A DNA stretch of 64,000 nucleotides from an uncultured Actinomycetes bacterium (GTDB lineage Bacteria > Actinomycetota > Actinomycetes > S36-B12): the NCBI GenBank assembly GCA_963842725.1, contig CAWJHN010000001.1, forward strand, positions 84,447 to 148,446. The letters run 5' to 3'. A program made the translations under genes and the position numbers. The number at the start of each line of letters is the position of its first letter. Position 1 is the first letter of the stretch. Of this stretch, positions 1 through 64,000 are shown one piece after another. The notes beneath the pieces are model-generated. The model worked only from the letters and a program-made list of their open reading frames with translations, searched no databases and was not told the origin of the DNA.

Positions 1-217
1 TCCCGACGCCGCCGGACACCAGCGTGCCCAGACCGCCGTGCTGCAGCCACAGCCCGAGGGTGACGACGAGGACGAAGCCGCAGGCCGCAACGACGTCACT
101 GGCCACGAGCCTCGACACGCGGGGGCGGGGCAGTCGGCGGACCGTGCGACTGGGCTCAGCGAGCGGGGTCGCGGAGGCGGTGTGCGGGGTGCCGCGACGG
201 GACGTCGTGATGCTCAT
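1..217 (-). CDS. N-terminal fragment of an integral membrane protein (partial, continues beyond the window start)
   Basis: Absent from the ORF track because it has no stop inside the window. Reverse-strand ATG at 215-217. It reads MSITTSRRGTPHTASATPLAEPSRTVRRLPRPRVSRLVASDVVAACGFVLVVTLGLWLQHGGLGTLVSGG, with G/C-dominated third codon positions and one clear TM helix. Confidence 0.45.
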   Translation of the reverse strand, partial: MSITTSRRGTPHTASATPLAEPSRTVRRLPRPRVSRLVASDVVAACGFVLVVTLGLWLQHGGLGTLVSGGVG

Positions 218-302
218 GTGACCACCTTGGCCCACGAATCACCGCACGATCGCCGCACCGAGCCCGGCCTGACGAAACCCGTACACACGGCCAATGAAGT
301 GA

Positions 303-863
303 TTACGGAGCGGCCCCCTCAGCCGCCACCGAGGCCACCAGGTCCGCCAGTTCGGCGGCGTCCACGACGCCGATGACGGTGGCGGCCATGCGGCCCTCGC
401 GGTCGACGATGACCGTGCTCGGCAGCGCCGCGGGGGGCACTCCGGGGATCGTCGGCAGGATGGCGCCGTCGGCGTCGACGATGCTCGGGTACTGCATGCC
501 GAGCTCGCCGGAGAAGGCCGCCGCCGCTGTCGGGTCGTCGCTGACATTGAGGCCGACGACCGACACCCCGTCCGGTTCGGCGGACGCAGCGAGATCGACG
601 AAGGCCGGCACCTCGTCGCGGCACGGGACGCACCACGAGGCCCACGAGTTGAGGACGACGACGCGACCGCGCAGGTCGGCGAGATCGAGGGTCTCGCCCG
701 TCAGCGTGAGGCCGCTGACGGGGGGCATCGGCTGCCGAGCGTCGGGCTCGTACCGGGTGACGCCGACCTGCGACGACGGGGGCAGGTCCCGACCGCATGC
801 GACCAGGGCCACGCTCGCCAGCAGCAGGGCGGCAAGGACGGCGGACAGTCGCGGTCGGGGCAC
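303..863 (-). CDS. TlpA/ResA-like thiol:disulfide oxidoreductase lipoprotein (thioredoxin fold)
   Basis: 186-aa ORF with a lipoprotein-type signal (LLLASVALVAC) and the thioredoxin active site WCVPC inside VVVLNSWASWCVPCRDEVP. Confidence 0.85.
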   Translation of the reverse strand: MPRPRLSAVLAALLLASVALVACGRDLPPSSQVGVTRYEPDARQPMPPVSGLTLTGETLDLADLRGRVVVLNSWASWCVPCRDEVPAFVDLAASAEPDGVSVVGLNVSDDPTAAAAFSGELGMQYPSIVDADGAILPTIPGVPPAALPSTVIVDREGRMAATVIGVVDAAELADLVASVAAEGAAP

Positions 864-925
864 CGTTGGATGCTAGCCAGCAGCGCGCGTCGGGGCGGAC
901 GGCGGCTCCCCGGGTCCAGACGCCG

Positions 926-2437
926 TCAGCCGGTCGACGCGTCGGCCGACCGGTGTCCGGCGCCCGGCAGTGATCGGCCCGCCGCCCAGGGCGCGGAGAG
1001 CACCAGCGCGAGGATGATCTCGGCGAGCACCAGGCTCACCACGTTCACCCGCCAGCCGAGGGAGCTGCCTGCGAGCAGGCTCGACAGCCAGGATGCGAAC
1101 GGCCAGCCGATCATGAGGATGACGACGGAGGCGCGGCGGGGGCCGTCAAGGGTCGCGACGGCCCACAGCCACCCGAAGGCGACGAGGACCAGGCCGCTGG
1201 CCACCGTTCCGAGCTCCGTGCCCAGGACGCGCGTGAGGACCCCGGTGCCGGCGACCACGACCACGGCCAGGAGCAGCGCGATCGCAGGGACCTCCGGGTA
1301 CGCCCTCAGGCGCCTGCGCCACGGCCCGTCGCGCATCCCCAGCGAGCCGGCGAGCAGGATGGGCAGCGCCAGGGCGAGCAGCGTGATGGTGAGTGCCGAC
1401 ATGGGTCCGGCGGTCGTCCCGGCCGGCGGCGGTCCGGTGCGCAGCAGGACCACCGATATCGCGATGGCTGCCCCCATCGCCGTCAGTTCCCATGCCGCGA
1501 GCACGCCCAGCCGCCGGGCAGCGACCCCCTGCTCCTCGGCCCACCTCGCCACCACTCGCTTCCGCTGCAGCCAGCCGAGGCGGATCAGCCAGCCCAGCAG
1601 CACGGCCTTGCCCAGGATGAGGGAGCCGTAGAGCGTCCCGACCAAGGCGCTGGCCGACGCAGCGTGCACCAGGGCGTTGAGCACCCCCGTCCCCGCGATG
1701 ACGATGACGCACCACAGGGCCAGGGCGCTGAATCGAGGCAGCAGCGACGGGGCCGACTCGGGTCCGAGCCGGACGAGACCGACGGTGACGGCCAGCCCGC
1801 CCACCCAGAGCGCCGCCGCGCCGGCATGCAGGACGAGGCTCGCCGTCGCAAAGACGCGGATAGTGGGCATCCCGGCGTGCACGAGGAGCGAGGGCGCCGC
1901 TACCGCGCACAGCATGATGGCGAAGCCGATTGACATCGCGACGCCGGACGCCGCCGGCCGGCACAGCACGAGCGCCAGGCCGATCGCCAGGATCTGGAAC
2001 GCGAAGACGTGCCCGATCGAGGTGTCGGCGAGCAGGGTCCAGGCGCCCTCGGGTCGAAGGGCTCCGAGGGTCTCGATGGCGAGCACGTCGACCGCCGTCA
2101 GCAGGTACTGCACGACGAGGAGGCCGGCCCAGATCCCGCACCAGCCGGCCGCCCAGCGAAGGGCGCGTTCGGATCGCCCCGGCATCAGCAGTCCGCCGAC
2201 GAGCACCCCGCCCACCGCGACCATCGCGGCGATGTCGCGCGCGAAGCGGGCCAGTGGCAGGCCCCAGGTCGTGATGGCTGCCGGGACGGGCAGTCCCGGC
2301 AGGTCCGGCACGGCCAGCATGCCGGTCATCCACAGCGACGCGACGAGGACGGGGACGCCCCACCACAGCCGGGACCCGAGGCGCAGGGCGGTGCTCACTC
2401 CGAGAAGGTACCGAAACCGGGCCGCCGTGCCGCGCAA
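926..2437 (-). CDS. Polytopic membrane protein, CopD / cytochrome-oxidase-assembly (CtaG-like) family candidate
   Basis: 503-aa ORF that is almost entirely hydrophobic helices (about 12-14 TM). It lies next to the TlpA-like redoxin. The family call is from composition and context only. The start is uncertain (TTG at 2437, or GTG near 2398). Confidence 0.55.
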   Translation of the reverse strand: MRGTAARFRYLLGVSTALRLGSRLWWGVPVLVASLWMTGMLAVPDLPGLPVPAAITTWGLPLARFARDIAAMVAVGGVLVGGLLMPGRSERALRWAAGWCGIWAGLLVVQYLLTAVDVLAIETLGALRPEGAWTLLADTSIGHVFAFQILAIGLALVLCRPAASGVAMSIGFAIMLCAVAAPSLLVHAGMPTIRVFATASLVLHAGAAALWVGGLAVTVGLVRLGPESAPSLLPRFSALALWCVIVIAGTGVLNALVHAASASALVGTLYGSLILGKAVLLGWLIRLGWLQRKRVVARWAEEQGVAARRLGVLAAWELTAMGAAIAISVVLLRTGPPPAGTTAGPMSALTITLLALALPILLAGSLGMRDGPWRRRLRAYPEVPAIALLLAVVVVAGTGVLTRVLGTELGTVASGLVLVAFGWLWAVATLDGPRRASVVILMIGWPFASWLSSLLAGSSLGWRVNVVSLVLAEIILALVLSAPWAAGRSLPGAGHRSADASTG

Positions 2438-2440
2438 CGC

Positions 2441-3142
2441 CTAAGGCGCGTGGATGATCTCGGACAACGACCACTGGGTCAGCACGTAGTGGCGCATCAG
2501 CGCCAGCGTCTCGCTCCCGACGTACTCGGACGTGAGTGCCGAGCCCGGGCCGGACTCCGTGGGCGAGAGATGCGCGTCCATCCCTAGGGCGCTTGCCGTC
2601 GCCTGGGCGCGCGCCGCGTGGGCCGGATCGGTGACGACGGTGGCGGCCGACCAGCCGAGGTCGCGCATGACGGTGGCAACGACGCGAAGGGAGCCGACCG
2701 TGTCGGCGCTCGTGCTGAACTCGACGATGTCCCGGGCGGGCACGCCGTGCGACATCAGCTCGAAGCGCTCGAAGCCCGACAGCCGGTGCGGACCGGTCAC
2801 CACGACGACCGGGGCCACGCCCGACCGGTAGAGCTCGGCGGCGTGCGCCAGGCGCTCGCGCAGCACCGGTCGCGGATCGCCCCAGAAACGGGCCGGGTCG
2901 AGCACCACGATCGCCTGGGTCTGGCTGCGGTCGTCCACCTGGGCCATCATCACGATCTGCAGCACCGCGCCCAGGGGCAGCAGGAGCAGCAGCGAGACCG
3001 CCACTGTCGTCGTCGCGGTCACCGCGCCGCGCACCAGGCGCGGGACGGTGATCGGGGCCGCGACGACGGAGGGGCGTGGTGCCTCCCGTCCGATCGAATC
3101 GGCTGACGGAAAGTCACCCGACGCGACAGACGGAGCACTCAC
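2441..3142 (-). CDS. DUF218 / YdcF (ElyC/SanA-like) family protein with N-terminal TM anchor
   Basis: 233-aa ORF with a TM helix (TTTVAVSLLLLLPLGAVLQIV) followed by a YdcF-like core (VVVVTGPHRLSGFERFELMSHGVP...TDPAHAARA). GTG start. Confidence 0.7.
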   Translation of the reverse strand: MSAPSVASGDFPSADSIGREAPRPSVVAAPITVPRLVRGAVTATTTVAVSLLLLLPLGAVLQIVMMAQVDDRSQTQAIVVLDPARFWGDPRPVLRERLAHAAELYRSGVAPVVVVTGPHRLSGFERFELMSHGVPARDIVEFSTSADTVGSLRVVATVMRDLGWSAATVVTDPAHAARAQATASALGMDAHLSPTESGPGSALTSEYVGSETLALMRHYVLTQWSLSEIIHAP

Positions 3143-3200
3143 GCCCCAATCGTCACACGAACCCCACGCGTTTCACGGTTGCGACACCGCGAGGCGCACG

Positions 3201-5939
3201 TCAGCGCGTGTCGCTGCGCCCCACATGCCGCTCCAGTGCCGCCCGACCGGCCTCGAGCCGGGCCACCGGCACCCGGAACGGCGAGCAGGACACGTAGTCG
3301 AGCCCGACCTGGTCGAAGAAGTGGATCGACTCCGGGTCGCCCCCGTGCTCGCCGCAGACCCCGCAGTGGATGTTCGGCCGCGTCGCGCGGCCCTTCTCGA
3401 CGGCGATCTTCACGAGTTCGCCCACGCCCTCGCGGTCGATCGACTCGAACGGCGAGACGCCGAAGACACCCTTCTCGAGGTAGGCGGAGAAGAATGCCGA
3501 CTCCACGTCGTCGCGGCTGAAGCCCCAGGTGGTCTGGGTCAGGTCGTTCGTGCCGAAGGAGAAGAACTCCGCGGCCTCGGCGATCTGGTCGGCGGTCAAC
3601 GCGGCGCGTGGCAGCTCGATCATGGTCCCGATCGGGAACTTGAGCGTGCAGCCGTTGGCGTCAGCCACCTCCTTGAGGACTCCGGCCGCCTCGTCGGTGA
3701 CCAGTTCGAGCTCCTGGATGGAGCCCACGAGCGGGATCATGATCTCGGCCCGCGGGTCGCCACCCATGCGCTGGCGGAAGCAGGCGGCCTCGGCGATCGC
3801 CCGCACCTGCAGGGCGAACAGGCCCGGCAGCACGAGGCCGAGCCGCACGCCGCGCAGGCCCAGCATGGGGTTCTGCTCGTGCATGCGATTGACGGCCTGC
3901 AGCATGCGCAGGTCGGCCTCCACAGACTCGCCCTTGGCCTCGGCGAGCGCGACGCGCACGGCGAGCTCCGTGAGGTTGGGCAGGAACTCGTGCAGGGGCG
4001 GGTCGATCAGCCGGATGGTCACCGGGAGCCCGTCCATGGCCTCCAGGATGCGGATGAAGTCCTTGCGCTGCAGCGGCAGCAGAGCCTCGAGCGCGGCCTT
4101 GCGGTCGTCGTCGTCCTCGGCCAGGATCAACCGCTCGACGTACGTCTTGCGCTCGCCGAGGAACATGTGCTCGGTGCGCAGCAGGCCGATGCCCTCCGCC
4201 CCCATGTGACGGGCGCGGGTCGCGTCCGCCGGCGTGTCGGCGTTGGCGCGCACCCTCAGGCGGCGCGCCTTGTCCGCGTGCATCATCACGCGGTCGACCG
4301 CGCGGATCAGCTCGACGGTCGGCTCGTCGGCATCTTCGAGCGCGGCGTCGAGGCCGGACTCGAAGTACATGACGACGTTGCTCTCGACCACGGGCACCTC
4401 ACCGAGGAACACGTCACCGGTCGAGCCGTTGATCGACAGCACGTCGCCCTCCTTGACGACGAGGCCGGACTCCGTGGTCATGATGCGGTTCTTCGTGTCG
4501 ACGTCGAGGGACTCGGCGCCGCAGACCGCGGTCTTGCCCATGCCGCGTGCCACGACCGCCGCGTGCGAGGTCTTGCCACCGCGGCTGGTGAGGATGCCGG
4601 CCGCCGCGATCATGCCCTCGAGGTCGTCGGGGTTGGTCTCGCGACGCACGAGGATGACGTGCTCGCCGGCCGCCGCCCACTGCACGGCCGTCGTCGAGTC
4701 GAACACGACCCGGCCGACTGCGGCACCGGGCGAGGCGTTCATGCCGCGTCCGATCTTCTCGTGCGCGCTGCCCGAGGCGAACCGGGGGAACATGAGCTGG
4801 CCGAGCTGATGGCCGCTGACCCGCATCAGGGCCTCGTCCATCGAGATGACGCCCTCGTCGACGAGCTGCACGGCGATGCGGAAGGCGGCCGCCGCAGTGC
4901 GCTTGCCCACGCGCGTCTGCAGCATCCAGAGCTTGCCTTTCTCGATCGTGAACTCGATGTCGCACAGGTCGCGATAGTGCATCTCGAGCTTGTTCATGAT
5001 GTCCATGAGCTCGATGTAGGCGTGCTGGTCGAGCTGCTCGAGGTCCTGCAGCGGGAGCGCGTTGCGGATGCCCGCCACGACGTCCTCGCCCTGCGCGTCG
5101 GGCAGGTAGTCGCCGTACACGCCGCGGGCGCCCGAGCCGGGGTCGCGCGTGAAGGCCACACCGGTGCCGGAGCCGTCGCCGGCGTTGCCGAAGGCCATCG
5201 CCTGGACGTTGACCGCGGTGCCGAGGGTGTGCGGGATGCGCTCCTGGCGGCGGTACAGGCGGGCGCGGTCGGTGTTCCACGAGTGGAAGACGGACCGGAT
5301 CGCGAGGTCGAGCTGCTGGTAGGGGTCCTGGGGGAACTCGTGGCCGGTGCCGTCGCGCACGATCGCCTTGTACTCGTCGACGAGGCGCCGAAGGGACTCG
5401 ACCGGCAGCTCGACGTCGGTCTTGACGCCGGCGCGCTCCTTGCTCTGCTCGAGGGCGTGCTCGAAGTCCTCGCCGGGCAGGTCGAGCACGGTCTTGCCGA
5501 ACATCTGGATGAGGCGACGGTAGGAGTCCCATGCGAAGTGGTCGTCATTGGCGTGGGAGGCGAGGCCGGCGACGCTCGCGTCGTTCAGGCCGATGTTCAG
5601 GACGGTCTCCATCATGCCGGGCATCGAGAAGCGCGCGCCCGAGCGCACCGAGACCAGCAGCGGGTACTCGGGGTCGCCGAGCTTTCGGCCCATGTCGTCC
5701 TCGAGCTGCGCGACATGCTGCGCGATCTGGACGCGCAGGCCGTCGGGCCCGTGCCCGTGCTCGAGGAAGTACCGGCACGCCTCGGTCGTGATGGTGAAAC
5801 CTGGGGGGACGGGGAGTCCCATGCGGGTCATCTCGGCGAGGTTCGCGCCTTTGCCGCCGAGCAGGTCGCCCTGGGAGCGGTCACCCTCATGGAAGTCGTA
5901 TACGTAGGTTTGCGCCTTCGCGGTCGCGGAAATCGTCAT
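3201..5939 (-). CDS. ppdK: Pyruvate, phosphate dikinase
   Basis: ORF 3201..5975, with the best start at ATG 5937-5939 (MTISATAKAQTYVYDF). Contains GGKGANLAEM, the phosphohistidine loop GGKTSHAAVVARGMG, and the PEP/pyruvate domain motifs FFSFGTNDLTQ and CGEHGGDP. Confidence 0.95.
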   Translation of the reverse strand: MTISATAKAQTYVYDFHEGDRSQGDLLGGKGANLAEMTRMGLPVPPGFTITTEACRYFLEHGHGPDGLRVQIAQHVAQLEDDMGRKLGDPEYPLLVSVRSGARFSMPGMMETVLNIGLNDASVAGLASHANDDHFAWDSYRRLIQMFGKTVLDLPGEDFEHALEQSKERAGVKTDVELPVESLRRLVDEYKAIVRDGTGHEFPQDPYQQLDLAIRSVFHSWNTDRARLYRRQERIPHTLGTAVNVQAMAFGNAGDGSGTGVAFTRDPGSGARGVYGDYLPDAQGEDVVAGIRNALPLQDLEQLDQHAYIELMDIMNKLEMHYRDLCDIEFTIEKGKLWMLQTRVGKRTAAAAFRIAVQLVDEGVISMDEALMRVSGHQLGQLMFPRFASGSAHEKIGRGMNASPGAAVGRVVFDSTTAVQWAAAGEHVILVRRETNPDDLEGMIAAAGILTSRGGKTSHAAVVARGMGKTAVCGAESLDVDTKNRIMTTESGLVVKEGDVLSINGSTGDVFLGEVPVVESNVVMYFESGLDAALEDADEPTVELIRAVDRVMMHADKARRLRVRANADTPADATRARHMGAEGIGLLRTEHMFLGERKTYVERLILAEDDDDRKAALEALLPLQRKDFIRILEAMDGLPVTIRLIDPPLHEFLPNLTELAVRVALAEAKGESVEADLRMLQAVNRMHEQNPMLGLRGVRLGLVLPGLFALQVRAIAEAACFRQRMGGDPRAEIMIPLVGSIQELELVTDEAAGVLKEVADANGCTLKFPIGTMIELPRAALTADQIAEAAEFFSFGTNDLTQTTWGFSRDDVESAFFSAYLEKGVFGVSPFESIDREGVGELVKIAVEKGRATRPNIHCGVCGEHGGDPESIHFFDQVGLDYVSCSPFRVPVARLEAGRAALERHVGRSDTR

Positions 5940-6005
5940 TGGCCTAGCCGACACCCCTAGGGGTACCTGTGGCAAGGGGCAAAGGGCCGGGACACTGGAC
6001 CCAGC

Positions 6006-6030
6006 GGTGTGATGTCAGCCACCAACGACC
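6006..6030. repeat. Copy 1 of a 25-bp imperfect direct repeat (GGTGTGATGTCAGCCACCAACGACC)
   Basis: Identical at 22 of 25 positions to 6073-6097, which covers the dus stop codon. The two copies flank a GC hairpin. Confidence 0.7.
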
Positions 6031-6064
6031 CGCGGCCGGGCGCTCAACGGGCGGCCGCCGGGTC
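6027..6064 (-). terminator. GC-rich stem-loop downstream of dus (terminator-like, no U-tract)
   Basis: GACCCGCGGCCG ... CGGCCGCCGGGTC: 12-bp arms with one bulge, starting 18 nt after the dus stop on the minus strand. Confidence 0.4.
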
Positions 6065-6072
6065 CGGAAAGG

Positions 6073-6097
6073 GGTGTGACGTCAGCCACCACTGACC
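6073..6097. repeat. Copy 2 of the 25-bp imperfect direct repeat (GGTGTGACGTCAGCCACCACTGACC), overlapping the dus 3' end
   Basis: See copy 1. This copy contains the last dus codons (..SVSGG*) and its stop. Confidence 0.7.
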
Positions 6098-7218
6098 GAC
6101 AGCTCGGCCCCGATCAGCTCGACGGCCTGCGCCTGGTCCAGGTACCGCGAGTCCAGCCAGCCGTCCGGGAGCGACGGCCGGCGGTCGCCCGACGTCCGCC
6201 CCCGAGGCCCCGCGCCGACCTCGGCGTTGAACTCCTGATCGGGGTCGATCCGCTCGAGCAGGCCGTCGAGCTCGACCAGGCTCGCGACGGTGCCCAGCGC
6301 GAGCCGCACCGGCTGGCGGACCGAGAAGCCCTTCAGATACCAGGCCATGTGCTTGCGAATGTCGCGGCAGCCCCGCAGCTCGCCGTAGTCGTCTACCAGC
6401 AGTTCGGCGTGCCGGCGCAGGGTGACCAGCACCTCCCCCAGCCCCGGGTCCGAGGGGACGCGCTCCCCGCGGTAGGCGGCGGCCAGCTGGCCGAACAGCC
6501 AGGGTCGCCCCAGGCACCCGCGGCCCACGACGACTCCGTCGGCGCCCGTGGTCGCCATCATGCGCAGCGCGTCGTCAGCGGTCCAGATGTCGCCGTTGCC
6601 CAGCACCGGCGTGCCCAGCGGCGCGAGCTCCTCCACGAGGCGGGATATCGCGGCCCAGTCGGCGGTGCCCGCGTACATCTGAGCCGTCGTCCGGCCGTGC
6701 AGTGCCACCCAGGAGACGCCCGCCTCCGCCGCCGCACGGCCCGCCTCGAGGTAGGTGAGGTGGTCGTCGTCGATGCCCTTGCGCATCTTGACGGACACGG
6801 GTACCCGGCCGTCCGCCGTGCGCACCGCCGCATCGACGATGGACCGGAACAGGTCCCGCTTCCAGGGCAGGGCGCTGCCGCCGCCGCGGCGCGTCACCTT
6901 GGGCACCGGACAGCCGAAGTTGAGGTCGATGTGGTCGGCGCGGTCCTCGTCGACCAGGATGCGCACCGCCTCGGCCATCACCCCCGGGTCGACGCCGTAC
7001 AGCTGAACCGACCGGGGATTCTCGTCCGGGTGGAACGCCACCATGTCGAGGGTCTCGGCATTGCGCTCGACGAGGGCCCTTGAGGTGACCATCTCCGAGA
7101 CGTACAGCCCGGCCACCCGCCCGGTCGCCCGCACGGTCGCCTCCCGGCAGAGCGTGCGGAACGCCCGATTGGTGATCCCGGCCATCGGGGCGAGGACCAC
7201 GGGCGGTTCGAAGGGCAT
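6082..7218 (-). CDS. dus: tRNA-dihydrouridine synthase
   Basis: ORF 6082..7287, with the likely start at ATG 7216-7218 (MPFEPPVVLAPMAGITNRAFRTLCRE). Shows FMN/TIM-barrel Dus motifs (DLNFGCP, VSVKMRKG, ALHGRT). Confidence 0.9.
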   Translation of the reverse strand: MPFEPPVVLAPMAGITNRAFRTLCREATVRATGRVAGLYVSEMVTSRALVERNAETLDMVAFHPDENPRSVQLYGVDPGVMAEAVRILVDEDRADHIDLNFGCPVPKVTRRGGGSALPWKRDLFRSIVDAAVRTADGRVPVSVKMRKGIDDDHLTYLEAGRAAAEAGVSWVALHGRTTAQMYAGTADWAAISRLVEELAPLGTPVLGNGDIWTADDALRMMATTGADGVVVGRGCLGRPWLFGQLAAAYRGERVPSDPGLGEVLVTLRRHAELLVDDYGELRGCRDIRKHMAWYLKGFSVRQPVRLALGTVASLVELDGLLERIDPDQEFNAEVGAGPRGRTSGDRRPSLPDGWLDSRYLDQAQAVELIGAELSVSGG

Positions 7219-7313
7219 GGGCACCCGTCGATTCTCCCACCCGGCGGCGATGCGGCAGACTGCGTCCCGACACCATGTCGGGATCACGCAGCACGCGCGT
7301 CAGGAGCGAGTCG

Positions 7314-8984
7314 ATGTCAACGCCCGTCGAGTACCAGGTCGGCAAGGTCCTGACCGGCCGCAAGCGCTGGGCCGCGCTGATGTTCCTCGCCCTCGGCGTG
7401 GCGATGATCATCCTCGACGCGACGGTCGTCAACGTGGCCATCCCGACCATGGTCAAGGACCTGGGCCTGACCACAACGGACGCCGAATGGGTGACCGCCG
7501 CCTACTCCCTGACCTTCGCCTCCCTGCTGATCCTGTCGGGGCGCGTCGCCGACCGGATGGGCCGCAAGCTCATGTTCATCCTCGGGGTGGTCGTCTTCGT
7601 CGGCGCCAGCGTGCTCGTCGCCGCGTCCGACACCTCGACGACCCTGATCCTGGCCCGGGCCCTCCAGGGCGTCGGCGGCGCGATGATCCTGCCCGCCTCC
7701 CTCTCGGTCATCAATGCCGTCTTCGTCGGCAGGTCGCGGGCCGTCGCCTTCGCCGTCTGGGGCGGCACGATCGGAGGCGCGGCCGCCCTCGGCCCGCTGG
7801 TCGGCGGATGGCTGACCACCTACGCCTCGTGGCACTGGGCGTTCCTGATCAACGTCCCGATCGGCATCGTCGTGATCGTCGGCGTCCTCATGACGGTGCC
7901 CGAGACCAAGGAGCTCGGCGGCCCCAAGGGCATGGACCTGATGGGCACCGTCCTGATCACGATCGGCCTGTTCGGCATCGTCTTCGCCCTGATCGAGGGC
8001 GTGCGCTACGGCTGGATCACGCCCACCGCCACGTTCACGGTGGGCTCGTGGGAGTGGCCCCTGACGTCCGTCTCGGTGGTGTTCGTGGCCGCGGTGCTGG
8101 GCGTACTCTCCGTCATCGGGTTCCTGCTCCTGGAGCCCAGGAGGCTCAAGCGGGGCCAGGTCGTCGTCGTCGACCTGCGGCTCTTCCGCATCAAGACGTT
8201 CGGCACCGGCAACGTGGTCGCGACCGTGGTGAGCCTCGGGGAGTTCGGCCTGCTGTTCGCGCTGCCGCTCTTCCTGCAGGCCACCCGCGGGTACGACGCC
8301 CTGCAGACCGGCTACATCCTGCTCGCGCTCGCGGTCGGGTCCTTCGTCGCCTCCGGCCTGGGCGCGCCGCTCTCGCAGCGCCTCGGACCGGTGCGCGTGC
8401 TGCAGCTCGGCATGGCCCTCGAGGTCATCGGAATCTTCACCCTGGGCTACGTCCTGTCGCCCGACGTCACCGGCTGGCAGATGGCCCCGTGGCTGTTCCT
8501 CTACGGCATGGGCGTCGGCTTCGCCACCGCGCAGCTCACCGGGGTCGTCCTCTCCGAGGTTCCGGTGGTCGAGTCCGGCCAGGCGAGTGCCGTGCAGTCC
8601 ACCGCCCGGCAGGTCGGCGCCGCCATCGGCACGGCGATCATCGGAGCCACCCTGATCTTCGGGCTGGGCAGCGTCGCCGGGCAGCTCGAGGACCGTGGGA
8701 TCCCGGCCGCGCAGGCGCAGCAGATCTCCGACGCCGTCGCGTCGTCCGCCGGGCAGGCCATCCAGTTCCTGCCCAACGAGACACCCCAGGACCAGCTCAT
8801 CATCGAGGGCGCCTCGGCAGGGTTCGCCGCGGCGATCAAGCTGGTGGCCTGGATGGCCGGTGGCTTCGTGCTGTTCGGCCTGCTGGCCAGTCTGGCCCTG
8901 CCCAAGAACGCCGCGCGCATCGAGTCGGAGGGCTACTCGCCGCCACGGTCGCCGGACCCCGACCAGCCGGTCGCAGCCGAGTAG
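7314..8984 (+). CDS. MFS transporter, DHA2 (EmrB/QacA-like, 14-TMS) drug:H+ antiporter family
   Basis: ORF 7275..8984. ATG at 7314 is preceded by AGGAG. Contains LALGVAMIILDATVVNVAIPTM, and the length and hydrophobic pattern fit 14 TM. Confidence 0.85.
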   Translation: MSTPVEYQVGKVLTGRKRWAALMFLALGVAMIILDATVVNVAIPTMVKDLGLTTTDAEWVTAAYSLTFASLLILSGRVADRMGRKLMFILGVVVFVGASVLVAASDTSTTLILARALQGVGGAMILPASLSVINAVFVGRSRAVAFAVWGGTIGGAAALGPLVGGWLTTYASWHWAFLINVPIGIVVIVGVLMTVPETKELGGPKGMDLMGTVLITIGLFGIVFALIEGVRYGWITPTATFTVGSWEWPLTSVSVVFVAAVLGVLSVIGFLLLEPRRLKRGQVVVVDLRLFRIKTFGTGNVVATVVSLGEFGLLFALPLFLQATRGYDALQTGYILLALAVGSFVASGLGAPLSQRLGPVRVLQLGMALEVIGIFTLGYVLSPDVTGWQMAPWLFLYGMGVGFATAQLTGVVLSEVPVVESGQASAVQSTARQVGAAIGTAIIGATLIFGLGSVAGQLEDRGIPAAQAQQISDAVASSAGQAIQFLPNETPQDQLIIEGASAGFAAAIKLVAWMAGGFVLFGLLASLALPKNAARIESEGYSPPRSPDPDQPVAAE

Positions 8985-8989
8985 GCATC

Positions 8990-10315
8990 GTGCCTGGCAG
9001 CGTCGTGGTCATCGGCCACACCGACGTCGGTCGGCGAGCCTGCGCGCAGCTGACCGCACGCGGGGTCGCCACCGTGCACCTCGACGATCCCTCGGACGCC
9101 GAGATCCGCGAGGCCCTGGCCGGGGAGGTCGCCGGTGTGGCCGTGCTCCTGCACGACGACATGCGGGCCCTGCGGTACAGCCTCGTCGTCGAGCATGTCC
9201 GGCCCGGCATCCGGCTGTTCGTCGCCATGTTCGACGGCACCGCCCGGGCCCAGCTGGAGCGGGTGGTGCCCAACTGCATCGTCCTGTCCCCCGCCGCGAT
9301 CGCGGTGCCGAGCATGGTGGCCGCGGCCATCGCTCCCACCCACGTCGCCGTGCGACGCCGCACGACGTCGCAGCGCCGCCAATGGGTGACGATCGACGGC
9401 ACCCCGGAGGCGGATCCGGTGAGCATCCACCCGTACGAGCCGGCGACCCGGCTGCGGCTGCGCGGGCTCCTGGGCATGCTCCGCGGCCAGCTGCATCCGT
9501 ACGACGCTGGCTCGTCCGTCCTCCTCGGCGGCGCCTTCGGGCTGCTTCTCGTGATCCTCGTCGACACGATCGTCGGCCTCCGGCACGAGTCCTTCGTCCG
9601 TGCGGTGTACGACGCGGCCCGCACCACCGCGACGATCTCGGCGCCCCAGCTGCCGGACGAGACCGGCGTCCTGATCTGGGCCACCGTCGCGGCGTTGCTC
9701 GTGATGGGCTTCACCGCCGCCTTCGCCGCCGGCATCGTCCATCACCTCATCTCCGGCCGACACGTTGCGCTGGTCGGTCGTCGTGTCATGCCGCGCTCAG
9801 GTCACGTCGTCGTGGCCGGAATGGGCCAGGTCGGCCTGCGGCTCGCGCAGGAGCTTCGCACCCTCGGCATCGCCGTCGTCGGCATCGAGCGCCACGCGAC
9901 GGCCCCCGGACTCCCGATGGCCCGCGACCTAGGCATCCCGGTCGTCCTGGGCGACGCCTCGTCGCGCAGGGTTCTGCGCCGCGCCGGCCTGCGGCGGGCC
10001 GTCGCCATCGTGGCCGCGGCGAGCGACGAGCGCGACAACATCGCCGTGGCCATCGCCGCGCAGGCCGTGTCCGAGCACGTCGCGGTCGTCATTCGCGCGG
10101 GAGCCGACGACGCCATCGACGAGACCCGATCGCTGTTCCGGATCGGATCGGTCGTCGACGTCAACGGGCTCACGGCGACGTTCGTCGTGCAGTCGATGCT
10201 CGACGCCGCGCCCTATGCCGTGGTCGCCGTGCACGACCGCGTCATCGCGATCGCGGAGGACGGCGTGGTGGCCGCGATCATGCCGGCCGGCACGACCCGC
10301 TGCGGCTGCTCCTGA
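8990..10315 (+). CDS. RCK(TrkA-N)-2TM-RCK ion-channel-like protein with a degenerate pore loop
   Basis: This is the last 441 codons of the 7043..10315 read-through ORF. GTG at 8990 lies 5 nt after the MFS stop. There is an N-terminal Rossmann-like domain, two TM helices flanking AVYDAARTTATISAPQ, and a C-terminal TrkA-N domain with VVVAGMGQVGLRLAQEL. Confidence 0.65.
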   Translation: MPGSVVVIGHTDVGRRACAQLTARGVATVHLDDPSDAEIREALAGEVAGVAVLLHDDMRALRYSLVVEHVRPGIRLFVAMFDGTARAQLERVVPNCIVLSPAAIAVPSMVAAAIAPTHVAVRRRTTSQRRQWVTIDGTPEADPVSIHPYEPATRLRLRGLLGMLRGQLHPYDAGSSVLLGGAFGLLLVILVDTIVGLRHESFVRAVYDAARTTATISAPQLPDETGVLIWATVAALLVMGFTAAFAAGIVHHLISGRHVALVGRRVMPRSGHVVVAGMGQVGLRLAQELRTLGIAVVGIERHATAPGLPMARDLGIPVVLGDASSRRVLRRAGLRRAVAIVAAASDERDNIAVAIAAQAVSEHVAVVIRAGADDAIDETRSLFRIGSVVDVNGLTATFVVQSMLDAAPYAVVAVHDRVIAIAEDGVVAAIMPAGTTRCGCS

Positions 10316-10348
10316 GGCTGCCAGACGTCGGCCGGGACCGGCAAGGAG

Positions 10349-11245
10349 TCACTGGCCGTCGACGAGCCAGCGCATGCGCTCCACGACCTGGTCGGGGTCG
10401 CCCAGGTGACCCTCCGACTCCTCGACGACCACCTCGGCGCCGGGGACGTTCCGCCCCAGCCACGCGCCGTGGGCTGCGGGCACGAGCACGTCGCGGGCGC
10501 CGTAGCGCACCTGCACCGGGACGGCGATCTCGGCCAGGTCGAACCCCCATGGCCGCATGAAGGCGAGGTCGTCGTCGACCCAGCCCCACACGCCGCCGCG
10601 GACGAGGTCCGCCGTGGACTCCTGGATCATCGCGCCCATGTCCGCCCGACCGAGCACGGCGCGGTCGGCCTCGTCGAGGGCCCAGTCGTCACCCAGGAGC
10701 GCGGACGGATCCACCGCCACGCGCTCGCCCATCTCGCGGAGCTCGCGCTCGAGCTCCGGGACCAGCCGCTGCTCACCCTCGAGCGCCCACGAGAACTCCG
10801 TGACGTTGAGCGGATCCATGCCGTCGAAGAAGTCGAGGTCGTCAAGCCCGTACGGGGCGACGCCGACCGCGCAGCGGCACCGCACCACGCGCGGGCCGAG
10901 CCGGGCTGCGACCGCAAGGCTGTGCGGTCCGCCGCCGGAGCCGCCGGTCACCGAGAAGCGGTCGATCCCCAGGTGGTCCGCGATGGCGGCGACGTCGGGC
11001 ACGCAGTCCGCGACCGAGCGGCCCGCCAGGCGGTCGGAGCTCCCGTAGCCGGGCCGGTCGTACGTGATCACGCGCGCGCCCGCCGCGGCGTACTTCGCCT
11101 CGTCGGGATGCCGGTCGAACCGGCCCCCCGGCGTTCCGTGGAGGCTGAACACGGGGAAGCCGTCGAGGTCACCCCACTCGGCGAAGCACAGCGACCGTCC
11201 GTCGCCGAGGCGGATCGACTGGTTGCTGCGCCCGGGATCGCTCAC
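10349..11245 (-). CDS. Alpha/beta-fold hydrolase
   Basis: C-terminal 298 codons of ORF 10349..11710, with GTG at 11243-11245 (VSDPGRSNQ). Contains HGTPGG, a nucleophile elbow in FSVTGGSGGGPH, and a C-terminal His region (ESEGHL). Confidence 0.8.
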   Translation of the reverse strand: MSDPGRSNQSIRLGDGRSLCFAEWGDLDGFPVFSLHGTPGGRFDRHPDEAKYAAAGARVITYDRPGYGSSDRLAGRSVADCVPDVAAIADHLGIDRFSVTGGSGGGPHSLAVAARLGPRVVRCRCAVGVAPYGLDDLDFFDGMDPLNVTEFSWALEGEQRLVPELERELREMGERVAVDPSALLGDDWALDEADRAVLGRADMGAMIQESTADLVRGGVWGWVDDDLAFMRPWGFDLAEIAVPVQVRYGARDVLVPAAHGAWLGRNVPGAEVVVEESEGHLGDPDQVVERMRWLVDGQ

Positions 11246-11290
11246 AGCGCCGATCCTGACAGCCGGTCGACACGGCGGCAAGCCTCGATG

Positions 11291-11314
11291 CGCGCCTGCG
11301 GTTCGGCAGGCGCG
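11291..11314 (-). terminator. Stem-loop just downstream of glyQS
   Basis: CGCGCCTGC-GGTTCG-GCAGGCGCG, a 9-bp perfect stem 5 nt after the glyQS stop. No U-tract. Confidence 0.4.
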
Positions 11315-11318
11315 GGTG

Positions 11319-12701
<1,383 letters not shown>

Positions 12702-12735
12702 AATGCGGCAATCCTAACGGGGCCCCTGAGGTCGC

Positions 12736-13230
12736 TCAGCCGGGTGCGATCGAGGCGACGATGCGGAGCGCCTCCTGCTCGTCGATCGTGTCGAAGTCGT
12801 CGTAGTGCCATGAAAGGCTGCGCCGGCCGAGGGGCTTGGCGACGGCCACCACCAGGTCGTAGCGATGATGCAGGTCGGCCAGTGCGTCGCGCGGGCATAC
12901 CGGCACGGCGAGGACGAGGCGACCGACCCCGACGTCGCGGAGCATCGCGGCCGCGGCCCGGGCGACGGTCCCCGTCTCGACGCCGTCGTCGACGACGATG
13001 ACGGTCCGCCCGTGGACTTCGGGCAGCGGCGGGACGAGCACGCCATCTCCTGTCCGGTCAACGGGCAGCGCCCGCACCGGCGCCGCGAACCTCTCGAGGA
13101 TCCCCACCGTCACCGGCACGCCGTTCGGGATGGCCGGCAGCAGGATCGGATCGGCGGCGTCAGCCATCGCCTCGCGCAGTGCCGGTCCCAGCCGCCGGCC
13201 GCCGTCAGCGAGGTTCGCGAAGTCCTTCAC
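12736..13230 (-). CDS. Phosphoribosyltransferase-domain protein
   Basis: Last 164 codons of ORF 12736..13638, with GTG at 13228-13230. PRPP-binding loop RTVIVVDDGVETGTVARAA. Confidence 0.7.
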   Translation of the reverse strand: MKDFANLADGGRRLGPALREAMADAADPILLPAIPNGVPVTVGILERFAAPVRALPVDRTGDGVLVPPLPEVHGRTVIVVDDGVETGTVARAAAAMLRDVGVGRLVLAVPVCPRDALADLHHRYDLVVAVAKPLGRRSLSWHYDDFDTIDEQEALRIVASIAPG

Positions 13231-13655
13231 GACGTCACCGACCTGACCTGCGCGGCGGCAGCCGCACCGAGCCCGACGACCGTGGCGTCCGCGGCCAGTC
13301 CGCTGCTGGCGGTCGCTCGTCCGTCGGCGGTCCAGTGGTCGACGAGCTCGAATGCGGAGGGCTCGTCGACCGCCGACGACAGGATCGGGATCGCGTGCAT
13401 CTTCACGTCGAACGACGACAGCGCCCGCCGATACGCACCCACGCCCTCCCACTCGGTGCGGATCACGAACAGGTGCGCGTCGTCCGTCGACTGACCCAGG
13501 GACGCCGAGCGGCAGCCGACCTGCTCGGCGAGCACCGCGATGGCCCGGCGGGCTCCGTCGACGAAGTCGTCGCGGAGAGTCGCCTCGACGCGGTACCGGC
13601 TCACCACGAGCAGCGGGGCGGGCTCGGCCGCGGTCCACGGGCTAGTGTTGATCAC
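13227..13655 (-). CDS. Antibiotic-biosynthesis-monooxygenase (ABM, ferredoxin-like) domain protein
   Basis: Last 142 codons of ORF 13227..13910, with GTG at 13653-13655. LLVVSRYRV...HLFVIRTEWEGVGAYRRAL is ABM-like. Its stop overlaps the downstream PRTase start (GTGA). Confidence 0.55.
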   Translation of the reverse strand: MINTSPWTAAEPAPLLVVSRYRVEATLRDDFVDGARRAIAVLAEQVGCRSASLGQSTDDAHLFVIRTEWEGVGAYRRALSSFDVKMHAIPILSSAVDEPSAFELVDHWTADGRATASSGLAADATVVGLGAAAAAQVRSVTS

Positions 13656-13717
13656 CCGACGAACGGTAGTCGCACGCGTGCCGGGACGTCGCCGCCTTCG
13701 AACGAACCGGGAGTGCC

Positions 13718-14164
13718 ATGGCCAGCAGCGCCGACAAGAACCCGGCGAGCGCCCCCAAGAAGAAGGGCAGCCAGCCGAGCGGGGTGCGCGGACCCGGTGG
13801 ACCTCCCCCGGCGCAGCCACGGTCCGGCTCCCGGGCAACCTCGTCCGCCCGCGCGACGTCCGGGCAGCCGTCGGCCCAGCGGTCCGCCCTCGAGCGGCGC
13901 AGCTATCCACTGCTGCGCGTGCTTCAGCGGGTGCCGAAGTGGCTGATCGTGGTGCTGCCCGCCATCCTGCTGTTCTTCGGCCTCATCCAGACGGGCGGCC
14001 TCGCGTGGCTGGGCGGTGTCCTGCTGCTCCTGGTGGCGGTCTTCCTGGGGTGGCTGCTCCTGCTCTCGTGGCCGGCCCTGTCGCCCGGCTCCCGCACGGT
14101 CCGCATCGTGACGGTGGCAGCGGTGGTCGGCATCGCCCTTCTCAAGTTCCTCGGCCGTTTCTGA
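13718..14164 (+). CDS. Small membrane protein with a disordered Lys/Pro/Ser-rich N-terminus and two TM helices
   Basis: 148-aa ORF. GGGAG lies 5 nt before the ATG. TM helices WLIVVLPAILLFFGLI and LGGVLLLLVAVFLGWLLLL. Confidence 0.6.
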   Translation: MASSADKNPASAPKKKGSQPSGVRGPGGPPPAQPRSGSRATSSARATSGQPSAQRSALERRSYPLLRVLQRVPKWLIVVLPAILLFFGLIQTGGLAWLGGVLLLLVAVFLGWLLLLSWPALSPGSRTVRIVTVAAVVGIALLKFLGRF

Positions 14165-14185
14165 TTTTGACAATCATTTTCATTA
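14165..14185 (+). promoter_or_regulatory. Zur box (zinc uptake regulator operator) upstream of znuA
   Basis: An AT-rich island in GC-rich DNA, TTTTGACAATCATTTTCATTA, with the core near-palindrome TGACAATCATTTTCA (14168-14182). It lies 17-37 nt upstream of the znuA ATG, and zur is encoded in the same operon. Confidence 0.75.
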
Positions 14186-14201
14186 AGCCTACCGTTGCGG
14201 C

Positions 14202-15089
14202 ATGAACCGGCCGTCACCACGCATCGCGCTCGGACTCGCCGCGGCCGCCCTGGCCCTGGTCGGCTGCTCCTCGGGCGGCACCGAGGCAGCCCCGGACTCC
14301 ACGACGGACGGACGGCCCAGCGTGGTCGCGGCCTTCTACCCCCTGGCCTTCGCGGCCGAATCGGTCGGTGGAGACGCCGTCTCCGTCACGTCCTTGACCC
14401 CTCCCGGGGTCGAGCCGCACGACCTCGAGCTCTCCGCCGCCCAGGTGGGCGAGATCGCCGCCGCCGACCTCGTGCTCTACGTCCGGGGATTCCAGCCGGC
14501 CGTGGACGAGGCGGTCGACCAGCAGGCTCCCGGACGGGCCATCGACGTGGCCGCTGCGGTTCCGCTCCTGGGCAGCGATCCGCACGTCTGGCTCGACCCC
14601 GCCAACATGGCACTCATCGGCGACGCGGTTGCCGCGCGGCTCTCCGAGCTGGATCCCTCGCTCGCCGCCTCCGTCGAGGCGAACGACGCCGCGCTGGCCG
14701 CCACGATGGCGGACCTGAGGGCCGAGTTCGCCGCGGCACTGGCCACCTGCGCCAGCCGCGACCTGGTGGTCAGCCACGAGGCCTTCGGCTACCTGGCGCA
14801 CGCCTTCGGACTCACGCAGGTGGGCATCTCCGGGCTGTCGCCGGAGGCGGAGCCCAGCCCAGCCCGCATGAAGGATGTCGCGGACCTCGTCCGCGAGAAG
14901 GGGATCTCGACGATCTACTACGAGACCCTCGTGGACCCCAAGGTCGCCCAGACCATCGCCGACGAGACCGGTGCCAGCGCGGCCGTGCTCGATCCGCTGG
15001 AGGGCCTCGCCCCGGGTTCCACCGGAGACTACGTCTCGGTCATGAAGGACAACCTCGCGACGCTGGTCGCCGGCCAGTCCTGCACATGA
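14202..15089 (+). CDS. znuA: Metal (zinc) ABC transporter substrate-binding lipoprotein, ZnuA/TroA family
   Basis: 295-aa ORF with lipobox LALVGCSS. Cluster-9 SBP motifs (DPHVWLDP, HEAFGYL). Supported by the Zur box upstream and znuC/znuB/zur downstream. Confidence 0.85.
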   Translation: MNRPSPRIALGLAAAALALVGCSSGGTEAAPDSTTDGRPSVVAAFYPLAFAAESVGGDAVSVTSLTPPGVEPHDLELSAAQVGEIAAADLVLYVRGFQPAVDEAVDQQAPGRAIDVAAAVPLLGSDPHVWLDPANMALIGDAVAARLSELDPSLAASVEANDAALAATMADLRAEFAAALATCASRDLVVSHEAFGYLAHAFGLTQVGISGLSPEAEPSPARMKDVADLVREKGISTIYYETLVDPKVAQTIADETGASAAVLDPLEGLAPGSTGDYVSVMKDNLATLVAGQSCT

Positions 15090-15892
15090 GCGACCCACAC
15101 GCCGCGCACTCGCATGCGGACCCGGGCTCCCCCGAGGTGCTCCGCGTCGAGCGCCTGTGCGTCGAGTTCGACGGCGAGCATGTCCTCGAGGATGTCGACG
15201 TCACCGTTCGCTCAGGGGAGTTCGTCGCCCTGTTGGGACCCAACGGCAGCGGGAAGACCACGCTCGTGCGAGCGGTCCTGGGACTGCAGCCGTTCAGCCA
15301 CGGACGCGTCAGCATCTTCGGCGAGCCCCTCGCCCGCTTCCGCTCCTGGCAGCGCGTCGCCCTGGTTCCCCAGCGACTGCCGGGTGCCTCGAGCATCCCG
15401 GTGTCCGTGTGGGAGACAGTCGTCAGCGGCCTGATCTCGCCACGCCGACGGTGGCGACCGCTGAACCGGGCCGAGAGGGGTGCGGCGGCGCAGGCGCTCC
15501 AGGACGTCGGCCTGTGGGCCAAGCGGCACGAGCGACTCGACACGCTGTCCGGAGGCCAGCAGCGTCGCGTGCTCATCGCCAGGGCCCTCGCCTCCGGAGC
15601 CGACCTGCTGTTCATGGACGAGCCGACGGCCGGCGTCGACGCAGCCCATGTCGCCCGGCTGACCGAGCTGCTCTCGCAGCTCCACGAGCACGGCAGGACG
15701 ATCGTGGTCGTCACGCACGAGCTGACCGGGCTCACGCACCTGGTGACCCGGGCCATCGTCCTGGCGTCCGACGCGCGCGTGTCCGTGGCCTTCGACGGCC
15801 CCCCGCCGATCCCCGGCGGACTGCACGACCACGTGCACCACCACGACGGACTGCACGACCACGAGCCGAACCCCGTCGGGCTCGAGCCATGA
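15086..15892 (+). CDS. znuC: Metal ABC transporter ATP-binding protein
   Basis: ATG at 15086 overlaps the znuA stop (ATGA). Walker A GPNGSGKTT, signature LSGGQQRRV, Walker B LLFMDEP. Confidence 0.9.
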   Translation: MSDPHAAHSHADPGSPEVLRVERLCVEFDGEHVLEDVDVTVRSGEFVALLGPNGSGKTTLVRAVLGLQPFSHGRVSIFGEPLARFRSWQRVALVPQRLPGASSIPVSVWETVVSGLISPRRRWRPLNRAERGAAAQALQDVGLWAKRHERLDTLSGGQQRRVLIARALASGADLLFMDEPTAGVDAAHVARLTELLSQLHEHGRTIVVVTHELTGLTHLVTRAIVLASDARVSVAFDGPPPIPGGLHDHVHHHDGLHDHEPNPVGLEP

Positions 15893-16716
15893 CCTCACTG
15901 CTCGACTTCGACTTCATGCGACGCGCGCTCGTGGCGGCCGCCCTGGTCGGCCTGATCGCTCCGCTGGTCGGCGTCTTCCTGGTCCAGCGCCGGCTGGCCC
16001 TCCTCGGCGACGGCATGGGGCACGTGGCGCTGACCGGTGTCGGCCTGGCCTTCCTGCTGGGCACCGCGCCGATCCCCACGGCGATGGCCGCAGCCGTCAT
16101 CGGCGCGTTCCTCATCGAGTTCATCCGCTATCGGAGCCGCACCGCGGGCGACGTCGCCCTGGCGCTCCTGTTCTACGGCGGCATCGCCGGAGGCGTGCTC
16201 TTCGCCTCGCTGGCGCCCGGCAAGGCGTCCTCCTCGCTCAATGCCTACCTCTTCGGCTCGCTGTCGACCGTCGCCGAGGGCGACCTGGTCGCCCTCGGAG
16301 TCCTCGGCCTGCTGGTCGTCGCGGTGGTCGCCGTGCTGGGTCGCGAACTGTTCGCAGTGAGCCTCGACCCGGACATCGCGGCTGTGCAGGGCATCCGCGT
16401 GCGGCTGATCAGCACGCTGATGGCGGTCCTGGCCGCCGTGGTCGTGGTCGTCGGCATGCGGGTGGTCGGGCTCCTGCTCGTCAGCGCGATCATGATCGTG
16501 CCCGTCGCCGCCGCCCAGCAGGTCACCCGGTCGTTCCGCGCCACCGCGGCCCTGGCCATCGTCCTGGGACTCCTGGCGAGCGTGGCAGGCCTCGTCGGGT
16601 CCTTCTATGTCGAGGTCCCACCGGGACCGACCATCGTCCTCTTCGCGCTGCTGTCCTTCGCCGTGCTTGCGACGGTCGCCGTGCCCATCCGGCGCCACCG
16701 ACGGGCGATCTCATGA
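15889..16716 (+). CDS. znuB: Metal ABC transporter permease (ABC-3 family)
   Basis: ATG at 15889 overlaps the znuC stop (ATGA). MTSLLDFDFMRRALVAAALVG... is a typical ZnuB/TroC N-terminus, with about 8 TM. Confidence 0.9.
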   Translation: MTSLLDFDFMRRALVAAALVGLIAPLVGVFLVQRRLALLGDGMGHVALTGVGLAFLLGTAPIPTAMAAAVIGAFLIEFIRYRSRTAGDVALALLFYGGIAGGVLFASLAPGKASSSLNAYLFGSLSTVAEGDLVALGVLGLLVVAVVAVLGRELFAVSLDPDIAAVQGIRVRLISTLMAVLAAVVVVVGMRVVGLLLVSAIMIVPVAAAQQVTRSFRATAALAIVLGLLASVAGLVGSFYVEVPPGPTIVLFALLSFAVLATVAVPIRRHRRAIS

Positions 16717-17102
16717 CGGCGCCGGTTCCCCGGCAGACGCGGCAGCGCATGGCTGTCGCCCACCTGCTCGACGGCCTCGACGAGTTCAAGTCGGCCCAGC
16801 AGATCCACGATCTGCTCCGCTCGCAGGGCGACTCCGTCGGGCTGACCACGGTCTACCGGTCCCTGCAGGCCCTCGCCGATTCCGGAGCCGTCGACCTCCT
16901 CGTCAATGACGACGGCGAGACCGTCTACCGCAAGTGCAGCACCGATCACCATCATCACCTGGTCTGCCGGCGGTGCGGCACCACGGTCGAGATCGCCGGA
17001 CCTGCCCTCGAGACGTGGGCCGACCGGATCGCCGCCGAGAACGGCTTCACCGACGTGAGTCACACGTTCGAGATCTTCGGGTGCTGCTCCGAATGCTCGT
17101 GA
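16713..17102 (+). CDS. zur: Fur-family zinc uptake regulator
   Basis: 129-aa ORF with an ATGA overlap onto znuB. Winged-helix RQRMAVAHLL...TVYRSLQAL, and metal sites HHHHLVCRRCG and FGCCSEC. Confidence 0.9.
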   Translation: MTAPVPRQTRQRMAVAHLLDGLDEFKSAQQIHDLLRSQGDSVGLTTVYRSLQALADSGAVDLLVNDDGETVYRKCSTDHHHHLVCRRCGTTVEIAGPALETWADRIAAENGFTDVSHTFEIFGCCSECS

Positions 17103-17138
17103 GGCCTGCTGCGGGGCGATAATTGAGGGTGAGGGGAG

Positions 17139-18023
17139 ATGGGATGTGGAGTCATGAAACCCTCAGCCGCCCGAGCCGCCCGCATGATCCTCACGGCAGT
17201 CACAACCATCGCGCTGGGGCTTTCGGCCTTGGCCTTCTCGGCGTCCAGCGCATCGTCGGAGGTGATTCTCCGACCCGAGACAGCCGTGATGCTGCAAGGC
17301 ATCGCAGTCGACGAGAAACTCGCGCATGACGTGTACACCGCGCTCGAATCACGGTACCCGAACGCGATCTTCGACAACATCGCCGACAGTGAGGCTCGGC
17401 ATCAGGAGGCCGTCCGCGACCTGATGCTGAAGCACGCCGTCGTCGACCCCACAGCCGGTGATGCCATCGGATCCTTCGATGACCCCGAGGTCCAGTCCCT
17501 CCACAACGACCTGGTGGCCAAGGGACTGACGTCACTGACCGCGGCAGCGGAAGTGGGCGTGTGGATCGAGGAGTTCGACATCGCCGACCTCACGGACGCG
17601 CTGGCAGCCGAACTGCCGAAGGACGTTCGCCAGGTGCTCACGAACCTGCTGGACGCGTCCCGCAGCCACTTGGCTTCCTTTGAGGAACTGCTCACCCGGT
17701 CGATCACGCTGGAGCCCGTCGCGGCGACCACCCAACTGCGGCAGACCGCTGAGGTCCGCGCGCAGGAGCGCACTCGCTATCAGGTGGGCACGACCCTGCT
17801 GCTTGCGCTTCGCCCGGTGCGGACGAACGCAGGGATGACCGTGCGGTGGCGCGCCACCACGGAGTCCCGTGAGATGTGCCGGGTGCGGACGCGAAACGGC
17901 AAGTCGACCGTGACGCTCCTGCGGCCGGGTACCTGCCTGGTGGTCGGCTACGCCCCGCCACCGACGCCGGAGTATGCGGAGTACCGGGTCACGTTCCGGT
18001 TCCGCGCCGTGGGCACGCCTTGA
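17139..18023 (+). CDS. Secreted ferritin-like (DUF2202-type) domain protein with an uncharacterised C-terminal beta-rich extension
   Basis: 294-aa ORF (alternative start ATG 17154, MKPSAARAARMIL...). Signal peptide ...ALAFSASSASS. Ferritin-like E/H pattern DEKLAHDVY...DSEARHQEA...EEFDIADL...SRSHLASFEE. GC is lower than in the neighbouring genes. Confidence 0.65.
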   Translation: MGCGVMKPSAARAARMILTAVTTIALGLSALAFSASSASSEVILRPETAVMLQGIAVDEKLAHDVYTALESRYPNAIFDNIADSEARHQEAVRDLMLKHAVVDPTAGDAIGSFDDPEVQSLHNDLVAKGLTSLTAAAEVGVWIEEFDIADLTDALAAELPKDVRQVLTNLLDASRSHLASFEELLTRSITLEPVAATTQLRQTAEVRAQERTRYQVGTTLLLALRPVRTNAGMTVRWRATTESREMCRVRTRNGKSTVTLLRPGTCLVVGYAPPPTPEYAEYRVTFRFRAVGTP

Positions 18024-18108
18024 CCGTCCAATGCTCGTGCACGCTCCGACATCGCACCGACGCGGTGCCACACTGAGGATGGAGAGTTGCGAGCCCTTGG
18101 AGGTCACC

Positions 18109-18588
18109 ATGTCCGCACGACTTCGTCGCACGGCTATCGCACTTATCGGCTGCGGTGCCGTCGCACTGACCAGCCTGGTCGGAATTTCCGGAGCGGCAAA
18201 CGCCGCTCAGGCCGCCGTGTACCGAACCGGCGACGAGATCACGACGCTGCCAGCCAAGGCAGTCCTGATCGGCAACACGACGCCCGCGCAGTTCGTCACC
18301 GTGAAGCTCGCCGTACCGACGGGCCTCACGTGCGCAACCGACCTCAGGTCGCGCGTCGCCGGCCAGCGCAATGCAGTGACCGTCGCTGTCGTCCCCGACT
18401 GCACGGTCCCCGGCTTCGCCAAGTGGACCGTCACGGCGAACGCGATCGCCCACAAGCGCAACGCCGTCGTCAAGTTCATCGCGATCAACCCGGTGGATCT
18501 GAGCCGCACGGTAGGCACGCTGGTCATGAAGGTCAACCCGGGGGCCGGGCCCTCCAGGCCGGGCGGCAACGGTAACGGCAACTCCTGA
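18109..18588 (+). CDS. Secreted hypothetical protein (beta-rich, Gly/Asn C-terminal tail)
   Basis: ATG at 18109 inside ORF 17974..18588, with GGAGG 6 nt upstream. Signal peptide ...LVGISGAANA. Two Cys residues, and the protein ends GGNGNGNS. Confidence 0.6.
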   Translation: MSARLRRTAIALIGCGAVALTSLVGISGAANAAQAAVYRTGDEITTLPAKAVLIGNTTPAQFVTVKLAVPTGLTCATDLRSRVAGQRNAVTVAVVPDCTVPGFAKWTVTANAIAHKRNAVVKFIAINPVDLSRTVGTLVMKVNPGAGPSRPGGNGNGNS

Positions 18589-18604
18589 TCGAGGCGAGCC
18601 GCGG

Positions 18605-19411
18605 CTATGCGAACGGCCGCGGCTCGACTTGGTTCGGCACTGCACCGCCGTACCTTCGGTCTCGTGATGCGTAGACCTCGCACGCGTGCCAGAGGTGACG
18701 GCGGTCGAAGTCCGGCCAGAGCGTGTCCATGAAGACCATCTCGGCGTAGGCGGACTGCCACAGCAGGAAGTTGCTCGTGCGCTGCTCCCCCGACGACCGC
18801 ACGAACAGATCGACGTCCGGCATGTCCGGCTCGTCGAGGTAGCGATGGAGCATGCGCTCGGTGATCGACTCCGGGTCCAGGCGCCCGGCCCGGGCATCTC
18901 GCGCCATCGCCGCGGCCGCATCGGCGATCTCGGCGCGGCCGCCGTAGTTGACGCACATCGTCAGGGTCAGGGTGCTGTTGCGCGCGGTGAGCCGCTCCGC
19001 CTCCTCCAACTCGTTGATGACGCTGCGCCACAGCTTCGGCCGACGTCCCGCCCAGCGCACCCGAACACCCAGTTCGTTCATCTCGTCGCGGCGCCGGCGG
19101 ATCACGTCGCGGTTGAATCCCATGAGGAATCGGACCTCATCGGGCGACCGCTTCCAATTCTCGGTCGAGAAGGCATACGCGCTGATCCAGCCGATCCCCA
19201 GTTCGATGGCGCCCTCGACGCAGTCGAACAGGCTCGCCTCTCCTGCCTCGTGCCCGGCCGTGCGCGGCAGGCCGCGCTCCTTCGCCCACCGGCCGTTGCC
19301 GTCCATGACGATGGCGACGTGGCGTGGCACCAGCTCACGGGCGATGGCCGGCGGTCGGGCCCCCGACGGGTGTGCGGACGGCTGCCGGACGGGAGCGGTG
19401 CGACGGGCCAT
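18605..19411 (-). CDS. uppS: Isoprenyl transferase (undecaprenyl/decaprenyl diphosphate synthase family)
   Basis: Last 268 codons of ORF 18605..19924, with ATG at 19409-19411. Contains [24 protein letters not shown] and RTSNFLLWQ. Confidence 0.95.
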
Positions 19412-19452
19412 GCGCCCATCCTGACACCTGCCGGCCGGGACGACGCGGCCGA

Positions 19453-20190
19453 TCAGCCGCTGCTGCGGTCCACCAGCGGCAGGGAACGAAGACCGCGCTC
19501 GAGGTGCCAGGCCAGGAAGGCGGCCACGAGGCCGCTCGCCTCCCGGCGCTCCCGTCCGTCGCTGACATCCGCGACGGCCCAGTCTCCGCTGAGCAGGGCG
19601 CCGAGCAGCGCGATCGTCGCCGCGGCCGGCGCGGCCGAGCCGGGTGGCCGGCACTCGGAGCACACAACGCCGCCGGTGGGGATCGAGAAGGCGCGGTGCG
19701 GACCCGGTGCACCGCAGCGCGCGCAGTCCTCGAACGTCGGGGACCAGCCGGCGACGGCCAGCGACCGGAGCAGGTAGGCGTCGAGGATCAGGCCAGGGTC
19801 GTGATCGCCGCCGACCAGGGAGCGAAGTCCGCCCACCAGGAGCGCGTACTGCTGCACCGCCGGCTCCCGCTCCTCCGGGGTGAGGCGCTCGGCCGTCTCG
19901 AGCATGGCGGTCCCCGAGGTCCACTTCGGGTAGTCCGACGCCAGCGACGCGCCGAGCGCTCCGATGGAGTCCACCTGGGTCACCGTGTCCAGGGAGCGGC
20001 CCTCGTACAGCTGGACGTCGACGTGGCTGAACGGCTCGAGGCGGGCGCCGATCCGGCTCGACGTCTTGCGGACACCGCGAGCGACTCCCCGCACCCGGCC
20101 GTGCCCTCGGGTCAGGAGCGTGACGATCCGATCGGCCTCGCCCAGTTTCTGGGTTCGAAGCACGATCGCCTCGTCGCGGTAGAGCGGCAC
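19453..20190 (-). CDS. recO: DNA repair protein RecO
   Basis: GTG at 20188-20190 ([23 protein letters not shown]). C-terminal zinc motif CARCG...CSEC. Confidence 0.9.
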
Positions 20191-20270
20191 GCTACATTCT
20201 CTCTGGAGGCGGCGCCGCGGTGTGCATCGGCGCACGGGCAGTCGCCGATCGTTTCGTGAGTGAGGGCCGG

Positions 20271-21473
20271 ATGGACGACGACGAGATGGCCGGCACGCCG
20301 GTCGATCCGGTACGCGTCCAACCGCAGCCGACCGATCCGCCTCCCGTCGCATCCGCCCCTGCCGTCCACGGCCCCGGCGAGCGGGAGCCCGACGAGACGG
20401 GTCCCATGCTGGTCGCATTCGACCCGCGGTGGCTGCGCAAGACCCTGCTGCTGGTGTTCCTGGCGCTCATCGCGTTCCAGGTGGCCATGTGGTCGTGGAG
20501 TCTCCTGGCCGGGTTCGTCTTCAACCTCCTGCTGGCCTGGCTGATCGCCATCTCGTTCGACCCGGTGGTGTCGTGGCTCGCCGATCGCGGCATGCGGCGC
20601 GGCGCCGCCACCGGCATCGTCGCGGTGGCCACGCTCGCGCTGATCGCGGCCTTCATCGCCGTCTTCGGCGGCGTTCTCGCCACCCAGATCACCGAGCTCG
20701 TGCTGGCCCTGCCCACGCTCATCCTCGACATCGTCCGCTGGGTCAACGGCACGTTCAACGCGAACCTGGACCCGAACCAGATCATCAACAACCTCAACCT
20801 GACACCGGACCTCATCGCCGACATCGCGTCGAACCTCGCGGGCGGCATCCTCGGCGTGCTGGCCGGCATCGTCGGGGCCATCTTCGACTTCGTGACCGTG
20901 CTCGTGTTCTCCTTCTACTTCTCGGCGGACTCCCCCCGGATCAAGCGCTTCGTCGCGTCGTGGCTGCCCCCGGCCCAGCAGATCGTCTTCATCCAGGTCT
21001 GGGACATCTCGGTCCAGAAGGCAGGCGGCTTCGTCATCTCCAAGCTCGCCCTCGCCTCGTTGTCGGCGTTCTTCCATGCCGGGTTCTTCTACCTCATCGA
21101 CATCCCGTACTGGCTGCCGATGGGCATCTTCGCGGGCGTCGTCAGCCAGTTCATCCCCACCATCGGCACGTACATCGGCGTCGCGCTGCCCGCCCTCTTC
21201 GCGGCGTTCGAGCAGCCCATCGACGTGCTGTGGATCGTGATCTTCGCGACGGTCTACCAGCAGGTCGAGAACTATGTCTTCACCCCGCGCATCTCGACCA
21301 AGACGATGGACATCAACTCGGGCGTCGCCCTTGCGTCGGTCTTCATCGGCGCAGCACTGTTCGGGCCTATCGGCGCGATCATCGGCATCCCGCTCGCGGC
21401 CATCATCATCGCGATCAGCGAGGCCTACGGTCAGAGGTACGAACTGCATCCGTACGTCAGCCGCAACACCTAG
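20271..21473 (+). CDS. AI-2E family transporter (PerM/YhhT-like permease)
   Basis: ORF 20220..21473, with the likely start at ATG 20271. About 8 TM, with a typical AI-2E C-terminal half ([10 protein letters not shown]...GIPLAA). Confidence 0.8.
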
Positions 21474-21496
21474 CGCTCCGTCGGCGGACCGGCTGC

Positions 21497-22414
21497 TCAG
21501 AACCCGAGTCGCCTCAGCTGCTTGGGGTCCTTCTGCCAGTCCTTGGCCACCTTGACCCGGATATCGAGGTACACCGGCACGCCCAGGAGCGCCTCGATCT
21601 CCTTGCGGGCCCTCGTGCCGACCTGCTTGAGGCGAGACCCCGCCTTGCCGATCACGATCGCCTTCTGGGTGTCGCGCTCGACGAAGAGGGATGCGCGCAC
21701 GTCGGTCAGCGGCCGGTCGACCGGCCGGTCCGTGCGCGCCTCGATCTCGTCCACGACCACGGCGATCGAGTGCGGAAGCTCGTCCTGCACGCCGTCGAGG
21801 GCGGCCTCGCGGATCAGCTCCGCGACCGCGACCTCCAGGGTCTGGCCCTCGTCGTCATCGCCGTCCGGGAAGAGCACCGGACCTTCGGGCATCTGCGCGA
21901 TGAGCTCGTCGACGAGGAGCTGCACCTGGTCGCCCCTGAGCGCCGAGACCGGGATCACCTCGGACCACTCGAAGCCGATGTCCTCGGCCAGTCGGGCCAC
22001 CTCGAGGAGCCGCTCGGCGAGGACCTTGCGCGAGACGGCGTCCGTCTTGGTCACGATGGCGACCAGCGGCTTGCGCCGCAGGAAGGACAGCTCGGTCGCG
22101 ATGTAGCGGTCGCCCGGGCCGACGGCCTGGTCGGCCGGGATGCACAGCCCGACGACGTCGACGCTCGACCAGGTCTCGCGCACCTGGTCGTTGAGGCGTT
22201 CGCCGAGCAGGGTCCGGGGTCGGTGCAGGCCCGGGGTGTCGACCATGATCAGCTGCCCCTCGGGGCGGTTGACGATGCCGCGGAGCACCCGGCGGGTCGT
22301 CTGGGGGCGGTCAGAGGTGATCGCCACCTTGCGGCCGACCATGGCGTTGGTCAGCGTCGACTTCCCCGCGTTCGGACGACCGACCAGGCAGGCGAAGCCA
22401 CTGCGGAACGTCAC
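21497..22414 (-). CDS. era: GTPase Era
   Basis: GTG at 22412-22414 overlaps the EamA stop (GTGA). G1 GRPNAGKST, G3 DTPG, G4 TKTD, and a KH domain at the C-terminus. Confidence 0.95.
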   Translation of the reverse strand: MTFRSGFACLVGRPNAGKSTLTNAMVGRKVAITSDRPQTTRRVLRGIVNRPEGQLIMVDTPGLHRPRTLLGERLNDQVRETWSSVDVVGLCIPADQAVGPGDRYIATELSFLRRKPLVAIVTKTDAVSRKVLAERLLEVARLAEDIGFEWSEVIPVSALRGDQVQLLVDELIAQMPEGPVLFPDGDDDEGQTLEVAVAELIREAALDGVQDELPHSIAVVVDEIEARTDRPVDRPLTDVRASLFVERDTQKAIVIGKAGSRLKQVGTRARKEIEALLGVPVYLDIRVKVAKDWQKDPKQLRRLGF

Positions 22415-23331
22415 GTCACTGCTCCCGTTGCTGAGGTGCTGCTCCCGCGGGACGGCGCCCCGCGATCGCGCCGGTTCTCGGCCGCTCCCAGCAACGCTAG
22501 GGCACCGATGACCAGAAGGCACCCCAGCCATCCGATGGCGCTGACCGGCTCGCCCAGCACGACGACGCCGAGCAGCGTCGCCACCGCCGGCTCCAGGAGC
22601 GTCAACGTGGCGATGTGACCGGGCTGCAGCTCGCGCAGCCCGATCCCGAACAGCAGGTAGGCGACCGTGGTCGTGCCCAGTCCCAGCCACAGCACCTCGA
22701 CGACGCCGGAAGGCGTGGCCCACCACGTCGACATGAACACGGCCGGCAGCAGCACGACCGCCCCGATCGAGAATGACGACGCGAGGACCGAGCTGCCGGT
22801 GAAGCCCTCGCGAGCCAGGCCGACGCCGACCACGGTGAAGACGGCGTAGCAGCCACCCGCGCCGAGGGCCCACAGCATGCCGATCGGCTCCCCCGTCGAG
22901 AGGTTGCCGGCCATCAGCAGGCCCAGGCCGATGACCGCCAGGGTCGTCGAGACCGCCCACGTCCAGCCCGGCGCGCCCTCGTGCAGCGCCCACCCGAGCA
23001 GTCCGGACAGGAAGGGGGCGCTGCCGAGCGCGATGAGCGCGGCGACGGCCACGCCGGACTTGGCGGTGCCGATGAAGAAGAACGCCTGGTACCCGGCGAC
23101 GGCCACGCCCATCAGCCAGACCGCCGGGCGCCGCCACAGCCGACGCAGCTGGTCGCCCTGCCGGCGCCAGACAACGAAGGCGACGAGCCCGATCGAGCCG
23201 ACGAGCAGGCGCATGGCCGCGACGCCGGCACCGGGAGCGTCGGGTGCGAGGAGCTCGCGCGACGTGCCGGTCGTGCCGAAGAGCACCGCGGCCCCCAGCA
23301 CCGCGAGAGCGGCCCGCGCCTTCGGGGTCAC
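22411..23331 (-). CDS. EamA/DMT-family transporter
   Basis: 306-aa ORF with 10 predicted TM and two EamA halves. The start overlaps the upstream gene's stop. Confidence 0.8.
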   Translation of the reverse strand: MTPKARAALAVLGAAVLFGTTGTSRELLAPDAPGAGVAAMRLLVGSIGLVAFVVWRRQGDQLRRLWRRPAVWLMGVAVAGYQAFFFIGTAKSGVAVAALIALGSAPFLSGLLGWALHEGAPGWTWAVSTTLAVIGLGLLMAGNLSTGEPIGMLWALGAGGCYAVFTVVGVGLAREGFTGSSVLASSFSIGAVVLLPAVFMSTWWATPSGVVEVLWLGLGTTTVAYLLFGIGLRELQPGHIATLTLLEPAVATLLGVVVLGEPVSAIGWLGCLLVIGALALLGAAENRRDRGAPSRGSSTSATGAVT

Positions 23332-23675
23332 GACGACAGCGTCGAGCGGACGGTGCCGTCCGCATCGCAGACGAGCACGGGCACGCCCGGGCCGGCCAGG
23401 TCGCGCAGTGCCGTCAGGCCCGCACCGTCGGGATCGGCGCCGACGACTGCCGCCGCCTCCGCGCCGCGGGCGCCCGACGAGGCCGCCTGCGCGACGGCCA
23501 GGACGAGTGCGGACAGCGCGATGGACGGGAGTGCCACGTCGGCCGACGCGTAGGTGCGGCCCGTCTCGTCGCGCACCGCTGCGCCGGACGGCGCGCTGAT
23601 CCGGGCACGGGCGCCGCGGGCGAGGACCACGAGCTTGGCGTCGTCGCTGCCCAGGGGATCACTCATCGTCGACAT
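23328..23675 (-). CDS. Small cytidine-deaminase-fold-like protein lacking the zinc/catalytic motifs
   Basis: 115-aa ORF in the position of the small conserved gene between corC-like and era in actinobacterial operons. No H/CAE...PCxxC motif is visible. Confidence 0.45.
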   Translation of the reverse strand: MSTMSDPLGSDDAKLVVLARGARARISAPSGAAVRDETGRTYASADVALPSIALSALVLAVAQAASSGARGAEAAAVVGADPDGAGLTALRDLAGPGVPVLVCDADGTVRSTLSS

Positions 23676-24981
23676 CGACCTCGTGGTCAGCGTCCGGGGC
23701 CGGGATCCGCTGCGCGAGCACCGTGCCGATGCGGTTCCGCCGGCCCTCGCCCTGCTCGGCCGTGAGCGTCCAGCCGTCGATCTCGGTCGACGCGCCGGGG
23801 ATCGGAACGCGGCCCATCCGCTTGGCGACGAGGCCCAGGACGGTGTCGATGCCCTCCTCCTCGGAGTCGATCTCGACGCCGATGAGGTCGCCGAAGTCGT
23901 CGACGTGCATGCGGGCGAGCACGCGGAAGGCGCCTCCCGGCAGCTCGGCCACCTCGGGTGCCGCAGTGTCGTACTCGTCGGCGATCTCGCCGACGATCTC
24001 CTCGAGGATGTCCTCGATGGTCACCAGACCGGCCGTGCCGCCGTACTCGTCCACGACGATGGCCAGGTGGACACGGGCCGACTGCATGTCGCGCAGCAGT
24101 GCGTCGACCGGCTTGCTGTCCGGGACGAAGTACGGCTCGCGCATCAGCGACTCGACCCGCTCCTCCTGCTCGGCCTCGCGATGCTCGAACGTGCGGCGGG
24201 TGACGTCCTTCAGGTACACGATGCCGACGATGTCGTCGGCGTTGTCGCCGATGGCCGGGATACGGGAGAAGCCCGAGCGCAGGCCGAGGGACATGGCCTG
24301 GCGCAGAGTCTTGGTCCGCTCGATCACGACCATCTCGGTGCGCGGGACCATCACCTCCTTGGCGAAGGTGTCGCCCAGCTCGAAGACCGAGTGGATCATC
24401 TGCCTCTCGTCGTCCTCGATGAGGCTGTCGGCCTCGGCCCGGTCGACCATCTCGCGCAGCTCCGCCTGGCTGGCGAACGGGCCCTCGCGGTAGCCCTTGC
24501 CGGGGGTGACCGCATTGCCGATCAGGATGAGCAGGCTGGTCAGCGGCCCGAGTACCGTCGCGACGAACCGGGTGGGACCCGCTGCCGCGAACGCGATGCG
24601 ATCGGCGTGCTGGCGGCCGAGGGTGCGGGCGGCCACGCCGAGCACCACGTAGGACACCGTGACCATCACGCCGACCGCGAGGAGCAGGGCCAGCGCGGGC
24701 GAGCCGCCGCCGACGACGACCAGCGCGTCGACGCAGACGTAGCCCACCAGCAGCGTGGCGGTGACGGTCGCGACCGTCGACAGGAAGAGCAGGACGTTGA
24801 TGAAGCGCGGACGGTCCGCCATGACCTCGAGGAGGCGGAGGGCACGTCGCTCGTCCTCGCGGCGAGCGTCGTCCACCTGACTGCGCGACACGCGGCCGAT
24901 CGCCGTCTCGGCGCTGATGAGCGCGCCCGCGACCAGCACGAGCACGGCCGACAGGACGATCAGCCAGGCGTCGGCGTTCAC
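23659..24981 (-). CDS. CNNM(DUF21)-CBS-CorC_HlyC hemolysin-family membrane protein
   Basis: GTG at 24979-24981 overlaps the ybeY stop (GTGA). There is an N-terminal 4-TM DUF21, a CBS pair (FSRIPA..., VHLAIVVDEYGGTAGLVTIEDILEEIVGEI) and a CorC C-terminal domain. Confidence 0.85.
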   Translation of the reverse strand: MNADAWLIVLSAVLVLVAGALISAETAIGRVSRSQVDDARREDERRALRLLEVMADRPRFINVLLFLSTVATVTATLLVGYVCVDALVVVGGGSPALALLLAVGVMVTVSYVVLGVAARTLGRQHADRIAFAAAGPTRFVATVLGPLTSLLILIGNAVTPGKGYREGPFASQAELREMVDRAEADSLIEDDERQMIHSVFELGDTFAKEVMVPRTEMVVIERTKTLRQAMSLGLRSGFSRIPAIGDNADDIVGIVYLKDVTRRTFEHREAEQEERVESLMREPYFVPDSKPVDALLRDMQSARVHLAIVVDEYGGTAGLVTIEDILEEIVGEIADEYDTAAPEVAELPGGAFRVLARMHVDDFGDLIGVEIDSEEEGIDTVLGLVAKRMGRVPIPGASTEIDGWTLTAEQGEGRRNRIGTVLAQRIPAPDADHEVDVDDE

Positions 24982-25451
24982 GAGGCCCGCCAGCCGCTCA
25001 GGAGCTCGTCCTGCAGCGCGAACATCGCGTCGTAGTCCGCCGGACTCGAGTGGTCGTAGCCGATCAGGTGGAGGGTGCCGTGCGTGGTGAGGAACGCCAG
25101 CTCCTCGTCGAGCGTGCGACCAGCGGCCAGGGACTGCGGCCCCAGGTAGCCGGGGCAGATGACGATGTCGCCCAGGACGCCGGGGACCGGCTCGGTACCA
25201 GGCGCGGCGCTGCGCAGTTCGTCCATCGGAAAGGACAGGACGTCGGTGGGCCCGGGCTCGTGCATCCAGTCGACGTGCAGCTCGGTCATGCGCTCCGGGG
25301 TCACCAGGGTGATCGCCAGCTCGCAGTCCGGATGCAGGCCCAATGCCCCGAACAGGTATCCCGCCAGCCGGCGAAGGGCCTCGAGGTCGCACGCCGCGCC
25401 GGACTCGTTCGCCACCGACACCGCGATGGGGAGCGGCTGGTGATCGGTCAC
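24978..25451 (-). CDS. ybeY: rRNA maturation endoribonuclease YbeY
   Basis: 157-aa ORF with the zinc motif HGTLHLIGYDH. Confidence 0.95.
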   Translation of the reverse strand: MTDHQPLPIAVSVANESGAACDLEALRRLAGYLFGALGLHPDCELAITLVTPERMTELHVDWMHEPGPTDVLSFPMDELRSAAPGTEPVPGVLGDIVICPGYLGPQSLAAGRTLDEELAFLTTHGTLHLIGYDHSSPADYDAMFALQDELLSGWRAS

Positions 25452-26449
25452 GCGTTCTTCTTCGCGTCGTACCGCTCGTAGGCGTCGACGATGCGCCCGA
25501 CCAGCTTGTGGCGCACGACGTCGTGCGACGTGAGTCGGCAGAAGGAGACGTCGTCGATGCCCTCGAGGATCTCCGAGACCACGCGCAGTCCGCTCGTGAT
25601 GCCGCCGGGCAGGTCGACCTGGGTGACGTCACCGGTGACGACCATCGTCGACCCGAACCCGAGCCGGGTGAGGAACATCTTCATCTGCTCGGCCGACGTG
25701 TTCTGCGCCTCGTCGAGGATGATGAAGGAGTCGTTGAGGGTGCGCCCGCGCATGTAGGCCAGGGGTGCGATCTCGATGGTGCCGCTGGTGATCAGCCGCG
25801 GGATCGAGTCCGGGTCGATCATGTCGTGCAGGGCGTCGTAGAGCGGACGCAGGTAGGGGTCGATCTTCTCCGACAGGGTCCCCGGCAGGAAGCCGAGCCG
25901 CTCCCCCGCCTCCACGGCGGGCCGGGTCAGCACGATCCGGTTGACGCGCTTGGCCTGCAGGGCCTGCACGGCCTTCGCCACGGCCAGGTACGTCTTGCCC
26001 GTGCCGGCCGGACCGATGCCGAAGACCACGGTGTTGTTGTCGATCGCGTCGACGTAGCGCTTCTGGTTGAGGGTCTTGGCGCGGATGGTCCGGCCGCGGT
26101 TGCTGAGGATGTTGGCCGTCAGCACCTCGCTGGGCCGGTTGCCCGATCGCATCAGCGAGATGCTGCGCTCGACCGACTCGGGGGTGAGGGCCTGGCCGGT
26201 CCGCAGCACGGTGAGCATCTCGCCGATGAGCGTGTCGATGATCCCGACGTCCTCCGGGCTTCCGGACACCGTGATCTCGTTGCCGCGCGCCATGATGTCG
26301 GTGGCCGGGAACGCACGCTCCACGAGGCGCAGGTACGCGTCGTTGGTTCCGAGCAGGGCGACCATCGGCTGGGAGTGCGGCACGATGATCGTGGTCTGCG
26401 CCCGAGGGCTCTCTGGTGCTTCTGCCGTCATGCGCTCCTCGTCATTCAT
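25448..26449 (-). CDS. phoH: PhoH-like ATPase
   Basis: 333-aa ORF. Walker A GPAGTGKTYLAVA, and ILDEAQN. Confidence 0.9.
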   Translation of the reverse strand: MNDEERMTAEAPESPRAQTTIIVPHSQPMVALLGTNDAYLRLVERAFPATDIMARGNEITVSGSPEDVGIIDTLIGEMLTVLRTGQALTPESVERSISLMRSGNRPSEVLTANILSNRGRTIRAKTLNQKRYVDAIDNNTVVFGIGPAGTGKTYLAVAKAVQALQAKRVNRIVLTRPAVEAGERLGFLPGTLSEKIDPYLRPLYDALHDMIDPDSIPRLITSGTIEIAPLAYMRGRTLNDSFIILDEAQNTSAEQMKMFLTRLGFGSTMVVTGDVTQVDLPGGITSGLRVVSEILEGIDDVSFCRLTSHDVVRHKLVGRIVDAYERYDAKKNA

Positions 26450-26479
26450 GGTGATCGTCGACCGTCGGTGGGATGCGGA

Positions 26480-26824
26480 CTAGCCGGGTGGCCAGGCGAG
26501 CGGGCGGCCGCCCAGAACGTGCAGGTGGACGTGCGCGACGGACTGGCCCGCCTGCGCCCCGGTGTTGCTGACGATGCGGTAGCCGGCTGTCGACACGCCC
26601 TCCAGGTCAGCGATCAGGCCGGCCACCCGGAGCATGGCACCGGCGAGGTCCGGGTCGGCCGCCGCCAGCTCCGCCGCGTTGGCGTGATGGGCACGCGGTA
26701 TCACGAGCACGTGGACCGGCGCCTGCGGCGTGATGTCTCGGAAGGCGATCACCTCGTCATCGCTGAAGACGATGTCGGCCGGGATGTCGCCGGCGGCGAT
26801 CGCGCAGAAGAGGCACTCGCTCAT
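26480..26824 (-). CDS. HIT-family (histidine triad) nucleotide hydrolase
   Basis: ATG at 26822-26824 (MSECLFCAIAAGDIPA). Triad HVHLHVLGG. Confidence 0.9.
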   Translation of the reverse strand: MSECLFCAIAAGDIPADIVFSDDEVIAFRDITPQAPVHVLVIPRAHHANAAELAAADPDLAGAMLRVAGLIADLEGVSTAGYRIVSNTGAQAGQSVAHVHLHVLGGRPLAWPPG

Positions 26825-26828
26825 GGCC

Positions 26829-27596
26829 TCATCCTTCCACGTCGGTCTGGTTCCACCGCGCCGACGACGACAGTAGCGCCGACACCGCGGCCACCCCCGC
26901 CGTCGACGTCCGCAGCACGGTCGGTCCCATCCGCATCGCCGTGGCCCCGGCCTCGGCGAACTGCCGCAGCTCGTCCGGGGCCAGCCCGCCCTCTGGACCC
27001 ACCACCAGCACCACCTCACCGTGCTCGGGCAGCACCGCACGACCGATCGGGACGGCCGCCGACTCGTGCAGGACGATGGCAGCGGCGGCTGAGGTGATTC
27101 GGGCGACGACGTCGACCGTGCTCGCCAGGGGCGCGATCAGCGGGAACCACGATCGACGGGACTGCTTGGCGGCCGCGCGTGCGGCGTCCGACCACCGCTG
27201 CCACGACTTCTCGGCGCGGTCCGCGCGCCACCGGGTGACGCAGTTCGCCGCCGACCACGGCACGATGACGTCGACCCCGATCTCGGTGAGCAGCTCCACG
27301 GCCAGCTCGCCGCGGTCCCCCTTGGGCAGCGCCTGCACGACGGTCAGCGTCGGCTCGGGCGCGCCCACGAGCCGGGCACCGATCACCTCGACCTCGAACG
27401 CGTCCTTGCCCGTCACCGTGCGAACCCGGCCGTCGATCCGGCGGCCGCGACCGTCGACGAGGACGACGACCTCGCCCGGCACGATCCGTCGCACCGTCAC
27501 GGCATGCCGTCCCTCGGGGCCGCTGACCAGCAACAGCGAACCTGCGGCAGCCGCGGCAGCCGCGTCGGGATCGATGACGAAGACCGGGGGTGTCAC
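26829..27596 (-). CDS. rsmE: 16S rRNA (uracil1498-N3)-methyltransferase
   Basis: 255-aa ORF with a PUA-like N-terminus and a SPOUT C-terminus (VLVVGPEGGLAPDE...LRTSTA). Confidence 0.85.
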   Translation of the reverse strand: MTPPVFVIDPDAAAAAAAGSLLLVSGPEGRHAVTVRRIVPGEVVVLVDGRGRRIDGRVRTVTGKDAFEVEVIGARLVGAPEPTLTVVQALPKGDRGELAVELLTEIGVDVIVPWSAANCVTRWRADRAEKSWQRWSDAARAAAKQSRRSWFPLIAPLASTVDVVARITSAAAAIVLHESAAVPIGRAVLPEHGEVVLVVGPEGGLAPDELRQFAEAGATAMRMGPTVLRTSTAGVAAVSALLSSSARWNQTDVEG

Positions 27597-28729
27597 TTCG
27601 CGGTGAACGCGTCCTTGAGCCGCGAGAACAGGCCCGCGTGGGTCTCGCCATGGGCGCCCACCTGTGCCGTCGCCTCCTCGCGCAGGGCGGCCAGCTGGCG
27701 AAGGAGCTCCTCCTGCTGGGGATCCAGTCGCGTCGGCGTCTGGACGGTCAGGTGCACGTGCAGGTCACCGCGGCCCCCCGAGCGCAGTCGCGCCGCTCCG
27801 CGTCCCCGGATCGTGATCACCTCGCCGGACTGCGTGCCCGCCTTGATGTCGACGCTCGTCGGGCCGTCGAGGGTCTCGAGCTCGAGACTGGTCCCGAGGG
27901 CAGCCGCCGTCATCGGCACCGTGACCATGCAGTGCAGTTCCTCGCCGTGCCGCTCGAACATGGGGTGCGGCGACACCACGATCTCGATGAACAGGTCGCC
28001 TGCCGGACCGCCGTTGGGCCCGACCTCGCCCTCGCCGGTCAGCTGGATGCGGGTCCCCGTGTCGACGCCGGGCGGGATCTGCACGGTGAGCGTGCGCCGC
28101 GTTCGGACGCGTCCGTCCGTCGAGCACTCCGGGCACGGGTGCGGGATCGTGGTGCCGAAGCCCTGGCACGTGGGACACGGGCGCGAGGTCATGACCTGGC
28201 CCAGGAACGAGCGCTGCACCTGCTGCACCTCGCCACGGCCCTTGCACATGACGCACGTGACGGGATCGCTGCCGGGCGCCGTGCCGGCGCCCTCGCAGGC
28301 GTGGCACAGGACGGCCGTGTCGACGGTCAGGTCGCGGGTGCCGCCGAACACCGCGTCGGCGAGGTCGATCTGGACCCTGATGAGCGCGTCCTGGCCGCGG
28401 CGGGCACGCGGACGCGGACCGCGGTGGCCGCCGCCGCCGCCGAAGAAGGCGTCCATGATGTCGCCGAAGTCGAACGTCGCACCGCCGTACCCGCCGCCTC
28501 CGCCGCGATTGGCGCTTAGGGGGTCTCCGCCGAGGTCGTACATCTGGCGCTTCTCGGGATCGCTGAGCACCTCGTACGCGGCCGTGACGAGCTTGAACTT
28601 CTCCTGGTGCTCCGGGTCCGGATTGACGTCGGGGTGAAGCTCGCGAGCGAGTCGGCGGTACGCCTTCTTTATCTCGTCGGGCGTGGAGTCGCGAGAGACG
28701 CCGAGCAGCGCGTAGTAGTCAGTTGCCAC
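27593..28729 (-). CDS. dnaJ: Molecular chaperone DnaJ
   Basis: 378-aa ORF. J-domain DYYALLGV...HPD, a Gly-rich linker, and four CxxCxGxG zinc-finger repeats. Confidence 0.95.
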   Translation of the reverse strand: MATDYYALLGVSRDSTPDEIKKAYRRLARELHPDVNPDPEHQEKFKLVTAAYEVLSDPEKRQMYDLGGDPLSANRGGGGGYGGATFDFGDIMDAFFGGGGGHRGPRPRARRGQDALIRVQIDLADAVFGGTRDLTVDTAVLCHACEGAGTAPGSDPVTCVMCKGRGEVQQVQRSFLGQVMTSRPCPTCQGFGTTIPHPCPECSTDGRVRTRRTLTVQIPPGVDTGTRIQLTGEGEVGPNGGPAGDLFIEIVVSPHPMFERHGEELHCMVTVPMTAAALGTSLELETLDGPTSVDIKAGTQSGEVITIRGRGAARLRSGGRGDLHVHLTVQTPTRLDPQQEELLRQLAALREEATAQVGAHGETHAGLFSRLKDAFTAK

Positions 28730-28735
28730 GGATAC

Positions 28736-29755
28736 TCACTGTTCGTCCAGGATGCGGCTGACGTAGCGCGCCACGGCTTGGACCGCGCTGATGGTTCCCG
28801 GGTAGTCCATGTGGGTCGGGCCGACCACTCCGAGGGAGGCGACCGGATGGTCCCCGTGCGCGTAGCGGGCCGTGATGACCGACGTCGACTCCAGGCCCTC
28901 GACGGGGTTCTCGTGGCCGATGCGGACCGTCACGCCCTGGGGCGCACCGCCTTCGCCGAGCAGCCGGAGCAGCACGACCTGCTCCTCGAGGGCCTCCAGC
29001 ACCGGCTGGATCGCGAGGGGGAAGGACTCGCCGTAGCGGGCCAGGTGCGCGGTGCCGCCGAGCACCACCCGCTCGTCGGTCCGCTCGGTGACCGCCTCGA
29101 GCACGCCGGCGACCACGGCGCGAACGGTCGGGCGGTCGTCGGGGGCGAACGCCTCGTCGAATCCGGTGAGCGCGTCGGGCACCGACGCGAACGCCTTGCC
29201 GGACAGGGTGACGATCAGGCGCGACCTCAGGTCGGCCACGACGGACTCGGGGATGGGCGCGGCCGAGTCCACGATGCGCTGCTCCACCCGGCCGGTGTCG
29301 GAGATGAGCACGACGATGAGCCGCGTGGTGCTCAGCGAGACCACCTCGACGTGGCGGACGCTGCTGCGCGAAAGCGACGGGTACTGGACGAGCGCGACCT
29401 GCCGGGTGATCTGGGCCAGCAGCCGGACCGTCCTGGCCATGACGTCGTCGAGATCGACCGCGTCATCGAGGAACTGGTGGATGGCGCGGCGCTCCGGCGC
29501 GCTCAGCGGCTTGACTCCCGAGAGCCGGTCGACGAACAGGCGGTAGCCCCGGTCGGTGGGCACGCGGCCCGCACTCGTGTGCGGCTGGGCGATGAAGCCC
29601 TCCTCCTCGAGCGCGGCCATGTCGTTGCGGATCGTGGCCGGCGACACGCCGAGGCTGTGCCGTTCGACGAGGGCCTTGGACCCCACGGGCTCGTGGGTCG
29701 ACACATAGTCCTCGACGATGGCACGCAGCACGGCGAGCCGGCGTTCCTCGAGCAT
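28736..29755 (-). CDS. hrcA: Heat-inducible transcription repressor HrcA
   Basis: ORF 28736..29803, with the likely start at ATG 29753-29755 ([18 protein letters not shown]...EPVGSK). A CIRCE operator lies 38 nt upstream. Confidence 0.9.
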
Positions 29756-29792
29756 GCGCACCTCCCGGGCGGCGACGGGCCTCGCGAGGCAA

Positions 29793-29819
29793 TTGGCACT
29801 CACGAGCAGTGAGTGCCAA
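29793..29819 (-). promoter_or_regulatory. CIRCE operator (HrcA binding site)
   Basis: TTGGCACTC-N9-GAGTGCCAA is a perfect 9-bp inverted repeat with a 9-nt spacer, compared with the consensus TTAGCACTC-N9-GAGTGCTAA. It lies upstream of hrcA-dnaJ. Confidence 0.9.
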
Positions 29820-29857
29820 GTGTACGGCCTCAGGGTGGACCCGGCGCCTCCTGAGCC

Positions 29858-31060
29858 TCAGGGAAGCAGGTCGCGGATCACCGCGTCCGCGAGCAGGCGG
29901 CCGCGGCGGGTCAGGACCAGGCGGCCGAGCGTGAGCGCGGCCTCGTCGACCAGCCCGGAATCGACCAGGGACGCGATGCAGTCGGGGGCTGGCGGGTCCA
30001 GCTCGCCCAACGGCAGTCCCCGGGCCAGCCGCAGCCCCAGCATCACGCGCTCGGTCCGCTGCTGCTCCTCGGTGAGCACCTCGCGATCGGCCTCCGGCGT
30101 GCGGCCCGCCGCGAGGCGTTCGGCGTAGGTGCGCGGATGCTTGACGTTCCACCAGCGGACGCCGTTGACGTGACTGTGCGCGCCCGGACCGACGCCCCAC
30201 CAGTCGTCCCCCGCCCAGTACCCCAGATTGTGCCGGCACTCGCCGCCCGCTCGGGCCCAGTTGGACACCTCGTACCAGAGCAGTCCGGCAGCGGTCATGA
30301 GGTCGTCGACGATCACGTAGCGGGCCGCCGCCACGTCGTCGTCCGGGGCCGGCAGCTCGCCGCGGCGGACGCGGCGCGCGAGGGGGGTGCCGTCCTCGAC
30401 GATCAGCGAGTAGGCGGACACGTGATCGACGCCCGCCCCCAGCGCGTCGTCGACCGACCGGCGCAGGTCGTCGTCGGACTCCCCCGGCGTGCCGTAGATG
30501 AGGTCGAGGTTCACATGCTCGAAGCCGGCCCGGCTCGCCGCCCGGGCGGCCGCGAGACCCGCTCCCGGCGTGTGCGTGCGCTCCAGCACGCGCAGCACGT
30601 TCTCCGACGTGCTCTGCATGCCCAGGGAGATGCGCGTGAAGCCGCCCGCGCGCAACGACTCGAGCATGTCCTCGTCGACGCTGTCGGGGTTCGCCTCGGT
30701 GGTCACCTCGGCGTCGACGTCGAGCCCGAACTCCTCGCGGATCGCGGCCAGCACGGCGTTCAGTCCGGCGGCGCCCAGCGTGGTCGGCGTGCCGCCCCCG
30801 ACGAAGACCGTCCCGACCGGCCGCCGGTCGTCGCCCAGCGTCTCGGCCGCGTGGCGGATCTCGGCGATGAGCACCTCATGGAACTCGTCGCGACGGACGG
30901 AGTCGCCCAGCTCGGTGGCCGTGTAGGTGTTGAAGTCGCAGTACCCGCAGCGGCTGGTGCAGAACGGCACGTGGACGTAGATCCCAAGCCCCCGTCGAGT
31001 GGCGAGTTGTGGGGCGGGTTCGCGCCGCGAACCGCCCCACAACTCGCCACTCGACGGCAA
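29858..31060 (-). CDS. hemW: Radical SAM heme chaperone HemW (coproporphyrinogen-III-oxidase-like)
   Basis: 400-aa ORF with the radical SAM motif HVPFCTSRCGYCDF. The start is uncertain. The only upstream start candidates (TTG 31060, TTG about 31042) lie inside palindrome A. Confidence 0.85.
   Translation of the reverse strand: MPSSGELWGGSRREPAPQLATRRGLGIYVHVPFCTSRCGYCDFNTYTATELGDSVRRDEFHEVLIAEIRHAAETLGDDRRPVGTVFVGGGTPTTLGAAGLNAVLAAIREEFGLDVDAEVTTEANPDSVDEDMLESLRAGGFTRISLGMQSTSENVLRVLERTHTPGAGLAAARAASRAGFEHVNLDLIYGTPGESDDDLRRSVDDALGAGVDHVSAYSLIVEDGTPLARRVRRGELPAPDDDVAAARYVIVDDLMTAAGLLWYEVSNWARAGGECRHNLGYWAGDDWWGVGPGAHSHVNGVRWWNVKHPRTYAERLAAGRTPEADREVLTEEQQRTERVMLGLRLARGLPLGELDPPAPDCIASLVDSGLVDEAALTLGRLVLTRRGRLLADAVIRDLLP
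30992..31057. repeat. Palindromic element A (66 nt, near-perfect inverted repeat)
   Basis: CCGTCGAGTGGCGAGTTGTGGGGCGG(G)TTCGCG-C-CGCGAACCGCCCCACAACTCGCCACTCGACGG. The arms are 33 and 32 nt with one bulged G. It sits between the lepA stop and the conserved core of hemW. Confidence 0.9.
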
Positions 31061-31064
31061 GGGT

Positions 31065-32897
<1,833 letters not shown>

Positions 32898-33028
32898 GAT
32901 GATCCTCGGGTTGGGGGGCGATTTGGGCTGAGGACCAGCCTACGGGTAATCTGGGGCGCTGATTGACCCAGACGTTTCCCGAGCCGGTCCGTGCTCACGA
33001 TGAGTGCGTTCTCAAGAAAGTTGTCCCA

Positions 33029-33289
33029 GTGGCGAACATCAAGTCGCAGATCAAGCGCAACCGCACCAACGAGAAGGCCCGCCAGCGCAACAAGGCGGTC
33101 AAGTCCTCGCTGAAGACCTCGGTGCGCAAGTTCAACGCGGCCGTCGTGGCCGGCGACGCCGCAAAGGCCGACGAGCTGGCTCGCGAGGCCGGTCGCGCGC
33201 TCGACAAGGCAGCCAGCAAGGGCGTCATCCACGCCAACCAGGCCGCCAACCGCAAGTCGGCCATCTCCAAGAAGGTCGCTGCGATCTAG
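33029..33289 (+). CDS. rpsT: 30S ribosomal protein S20
   Basis: GTG at 33029 inside ORF 32963..33289. [23 protein letters not shown] is a canonical S20 N-terminus. Confidence 0.9.
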
Positions 33290-33308
33290 GTTAAGACCTC
33301 GTAAGCAC

Positions 33309-33331
33309 GGCGCCCCTCAAGGAGGGGCGCC
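33309..33331 (+). terminator. Stem-loop terminator after rpsT
   Basis: GGCGCCCCTC-AAG-GAGGGGCGCC (10-bp stem) followed by TTATGCTT, 20 nt after the rpsT stop. Confidence 0.65.
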
Positions 33332-33359
33332 TTATGCTTCCAGCAGGAGGTGTCGCGCC

Positions 33360-33950
33360 ATGCCGAGGATTTCTGCCGCAACCGTTGCCGAGCACCGCGA
33401 ACTGCGTCGGGCCGCCCTGCTCGACGCCGCAGCCGCCCTGATGGTCCGCGGGCGCACCTTCACCGTGGCCGAGGTGGCGAGCGAGGTGGGCCTGTCGCGC
33501 TCAGCCGTCTACGAGTACTACAGCAGTGCGGCCGACCTCATCGCCGACGTCCTCGTCGACGAACTGGCCGACTGGGCCGAGGCGCTTCGATCGGCGACCG
33601 AGTCCGTCGAGGACCCCATGCAGCAGGTCGAGGCCTGGGTCCGCGCCGTCCTGGACTACGTGGCCGAGGGCCATCACGCCCTGGTCCGCGCCGCCGGCAC
33701 CATCGACCTGCCGGCCACCCGCCGGGCCCAGGTCCAGACGATGCACCGCGAGCTCATTGCGCCTCTGCAGGAGGCGCTCACCGCCCTCGGCGATCCCATC
33801 CCCGGCCAGCTCGCCTCCTATGTGTGGGGGGTCGTCGACGCGTCGATCACCCGCATCGAGGCGGCCCGGGTCGACCCCGCCGACGAGGTCACCATGGTGC
33901 TGGAGTTCGTCCGCGGCGGACTCGCCCGGACGCTCGTCACCCTCGACTGA
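33360..33950 (+). CDS. TetR/AcrR-family transcriptional regulator
   Basis: 196-aa ORF with AGGAGG upstream. N-terminal HTH (RAALLDAAAALMVRGRTFTVAEVASEVGLSRSAVYEYYSS). Confidence 0.85.
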   Translation: MPRISAATVAEHRELRRAALLDAAAALMVRGRTFTVAEVASEVGLSRSAVYEYYSSAADLIADVLVDELADWAEALRSATESVEDPMQQVEAWVRAVLDYVAEGHHALVRAAGTIDLPATRRAQVQTMHRELIAPLQEALTALGDPIPGQLASYVWGVVDASITRIEAARVDPADEVTMVLEFVRGGLARTLVTLD

Positions 33951-33990
33951 CGAGACGTACCGCACCTCCGCACCGCAAAGCACTGACGCA

Positions 33991-34035
33991 ACGACGAACG
34001 CCGCCCCGGCCATCAGCCGGGGCGGCGTTCGTCGT
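33991..34035. terminator. Bidirectional 20-bp perfect stem-loop between convergent genes
   Basis: ACGACGAACGCCGCCCCGGC-CATCA-GCCGGGGCGGCGTTCGTCGT, between the tetR-family stop (33950) and the stop of the minus-strand secreted-protein gene (34059). Confidence 0.6.
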
Positions 34036-34058
34036 TGCGGGTGGCCCGCGGTGACCTG

Positions 34059-34850
34059 CTACTTGCGGAGCAGGAACACCTGGGTCTTGACCAGCGGCTT
34101 GAAGTTGCGTCCACCGGTCGAGGTGATGCGCACGATGCAGGTGCCGCGGTCCTTGAGGGCCGTGATCTTGCCATCGGCGATCGAGCAGTTGTCCGCGACG
34201 AGCGACGGGGTCAGGCCCGAGGCCAGCGTCACGGAGAACGGGACGGGCTTGTTCTTCATGAGCTTCGGCTTGGCGCCGTTGGCGACCACCTTGCCGTCGA
34301 GGGTGATCGTGGCGACGTCGGTCTTGCGGTCGGCCCGCACGGGGCTGAACATCGTCGGCCAGATGCGCATGTACGCAGGGTTGGCGGCATCCTTGCCGGC
34401 ACCGAGCACGTACAGGGCGCAGGCAGTGGAGCGCGGGTCACCGGTGCTTGCGCGGCAGTCGACCGAGCCCGGCAGGGCCGTCACGGTCGGATTGGGGTTG
34501 GTGCCCCAGAACTCGCCGTTGACCCGGACCGGGATGGCAAGCGTGGCGCGTGCTGCTGCGTCAGCCGTGACGTACGCGAGCGAGTCGGTGGACGAGTCGC
34601 ACTGGGTCGGGGCCTGGCGGGGGTCGGTCGGAACCTTGCAGTGCAGGACATACAGGCCAACGCCGGCGGGAAGGTTCACCACGTCGACGGTGAGCGTCGA
34701 TGAGGTCGCCAGGTTGACGAGCGGGGTCATGGCGCGCTGGCCGGCGACCGTCGCGTTGTACGGGTCGGCGGCGAGGGCCGGCGTGGCGACGGTTCCTGCC
34801 ACGAGAGCGAATCCGACGGCCGCGACGGCCAAGCGGAGGCTGCGAGTCAT
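34059..34850 (-). CDS. Secreted two-domain beta-rich protein with paired cysteines (Ig-like, uncharacterised)
   Basis: ORF 34059..34865. The preferred start is ATG 34848-34850 (MTRSLRLAVAAVGFALVAGTVATPALA) with AAGGAG 6 nt upstream. Cys pattern GLYVLHCKVP..PTQCDSS...VDCRAS..STACALYVLG, plus a C-terminal module DNCSIADGKITALKDRGTCIVRITS. Confidence 0.7.
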   Translation of the reverse strand: MTRSLRLAVAAVGFALVAGTVATPALAADPYNATVAGQRAMTPLVNLATSSTLTVDVVNLPAGVGLYVLHCKVPTDPRQAPTQCDSSTDSLAYVTADAAARATLAIPVRVNGEFWGTNPNPTVTALPGSVDCRASTGDPRSTACALYVLGAGKDAANPAYMRIWPTMFSPVRADRKTDVATITLDGKVVANGAKPKLMKNKPVPFSVTLASGLTPSLVADNCSIADGKITALKDRGTCIVRITSTGGRNFKPLVKTQVFLLRK

Positions 34851-34877
34851 GCGTATCTCCTTCATTGGTTGGTGTGA

Positions 34878-35441
34878 CTACTGCGGGGCGAAGCGGACGC
34901 GAACGGCCACGTCGGCCGATCGGTTGCCCTCTCGGGTGTGGTCGGCGCGGGTGACGATGGAGCATGAGACGGTTCGGCAGTCGATCGATCCGATGAGGGA
35001 CGAGACCTGCAGCCGGATGGAGAAGCGGCCGCCGCGCTTGAACGGGATGGCGAGCTTCGCGCCGTAGGGCGGCGGGTTCGACGAGATCCACGCCGAGGCG
35101 GGGTTCCGGCCGCTGGTGTTGACGCCACCGCCGCACGGAGAGGGCGCGTGGCCCTTGGTCGGGGTGACGCACAGTGCCACATAGATGCCCACCGTGCGGT
35201 CGAAGCCCTTGCCGGTGATCGCGATCACCTGGCCCGCGGGGTTGAGTCCGCGGACCGGGGTGACGGTCAGCACCTGGCCCGCCCTGGTGGTCGTGGTGCC
35301 GGTGCCCGACGGAGCGGCCTGCGCCGGGACCGCGAGGCCCAGGAGGGCAACGACGCCCAGCAGGCTCACGGCGACGGAGGCGACGGCGGTGCGGCCGCCG
35401 AGGCCTCGAGGCCGGTCCAGGGCACGCGGACGGAAGGTCAC
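34878..35441 (-). CDS. Secreted single-domain beta-rich protein with paired cysteines (neocarzinostatin-apoprotein-like pattern, uncharacterised)
   Basis: Last 187 codons of ORF 34878..36254. GTG at 35439-35441 is tentative. Signal peptide ...LLGVVALLGLAVPAQA. Contains GQVIAITGKGFDRTVGIYVALCVTP..PSPCGGG...WISSNPPPYG...IDCRTVSCSIVTRADH. Confidence 0.65.
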   Translation of the reverse strand: MTFRPRALDRPRGLGGRTAVASVAVSLLGVVALLGLAVPAQAAPSGTGTTTTRAGQVLTVTPVRGLNPAGQVIAITGKGFDRTVGIYVALCVTPTKGHAPSPCGGGVNTSGRNPASAWISSNPPPYGAKLAIPFKRGGRFSIRLQVSSLIGSIDCRTVSCSIVTRADHTREGNRSADVAVRVRFAPQ

Positions 35442-35519
35442 GATCGCACGATATGCCGCGACGCCTGTGGACCGCCCGACACGATGTCGGCGTGATACCG
35501 ACGCAGTATCGGGAACTTC

Positions 35520-36545
35520 GTGGGGAGCGGTGGGGATAATCAGCGGGTGCGACGGCCCAGAGTCCCCCTCCTGCTGGTCGCCGCGACCGTCGTATGCCTG
35601 TCCGGCTGCGCCGGCAACTCCGCCGCCACCGCCACTGCCCCCTCCCCCGGGCAGTCGGTGCCGACGTCCGCGCCGCCCTCGGCCATCCCGGCCGCCCGGT
35701 TCGTGGCCATCACGTCCGCCGACGTCTCGATGCCGCCCATCCCCGCAGTCGAGCTGCCGGCCACCGCCCCGCGTCGCATCGTCAGCCTGGCCAAGGGCGT
35801 CGGCGAGACGCTGGCCGCCCTCGGTGTCGCTCAGTTCGTCGTCGGACGCGACGAGACCAGCGATGCGTCCGAGCTGACCGGTGCCGAGCTGGTCACCAAG
35901 GCCCACTCGGCGAGCGCCGAGAAGGTGCTCTCGCTGTCCCCCGATCTCGTCATCATCGACGCGTCCACCACCCCGCCCGAGGCCGTCAGCCAGATCCGCG
36001 ACGCCGGCGTGCGCGTCGTCGAGGTCCCCGAGGCCTATGCGCTGTCCGACATCGCCGCGCGCACGAACGCCGTCGCGGAGGCGGTCGGGGTGCCGACGCC
36101 GATCGCCGACCTCGTCATCGCCGAGGCAGGCGGGTCCGAGCCGGTGCCGTCGCCGGCAGCGGATGCGCCGACGGTGATGTTCCTGTACGTGCGCGGGACG
36201 TCGGCGATCTACCTGGTAGGCGGCAAGGGATCCGGGGCCGACGACCTCATCCACGCGGCCGGCGGCATCGACGCCGGGGCGGCGGCCGGATACGAGGCCT
36301 ACGTGCCACTGACGGCCGAGGCGGTCGCGACGCTGGACCCCGACGTCATCCTCGTCATGGGCAAGGGCCTGGAGTCTGTGGGCGGCGTCGAGGGCCTGGC
36401 CGGCCTCCCCGGCGTCGCGCAGACGACGGCTGGCCGCGAGGGCCGGGTCATCGCCGTCGACGACACCCTCCTGCTTTCCTTCGGTCCCCGGACGGGCCGG
36501 CTCGTCGATGCCCTGCGCGACGCGATCACGCAGGCCGCCGGCTGA
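35520..36545 (+). CDS. hmuT: Hemin/siderophore-type ABC transporter substrate-binding lipoprotein (class III SBP)
   Basis: 341-aa ORF (alternative start GTG 35547, giving MRRPRVPLLLVAATVVCLSGCAG). Periplasmic-binding-protein type 2 pattern (RIVSLAKGVGETLAALG, PDLVII, DPDVILV). Confidence 0.7.
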   Translation: MGSGGDNQRVRRPRVPLLLVAATVVCLSGCAGNSAATATAPSPGQSVPTSAPPSAIPAARFVAITSADVSMPPIPAVELPATAPRRIVSLAKGVGETLAALGVAQFVVGRDETSDASELTGAELVTKAHSASAEKVLSLSPDLVIIDASTTPPEAVSQIRDAGVRVVEVPEAYALSDIAARTNAVAEAVGVPTPIADLVIAEAGGSEPVPSPAADAPTVMFLYVRGTSAIYLVGGKGSGADDLIHAAGGIDAGAAAGYEAYVPLTAEAVATLDPDVILVMGKGLESVGGVEGLAGLPGVAQTTAGREGRVIAVDDTLLLSFGPRTGRLVDALRDAITQAAG

Positions 36546-37501
36546 TGCGGACGCGCTGGATCCTGCTGGCCGTCATGCTTGCGGGCGTCCTCGCCCTCAG
36601 CGCATCGCTCGCGCTCGAGGTAGGCATCGCGGAATCGTCCGCCGAGATCATCTGGAACATCCGCGCGCCGCGGGTCGTGATGGCCGTCCTGGTCGGCAGC
36701 GGCCTGGCCGTCGCGGGTGCGCTCATGCAGGGCTCGCTGAGCAATCCGCTGGCTGATCCGGGGCTGGTCGGCGTGTCTGCGGGCGCCGCTCTTGGGGCGG
36801 TCGTGGCGGTGGCGCTGGGGGCCACGTTCAGCACCGGGCTCACCTCGCTCGCGGCCTGCCTGGGCGCCGGCATCGCGACCGCGGTCGTGGTCGCCGTGTC
36901 GCTGCGCGAGATGCGGCCCGAGGTCGTGACCCTCCTGCTCGCCGGCGTCGCCGTCACCGCGTTCACCGGAGCCGTGCTCGCGATCATCGTCTCGTTGAGC
37001 ACGTCGGCGGCGGTCCGCTCGATCACCTTCTGGTCCAGTGGCAGCCTGGCGCTGTCCACCTGGAGCGGGGTCCTCTCGGTGGCACCGTTCGTCATCGTCG
37101 GCATGGTCCTGGCGGCCACGACCGCGCGGTCGCTGGACATGCTGTCGCTCGGCGACCGCGGCGCCATGGCTGCCGGGGTCAACGTGGCAACCGTCCGCTA
37201 CCGCTCGCTCGTGGCCGTGGTGCTGCTGGTCGCCGCGGGCGTCGCGACGGTCGGCATGATCGCCTTCGTCGGCCTGCTGATCCCGCACGCGATGCGCATG
37301 GTCGTGGGACCACGGCACGGCCGACTGCTCGCGGTGAGCGCACTCGCCGGCGCGCTCCTGATCCTGCTCGCCGACACCCTTGCCCGCCTGGTGGCCAACC
37401 CCATCGAGATCCCCATCGGAGCCATCACCGCCGTCGTCGGGGCACCGGTCTTCTTCCTCCTTCTGCGCCGGACGCGCGCGCGGCAGGGAGGCTGGGCATG
37501 A
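36545..37501 (+). CDS. hmuU: FecCD-family ABC permease (hemin importer type)
   Basis: ATG at 36545 overlaps the hmuT stop by 1 nt. Contains IRAPRVVMAVLVGSGLAVAGALMQGSLSNPLADPGLVGVSAGA and a C-terminal GAPVFFLLLRR. Confidence 0.8.
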   Translation: MRTRWILLAVMLAGVLALSASLALEVGIAESSAEIIWNIRAPRVVMAVLVGSGLAVAGALMQGSLSNPLADPGLVGVSAGAALGAVVAVALGATFSTGLTSLAACLGAGIATAVVVAVSLREMRPEVVTLLLAGVAVTAFTGAVLAIIVSLSTSAAVRSITFWSSGSLALSTWSGVLSVAPFVIVGMVLAATTARSLDMLSLGDRGAMAAGVNVATVRYRSLVAVVLLVAAGVATVGMIAFVGLLIPHAMRMVVGPRHGRLLAVSALAGALLILLADTLARLVANPIEIPIGAITAVVGAPVFFLLLRRTRARQGGWA

Positions 37502-38256
37502 CCGCGATCGCGTTGCGGGAGGTCTCGGCCGTCACGGACCAGCGCGTCCGGCTCCACCGGACCACCCTGGAGGTCGAGCGGGGAACGGTCACCGGACTCA
37601 TCGGCCGCAACGGCTCGGGCAAGTCGACGATGCTCGCGCTGATCGCCTCGGAGCTGCAGCCGACCACCGGCACCGTCCTCATCAACGGCGACGACATCCA
37701 CGCCCTCAGCCTCACCGAGCGGGCCAGGCGTCGGGCGATCCTCACCCAGGAGACCACGGTGTCGTTCGCCTTCACGGTCCGCGAGGTCGTCGGCTGGGGC
37801 CGCACGCCTTGGCAGCACACGGACCGGGCTGCCGACAACGAGCGGGTCGTCCGTGAGGCGATCACGTCGCAGGGCCTCGACGAGCTCGTCGACCGGCCCG
37901 TCACATCGCTGTCCGGCGGCGAGCGCAAGCGCGTCCACATCGCGCGGGTGCTGGCCCAGCAGGCCGATGTCCTGCTGCTCGACGAGGCGGACTCCGACCT
38001 CGACCTGATCGGCCGGCGCGTGGTCGACGACCTGGTGGTCGAGCATGCACGGCGGGGGCACACCGCGGTCGTGGTGAGCCATGACCTCAGCCGGCTGGCG
38101 CGCGTCTGCGACCGGTTCATCCTCATGCATGCCGGCCGCGTGTACGCGCTCGGCACTCCCGACGAGGTGCTGACCGACGAGGTGCTCAGTGCCGCGTTCG
38201 AGGCGCGGGTCGCGGTGACAGGCGAGGGCGACTCGCTCACGATCCACGTCCCGTAA
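37498..38256 (+). CDS. hmuV: Hemin-importer-type ABC ATP-binding protein
   Basis: 252-aa ORF with an ATGA overlap onto hmuU. Walker A GRNGSGKST, LSGGERKRV, LLLDEA, and the HmuV-like ERARRRAILTQE...FTVREVVGWGRTPW. Confidence 0.8.
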   Translation: MTAIALREVSAVTDQRVRLHRTTLEVERGTVTGLIGRNGSGKSTMLALIASELQPTTGTVLINGDDIHALSLTERARRRAILTQETTVSFAFTVREVVGWGRTPWQHTDRAADNERVVREAITSQGLDELVDRPVTSLSGGERKRVHIARVLAQQADVLLLDEADSDLDLIGRRVVDDLVVEHARRGHTAVVVSHDLSRLARVCDRFILMHAGRVYALGTPDEVLTDEVLSAAFEARVAVTGEGDSLTIHVP

Positions 38257-38287
38257 GGGTCGCGGCGGACCGCCGACCGCACGGCGC

Positions 38288-39289
38288 CTAGCGCCCGTTG
38301 CCCGCCGACGTCGCAGCGACGAGGATCTCCAGGGCCAGCAGCTTCTGCTCGGGATCCAGGCTCGAGCCCTCGAGGACGCCGCCCTTCATGGCCCCGTCCG
38401 CCTCGGCCAGGGCGACCGCGGCTGCGGCGAGGCGGCGCTGGTCACCGCTCCACTTCGCCCATTGGCGACGCAGGGCCTCGACCTTCCAGGGCGGCACGCC
38501 CGCCTCCTTGGCGACGACCGCCGGCGAGGTGCCCGGTGGCATGCCGCCCACCCGGACCAGGGACCGCAGCCCGGTGGCGAGTGCCGAGATGGTGGCCGGA
38601 CCCACCGAGCCCTGGTCGTTGGCCAGCATCGACTGCCGAAGCGACTTCATGGCGTCGACGTACCTGCGGCTCCAGACGGCGTCGGCGATCGTGAAGCCGG
38701 ACACGTCGGCAACCCCCTCGAAGTAGTCGCGCACGTCGGCCATGTCGATGGGGTTGGCCTCGACGTCGCTGACCAGCTGCGAGACGGCTCCGGCCAGCAG
38801 GCCGAGGTCGTGGCCGATCGACTCGTAGAGGGCCACCAGCGCCTCGTTGGTGGCCCTGCGCTTGTGCGCGGCGAACTCCCGCCCGAGGAAGGCGAGGGTG
38901 TCCTTGCCCTTCTTGATGGCCTGGCAGTCGACCTGCTCGGCCCCCGCAGCGCGGAGCGCGTCGAGCAGGGCCTTGCCCTTCACGCCACCGGGGTGCGTGA
39001 CGACCAGGAACGTGCCGTCGGGCAGGTCCGCGACGACCTCACGCAGCGCCTTGCTGAACGCCTCGTCGGCATCGTCGACATCGGTGACGACCACGACGCC
39101 GCCATCGCCGAAGAGGTTCGGCGCGGTGGCCTCGCGGAGTGAATGGGCTGCGCCCTCCTCGCCGGCGTCGATGACGTACTTCGACACAGTGGGATCCGCC
39201 CGGCGCGCCGACGTCGACACGCTGCGCACGGCCCGATCGACGAGGACCGTCTCCGAGCCCACGATCAGCGTGATACGAGGGATCGACAT
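38288..39289 (-). CDS. holA: DNA polymerase III subunit delta
   Basis: ORF 38288..39391, with the start at ATG 39287-39289 (MSIPRITLIVGSETVLVDRAV). Length is 333 aa and the position next to comEC is typical. Confidence 0.8.
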   Translation of the reverse strand: MSIPRITLIVGSETVLVDRAVRSVSTSARRADPTVSKYVIDAGEEGAAHSLREATAPNLFGDGGVVVVTDVDDADEAFSKALREVVADLPDGTFLVVTHPGGVKGKALLDALRAAGAEQVDCQAIKKGKDTLAFLGREFAAHKRRATNEALVALYESIGHDLGLLAGAVSQLVSDVEANPIDMADVRDYFEGVADVSGFTIADAVWSRRYVDAMKSLRQSMLANDQGSVGPATISALATGLRSLVRVGGMPPGTSPAVVAKEAGVPPWKVEALRRQWAKWSGDQRRLAAAAVALAEADGAMKGGVLEGSSLDPEQKLLALEILVAATSAGNGR

Positions 39290-39441
39290 GATGACGCAGC
39301 ATGCCATGCCGGACCCACGTCGCGACGCCCGGTGCGCCGCCGGCCCGGCATCCCCTGAGGACTCGGGATCTCGTCCGCACTCGCGTGGCAACGACGTGGC
39401 CGCCGCCGCTAGGTTCGTGGCAACCGAGGAGAGGAACGACG

Positions 39442-40107
39442 ATGGGGCTTGGACGTGTGGTAGCCGGTGCGGCTGCGGGACTGATCATGCTCGGGGTGTC
39501 CTTCGGGGCAGCACCGTCGGCGTGGGCGGGAACGACCGGATGGTCGGGGACGTTGGGAGCGGACCCGATCCTCGCGTTGGCATCTACCGGGAGCACGTGC
39601 CTTCCGCCCGGAACGAATGGTCGCGCCTACCACGTCCAGCCGTTCACGGTCAGCGAGTCCGGCTCCTACGACCTGTCGATCGTGAGCGCTGCAGGCATGC
39701 CCGTCGACGCCCTGGACACCATGCATGCGGTGTACGAGAACTCGTTCGATCCGGCCAACTGGACCCTCAACTGCATCGCGTACAACGACGACAACGGCGC
39801 CGGCGTCCTGTCCATCACCGCCGACGTGCCGCTCGTTGCCGGCACGCAGTACTTCGTGGTCGTCATGAACGCATGGGTCGGCATGCCGGTCGGCGCGACC
39901 TTCAGCGGCGAGATCACCGGCCCAGGGACGATTTCCACGGGTCTTGGAACCGGGTCGGGGACTCCCGTTCCCGAATGGGTCCAGGGCTACGGACGGGGCA
40001 GCGCATCCGATGCCTGCCGCGACGGGTGGTCGGCGAGCTGGGCGCTGTGGCCCAATGACGGCACGGGTGGCTGGGTCTGCACTCGCACCGTCCCGTCATT
40101 GGGGTAG
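39442..40107 (+). CDS. Secreted protein: PPC-like (pre-peptidase C-terminal-like) beta-sandwich plus a Trp/Cys-rich C-terminal module
   Basis: ATG at 39442 within ORF 39301..40107, with GAGGAGAGGA upstream. Signal peptide ...FGAAPSAWA. Contains YHVQPFTVSESGSYDLSI...DTMHAVYENSFDP..NCIAYNDDNG...TQYFVVV. The C-terminus is ACRDGWSASWALWPNDGTGGWVCTRT. GC is lower than in the flanks. Confidence 0.65.
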   Translation: MGLGRVVAGAAAGLIMLGVSFGAAPSAWAGTTGWSGTLGADPILALASTGSTCLPPGTNGRAYHVQPFTVSESGSYDLSIVSAAGMPVDALDTMHAVYENSFDPANWTLNCIAYNDDNGAGVLSITADVPLVAGTQYFVVVMNAWVGMPVGATFSGEITGPGTISTGLGTGSGTPVPEWVQGYGRGSASDACRDGWSASWALWPNDGTGGWVCTRTVPSLG

Positions 40108-42507
40108 CGCGCCGCCGTGGGCGACCACGACCATCCCTGAGCCCACCGACACGACCGCGACGTCGCCGTCCCGATCGGTCCGGGCCACCAGTGCGCCGTG
40201 AGCCTGCCAGTCGGCGATGGTCTCGGCCGCTGGATGCCCGTACGGGTTGTCGCGACCCGCGCTGATCAGAGCGACGGGCGCCCGCGCCCAGTTCGTCATG
40301 CGCGGGTTCTGGTACCGCGAGCCGTGGTGCGGGACCTTGACCACGTCGAAGGACAGCGCGCGCAACCGCTCGGAGACGGCGGCCTGGGCCTCGGACTCGA
40401 TGTCCCCGCACAGCAGCACCGAGCGTCCGCGCACGGTCACCGCGAGCACGAGGCTGGCGTTGTTCGGGATCGATCCGGCGGCGATGATCCGGCGCGGCCA
40501 CAGCGCCGTCCACGACACGTCGCCCACTGCCCGCACGTCGCCCGCGGTGACAACCGTCGGCACGAGGGCCAGATCGGCGAGGGCGCGGTCCACGTCGTCG
40601 GCCTGCTCAGGTGGATCGCGAACCGCCGTCACGATCACCTGCGCCACGTCGCGGCCCCGCGACACCCCGGCGAGGCCGCCGACATGGTCCGCATGGAAGT
40701 GCGTCAGGACGATCGCATCGACCGCTGCGACCCCCGCGTCGTCGAGGCAGCCGTCGACCAGGTCCGGGTCTGGCCCGACGTCGACCACCACCGCCGAGCC
40801 CGGTCCCGAACGCAGCAGCAGGGCGTCGCCCTGACCGACGTCGCACATGATCAGGAACCAGCCGTCGGGCGGCCAGGCGCGGCGATCCGGAGGGGCGATC
40901 ACCCACAGGCCCAGGACCACCATGGTCAGTACGACGCCCGTCGCCCGCACGGGTCGCGGGATACCGCGGGGGAACAGGGCAGGAATCCGGCGACGCGCGA
41001 CCCAGCCCAGGACCAGGACGATCGAGAGTCCGACCGTCCCCCACCAGCCCGACGGCCATGGCAGGGCGGCGAGCGGGAGTCCGCTGCCGACGTGGGCCAC
41101 GCCCGCGATCCACGCGGCGGGCCAGGCCGCCAGGTGCGCCAGCACGGCCGCCGCAGGCGGCCAGGCGGGCGCCAGCAGGGCCGACCCCAGGCCGAGCACC
41201 GTGACCGGCGCCACGGCCGGCATCGCCAGCAGGTTCGCGGGCACGGCCACCCAGCCCACGGCGGCGCCCATGGCGACGAGAAGCGGAAGGGTCGCCAGTT
41301 GGGCCGCGAGGGTGAGGGCGGTCGCCGCGAGCACGGCCGGCGGCCAGCGACGCGTCGCACGCTGCCGGGTCAGCCACGACTCGACCCCCGGGGCCAGCAG
41401 GATCAGGCCGGCTGTGGCCAAGGCCGAAAGGGCGAAACCCCAGGACGCCGCCAGCGCCGGCGACGTGATGACCAGGATCAGGACCGCCGCGGAGAGGACG
41501 GATGGACCGGCCCGACGCCCGCCCGAGAGCATGCCGATCAGCACGATGCCGCCCATCGCGGCCGCGCGCAGGACGCTGGGCTGCGGCCCCACCAGCACGA
41601 CGAAGTAGGCGAGCGACACCAAGGCCGCCGCGATGCGCAGCCGAAGCCGCAGCCGAAGGGCCGCCGCGATGGCCATCACCACCGCTACGACGATGGCCGT
41701 GTTGCCGCCGGACACGGCGGTCAAGTGCGACAGACCGCTCGCCCTCATCGCTGCGTCCAGGGCGGGCGCCTGCAACGACTCGTCTCCCACCGCCAGGCCC
41801 GCGACCAGGGCGGCGGCGTCCGGAGGCGTGCCCGCAGCAGCCGTCCGCAGGCCGGTGCGCATGCCGTGGGCGAGGCGGTCGATCCACGCCGGCCCGTCGA
41901 GGATCCGCACGCTCGACGCCCGGCCTCCGACGGACAGGGCGGCCGCCGAGGTCGACGGCCAGGGCACCGCGCCCAGGCGCCCGACGAGCTCCACGTGCGT
42001 CCCCGGCGGCGGCACGTCCGCTCCCTCGTCGAGCCGGACCAGCAGCGGCAGGGCGACGTCGATCACGCTCCCCCGCGCGGCGACCTGGTCGGTGGACAGG
42101 TGCACCTCGAGCCGCCGCGAGGACTGCCAGAGCGCCGCCCGGGTGGTGACGCGGGCCACCGGCTCGTCGGAGATCACCCCCCGGACCGTCGCGGTGGCCC
42201 GGCTCTCGACCCAGCCCCCGAACGGATCCTGCGTCAGGGCGGCGACGTGCAGGGCGGCGGCCAGGCCGCCGATGGCCAGGCAGGTGGCGGCCACCAGGAT
42301 CGGGAGGGCCCCTCGGCGGCCCGTCGCGCGGTGGGCGGCTGCGGCGATCACGGCTGACGCGACCGCCACCGTGGCGGTGAGGACCGCCACGCGCACGGCC
42401 GTGTCATGCCGCTCGTGGAGGGTCCCTACGGCACCCAGGCCCACGGAGGTGGCCGCTGCCCCGAGCCAGGCCGACCCGGCGGGCACCAGCAGGCGGCCGT
42501 CGATCAC
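40096..42507 (-). CDS. comEC: ComEC/Rec2 DNA internalisation channel with C-terminal metallo-beta-lactamase domain
   Basis: Last 803 codons of the 1103-aa ORF. GTG at 42505-42507 overlaps the comEA stop in the other frame (GTGA). Polytopic competence domain, and an MBL motif HFHADHVGG. Confidence 0.85.
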   Translation of the reverse strand: MIDGRLLVPAGSAWLGAAATSVGLGAVGTLHERHDTAVRVAVLTATVAVASAVIAAAAHRATGRRGALPILVAATCLAIGGLAAALHVAALTQDPFGGWVESRATATVRGVISDEPVARVTTRAALWQSSRRLEVHLSTDQVAARGSVIDVALPLLVRLDEGADVPPPGTHVELVGRLGAVPWPSTSAAALSVGGRASSVRILDGPAWIDRLAHGMRTGLRTAAAGTPPDAAALVAGLAVGDESLQAPALDAAMRASGLSHLTAVSGGNTAIVVAVVMAIAAALRLRLRLRIAAALVSLAYFVVLVGPQPSVLRAAAMGGIVLIGMLSGGRRAGPSVLSAAVLILVITSPALAASWGFALSALATAGLILLAPGVESWLTRQRATRRWPPAVLAATALTLAAQLATLPLLVAMGAAVGWVAVPANLLAMPAVAPVTVLGLGSALLAPAWPPAAAVLAHLAAWPAAWIAGVAHVGSGLPLAALPWPSGWWGTVGLSIVLVLGWVARRRIPALFPRGIPRPVRATGVVLTMVVLGLWVIAPPDRRAWPPDGWFLIMCDVGQGDALLLRSGPGSAVVVDVGPDPDLVDGCLDDAGVAAVDAIVLTHFHADHVGGLAGVSRGRDVAQVIVTAVRDPPEQADDVDRALADLALVPTVVTAGDVRAVGDVSWTALWPRRIIAAGSIPNNASLVLAVTVRGRSVLLCGDIESEAQAAVSERLRALSFDVVKVPHHGSRYQNPRMTNWARAPVALISAGRDNPYGHPAAETIADWQAHGALVARTDRDGDVAVVSVGSGMVVVAHGGALPQ

Positions 42508-43371
42508 ACGCGCACGGCGGGCCGAAGCTGCTCGAGGATCGCGTCGCCGATGCCCGAGACCTCGCCGAGCTCGTCGACGCTGCGGAAGGGACCGTTGGCC
42601 GTACGCCAGGCGATGATCCGCTCGGCCAGCACCGGGCCGACGCCCGGCAGCAGCTCGAGGGCCTGGGCCGTCGCGCTGTTCAGGTCGACGGGCGGCGCGG
42701 CGGCGGTCGGGTCGCCGGCTGGCGGGTGCGGCCACGGGTCCGGACGAGCCGACCATGATCTGCTCGCCGTCGACGAGGACGCGCGCGAGGTTGACCGTGT
42801 CGGACGCGCGGCGCCGGGTGACGCCTCCCGCCGCGTCGATCGCGTCGGCCACGCGGGACCCCAGCGGCAGTCGCACCAGCCCGGGCGCGGCCACCTGGCC
42901 GGCGACGTGCACCACCACGTCCGGGACCGATGACGAGGTTGCGGGCCCGTCGACGATGGGCGTCTGGTCCGAGGACGGCTCGGCGGAGGCGGGCGGCGGC
43001 GACGTGCCGGCCACCCCCGTCAGCGCCGCTCCCGTCGCCATCACCGTGGGCGCCACGGCCACGGCGCGGGGCCGCCCGCTCCACCACCACCAGCCCACGA
43101 GCACCAGGGCCACGGTCAGGAGGACGGCCAGGCCCCGTAGCGCCGAGCCCGTCCAGGGTCCGAGGACGGGCCGCGGCTCGTCGCGACGATCGTCGCCGTC
43201 GGGCACGATCGACTGCCACACGGCACCCGGCTCGGTAGCCTCGCCCGCCTCGCGTGGTCGCGCGCGCTCGGGAGCGCGCGGCCGCCATTGGGCGGCGAGC
43301 TGGTCAAGTCGAGTCGTCGCGGTGGCCGCGAGCCACGTCCCGCCTCCGCGTGACCGCCTCCGCACCCCCAT
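42504..43371 (-). pseudogene. comEA: comEA (TM - SLBB - helix-hairpin-helix DNA receptor), interrupted by a 1-nt frameshift as sequenced
   Basis: One frame holds the ATG at 43371, the TM helix (LAVLLTVALVLVGWWWW) and the SLBB domain (VVVHVAGQVAAPGLVRLPLGSRVADAI). The HhH domain (VDLNSATAQALELLPGVGPVLAERIIAWRTANGPFRSVDELGEVSGIGDAILEQL, stop at 42504) is in the +1 frame and has no start codon of its own. The total span is 868 nt, which is 3n+1. Confidence 0.8.
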
Positions 43372-43464
43372 GGCCTCGACGCTAGGAGGGTCGTTGGCGC
43401 GCCCCAACGGCCGAGGGGCGCCCTGTGGACGGCAACCAGGACAGCCCTTGCCTGTGGATGACGA

Positions 43465-44055
43465 TCAGGCTCGCATCTGGCGCCACGCCTCGCGCAGGTT
43501 GCGCTGGTGTCGAACGAGGACCAAGGCGGACAGGGCGATCGCGAACCACATGTCGGCCTCGTCGATCCAGCCGAGCGCGTGGCCGACCACGCCGCTCACG
43601 CCGAGCGTCACCGCGCCCACGGCCGCGCCCAGGCCCACGCGATGCCAGATCGCCACGCCGATGCCGAAGGCCACCAGGACGGGGATGGCGAGCAGCGGCT
43701 GCACGCCCAGGATCGCGCCCAGCGTGGTGGCCACGCCCTTGCCGCCACGACCCTTGAGGTACGGCGAGGTGATGTGCCCGAGCACGGCGGCGACGCCGGC
43801 GATCTCGCCGGCCGTCTGGCCGACGAAGTACCCGAAGGCCGCTGCCGGGATGAAGCCCTTGGCGACGTCGAGGATGCCGACGAAGACTCCCCAGCGCGGT
43901 CCGAGCGCCCGGCCGACGTTGGTGGCGCCCGGATTGCCGGACCCGGTGCCGCGCAGGTCGACGCCCAGCAGCCGTGCCACGATCGCGGCCGGGTTCACCG
44001 AGCCGAGGGCGTATCCGGCGACCGCGGCTACGGCCCACCACACAGCAGCGGGCAT
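43465..44055 (-). CDS. plsY: Glycerol-3-phosphate acyltransferase PlsY
   Basis: ATG at 44053-44055 (MPAAVWWAVAAVAGYALGSVNPA). Contains GSGNPGATNVGRALG. Confidence 0.9.
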   Translation of the reverse strand: MPAAVWWAVAAVAGYALGSVNPAAIVARLLGVDLRGTGSGNPGATNVGRALGPRWGVFVGILDVAKGFIPAAAFGYFVGQTAGEIAGVAAVLGHITSPYLKGRGGKGVATTLGAILGVQPLLAIPVLVAFGIGVAIWHRVGLGAAVGAVTLGVSGVVGHALGWIDEADMWFAIALSALVLVRHQRNLREAWRQMRA

Positions 44056-44057
44056 GC

Positions 44058-44936
44058 CTACGCCCCAGCCGCGCCGGCCGCAGGGACCGGCAGCCGCGGG
44101 GACACCACCACCGACACCATGCCCGGTCCGACGTGGGCGCCCACCACACCGCCTACGGGGCACTCGACCACGGTCGCCCTCGGCAGGCGGGCGCGAAGCC
44201 GCTCGGCGAGCGCGGCCGCCCGCTCGGCGGACGCCAGGTGCTGAACCGCGATGTCAACGTCGAGGTCGTCCGCGGCGAGTGCCGCGAGCTCCTCGAGCCG
44301 GGCGAGCGCGCGGCCCGAGGTGCGCACCTGCTCCAGCGCGCCGACGTGGCCGTCGACCACGCTCAGCAGCGGCTTGACCTGCAGTGCCTGGCCGACCGCT
44401 GCGCGCGCCGCACTGATGCGACCGCCGCGCCGCAGGTATTCCAGGGTGTCGACGTAGAAGTAGGTGGACGAGGCGAGGGCCTGCCGCTCGATGACCGACG
44501 CCACCTCGTCGGCCGTCGCCCCCTCGCGGGCGGACCGCGCGCCGGCCACGGCCGCGAAGCCCAGTCCCATCGCGATGGTGCGGCTGTCGACGACCCGGAC
44601 CGGCACCTCGCACTCCTTCGCCGCCAGGAGGGCCGACTCGTGGGTGGCGGACATCGCCGCGGACAGCGTCACGACGACGATCTCGGTCGCCCCGCCCTCG
44701 ATGGCCGACTGGTACGCCTGGGCGAACCGCATGGGCGACGGCCTCGACGTGGTCACCGGATGCCAGGCCGACAGGGCGTCGGCCACCCGCTGCGCCTGCG
44801 CGTCCTCGGTCTCGTCGAATGCCTGGCCGCTCACGATGACCTGCACCGGCACGATCCCGATGCCGTACTGCGCCGCCCAGCCCGAGGGCAGGTAGCAGGT
44901 CGAGTCCGCCACGACGGCGACCTTCGGGCTCGGCAT
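44058..44936 (-). CDS. DegV-family fatty-acid-binding protein
   Basis: ATG at 44934-44936 (MPSPKVAVVADSTCYLP). DegV pattern TSRPSP...VVTLSAAMSATHESA...RGGRIS. Confidence 0.8.
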   Translation of the reverse strand: MPSPKVAVVADSTCYLPSGWAAQYGIGIVPVQVIVSGQAFDETEDAQAQRVADALSAWHPVTTSRPSPMRFAQAYQSAIEGGATEIVVVTLSAAMSATHESALLAAKECEVPVRVVDSRTIAMGLGFAAVAGARSAREGATADEVASVIERQALASSTYFYVDTLEYLRRGGRISAARAAVGQALQVKPLLSVVDGHVGALEQVRTSGRALARLEELAALAADDLDVDIAVQHLASAERAAALAERLRARLPRATVVECPVGGVVGAHVGPGMVSVVVSPRLPVPAAGAAGA

Positions 44937-44946
44937 GGACACGACC

Positions 44947-46215
44947 CTAGCCGTCGGAACCGAGCTCGCGGTCCAGTGCGCGGGCCGCCGACGGCGGGAC
45001 GACGTCGCCCACGGAGACGCCGTCGCAGCCGACCCAGCGTGCGGCCTCGCGCAGCGCGACGGCCGTGCCGTGCACCGCACTCGCGGACGGGTGTCCGTCG
45101 CGCCGCAGCTCCGCTTCCTCGAACGTGACGCGCTTCGCCAGGAGTGTCTTCCCGTCCCGCTTGGGGTCGACCCGTGCGACCAGGCGGCCCTGGTGCAGGA
45201 CCGGCATCGCGAAGTAGCCGTGCACGCGCTTGTGCTCGGGGGTGTAGGCCTCGAGCCGATGCGTCATGCCGAACAGTCGCTCCGTCCGCGGGCGGTGCCA
45301 GACCAGGGAGTCGAACGGCGACAGCAGTGTGGTGCGGACGGTAGCGCGGGGGCTCGAGTCGAGCCAGTCCAGCGACTCCTGGGTCGCCCAGGCCTTCTGC
45401 TTCCAGCCGTCGACGGTGACGGGCACCAGTCCGACGTCGGCGGCGTGCCGCTCGACGTCGGCTCGACGGATCCGGTGCACGTCCGAGATGTCGTCTGCCG
45501 TGCCGACTCCCATGACGCGGGCAGACTGCCGCACCAACTCGCGGACGCATTCCTCGTCTGACGGCCCGATGACGCCGTCGACCTCCGTCCAGTCGGGGGC
45601 CAGTCGCAGGTGCTCTGGCACGGCCCGCTCGGCCAGGTCGTATTCGCGCCGCCAGCCGACGCGCCTGGTCACCACGACCGTGCCGATGTCAAGCAGCCAC
45701 TCGATGGCGATCTTCGCGTCCGACCAGTCCCACCACTGGCCGCCGCGCTTCGCGCCGCCGATGTGCGTGGTGTTGAGGGGACCCTCGGATCGGAGCTGGG
45801 CGAGCACCTCGTCCACCGCCTGGGGCGTGTGCTCGTGCCACCGGATCCCTCGACGCACGTAGTGCCGGCGCCGCGCCGCGAAGACCGGCCAGGACGACAT
45901 CGGCAGGAGGCAGGCGGCGTGCGACCAGTACTCGTAGCTGGCCGACCCTCCCCAGTAGGCACGGTCGACGGCCTCTCGGCCGATCGCACCGAGGCGCGCG
46001 TAGGCGACGAGCTCATGCGAGCGCGCGAGGACCGAGATGGTGTCGAGCTGGACGGCTCCGAGGTGCTCGAGCATGCTGCCGACCAGTCGGGCGCGCGACG
46101 CCCCGCCGAGCCGCTGGGCCCGCGACGGGCTCACGCCGTCGATCGGCTCGACGAAGCCCTGGCACCACAACGCGACCAGGCGCGCCTGGTCCGCCGTCAG
46201 CGAGATGCCCGGCAC
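44947..46215 (-). CDS. Winged-helix DNA-binding protein, YcaQ/AlkZ (DUF1006) interstrand-crosslink glycosylase family candidate
   Basis: 422-aa ORF with a GTG start directly abutting the leuS stop. The family call rests on length and motifs such as [15 protein letters not shown] and YFAMPVL. Moderate certainty. Confidence 0.6.
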
Positions 46216-48694
46216 CTACTGCGGTACCACGTTGACGAGCTTGGGCGCGCGCACGATGACCGTGCGGATGGCGCGACCGTCGAGGGCCTTGATCAGGCCG
46301 GGAGCGGCCAGGGCGAGCTCGCGCAGCTCGTCGTCGGTGATCGACGGCGGGACCTCGAGGCGCTCGCGCACCTTGCCGGCGACCTGGACGATGCAGGTGA
46401 CGGACTCCTCCACCAGCAGGTCCGGGTCGACCTCCGGCCAGCCGGCGAGCGCGACGGACGGCTGGTGGCCGAGACGGCACCACATGTCCTCGGCGGTGTA
46501 GGGCGCGACGAGCGACAGCATGATCGCCACCGCCTCCGCGGCCTCGCGGACGGCCGGGTCCGCCGGACCGCAGCCCGAGTCGATCGCCTTGCGCGTGACG
46601 TTGACCAGTTCCATCGCACGGGCGACGGCGACGTTGAACCGCATCGACTCGATCGACATCGAGGCCTCGCTCACCGCCCGGTGCGTGGCCTTGCGTAGTT
46701 CGAGGTCGCCCGGCCGTCACGTCGACGCCGGGATCGCTCGTGACGTCTCCCGAGAGCCGCCACGCACGCGCGAGGAACTTCTTCGATCCCGAGGGCGACA
46801 CCTCCGCCCAGTCGATGTCGTCCTCGGGCGGACCCGCGAAGACCATGGTCAGCCGGATGGCGTCCACTCCGTTGACCGCCAGCTCGTCGGACAGCCGCAC
46901 CAGGTTGCCGCGCGACTTGCTCATCGCGGATCCGTCCATGACGACCATGCCCTGGTTGAGCAGCCGGGTGAAGGGCTCGGTGAAGTCGAGCATCCCCATG
47001 TCGTGCAGCACCTTGGTGAAGAAGCGCGAGTACAGCAGGTGCAGGATCGCGTGGGTCACGCCGCCCACGTACTGGTCGACCGGCAGCCACTCGCGCACCT
47101 TGTCGGGGTCGAAGGCGGCCTCCGCGTTCTTCGGATCGGCGTAGCGCAGGTAGTACCAGGACGAGTCGACGAACGTGTCCATGGTGTCGGTGTCGCGCAG
47201 CGCGGCACCTCCGCAGGACGGACAGGCGGTGTGCACCCAGTCGGTCGCCGCGCCGAGCGGTGACGTCCCCTTGGGCTTGAGGTCCAGTCCCTCCGCCGGC
47301 GGCAGCGTGACCGGCAGCTGGTCGTCGGGAACAGGGACCTCACCGCAGTCCGAGCAGTGCACGATGGGGATCGGCGTGCCCCAGTAGCGCTGGCGCGAGA
47401 TCAGCCAGTCGCGCAGGCGGTAGTTGGTGGCCGGCCTGCCGGTGCCGCGCTCCTCCAGCACCGTGGTGATCGCGGCGATGGCGTCGACCTTGTCCAGGCC
47501 GTCGAGGGGGCCCGAGTTGACGTGCGGTCCGTCGTCGGCGGTCGCGACGCCGGTGACCGCGGGATCCTCGCCCGCCGCGACGACGACGCGCACGTCGAGA
47601 CCGAAGGCTCGGGCGAAGTCGAGGTCACGCTGGTCGTGGGCCGGCACGGCCATGATCGCCCCGGTGCCGTAGTCGGACAGCACGTAGTCGGACGCCCAGA
47701 CGGGGATGCGCTCGCCGTTGACCGGGTTGACGGCATACCGCTGCAGGAAGACGCCCGTCTTGGCCCGCGACGAGTCCATCCGGTCCATCTCGGACTCGTG
47801 CTTCACGCGCTCGACATAGTCCAGGAACTCGGCCTCCGCGGACGTGCCCTGCGCGAGCTCGGCGGCCAGGTCGGAGTCCGCCGCCACCACGAAGAACGTC
47901 GCTCCGTACAGGGTGTCCGGCCGGGTCGTGTACACGGTCACGGGCTCGTCGCGGCCCTCGATCGCGAACTGGACCTCGGCTCCCTGGGACCGTCCGATCC
48001 AGTTCTTCTGCATGAGCAGGACCTTGTCGGGCCACTGTCCCTGCAGCTGCTCCATGTCGTCGATCAGCCGGTCCGCGTAGTCGGTGATGCGCAGGTACCA
48101 CTGCGTCAGCTTCTTCTTCGTGACCGGGGTGTCGCACCGCTCGCAGAGTCCGCCGACGACCTGCTCGTTCGCCAGGACGGTCTGGTCGTTGGGGCACCAG
48201 TTGACGGCGCTGTCCTTGCGGTACGCCAGGCCCCGCTCGTACATGCGCAGGAAGAACCACTGGTTCCACCGGTAGTACTCGGGGTCGCACGTGTTGAACA
48301 CGCGGTCCCAGTCGAAGGAGCAGGCGAAGCGGCGCATCGACGACAGGCCCTGCGCGATGTTCGCGTAGGTCCACTCCCCCGGATCGACGCCCCGCTTGAT
48401 GGCGGCGTTCTCGGCGGGCAGCCCGAAGGCGTCCCAGCCGATCGGGTGCATGACGTTGAAGCCCCTCTGGACCCAGTAGCGCGCGATGACGTCGCCGAGG
48501 GCATAGGCCTCGGCGTGGCCCATGTGCAGGTCGCCCGAGGGGTACGGGAACATGTCGAGGACGTACTTCTTCGGCCGGTCGTCGTCCGGGCGGCCGGACC
48601 GGAACGGGGCGATCTCGTCCCAGACCGGGAGCCACCGCTCCTGGATCGCCGCGGTGTCGTAGGCCTCGCGGACGTCTTCCGCACTCTCAGTCAT
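46216..48694 (-). pseudogene. leuS: Leucine--tRNA ligase, reading frame broken by a 1-nt insertion as sequenced (probably an assembly indel, since the gene is essential)
   Basis: The N-terminal roughly 660 codons are in ORF 46013..48694 (HMGH motif in [16 protein letters not shown] as AMSKSRGN). The true C-terminus ([37 protein letters not shown]...) is in ORF 46216..46674, in the +1 frame. The junction is at the CCC/GGG run 46709-46711. The span is 2479 nt, which is 3n+1. Confidence 0.9.
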
Positions 48695-48764
48695 CGCCGT
48701 GTCTCGCCGTTCTGCTTGGGGTGAGCAGCAACTCTACCGAGGCGCCGGACTAGCCTTTCCCATC

Positions 48765-49644
48765 GTGTCCCGACGCGGCTGGATCCTCTTCGCGTCCCTG
48801 GGCATCATCTGGGGCCTGCCCTACCTGCTGATCAAGGTGGGCGTGACGTCGCCTGTCGACGCCCATGGTCGTGTTCGGGCGGCTTGCCGTGGCCGCTGCC
48901 GTGCTCGTGCCGATCGCGATGGCGACGCGGCAGTTCTCGCAGCTGCGCGGCCACTGGAGGTGGGTCCTCGCCTTCGCGCTGGTGGAGATGACGTTCACCT
49001 GGTGGGCCCTCACCTGGGCGGAGGAGCGCATCTCGAGCTCGACGGCCGGGCTCTTCATCGCCACCGTGCCGCTCGTGACCGCGCTGCTGGCCCGTCGATT
49101 CGGCCTCGACGACCGCCTGACCGGCACGCGCCTGGTGGGGCTGGGCATCGGCTTCGTGGGCGTCGGCGCCCTCGTCGGACTCGACGTGACGGGCGGCGAC
49201 CTGCTGGCCGTGGCCGCCCTCGTCGTCACCGTGGTCGGCTACTCGGTCGGCCCGATCATCGTCGACCGTCGGCTCTCCGACGTGCCCAGCCTGGCTGTCA
49301 TCGCCGCTTCGCTGACGATCAACGCGGTGATCTACGCGCCCTTCGCCTGGCTCACCCGGCCCACCGAGCCGGTCCCCGCGCAGGCGTGGCTCTCGGTGCT
49401 GCTGCTCGGCGTGCTGTGCACCGCGATCGCCTTCATCGTGTTCTTCGCGCTGATCGCCGAGGTGGGCCCGTCGCGGACGACCCTGATCACGTACGTCAAC
49501 CCCGCCGTCGCCGTGATCCTCGGGATCGTGGTCCTCGGCGAGCCGCTCACGCTCGGGCTGGCCATCGGCTTCCCGCTCGTGCTGCTCGGCTCCTGGCTCG
49601 CGACCCGCACGGCACCCGCGATCGAGTCCGAGCCGCACGCCTGA
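48765..49644 (+). pseudogene. EamA/DMT-family transporter, interrupted by a 1-nt frameshift as sequenced
   Basis: GTG at 48765 (VSRRGWILFASLGIIWGLPYLLIKVGVTS) is in the frame of ORF 48699. The remaining 9 TM are in ORF 48865..49644, in the +1 frame. The frame-2 stop at 48844-48846 confines the shift to 48847-48864. The span is 880 nt, which is 3n+1. Confidence 0.75.
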
Positions 49645-49660
49645 CCCCGGCGCCGGTTCG

Positions 49661-50835
49661 CTATGCGGCGCAGCCGGTCCGGGGGTACAGCGTCGCCAGC
49701 CCCTCGAGGTCGCCGCGCGTGAAGTGGTGCTGCCCGTAGTTGATCGGCCCCATGATCGCGGTGCGACTGTCGACGTGGTCGAGCCACAGCGTGTGCATGA
49801 CCTCGTGGATGATGAGCCAGCCGCGCCCGGCCGGGGAGCGGTACCGGTTGCCGAAGCCCGCGTACTTGTCGGTGACCCACCAGTCCTTGCGGTTGAGCGT
49901 CACGGTTCCGTCGGAGCTGCCGGTACCCGATGGCCCGTGGGCACCGAGGTCGTCCCATCCGATGTTGATGTCGGCCGCTCCCCCGTTGCCCCGGCTCTCG
50001 AGGTCGGCAGGCTCCGGACCCGGTGGGATCTGGTCGAACCTGAGGCCCGTGACCGTGGAGAGGCGCTTCATCGACGCCCTGATGTCCCTCTCGATCGTCC
50101 GGGCGCCCTTGGCGGCACCCCCGGCGTCGTAGCTCCACGTCACTCTCGAGCAGGGTGCGTAGGCGCCCTCGGGCGCCTGCCACATCGGAGCCCAGCCCTT
50201 GGCCACCACGAGCGGCGACGACATGGTCAGGCCGTTCTCGCCGGCGATCGTCACGGTGAACGTCGACGTGGCACGGACGCCCTTGGTGGGCACCCTGAGG
50301 CCGGGGGTGTCGCCGAAGTAGCCGCCGATCGTCGTGTCGGACCGATCGAACCGGTGGCGACCGTCCGGCCCTTCGCGTTGGCGACGGTCACGGTGGCCGG
50401 GGCACTCGTCCGGTTCTCCAGCTCGAGCTCGGTGCCGTGCAGGTTGCTGCCCCCCGCGTCCGCCGAGATGATCGTCGTGCCGAACCCGAAGGGCACCGTC
50501 GCCTCGAGCCGGACGTAGTCGCCGCCTCCGTCGCACAGGTCGACGGCGACCTCGCCTGCACCGCGCCCGCGGAGACCGGGATCGACCCAGACGAAGTCCC
50601 ACGGTGCCGCGGTGAGCGATGCATCGCCGAAGGTCATCCCGCAGACGGCGTCCGGGCCGTCGACCGTGACGGAGAACGGCGTCGATGCGGTGACGAACTC
50701 GGGCAGCCCGGTGACGACGTAGTCGTTGTACCACTCGTCGGCCGACGCGGCCGGCGCGGCGATGGTGAGCAGGGCGCCGGCCAGCACGGGTGCCAGCGCA
50801 GCCGACCACGGACGTGCTCTCATGATCCCCCGCAT
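49661..50835 (-). pseudogene. Secreted metzincin (matrixin/M10-like) metalloprotease with an N-terminal beta-rich domain, interrupted by a -1 frameshift as sequenced
   Basis: ATG at 50833-50835 with AAGGGGGAG upstream. The signal peptide (MRGIMRARPWSAALAPVLAGALLTIAAPAASA) and N-terminal domain are in the frame of ORF 50251..51321. The catalytic part is in ORF 49661..50809 (ADINIGWDD, HEVMHTLWLDH, Met-turn AIMGP). The junction is near 50335-50345. The span is 1175 nt, which is 3n+2. Confidence 0.75.
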
Positions 50836-50927
50836 GTCCGGCTCCCCCTTGTCCAGCTGATACCCATTACAGACGGGCAGTGGGGACGACGCCGCGCCGG
50901 GCCGGCTATCCAGAGGATCCAATTCGG

Positions 50928-52427
50928 CTACGTGACTGGTCGGGTGACCTCGCGTTCGGCCGCGAACAGCAGCGAGAAGAACCCGGTCAGCAGCCGGTCG
51001 CGCAACTCCACCGGCAGGGCCTCGATCAGGGCCTGGATGCCGGCCGACTCCTCCGGAAGACCGGGTGGACCGTCCCCGACGAGGCCGGCCAGACCGAGCA
51101 GCCCGGCCACCGTGGCGTCGTCGAGGGTGTCGACGTCGATCTCGGCTGCCGCTGCCACGAGTCCGGCGTCGGCACTGGCCCAGGGCAGGTCGCGGCACTC
51201 CTGCGCGGCGAGCGAGAGGTCGACGACGAACTCGTCCACCGTGCCCAGGGACGCCGGCTGCACCGTCAGGTGCGCCGTCCTGGGAAGCTCGCCGCAGGCC
51301 GGCTGCGGCTGGATGAACCACCGGCGCGCCCGCATGCGGTCCGCGAGCACGAAGGGATCAACGCCGCCGGCCGCCTCGTCACCGTCCGATGCCAGGGCGA
51401 TCAGGGTGCTGTCCGGCGACGCGACGACGCGCAGGCCGGGGATGTCCCGCACCGCGGCCACGATGCGGTCGGTCGCCTCGATCGAGCAGCGCACCGCCTC
51501 GCGCATGCCGTCGTCGCCGAGGACGTGGCTCACCGCCCACGCCGCAGCCATCGGCCCCGCCGACTTCGTGCTCTGCAGGGTGGTGTTGACGACCGGGTAG
51601 CCCGGCCAGTCGGAGTAGGCGAAGAAGGCGCCTTCGCGGTACGCGGGATCGTTGAACAGCAGCAGGGAGGCGCCCTTGGGGGCGAAGCCGTACTTGTGCA
51701 GGTCGGCCGAGATCGAGACGACCCCGGGCACCGACAGGTCGAAGTCGGGAAGCGGTCGTCCGAGCCTGCGCAGGTACGGCAGCACCAGGCCGCCGATGCA
51801 CGCATCGACATGGCAGGCGACTCCCCGTTCGGCGGCCGTGGCCGCGACCTCGACCACGGGGTCGATCACGCCGTGCGCGTACGACGGGGCGGAGACGACG
51901 ACGAGTGCGGCGGCCCGGCCCACCTCGTCGAGAGCTGCGACCATGTCCGCCACGCGCACGCGCATCGTCACCGGGTCGACGGGCACGAGGTGGAGCCGCA
52001 GGTCGAGCACGTGCGCCGCCTTGGCGAAGGCCGCGTGTGCCGTGACCGGCATGACGATGACCCCCTGGCCGGTGCCGCCGCCCCGCCGCCAGTTCGACCG
52101 GGCCGCGAGCACGGAGAGCATGCACGATTCGGTGCCGCCGCTCGTCACGAGGCCGCAGGACCCCGGACCGCCGCCCATCAGGTCCAGGCCCCACCCCACC
52201 AGGTCGTTCTCGATGCGGCCGACGCTCGGGAAGACGGTCGGGTCCAGGGCGTTCACCTCGCCGAAGGCCGACAGGGCCCGGCGCCCGGTCTCCGCGAGCC
52301 CCGGCACGCCCGCGTCGTAGACGTACGCGAGCACGCGTCCACCGTGCACGGGCGCATCGTCCGCACGCATGGCGTCCAGTGCGGCCAGGACCTCGTCGGG
52401 TGCTGTGCCGTGCCTCGGCAGGCTCAT
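50928..52427 (-). CDS. PLP-dependent enzyme of the sphingosine-1-phosphate-lyase / group II decarboxylase family
   Basis: ATG at 52425-52427 (MSLPRHGTAPDEVLAAL) overlaps the upstream MFS stop (ATGA). Contains GLVTSGGTESCMLSVLAAR and the PLP-lysine region SISADLHKYGFAPKGASLLLF...FFAYSDWPGY. 499 aa, with an approximately 90-aa acidic C-terminal extension. Confidence 0.75.
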   Translation of the reverse strand: MSLPRHGTAPDEVLAALDAMRADDAPVHGGRVLAYVYDAGVPGLAETGRRALSAFGEVNALDPTVFPSVGRIENDLVGWGLDLMGGGPGSCGLVTSGGTESCMLSVLAARSNWRRGGGTGQGVIVMPVTAHAAFAKAAHVLDLRLHLVPVDPVTMRVRVADMVAALDEVGRAAALVVVSAPSYAHGVIDPVVEVAATAAERGVACHVDACIGGLVLPYLRRLGRPLPDFDLSVPGVVSISADLHKYGFAPKGASLLLFNDPAYREGAFFAYSDWPGYPVVNTTLQSTKSAGPMAAAWAVSHVLGDDGMREAVRCSIEATDRIVAAVRDIPGLRVVASPDSTLIALASDGDEAAGGVDPFVLADRMRARRWFIQPQPACGELPRTAHLTVQPASLGTVDEFVVDLSLAAQECRDLPWASADAGLVAAAAEIDVDTLDDATVAGLLGLAGLVGDGPPGLPEESAGIQALIEALPVELRDRLLTGFFSLLFAAEREVTRPVT

Positions 52428-53767
52428 GGGGCGACCTCCTGGTCGATCGGGACGGTGTCGAGCTGGAATCGGCGGATCAGCGGAAGGCTCAGGGCGACCA
52501 GGACGGCTGGCAGCACGGTGAACGCCAGCAGCACACCCGTCTGCGCGGAGTCCGGCTGCGGCACCGCGCCCTCGGACGACGAGACGAAGCCGGTCAGCGC
52601 GAGCATCGTCAGCACGAGAGCCGGGCCGACGGCGAACCCGACCGTCTCGCCCGCGGTCCAGACGCCCGTGAACGCTCCGGCGCGCTGCCGCCCGCTTGCG
52701 GCGGCGTCGGCCGCGATGGCGTCCGGCAGCATGGCGAGCGGGAACATCTGCATCCCGGCGTAGCCGATTCCGCACAGGCCCACCAGGGCCAGGACGGCGG
52801 CGGTGGGCAGGGATCGCGCAGCGAGGAGAAGCAGCGCCGCCACCATGAATACGATCGACGACTGCAGGTACCCGGCGCGCTTGCCCCACCGGTGCCCGAT
52901 CCACGCCCAGCCCGGCATGACGACGAGCGCCGGCACGATGAGGGCCGCGAAGAGGACGTCGCTGAACGACTCCTGGCCCAGCACGTACGTCGCGAAGTAC
53001 TGGGCGCCGGCCAGCATGGCGGCGGTCGCGAACGCCTGGATCACGAATGCCCCGAGCAGCAGCCGGAAGGCGCGGGTGCGCCAGGCCACCTCGAACTGCT
53101 CGCGCAGCGAGTGCCCGTCGTGCCCCGACGTGTCGACCGGCACCGCGCGCGTCCTCCGCAGCGCCCACCAGCAGCCGATCATCCCGGCCGCGATGAGCGT
53201 GGCGACGCCTATCGCCATCAGCAGGTACCCGCCCGCGCCGCCGTTGCCCAGGTCGCGCAGGGCCGGCGCGCCGACGCCGAAGAGCAGGATGCCGAACGCC
53301 AGGAAGGCCACCCGCCACGACATCATGGTCGTGCGCTCCTCCACACTGTCGGTCATCTCCGCCGGCATCGCGATGTAGGGCACCTGGAAGACGGCGAACG
53401 CGGATGCCGCGAGGAGGAAGAAGACCAGTACCCACGCTGCCGATCCGGCGGGGCCGAGGACCGTGGGGGTCGCGAACATCAGGATGAAGACCAGGGGCAG
53501 CGACAGCCCTCCGACCAGGAGGAACGGGCGCCGCGAGCGCCGCCTCTGAGCCGAGCGGTCGCTGAGGGTTCCGACGATGGGCAGGAAGACCACGTCCCAC
53601 AGTTTCGGGACGAGGACGACGACCGCGGCGAGGGCGGCGGCCACGCCGAGGCTGTTCGTCAGGTAGTAGGCCAGGAGCAGCCCGGGCACCGTGCTGAAGC
53701 CCGCAGTTCCGACCGAGCCGAGCGCGTAGCCGAGGTAGGTTCGTCGTCCGAGGCGGTCATCGGTCAC
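52424..53767 (-). CDS. MFS_2 (GPH / MelB / Mfsd2-like) family transporter
   Basis: 447-aa ORF with 12 TM. The N-terminal GPH-type motif is KLWDVVFLPIVGTLSDRS...RRRPFLL. Confidence 0.75.
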   Translation of the reverse strand: MTDDRLGRRTYLGYALGSVGTAGFSTVPGLLLAYYLTNSLGVAAALAAVVVLVPKLWDVVFLPIVGTLSDRSAQRRRSRRPFLLVGGLSLPLVFILMFATPTVLGPAGSAAWVLVFFLLAASAFAVFQVPYIAMPAEMTDSVEERTTMMSWRVAFLAFGILLFGVGAPALRDLGNGGAGGYLLMAIGVATLIAAGMIGCWWALRRTRAVPVDTSGHDGHSLREQFEVAWRTRAFRLLLGAFVIQAFATAAMLAGAQYFATYVLGQESFSDVLFAALIVPALVVMPGWAWIGHRWGKRAGYLQSSIVFMVAALLLLAARSLPTAAVLALVGLCGIGYAGMQMFPLAMLPDAIAADAAASGRQRAGAFTGVWTAGETVGFAVGPALVLTMLALTGFVSSSEGAVPQPDSAQTGVLLAFTVLPAVLVALSLPLIRRFQLDTVPIDQEVAP

Positions 53768-53795
53768 GACCGGACGCTACCGGCGGAGGGGGCTC

Positions 53796-54518
53796 GTGGA
53801 CACCGGAACGGTCGCACTCATCGCCATCGCGGTGGCGGCCGGCGGACTCGTCCAGGGCCTCACCGGACTCGGCTTCGCCCTCGTGTCCGCTCCGGTGGTC
53901 GCCCAGCTCGTGACCGGCACCGGCGGCATCGGCCTGGTAAACGCCCTGTCGATCGTGCAGAACGTGTGGCTCATCGCGAGGACCGAGGGCCGCATCGCAT
54001 GGACGGAGATCCGGCGCATGCTGCCGGGGCTGGCGGTGGGCGTGCTGCTCGGCTGGCTCGTGCTGCAGACCAGCGATCCGACGATGTACGACGTCATCGT
54101 CGCCGCCTCCGCCTGTGGATCCGTCGTCTGGCTGCTCTTCGCGGGTCGGTTCACCGGTTGGGCAGCAGGCATCCTGTCGGCCGTGTGGGGCGGTGCCGTC
54201 AACACGATCGCGGCCGTCGGCGGTCCGCCCATCGCTGCCTACCTCGTCACGCGCGGCCTCGACTTCTCGTCGTACCTTCGGACGCTCCAGGTCGTGTTCG
54301 CGGTCCTCAGCCTCGTCAGCCTGCCGATGCTCGGCGTGACGGTGCCCTCGGTCGGCGCCGTGGTCGTCTGGCTGGCGGCGCTCATCGCCGGCTCGGCCGT
54401 GGGCGAGGTCCTGCGGCACCGATTCAGCGAGCGGACGACCCAGCGCGTGGGTCGCGGGGCGATCGTCGTGGTCTGCGTCGCGGCCCTGATCAGGTCCCTG
54501 GCCGCACTGCCGGGCTAG
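53796..54518 (+). CDS. TauE/SafE-family anion exporter membrane protein
   Basis: 240-aa ORF. AAGGLVQGLTGLGFALV is typical of TSUP/TauE, with about 7-8 TM. Confidence 0.75.
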   Translation: MDTGTVALIAIAVAAGGLVQGLTGLGFALVSAPVVAQLVTGTGGIGLVNALSIVQNVWLIARTEGRIAWTEIRRMLPGLAVGVLLGWLVLQTSDPTMYDVIVAASACGSVVWLLFAGRFTGWAAGILSAVWGGAVNTIAAVGGPPIAAYLVTRGLDFSSYLRTLQVVFAVLSLVSLPMLGVTVPSVGAVVVWLAALIAGSAVGEVLRHRFSERTTQRVGRGAIVVVCVAALIRSLAALPG

Positions 54519-54558
54519 CCGGCCGAACCGGATCGGGCCCGTCTAGGCCCGGACAGTG

Positions 54559-54585
54559 AAAAGAGGGCCGGGATCACCGGCCCTC
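54559..54585 (-). terminator. Rho-independent terminator of tRNA-Ala
   Basis: On the minus strand, GAGGGCCGG-UGAUC-CCGGCCCUC is followed by UUUU. It starts 7 nt after the tRNA CCA end. Confidence 0.8.
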
Positions 54586-54592
54586 ATCGTCG

Positions 54593-54668
54593 TGGTGGAG
54601 CTGAGGGGACTCGAACCCCTGACCCCCTCCATGCCATGGAGGTGCGCTACCAGCTGCGCTACAGCCCC
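54593..54668 (-). tRNA. tRNA-Ala (anticodon GGC), CCA encoded
   Basis: Reverse complement GGGGCTGTAGCGCAGCTGGTAGCGCACCTCCATGGCATGGAGGGGGTCAGGGGTTCGAGTCCCCTCAGCTCCACCA. It folds by hand into a cloverleaf with a 7-bp acceptor stem carrying the G3:U70 Ala identity pair, anticodon loop AUGGCAU, and T-loop TTCGAGT. Confidence 0.95.
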
Positions 54669-54698
54669 TTGCGGGAGTTGAACTATACAAGAGGCGCG

Positions 54699-55346
54699 TC
54701 AACGGTCGTCGGCGAGGGCGGTCACCGGCAGCGACCCCGCGTTGTACTCCTGCAGCCGCCACCCGGGCCCGACACCGCCCGTGTTCTCCTGCAGCACCGA
54801 CCACGCACAGTTCGTGAGCACGCCGAGCGCCGCCCAGTGCTCGGGAGGCAGGCCCAGCAGTGCTCCGATCCCGGCACGCGCCGCGCCGCCGTGCGTCGCG
54901 ACGACGAGTGTCTGCCCGGAGCCGAGCTCCGCCAGGGCCTCGTCGACGGCCGCAACCATGCGCTCCGCGACCTCGAGGCGCGTCTCGCCCCCGCCCGGGC
55001 GGATGTTCGCGCCCGACGACCAGTGCAGCATCTCGTTGCCGAACTGCGCCTCGATCTCGGTCCGCGTCATCCCCTGCCACACCCCGGCGAAGGTCTCCCG
55101 CAGTCGCTCGTCGGTGCGCACCTCAAGGCCCGTCACTGCCGCCAGCGCCGATGCCGTGGCGCGGGCTCGTGACAGATCGGACGACACCAGGATGCTGGGA
55201 TCGAGCCGGGACAAGGTGGCGGCGGCGTGCTCGGCCTGCCGCAGCCCGATCTCGTCGAGATCGATGTCGGTCTGGCCCTGGAAGCGCTGCTCGGCGTTCC
55301 AGGTCGTCCGCCCGTGCCGCCAGAAGACGACTCTGCGCGGGATCAC
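54699..55346 (-). CDS. Histidine phosphatase (phosphoglycerate-mutase-like) family protein
   Basis: 215-aa ORF whose GTG start overlaps the rsfS stop (GTGA). Catalytic RHG motif in VVFWRHGRTTWN, and HGG later. Its position after rsfS matches the actinobacterial gpgP-like gene. Confidence 0.85.
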   Translation of the reverse strand: MIPRRVVFWRHGRTTWNAEQRFQGQTDIDLDEIGLRQAEHAAATLSRLDPSILVSSDLSRARATASALAAVTGLEVRTDERLRETFAGVWQGMTRTEIEAQFGNEMLHWSSGANIRPGGGETRLEVAERMVAAVDEALAELGSGQTLVVATHGGAARAGIGALLGLPPEHWAALGVLTNCAWSVLQENTGGVGPGWRLQEYNAGSLPVTALADDR

Positions 55347-55822
55347 TCATCGAACCCGTCGACGTCGCGCATCCCGGCGGAGGCACGCAGGACCGCATCT
55401 CCCTCGGGCGTGCGGCGACGGCCCTGGTTGACGGCCTCGGGGAGCTTGATGAACGGGCAGTCCTTCCAGAGCCGCTCGATCGCGTAGTGGATGCGCTCCT
55501 CGGCGAGCTGGACGTGCACGACGATGTCGCCGAAGTCCAGCAGCACCCAGCGGCCCTCTGCCTCTCCCTCGCGACGCAGCGGCTTCGACCCCATCCCGTG
55601 CAGCCGCTCCTCGACGCCGTCCACCACCGCCTTGACCTGGCGCTCGTTGGCCGCCGAGCACAGCAGGAAGACGTCGGTGATGACCAGCTTCTCGCTCACG
55701 TCGATCGCGACGATGTCCTCCGCCAGCTTGTCGGACGCCGCCTCGGCGGCGGCGATGGCGGCGGCAATGGCTTCGGGGCTGGCGGTCACGAGGACGTCCT
55801 TCGGGTCGATGATGCGTCGCAC
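55343..55822 (-). CDS. rsfS: Ribosome silencing factor RsfS
   Basis: 159-aa ORF. KLAEDIVAIDVSEKLVITDVFLLCSAANERQVKA...WVLLDFGDIVVHV. Confidence 0.85.
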   Translation of the reverse strand: MRRIIDPKDVLVTASPEAIAAAIAAAEAASDKLAEDIVAIDVSEKLVITDVFLLCSAANERQVKAVVDGVEERLHGMGSKPLRREGEAEGRWVLLDFGDIVVHVQLAEERIHYAIERLWKDCPFIKLPEAVNQGRRRTPEGDAVLRASAGMRDVDGFDE

Positions 55823-55829
55823 AACCCTC

Positions 55830-56912
55830 TCACACGGGCGCGAAGTCCCGGCCGAGCACGACGCGGACGTCGACCGTTCCGCTCGGGTCGTCGTCGACCT
55901 GGACGGCGGCCGGCCCGAGGCCGAGCGCGGCGGCGGCGTCCCGCCCGGCGGCCATCGACGCCTCGGAGTCGTCCGGGACCAGCACGGCGCTCCCGTCCCT
56001 GGCCGGCGGGGGCCGTCCGTCGACGATCACGCCGAATCCGGCGTCCGACAGCCCCAGGCGGGCCTCGACCAAGGCTCCCAGGGTCGCGCCCGCCCGCTGC
56101 ACCACGACGCGGCGGGTGCCGCTGTGGCCGGGCTGCAGCCGGGCCTTCGGGAACAGTTCGGCGACCACCACCTCCGCCTCCGGCTGCCGCACGAGCGCCG
56201 CCCGTTCGGGACCGGCTCGCACGTACGTGACCGGCAGCACCTCGCGGCGTACGTCCTCGGTCCGCAGCCGCTCGCCCAGGACGGCGAGCAGGTGGCTGGC
56301 GTCCTCGTTCGGCACGGTCGTCCGCGCCATCGACCCCAGGCCGGTGAGCAGCTGGCCGAGGGTGTCCTCGTCGTCGGGGAGCCGACTGAGGACCCGGTCG
56401 AGGATGAGCGGGAACGAGCCGGGACTCTCGGCCTGGTCCACGTCGACCCGCGCGCCGGTGGCATCGATGAGTCCGGCCCAGGCGAGCCGGTCCAGCTCGA
56501 CCGTCGCGTCGACCTGCACGGCGAGCAGCACCTGCAGCGGATCCTCGGCCTGCACGGTGCCCAGCAGTCCCTCGACGTCCTGCAATCGCACCGGCGGGAC
56601 GGTGGGCAGCAGCAGGTACCGGGGCAGCATGAGCTCGCCGACGAAGCCCGTGTCGCCGCCCACGGCGATCAGGGCGTTGCTCATGGCCTGGCCCGCCTCG
56701 TCTCGGACCGTGAACAGGATCGTCACCTGGCGCTGCTTCTCGACGGGCAGCAGGTCCGGGGCGGGCACGAAGATCGTCGCGTCGGACGCGTCCGCGGTCT
56801 CGACCCGGTCGCGTGCGAGCAGCACGCCCGCGATCGCCGATGCCCCGATCACCACGGCTGCCACGAGCGCCATGAGGCGCCAGGGGAAGGCGGTGGTGGT
56901 GTCGTCCGTCAC
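55830..56912 (-). CDS. Membrane-anchored protein with a C-terminal LytR_C-like domain
   Basis: GTG at 56910-56912 (VTDDTTTAFPWRLMALVAAVVIGASAIAGVLL). The C-terminus RRVVVQRAGATLGALVEARLGLSDAGFGV...VDVRVVLGRDF resembles LytR_C. Confidence 0.55.
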   Translation of the reverse strand: MTDDTTTAFPWRLMALVAAVVIGASAIAGVLLARDRVETADASDATIFVPAPDLLPVEKQRQVTILFTVRDEAGQAMSNALIAVGGDTGFVGELMLPRYLLLPTVPPVRLQDVEGLLGTVQAEDPLQVLLAVQVDATVELDRLAWAGLIDATGARVDVDQAESPGSFPLILDRVLSRLPDDEDTLGQLLTGLGSMARTTVPNEDASHLLAVLGERLRTEDVRREVLPVTYVRAGPERAALVRQPEAEVVVAELFPKARLQPGHSGTRRVVVQRAGATLGALVEARLGLSDAGFGVIVDGRPPPARDGSAVLVPDDSEASMAAGRDAAAALGLGPAAVQVDDDPSGTVDVRVVLGRDFAPV

Positions 56913-56928
56913 GGTCGATCGACCGCGG

Positions 56929-57540
56929 TCACGACGCCTCGGAGGCGTAGAGGCCGTGCTTGGCGATGAACGCCGCCACCGCATCCGGGACGAGGTATCC
57001 GATGGGCTCGCCCGCGGCGACGCGAGCACGGACGTCGGTCGAGGAGATCGCGAGCGCCGGAACCTCGATCAGGGTCGCGGAGCCCTCGGGCAGCCCCGGG
57101 TTCGCCAGGACATGGCCGGGCCGGGTCACGCCGATCAGGTGCGCCGTGGTCAGGATCCGCTCCGGGTCGCGCCACCCGACGATGTCGGCCAGCGCATCGG
57201 CGCCGGTGATGAAGAACCACTCGACCGTGTCGTCCGGATGCGCCTGGGCGAAGTCCCGCTCGAGGTCACGAAGGGTGTCGACGGTGTAGGTCGGACCACC
57301 GCGGTCGATATCGGCACGCGTCACGTCGAACCTCGGATCGCGCGCGGTGGCGACCACCGTCATCAGGTAGCGCTGCTCACCGGATGCCCCCGGTGCCGAC
57401 TTGTACCAGGGCTCGCCCGTCGGGCTGAAGACGACGCGGTCCAGCGAGAAGCGGTGGGCGACCTCTGATGCTGCGACCAGGTGACCGTGGTGGATCGGGT
57501 CGAAGGACCCGCCCATGATGCCGATCCGGTGGTGCGCCAT
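56929..57540 (-). CDS. nadD: Nicotinate-nucleotide adenylyltransferase
   Basis: ATG at 57538-57540 ([21 protein letters not shown]). Contains ISSTDVR. Confidence 0.9.
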
Positions 57541-57557
57541 TCCCGGGACCGGGACGG

Positions 57558-57698
57558 CTAGTCCCGACCGACCTTGATCATCATGGTGGCGACGAGCAGC
57601 ACGACCAGTGCCGCGAAGGCGAAGCCCCCGAAGACGTACGGGGACACGACGGAGCCCGCCTCCTCGGCGTTCACCACGGCAAGGCTGACGACGTCCAT
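57558..57698 (-). CDS. 46-aa single-TM micro-protein (not in ORF track)
   Basis: Hand translation gives [46 protein letters not shown]. The SD sequence GGAGGAAAC lies 2 nt before the ATG, codons have G/C-rich third positions, and it fills the proA-nadD gap. Confidence 0.5.
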
Positions 57699-57755
57699 GC
57701 GTTTCCTCCATCAGGTGCGGCTCGTGATCGGGCCACTCTAGCCCGAGGGCTGCGG

Positions 57756-59045
57756 CTAGGTGCGGATGTGCCCGTCCCCCGTGACGACGTAGGTGGTCGT
57801 GGTCAGCTCGGTGAGGCCCATGGGACCGCGCGCGTGCAGCTTCTGGGTCGAGATGCCGATCTCGGCGCCGAAGCCGAACTCCCCGCCGTCGGTGAACCGG
57901 GTCGACGCGTTCACCATGACCGCCGCGGAGTCGACCCCCGCCACGAAGCGCTGAGCCGCGGACTGGCTGTCGGTGACGATCGCCTCGGTGTGGCCCGACG
58001 ACCATCGGCGGATGTGGTCGAGGGCATCGTCGATCGAGTCGACGATGCCGGCTGCGATGTCAAGCGAGTAGTACTCCGACGCCCAGTCCTCGTCGGTGAC
58101 GTCGGCGAAGCCGACGCCCGTGCCGGTGGCATGGAGCGCAAAGCGGCGGTCGCCGTGGATGGTCACGCCGGCCTCGCGCAGCGCCTCGAGCGCTCGCGGC
58201 AGGAAGGCGTCTGCGATGTCGCGGTGCACGAGCACCGTCTCGGCCGCGTTGCACACGCTGACGCGCTGGGCCTTGCTGTTGAGCAGGATCGCGATGGCCT
58301 TGTCGATGTCGGCGTCCTTGTCGACGTACACGTGGCAATTCCCGACGCCGGTCTCGATGACGGGCACGGTCGAGTTGTCGACGACACTGCGGATCAGTGC
58401 GGCGCCGCCCCTGGGGATCAGCACGTCGACGAGGCCGCGCGCCGTCATCAGGTGCCGGACCGACTCGTGCGAGTCGCCGGGCACGGTCTGGATCGCGTCC
58501 GCGGGCAGCCCGGCTTCGACCAGGGCGTCCCGCATCACCCCGGCCAGCGCCTCGTTGCTCGCGGCCGCCGATGAGGAACCTCGCAGCAGGGCCGCGTTGC
58601 CGCTCTTGAGGCACAGTCCCGCTGCGTCGACGGTGACGTTCGGGCGCGCCTCGTAGATCATCCCGACGACGCCCAAGGGCACTCGCACCTGCCGCACCTG
58701 AAGCCCGTTGGGCAGCGTGTAGCCGCGCACGACCTCGCCGACGGGGTCGGGAAGGGCGGCGACGTCGCGGAGCGCCTCGGCGATGGCCGTGATGCGGTCG
58801 GGGGTCAGGGTCAGCCGGTCGACGAGGGCCTCGGAGGTGCCGCTCGCCCGGGCACGGGCCACGTCGGCCTCGTTGGCACGGACGATCTCGTCCGCCCGCT
58901 CATCGAGCGCGTCGGCCATCGCGATCAGGGCGGCGTCCTTCTCGTCTCGCGTCAGCCGCCGCAGGGACACCGACGCCGTGCGGGCCCGACGGGCGGTGGC
59001 GAGCACGAGATCGCGCTCGTCGGAGGGCACGGTCGGTTCGGTCAT
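57756..59045 (-). CDS. proA: Glutamate-5-semialdehyde dehydrogenase
   Basis: ATG at 59043-59045 ([14 protein letters not shown]). 429 aa, with [29 protein letters not shown]-type motifs and [10 protein letters not shown]. Confidence 0.95.
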
Positions 59046-59084
59046 GGCGGCCAGCCTACCGACCCCCTCGGCCCACCCCCGGTC

Positions 59085-59149
59085 CCGTCGACCTTGAGGT
59101 TGGCGGCGATCCGCTGCGCGGATTCCGCCGCCAACCTCAAGGTCGACGG
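59085..59149. repeat. Palindromic element B (65 nt, near-perfect inverted repeat)
   Basis: CCGTCGACCTTGAGGTTGGCGGCG-ATCCGC-TGC-GCGGAT-TC-CGCCGCCAACCTCAAGGTCGACGG. It has a 24-bp perfect outer stem and a 6-bp inner stem, and lies 40 nt upstream of the proA start. Confidence 0.9.
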
Positions 59150-59196
59150 AAGTGTCGGGGTTGTCGGGGTGGGTGGGACGCGGTTCGGGGCGCCGC

Positions 59197-59604
59197 TCAG
59201 AACGGGATGACGCGGCCGGCGGCCACCAGGCCAGGCTGCTCGTGGATGTACCGCCCACGCCGATGGAACGTCTCGCGATCGACCACCTCGACGCCGACGA
59301 CGCGCCACGCTGGCAGCTGGGCAGAAGCCGTGTGCTCGTCCCAGAGCAGGACGGCCATGCGCAGCGCCGTGGCGACGTCGCCGGCCTCCTCCCAGTACCG
59401 GACCTCGGCCCGGTCCGTCGAGAACCGCCCGGACAGCAGGAACGGATGCTCCTCGCTCAGCCGCTCGAGGGCCGACTTGATCACGGCGGCCGGCACGGCC
59501 CGACCCGCAACGGTCAGCGTGATGTGCCACATCGGCCGCGCGGCTACGGCCTCGTCATCGCCGTCGGCGACCGGGCGCAGCCGCGGGGTCTCCGCAGCAT
59601 CCAT
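59197..59604 (-). CDS. Hypothetical protein (small alpha/beta, no recognisable motif)
   Basis: 135-aa ORF with an ATG start between proB and proA, and good GC3 codon bias. An alternative internal start is [10 protein letters not shown]. Confidence 0.5.
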
Positions 59605-59634
59605 GCCGACTCCCGAACGCTCGTCGGCGTGCCG

Positions 59635-60762
59635 TCAGGTGGTCAGGATCACCAGGTCGTCGCGGTGGACGATCTCGCGTTCGTAGGCCGGCCCGAGCTC
59701 ACGCGCCAGTTCTCGTGTGGAGCGACCGAGAAGGCTCGGCAACTCCTGTGCGTCAAAGTTGACCAAACCTCGGGCGATGATGTGGCCGTTTTCGTCCAAA
59801 AGGTCCACCGGATCGCCAGCGACGAACGTCCCGTCTATCGCGGTGACGCCCGCCGGCAGGAGGGACGAGCGACGTTGGACGACGGCAGTGACCGCACCGT
59901 GGTCGAGGTGGAGCCGCCCGGCCGGAGCCGTCGCGTGCGCGAGCCACAGCAGCCGCGTGGAGGTCCGCTCCCCCGTCGGATGGAACACGGTGCCGACGTC
60001 GGCGGTCGTGAGGGCGCTCGACACGTCGGCCGCGGATGCCAGGAGCACCGGGATTCCCGCGGACGTCGCGATGCTCGCCGCCTGCACCTTGGTCGTCATG
60101 CCGCCGAGTCCGACTCCCGTGGCGCCGGTTCCCCTGACGCGGACACCGGCGAGGTCTGCGGGTCCCCGCACGTCGGTGATCAGCCGGGTGCCCTCCCGGC
60201 TCGGCGGCCCGTCGAACAGGCCCTCCACGTCCGACAGGAGCGTCAGGGCGTCCGCCTGCACCACGTGCGCGACCAGTGCGGCAAGCCGGTCGTTGTCGCC
60301 GAACCGGATCTCGTCGGTTGCCACCGTGTCGTTCTCGTTGACGATCGGGACGACGCCCAGGTCGAGCAGCCGGAACAGGGTCCGCTGCGCGTTGCGGTAG
60401 TGGCTGCGGCGGATCACGTCGTCGGCCGTCACGAGCACCTGGCCCACCGTCAGTCCGTGCCGTGCGAAGGCGATGCTGTACTGGGCCACGAGCATGCCCT
60501 GCCCCACCGACGCCGCCGCCTGCTGCGTGGCCAGGTCCCGCGGCCGGCGCTTGAGCCCGAGCGTCGGGAATCCGGTGGCGATCGCGCCGCTCGACACCAG
60601 GACCACCTGCTGCCCGGCATGATGACGAGCGGCAATCTGCTCGACCAGCGCATCGATGCGATCCACATCGAGACCCCCACCGAGCCGGGTCAGGGACGAC
60701 GATCCGACCTTGACGACCATGCGTGGCGCGGCCGCGATGCGTGCGCGGATCTCGTGGGTCAC
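59635..60762 (-). CDS. proB: Glutamate 5-kinase (with PUA domain)
   Basis: 375-aa ORF whose GTG start overlaps the obg stop (GTGA). Contains [27 protein letters not shown] and GGMTTK. Confidence 0.95.
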
Positions 60763-62141
60763 GCCCGGTCACCGCCGGTGAGCTCGTCGAGGCGGGCATC
60801 GAGCCGGACGTCGGTGCCCCGGGGCCCGGCGTGCGGCGCGTCTCCCGCGAGGAGCGTCGGGTACCAGTCGAACACGACGGCGTCGTCCCCACCGATCATC
60901 ACGGTGCAGCCCGGCGTCGCGCCCTGCTTGATCAGCAGCTCCTCGACCCCGAGCCGGGCCAGGCGGTCCGCGAGGTAGCCGACGGCCTCGTCGTTGCTGA
61001 AGTCGGTCTGACGGACCCAGCGCTCGGGCCGATCGCCGCGGACGCGGAAGCCGTCAGGCTCCTCGGTGACGGTGAACCCGGCGTCGTCCACGGCCTTCGG
61101 AGTAACGACGACCCGCACGTTCTCGTCGGGCTCGGCAGCCTTGCGCGCGGCCACGACCCGCTCGGCCATCCCGAACGACAGCTGGCGCAGCCCCTCGTGG
61201 GTGGCCGCCGATATCTCGAAGACGGGGTAGCCCCGCGCCTCCAGCAACGGCTTGACCATCTCGGCGAGCACGCGGGCGTCGGGAACGTCGATCTTGTTCA
61301 GGGCGACGAGCCGCGGGCGGTCGTGCAGGCCGCCGTACAGGGCGAGCTCGTTCTCGATGGCGTCGAGGTCATCGATGGGGTCGCGTCCTGGATCGATGGT
61401 CGCGCAGTCCAGCACGTGCACGAGCACGCTGCAGCGCTCGACGTGCCGCAGGAACTCCAGCCCGAGCCCCTTGCCCTGGCTGGCCCCGGGGATCAGGCCC
61501 GGCACGTCGGCCACGGTGTAGACGACCTCGCCGGCGGTCACGACCCCCAGGTTCGGCACCAGGGTCGTGAAGGGGTAGTCGGCGATCTTGGGGCGGGCGG
61601 CCGACATGGCCGCGACCACGCTGGACTTGCCCGCGCTCGGGAAGCCGACCAGAGCCACGTCGGCGACGATCTTCAGCTCCAGGACCACCTCGCGGTGCTC
61701 GCCCGGCTCGCCGAGCAGGGCGAAGCCCGGTGCCTTGCGTCGCGGCGAGGCCAGCGCGGCGTTGCCGAGGCCGCCGCGTCCGCCTCGGGCGATGACGTAC
61801 GAGACCCCTGCCCCGACGAGGTCGGCCAGCACCTCTCCGCCGGGCGTCGTGACGACGGTGCCGCTCGGCACCCGCAGGACGACGTCCGATGCCTTGGCGC
61901 CGTGCCGGTGGCCTCCCTGGCCGGGCTTGCCGTTCATGGCCTTCTTGTGGGGCCCGTGATGGAACTCCAGGAGGGTCGTCACGCCGGGGTCGACCACGGC
62001 GATGATGTCGCCGCCGCTGCCGCCGTTGCCGCCGTCCGGTCCGCCGAGCGGCTTGAACTTCTCGCGCATGATGGAGGCGCAGCCGTTGCCGCCGTCGCCC
62101 GCCTGCGCGTGCAGCGTGACGTGATCAACGAACGTGGCCAT
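60759..62141 (-). CDS. obg: GTPase Obg/CgtA
   Basis: ORF 60759..62225, with the real start at ATG 62139-62141 ([23 protein letters not shown]) and GAGGG upstream. Gly-rich Obg fold, G1 [19 protein letters not shown]. Confidence 0.95.
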
Positions 62142-62179
62142 GGTGCCCTCATTCTTCCGTAGACGTGCGCCCACCCGCG

Positions 62180-62241
62180 GTTGAGTGGCGAGTGGTGTCG
62201 GGATCTGGCGGCTGGGGAACGCCACAAGTCGCCACTCGACG
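62180..62241. repeat. Palindromic element C (degenerate relative of element A)
   Basis: GTTGAGTGGCGAGTGGTGTCGGG...GAACGCCACAAGTCGCCACTCGACG. The right arm matches the element A arm (GTCGAGTGGCGA.TTGTGG) almost exactly, while the left arm is decayed. It lies between the rpmA terminator and the obg start. Confidence 0.7.
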
Positions 62242-62267
62242 TGGGGGTTCGGCGCGAGAATGCGGAA

Positions 62268-62289
62268 GGGCGGGCCCGAAGGCCCGCCC
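62268..62289 (-). terminator. Stem-loop terminator after rpmA
   Basis: GGGCGGGCC-TTCG-GGCCCGCCC (9-bp stem, tetraloop) followed by TTCCGCATTCT on the minus strand, 27 nt after the rpmA stop. Confidence 0.6.
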
Positions 62290-62315
62290 CACCGATGCTC
62301 ACGAGTGTGCCGGTG

Positions 62316-62570
62316 CTACTCGCCTGCGACGATGTTGACGACTCGCCGGCCGCGGTGCATACCGAACTGGACCTTGCCGGGCGCGAGCGCGAACAGGGTG
62401 TCGTCACCGCCACGGCCGACATTGTCGCCGGGGTGGAAGTGCGTGCCACGCTGGCGCACGATGATCTCGCCGGCGTTGACCTCCTGGCCGCCGTAGCGCT
62501 TCACGCCCAGGCGCTGGGCGTTGGAGTCGCGGCCGTTGCGGGTGCTGGATGCACCTTTCTTGTGTGCCAT
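62316..62570 (-). CDS. rpmA: 50S ribosomal protein L27
   Basis: 84-aa [28 protein letters not shown]. Confidence 0.97.
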
Positions 62571-62574
62571 CAGT

Positions 62575-62889
62575 TCACTTCCCGGGGGTGATGTCGGTGA
62601 CCTTGACCGCGGTGAGCTCCTGACGGTGCCCCTGGCGACGGCGGTAGCCGGTCTTGTTCTTGTACTTCAGGATGTCGATCTTGGGGCCGCGGTGGTGATC
62701 GACGATCTCTGCGGTGCAGGTGGCCTTCGCCAGCACCGCGGGATCCGACGTGACGGCTGCACCGTCGACGAGGAGCAGGACCGGCAGGGCCAGCGACGCG
62801 CCCGGCTCTCCCGCCTGGCGGTCGAGTACCACGACGTCGCCGACTGCGACCTTCTCTTGCCGGCCGCCGGCACGGACGATGGCGTACAC
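62575..62889 (-). CDS. rplU: 50S ribosomal protein L21
   Basis: 104-aa ORF, (M)[19 protein letters not shown], with a GTG start and AGGAG upstream. Confidence 0.95.
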
Positions 62890-63022
62890 CGCTTACTCCT
62901 GTCGTTCTGGATCGCTGGAAACGGATCCTGGATCATGTCTCCGGACAAGCCGGAGGGCGCCGAAGAGGCGCGCAAGGGTCAAGGATACGGATGCCCCTCC
63001 CACGGGGTCAAACCGCACCCCC

Positions 63023-64000
63023 TCAGGCCTCGTCGTCGACCTCGACCTCGATGTCGTCGCCCGTCGCGTGCACGGCCGCCTCAGCGACCTCGCGTGCCAG
63101 CTCGGCCACGTCGATCTCGGCGACGCCCGCCTCGGACAGCTCCTCGAGATCCGCCTCGGCGATCACGGCCAGCTCGGCCTGGACGACGTCCTCGGCCTCG
63201 ATGACGTCGTCCGCCTCGTTGTCGGCCATCTCTGCCTCCTCATGGGCCGCGAGGGCTCGCGCCGCGACGTCGGCCGGGTCGACCGCGTTGGCCGGTCGCC
63301 GATACCTCGGCGACTGCTCGGCGTGGTCATGGTCCCCGTGCAGCGACACCTTGATCCCTCTGCCATTGCAATGGTCGCAGGTCTCGGAGAAGGACTCCAG
63401 CAGGCCCGAGCCGATGCGCTTGCGCGTCATCTGGACCAGTCCGAGCGAGGTCACCTCGGCCACCTGGTGCTTGGTCCGATCGCGCCCGAGGCACTCGACG
63501 AGGCGACGGAGCACGAGGTCGCGGTTGCTCTCCAGGACCATGTCGATGAAGTCGACGACGATGATGCCGCCGATGTCCCGCAGGCGCAGCTGACGGACGA
63601 TCTCCTCGGCCGCCTCCAGGTTGTTGCGCGTGACGGTCTGCTCGAGGTTCCCGCCCTGACCGGTGAACTTGCCGGTGTTGACGTCGACGACCGTCATGGC
63701 CTCGGTGCGGTCGATCACCAGCGAGCCGCCCGACGGCAGGTAGACCTTGCGGTCCAGTGCCTTCATCAGCTGCTCCTCGACGCGGTACTCCGCGAAGACG
63801 TCGTTGCTGGCCACCCAGTGCTGCAGCCGGTCCACCAGGTCCGGGGCGACGGCGCCGATGTACGCGCTGATGGCGGTCCAGGCGGTGTCGCCCGCGATGA
63901 CGAGCTGATGCACGTCCTCGTTGAAGATGTCGCGGACGACCTTGATGGCCAGGTCCGGCTCGCTGTACAGCAGCGCCGGCGGGCTCGCCGACTTCGCGGC
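63023..64000 (-). CDS. rne: Ribonuclease E/G (C-terminal part; the gene continues beyond the window end)
   Basis: The open frame runs to the window edge. Catalytic-domain motifs are VVDVNTGKF, LRDIGGIIVVDFIDM, TSLGLVQMTRKR and the Zn-link CDHCNGRG. There is an acidic C-terminal tail. Confidence 0.9.
   Translation of the reverse strand, partial: AAKSASPPALLYSEPDLAIKVVRDIFNEDVHQLVIAGDTAWTAISAYIGAVAPDLVDRLQHWVASNDVFAEYRVEEQLMKALDRKVYLPSGGSLVIDRTEAMTVVDVNTGKFTGQGGNLEQTVTRNNLEAAEEIVRQLRLRDIGGIIVVDFIDMVLESNRDLVLRRLVECLGRDRTKHQVAEVTSLGLVQMTRKRIGSGLLESFSETCDHCNGRGIKVSLHGDHDHAEQSPRYRRPANAVDPADVAARALAAHEEAEMADNEADDVIEAEDVVQAELAVIAEADLEELSEAGVAEIDVAELAREVAEAAVHATGDDIEVEVDDEA

Follow-up and report, generated by a model that had tools for sequence, protein, structure and literature searches.

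What do two small secreted proteins contribute to the heme-type importer beside which they are encoded? The question arises in the window, the 64,000-nucleotide stretch of an uncultured Actinomycetes genome analyzed here. In it, gene A (34878-35441, minus strand) encodes a secreted single-domain protein of 187 aa with a predicted neocarzinostatin (NCS) fold, and gene B (34059-34850, minus strand) a secreted two-domain protein of 263 aa, both ORFs being read from the sequence. Gene A begins at a GTG, the earliest possible start of its frame, and ends at a TAG (34880-34878). The operon junction is a 27-nt spacer holding an AAGGAG ribosome-binding site (34857-34862, minus strand) that precedes the ATG of gene B by 6 nt; a second candidate ATG, at 34865, has no such site. 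On the other side, 78 bp (35442-35519) separate gene A from the divergent hmuT, which starts at 35520. All coordinates of the original prediction are thereby reproduced. The lower GC content that it attributed to the pair relative to core genes is not found: gene A has 72.7% GC and gene B 68.8% (window, 71.2%), their GC3 values (0.91 and 0.905) are like those of their neighbors (0.88-0.97), and lepA (67.3%) and rpsT (64.2%) lie below both. In GC and GC3, compared with window and neighbors, genes A and B therefore show no compositional sign of foreign origin. The genes, motifs, signal peptides, and transporter described at the outset stand; the GC anomaly does not.

Recognized by eye, a signal-peptide-like N-terminus spans approximately residues 1-42 of protein A (cleavage ...AVPAQA/APSG after 42) and 1-27 of protein B (...TPALA/ADPY after 27), in keeping with the Sec signals proposed for both. 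Neither protein of the window shows a lipobox, a sortase signal, or a TM segment at its C-terminus. They look released rather than surface-anchored, so the proposed "surface" location fits anchored relatives in other lineages and not the window's own pair. A freely diffusing hemophore seems costly to a planktonic cell, which counts against heme capture by unanchored proteins.

Protein A has the disulfide pairs C91-C103 and C155-C160 and the family signature GIYVALC...PSPCGGG...AWISSNPPPYG...DCR..SCSIVTRADHTR. It has 492 homologues; Y87, C91, C103, D154, C155, and C160 are invariant across 46 of them, and a Tyr, a Trp, an Asp-His pair, and an Arg are strictly invariant over 105 divergent A-like representatives. 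Protein B combines a predicted NCS-fold domain (residues ~30-165; pairs C71-C84 and C132-C144) with a C-terminal Ig-like domain (~175-263; pair C222-C238), which is the second module with its own Cys pair that had been noticed in the larger protein. Across 54 B homologues Y67, C71, C84, C132, C144, and C222/C238 are invariant, and D131 is nearly so. Profile-profile alignment brings both Cys pairs of A and the B N-domain into line (hhalign E 2.6e-5, probability 75%), and the motif pairs first seen in the two sequences are thus conserved features of both families. The Asp-His motif is absent from protein B, an observation that speaks against heme capture.

The importer comprises hmuT (35520-36545, plus strand), encoding a lipoprotein (lipobox LSGC) and heme-type class III SBP (Peripla_BP_2, 93.6 bits); hmuU (36542-37501, plus strand), a FecCD permease (PF01032, 275.7 bits; NCBIfam BtuC/FhuB/FecCD-type matches); and hmuV (37498-38256, plus strand), an ABC ATPase (ABC_tran, 113 bits) whose best NCBIfam match is the heme ABC transporter ATP-binding protein model NF010068 (221 bits, under the cutoff of 261). 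The hmuTUV assignments are borne out by these matches. In a PDB sequence search HmuT matches RhuT, CgHmuT, BhuT, YpHmuT, ShuT, PhuT, and HutB (E 5e-46 to 4e-16), and BtuF at E 1e-5 only. Its His129, Tyr223, and Arg225 align with the heme ligands His141, Tyr240, and Arg242 of Corynebacterium glutamicum HmuT (PMC4926363), a triad kept in 74/74, 71/72, and 72/72 neighboring HmuT homologues, respectively. With heme SBPs alone among its best solved relatives and the triad of CgHmuT retained, HmuT is, judged by its sequence, a heme-type binding protein.

The original prediction likened A and B to the disulfide-stapled Ig-like fold of the NCS family. Their sole Pfam and NCBIfam matches are PF00960 and the enediyne chromoprotein model NF040680, all below threshold (protein A, 18.5 and 25.9 bits; NF040680 scores of A and B, 26-30 bits against an equivalog cutoff of 86), and some A-like relatives exceed the PF00960 threshold (54-62 bits). 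AF2 models of A and B reach pLDDT values of 85.2 and 86.8. The top PDB matches in Foldseek are macromomycin, NCS, and apo-C1027 for protein A and apo-C1027, macromomycin, NCS, and kedarcidin for the B N-domain; whole protein B returns generic tandem-Ig matches. The NCS-family matches of both models have E values of 1e-5 to 7e-4 and target-normalized TM scores of 0.56-0.74, and in alignment both NCS disulfides occupy homologous positions in A and the B N-domain. Profile searches of both proteins with PF04213 (HtaA) and PF05031 (NEAT) give no match at E<=1, in agreement with the absence of such signatures claimed earlier, and no HtaA structure is among the top 50 Foldseek matches of either model. 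Profiles and models thus agree in predicting an NCS-like fold for A and the B N-domain, and in assigning neither protein to HtaA or NEAT. Proteins of the NCS fold are known for carrying small hydrophobic molecules in a cleft.

Linkage to hmuT was counted in sampled loci, namely the 80 best-scoring of 582 hits and the 80 best-scoring of 184. An A-like gene lies within 1.5 kb of hmuT in 71 of the 74 genome loci with sufficient flank. In an independent metagenome sample of best-scoring hits, which represents a more divergent subfamily, 28 of 28 loci with sufficient flank are linked. Five gene orders keep this linkage; they include the A-like gene divergent from hmuT, co-directional upstream of it, between hmuT and hmuU, and downstream of hmuV. 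One Streptomyces locus (L078), which counts against the uptake reading, has A-like domains and no hmuT within 10 kb. The linkage of the A-like family to hmuT is very strong. In the samples, homologues lie at hmu loci and not mostly away from them, and the transporter is of heme type, as a distinct family feeding Hmu would have it; both computationally testable parts of the original prediction, fold and hmu linkage, have held.

The nearest records to the window's proteins come from unclassified Actinomycetes MAGs. Relatives also occur in MAGs of Nanopelagicales/Planktophila, a lineage described as having streamlined genomes under 1.5 Mbp (PMC12817590). The Nanopelagicales are the acI lineage, whose strains have been shown to be heme auxotrophs; one with a hemTUV-like cluster grew on 10 pM hemin, and one without it required at least 100 pM (bioRxiv 10.1101/2021.01.11.426183).

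The architectures of the family are diverse. In six of seven Streptomyces loci, LAxTG sortase-anchored A-like proteins flank an HtaA-domain protein beside hmuT; the A-like domain could there be accessory and not a heme binder, a point against heme capture. Tandem arrays hold up to 4-6 A-like domains, with sortase signals. A-like, TM, lipobox, and HmuT segments are joined in frame in four independent cluster representatives, and in P0362 an A-like domain is in frame with an adjacent strong HtaA domain (158 bits).

The 78-bp spacer contains a composite palindromic operator-like site, CCGACacgatGTCGGcgtgataCCGAC (35476-35502, plus-strand sequence), located 18-44 bp ahead of hmuT and, on the other side, 35-61 bp ahead of gene A. 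The pattern GTCGG-N6-7-CCGAC occurs in the A/hmuT spacer at 45 of 65 related loci, with a density of 3.24/kb in these spacers vs. 0.022/kb in the remainder of the same loci. Convergent with gene B lies a TetR-family gene (33360-33950, plus strand; TetR_N, 26.8 bits), which is co-conserved with the module at 51 of 80 genome loci. Its product matches neither HrtR nor any closely related solved structure; it is a candidate regulator of the A/hmuT module, and its tie to the operator is putative. Where gene B and the TetR gene converge, the gap between them holds a hairpin with a 25-bp perfect stem (33987-34039; RNA fold -63.1 kcal/mol, z = -7.3), without a T-run, that is likely a bidirectional transcript end. 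Weak Rfam matches to this hairpin were judged spurious.

Several known systems resemble A and B in part. The enediyne apoproteins (NCS, macromomycin, C-1027 CagA, and kedarcidin; PF00960, NF040680) are likewise Sec-secreted Ig-like beta-sandwiches, of ~110-150 residues, with two disulfides at homologous positions, and they are the top profile and structure matches of A and the B N-domain, yet at sub-threshold profile scores. However, they lack the conserved ~20-residue insertion (GGGVN...AWISSNPPPYG) and the invariant TR-x-DH of A; A and B are tied to heme importers with no enediyne gene cluster nearby, and A-like relatives can be tandem and sortase-, TM-, or lipid-anchored. Among entries with solved structures, the A profile matches only C. 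glutamicum ThiX (E 3e-8; PDB 7QHM/7QHO chain M), named "thiamine biosynthesis protein X" and the closest experimentally seen relative. ThiX is extracytoplasmic, is flagged PF00960, and shares its Cys pairs, GxY..C motif, and Asp-His motif with A, but it is without the WISSNPPPYG insertion and is encoded alone beside aceA or dnaG, away from any transporter. Within the bcc-aa3 respiratory supercomplex it forms a lipoprotein subunit, with its soluble domain unresolved and its function unknown (PMC8795186). Since ThiX belongs to that complex and is encoded away from transporters, the wider superfamily is not exclusively tied to uptake, a point against a dedicated uptake role.

The Corynebacterium CR-domain proteins HtaA, HtaB, and ChtA (PF04213) are, like A and B, secreted or envelope-anchored and encoded with hmuTUV in Actinobacteria, but they belong to another fold family; heme binding has been demonstrated for their CR domains (PMC12494546) and is what we infer for A and B. 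The NEAT-domain Isd proteins of Firmicutes are also Ig-like beta-sandwich modules in single to several tandem copies, often sortase-anchored and encoded with an importer made of a heme-type class III SBP, FecCD permease, and ATPase. A and B differ from them in their NCS-type disulfides, the absence of the YxxxY signature, and their lineage, Actinomycetota. Finally, CwpG of Actinoplanes missouriensis, a cell-wall protein that depends on a class E sortase and is annotated with a neocarzinostatin-like domain (IPR002186), resembles the Streptomyces LAxTG proteins in architecture, a likeness drawn from the published domain annotation; its paper gives that annotation only and never mentions heme or HtaA (PMC13251363).

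Could the pair serve heme uptake without binding heme, as hemoprotein receptors or as scaffolds that place HmuT or HtaA in the cell envelope, with the heme bound only by HtaA-type proteins and HmuT? The presence of HtaA alongside A-like proteins in Streptomyces-type loci would fit this, as would the extra Ig-like domain of B, which is typical of protein-protein modules, and the large multi-domain surface proteins in which A-like domains accompany Ig I-set and propeller-like regions. We think it possible but rather unlikely: the window clade and most sampled loci keep A with no HtaA gene nearby, the fold is that of a small-molecule carrier, and the invariant Tyr, Trp, Asp-His, and Arg resemble a ligand site and not a variable protein interface. 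That the ligand is a metal-free porphyrin, a corrinoid or other tetrapyrrole, or a metallophore of the same transporter is improbable. HmuU does score highest against BtuC models, HmuV falls under its heme equivalog cutoff, and the NCS fold has been re-engineered for unrelated hydrophobic ligands (testosterone-binding NCS structures are among the Foldseek matches), but HmuT fits heme SBPs 20-40 orders of magnitude above BtuF with its axial ligands kept in neighbors, an Rfam search of the region found no cobalamin riboswitch, and the A-like family co-occurs with the heme-binding HtaA domain.

High heme concentrations are toxic to acI strains (bioRxiv 10.1101/2021.01.11.426183), the invariant Asp-His pair could also be catalytic, and ThiX is located on a heme-rich redox complex, all of which would suit proteins that sequester excess heme and so limit its toxicity, or retain it so that it can be reduced or release its iron, instead of delivering it. 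This is, if anything, slightly less probable again, since the genes sit in importer and not in exporter or detoxification operons, the anchored tandem arrays look like relay receptors, and no oxidoreductase or heme-degrading domain is seen fused to an A-like domain, apart from one in-frame adjacency to DUF2470. It is very improbable that A and B are unrelated secreted Ig-like or adhesin proteins. The nearest relatives do share a conserved housekeeping position (holA ... rpsT-lepA), but only 20 of 80 genome loci have it; hmuT linkage is kept in the 60 where these neighbors are missing, and in all five gene orders, among them those in which an A-like gene stands between hmuT and hmuU or shares a reading frame with hmuT. 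An incidental position beside hmuTUV is effectively refuted by the synteny counts in the sampled loci. True enediyne apoproteins, carrying a chromophore for export or self-protection, are scarcely credible here although the top HMM and fold matches are enediyne chromoproteins: the scores fall far under the equivalog cutoff, the surrounding genes serve housekeeping and transport and include no polyketide synthase, the family occurs in the streamlined Nanopelagicales/Planktophila lineage, and the WISSNPPPYG and TRADH motifs are missing from macromomycin in alignment.

On balance, and with some reserve, we favor the reading that A and B are NCS-fold, dedicated extracytoplasmic components of HmuTUV heme uptake. 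Both would be exported by Sec and oxidized, each NCS domain forming two disulfides. On the outer side of the membrane, the A-type domain would take up free heme or heme leaked from hemoproteins and seat it in the cleft equivalent to the enediyne chromophore site of NCS. The invariant Tyr87, Trp118, Tyr126, Arg165, Asp167, and His168 may line or ligate this pocket, with a Tyr and/or a His as axial ligand. Heme would then be handed to the His/Tyr-ligating lipoprotein HmuT, which would dock on HmuUV for ATP-driven import. Protein B may be a diverged paralogue that carries an additional Ig-like domain and serves as the second relay or receptor in the pathway, perhaps for hemoproteins. Control of the divergent promoters would go through the conserved GTCGG-N7-CCGAC operator, and the regulator is presumably not of the iron-box (IdeR/DmdR) type.

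A literature search found no paper linking the NCS fold to heme. Because a carrier fold is predicted beside a heme importer in the window and in hundreds of further actinobacterial genomes, A and B probably represent an undescribed family of heme-capture proteins. Next to the HtaA and NEAT proteins, they would most likely be a third family of Gram-positive heme-capture modules.

We found two minus-strand genes that diverge from an hmuTUV importer: gene A (34878-35441; 187 aa, with a GTG that is the first possible start of the frame) and gene B (34059-34850; 263 aa, with an ATG start and AAGGAG 6 nt upstream). The minus-strand spacer between them is 27 nt long and contains the AAGGAG of gene B. 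On the plus strand, hmuT (35520-36545) encodes a lipoprotein with lipobox LSGC and lies 78 bp from gene A, followed by hmuU (36542-37501; FecCD permease) and hmuV (37498-38256; ABC_tran ATPase). The gene pair, its 27-nt gap with AAGGAG, and the 78-bp divergence from hmuTUV had been described in the original prediction, and our reading of the sequence bears them out. A TetR-family gene (33360-33950) converges on gene B, and between the two convergent ends is a hairpin (33987-34039) with a 25-bp perfect stem and no T-run, for which RNA folding gives -63 kcal/mol (z = -7.3). The whole block of A, B, hmuTUV, and TetR is flanked by holA/comEC and by rpsT/lepA/hemW. The same prediction had taken the two genes to be low in GC, which is not the case: GC is 72.7% in A, 68.8% in B, and 71.2% in the window as a whole, with a GC3 of ~0.91 in both genes, as in their neighbors, so that the GC argument for a foreign origin can be rejected. 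Between holA and comEC we note a plus-strand open reading frame of 268 aa (39301-40107) with a GC3 of 0.81, compared with 0.88-0.92 in its neighbors, an internal signal-peptide-like segment (…VSFGAAPSAWA), and Cys and Trp in its C terminus.

The best solved-structure matches of HmuT are all heme binders: RhuT (5gj3, E = 5e-46) and C. glutamicum HmuT (CgHmuT; 5az3, 4e-41), followed in order by BhuT, Yersinia HmuT, ShuT, PhuT, and HutB, whereas the B12 binder BtuF reaches only 1e-5. The axial heme ligands of CgHmuT and their hydrogen-bond partner are His141, Tyr240, and Arg242 (PMC4926363); His129 and the F-L-Y223-V-R225-G segment of HmuT align to these three residues. The triad is kept in the HmuT homologs encoded beside A-like genes, that is, genes related to the gene A domain (His in 74 of 74, Tyr in 71 of 72, and Arg in 72 of 72). 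At one such locus (L011, 7721-8514), the hmuT homolog is found in two tblastn pieces with a stop where the Tyr heme ligand belongs, either a pseudogene or an assembly error. The Peripla_BP_2, FecCD, and ABC_tran domains of HmuT, HmuU, and HmuV are all detected, and the best match of HmuV is NF010068 ("heme ABC transporter ATP-binding protein"), at 221 bits, short of its cutoff of 261. No cobalamin or other riboswitch is present in 32500-39500, the weak Rfam matches there (mir-3150 and ctRNA_pGA1) being spurious and lying on the terminator hairpin. By these sequence comparisons, the neighboring transporter is an HmuTUV-type heme ABC importer.

Read by eye, both A and B begin with signal-peptide-like segments (AQA|AP and ALA|AD, respectively), in line with the predicted Sec signal peptides, and in neither do we see any anchoring feature, be it lipobox, sortase signal, or C-terminal membrane anchor. 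The two proteins share a Cys motif, as had been proposed, and it is conserved throughout the 46 A homologs and 54 B homologs aligned: in A, G-I-Y87-V-A-L-C91 ... C103 followed by D154-C155 ... C160, all motif residues being invariant, and in B, G-L-Y67-V-L-H-C71 ... C84 followed by D131-C132 ... C144, invariant except that D131 is nearly so. In the C-terminal domain of B, C222 and C238 are invariant across the same 54 sequences. A-type domains also have a conserved insertion, GGGVN...S-A-W118-I-S-S-N-P-P-P-Y126-G, and, after the second disulfide, an invariant T-R165-A-D167-H168-T motif whose Asp-His pair is missing from B. The A domain and the N-terminal domain of B are distant paralogs (hhalign E = 2.6e-5).

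The only Pfam family matched by either protein is that of neocarzinostatin (NCS), PF00960, at 18.5 bits for A (E = 2e-3) and 16.6 bits for B (E = 8e-3), neither reaching the cutoff of 25; the only NCBIfam match is the enediyne antibiotic chromoprotein model, NF040680, at 25.9 bits (E = 7e-6) and 30.3 bits (E = 3e-7), far short of its cutoff of 86. Other A-like members do pass the PF00960 cutoff (P0241 with 54 bits and P0277 with 62 bits), and 33 of 105 A-like representatives match it at E ≤ 1e-3, some above threshold. Using the family alignments, we obtained confident AF2 models of both proteins (pLDDT 85.2 for A and 86.8 for B). Their top Foldseek matches in the PDB are 2mcm, 2cbq, 1j48, 1nco, 1hzk, and 1akp (E = 1e-5 to 7e-4, target TM 0.56-0.74). 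A has five significant matches, namely macromomycin, two NCS variants, apo-C1027, and NCS (E = 1e-5 to 4e-4, target TM 0.64-0.72), and for the N-terminal domain of B the search returns apo-C1027, macromomycin, NCS, and apokedarcidin; the C-terminal domain of B finds generic tandem-Ig matches only. When B is aligned with macromomycin, C71/C84 match the first Cys pair of that protein and C132 coincides with the leading Cys of its second pair, and the Cys of the NCS-type disulfides are invariant across both families. The NCS-like fold suggested in the original prediction therefore agrees with subthreshold profile matches, model-based fold searches, and Cys positions alike, and A and the N-terminal domain of B are predicted to adopt an NCS-type Ig-like beta-sandwich. 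The TR-A-DH segment of A would lie near the NCS chromophore cleft.

The proteins had also been expected to be neither HtaA nor NEAT domains, and neither PF04213 (HtaA) nor PF05031 (NEAT) matches A or B at E ≤ 1 in a profile search that does find HtaA elsewhere (29 bits in a Streptomyces neighbor gene and 158 bits in P0362); membership in either family can be set aside. Nor do we find an enediyne polyketide cluster around A and B: the neighbors in the window and its relatives are hmuTUV, TetR, rpsT, lepA, hemW, holA, and comEC. Compared with the enediyne apoproteins, the A-type domain has two additions, the insertion in the WISSNPPPYG region and the invariant TR-A-DH motif.

A single solved-structure entry matches the A profile: ThiX of C. 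glutamicum (7qhm chain M, E = 3e-8), an accessory lipoprotein subunit of the bcc-aa3 supercomplex whose soluble domain was not resolved (PMC8795186). Both Cys pairs are in register in the A/ThiX alignment, and the Asp-His motif is likewise common to the two; ThiX belongs to the same NCS-like superfamily as A. The ThiX gene stands alone, away from transporters (L083, 8001-8576; L084, 8001-8558), adjoining aceA in C. suranareeae and dnaG in C. diphtheriae, and its genomic context is uninformative as a clue to uptake. In the literature, CwpG, a sortase-E substrate of Actinoplanes, is annotated with an NCS-like domain, with nothing further said on that domain (PMC13251363), and in the papers searched we found nothing linking the NCS fold, PF00960, or IPR002186 to heme.

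The A family is large. In a collection of 5.8 billion proteins, we found 492 homologs of A and 155 of B, often on the same contigs and all unnamed or "hypothetical." The A profile finds 764 relatives among 1.84 billion cluster representatives, 255 of them at E ≤ 1e-30, and many are multidomain or tandem proteins in which the profile matches as many as six stretches. Across 105 divergent representatives, the G, F, D-C, C, and D-H positions are invariant, and the Tyr, Trp, and Arg nearly so. A genome scan of species representatives gave at least 582 A-like loci; Nanopelagicales, Candidatus Planktophila, and Streptomyces are among the hosts, as are many unclassified Actinomycetota MAGs. Several MAG titles are apparently wrong (L011, L014, L037, and L054 as "Bifidobacterium breve"; L050 and L081 as "Rubrivirga sp."), since these contigs match Nanopelagicales-like loci with holA, hmuVUT, A, B, TetR, rpsT, and lepA. 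In the Planktophila-type loci L055, L062, L064, L065, L070, L072, L077, and L079, a different second gene takes the place of B; it matches A and B weakly (23%-31% identity), and the partner of A thus varies by clade.

We measured linkage in the best 80 of the at least 582 genome loci, 74 of which have enough upstream sequence. An HmuT homolog lies within 1.5 kb of the A-like gene in 71 of these 74. The three exceptions comprise two loci with a 1.66-kb insertion between hmuT and A and one Streptomyces locus without hmuT. The insertion occurs in two Nanopelagicales-type MAGs (L012, 8330-9986; L014 has the same layout) and contains open reading frames of 152 and 340 aa. A second, independent sample was taken from metagenomes, with patterns from a domain alignment of a more divergent A-like subfamily; here hmuT is within 1.4 kb of the A-like domain in all 28 loci that have at least 2.5 kb on both sides. 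The position next to holA, rpsT, and lepA is common to just 20 of the 80 genome loci, so the linkage to hmuT does not reflect an inherited chromosomal position. The order of the genes varies as well: in this window and in L142, hmuVUT and A-B are transcribed divergently and TetR runs toward B; A, hmuT, hmuU, and hmuV are codirectional in L099 and L112; A-like genes occur both before hmuT and after hmuV in L097, and between hmuT and hmuU in L139; and in L137 and Streptomyces, hmuT is divergent from A, which is followed by HtaA and then by more A-like domains. That the linkage persists through so much rearrangement marks the genes as a functional unit. Homologs lying mostly away from hmu loci would have counted against the idea of a distinct family feeding the Hmu transporter; together with the heme-type binding protein, the linkage in both samples instead supports that idea as far as computation reaches.

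The 78-bp spacer between A and hmuT contains an operator-like palindromic site, CCGACacgatGTCGGcgtgataCCGAC (35476-35502). Its GTCGG-N6-7-CCGAC core is found in the A/hmuT spacer of 45 out of 65 related loci, where its density is 3.24 per kb, compared with 0.022 per kb in the remaining sequence of these loci (~150-fold enrichment), and is often accompanied there by an overlapping CCGAC-N5-GTCGG (L002-L076). TetR is adjacent to the module in 51 of the 80 genome loci. The site is present without an adjacent TetR in several loci (L002, L005, L007, L009, L035, L042, and L060) and missing from the Planktophila-type loci, whose TetR is just 35%-41% identical. The TetR protein is a candidate regulator of the site; as a heme sensor we set it aside, having found no close solved relative and no HrrR/HrtR-type relatives. 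There is no IdeR/DmdR iron box with three or fewer mismatches anywhere in the window, and since the site is not an iron box, it would fit control of the A/hmuT promoters by a signal other than iron status. Scans of 33900-35600 for sigma-70 promoters and intrinsic terminators found nothing and are uninformative in an actinobacterium of 71% GC.

Further architectures are found outside the window. At the Streptomyces sp. MMG1533 locus (L061), the product of the gene divergent from hmuT has a signal peptide and an A-like domain, which a Ser/Thr/Gly linker connects to an LATTG sortase signal with its transmembrane segment and Arg tail. Next comes a gene for an HtaA-domain protein (29 bits, over threshold). 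The product of the third gene is ~870 residues long and contains, besides an A-like domain at either end, an Ig I-set domain and a sortase signal, LASTG. This layout recurs in six out of seven Streptomyces loci. P0241 has four NCS-like domains in tandem and an LASTG signal. Four independent cluster representatives (P0249, P0305, P0311, and P0337) run stop-free from one or more A-like domains into HmuT, in the order signal, A-like domain(s), linker, transmembrane segment, Arg-rich loop, lipobox-like segment, and HmuT. In P0362, an HtaA domain (158 bits) with an LARTG signal is followed in frame by a signal-like segment and an A-like domain, with transmembrane segments after LARTG and after the A-like domain, and in P0244 a DUF2470 domain is joined to two A-like domains. 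Because anchor and signal-like segments are kept between the parts, we treat these six frames, with HtaA, HmuT, or DUF2470, as polyproteins or immediate in-frame neighbors and not as simple fusions. Sortase or signal peptidase II could cleave such polyproteins; alternatively, gene calling could have merged separate genes, high-GC DNA being poor in stops. Whether polyproteins or neighbors, the parts are very tightly coupled. A-like relatives carry LAxTG sortase signals, transmembrane anchors, or lipoboxes (as in the lipoprotein ThiX) (PMC8795186), which, with the signal-peptide-like N termini read in A and B, points to an extracytoplasmic location. The layouts, free or anchored by lipid, transmembrane segment, or sortase and with one to several copies, resemble those of NEAT and HtaA receptors.

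On the best-supported reading of these data, heme uptake in Actinobacteria has A-type NCS-fold domains as its extracytoplasmic front end, which would capture heme and hand it on to HmuT. The main rival to this reading draws on the presence of HtaA at some of these loci: A and B would be accessory receptors or scaffolds, and HtaA-type proteins and HmuT the sole heme binders. HtaA is, however, missing from most loci, which argues against such an auxiliary role. In the front-end reading, we infer that A-type domains bind heme, with possible roles for Tyr87, Trp118, Tyr126, Arg165, Asp167, and His168, and that B may have a role of its own. A and B are small, easily expressed proteins, and the hypothesis is directly testable.

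Two domain families at present account for Gram-positive heme capture: Firmicutes use NEAT, and Corynebacterium uses HtaA/CR. We class the A-like family as a new domain family in this known role. More tentatively, and with somewhat more doubt than confidence, we propose that A-like NCS-fold domains make up a third family of heme-binding receptor or hemophore modules beside these two, extending across the Actinobacteria; that this family is the extracellular heme-scavenging front end of heme-auxotrophic freshwater acI (Nanopelagicales); and that the enediyne apoproteins and ThiX are offshoots of it, the older ligand-carrier family. Members of acI are heme auxotrophs; 10 pM hemin suffices for growth of the strain that has a hemTUV-like cluster, the strain lacking the cluster requires 100 pM or more, and the authors of that work left the question of acI heme uptake open and called for its characterization (bioRxiv 10.1101/2021.01.11.426183). 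The A-like module is present in Nanopelagicales and Planktophila MAGs in our genome scan. The family is spread over hundreds of actinobacterial species. If the proposal is true, it would widen the present picture by a third capture family, one with the neocarzinostatin carrier fold, and many proteins now called "hypothetical" or "neocarzinostatin family" (764 cluster representatives) would gain a function. It would also offer a hint at the origin of the enediyne apoproteins, a lead on what ThiX does in the respiratory supercomplex of corynebacteria, and concrete candidates for picomolar heme uptake by the abundant heme-auxotrophic Nanopelagicales of fresh water.
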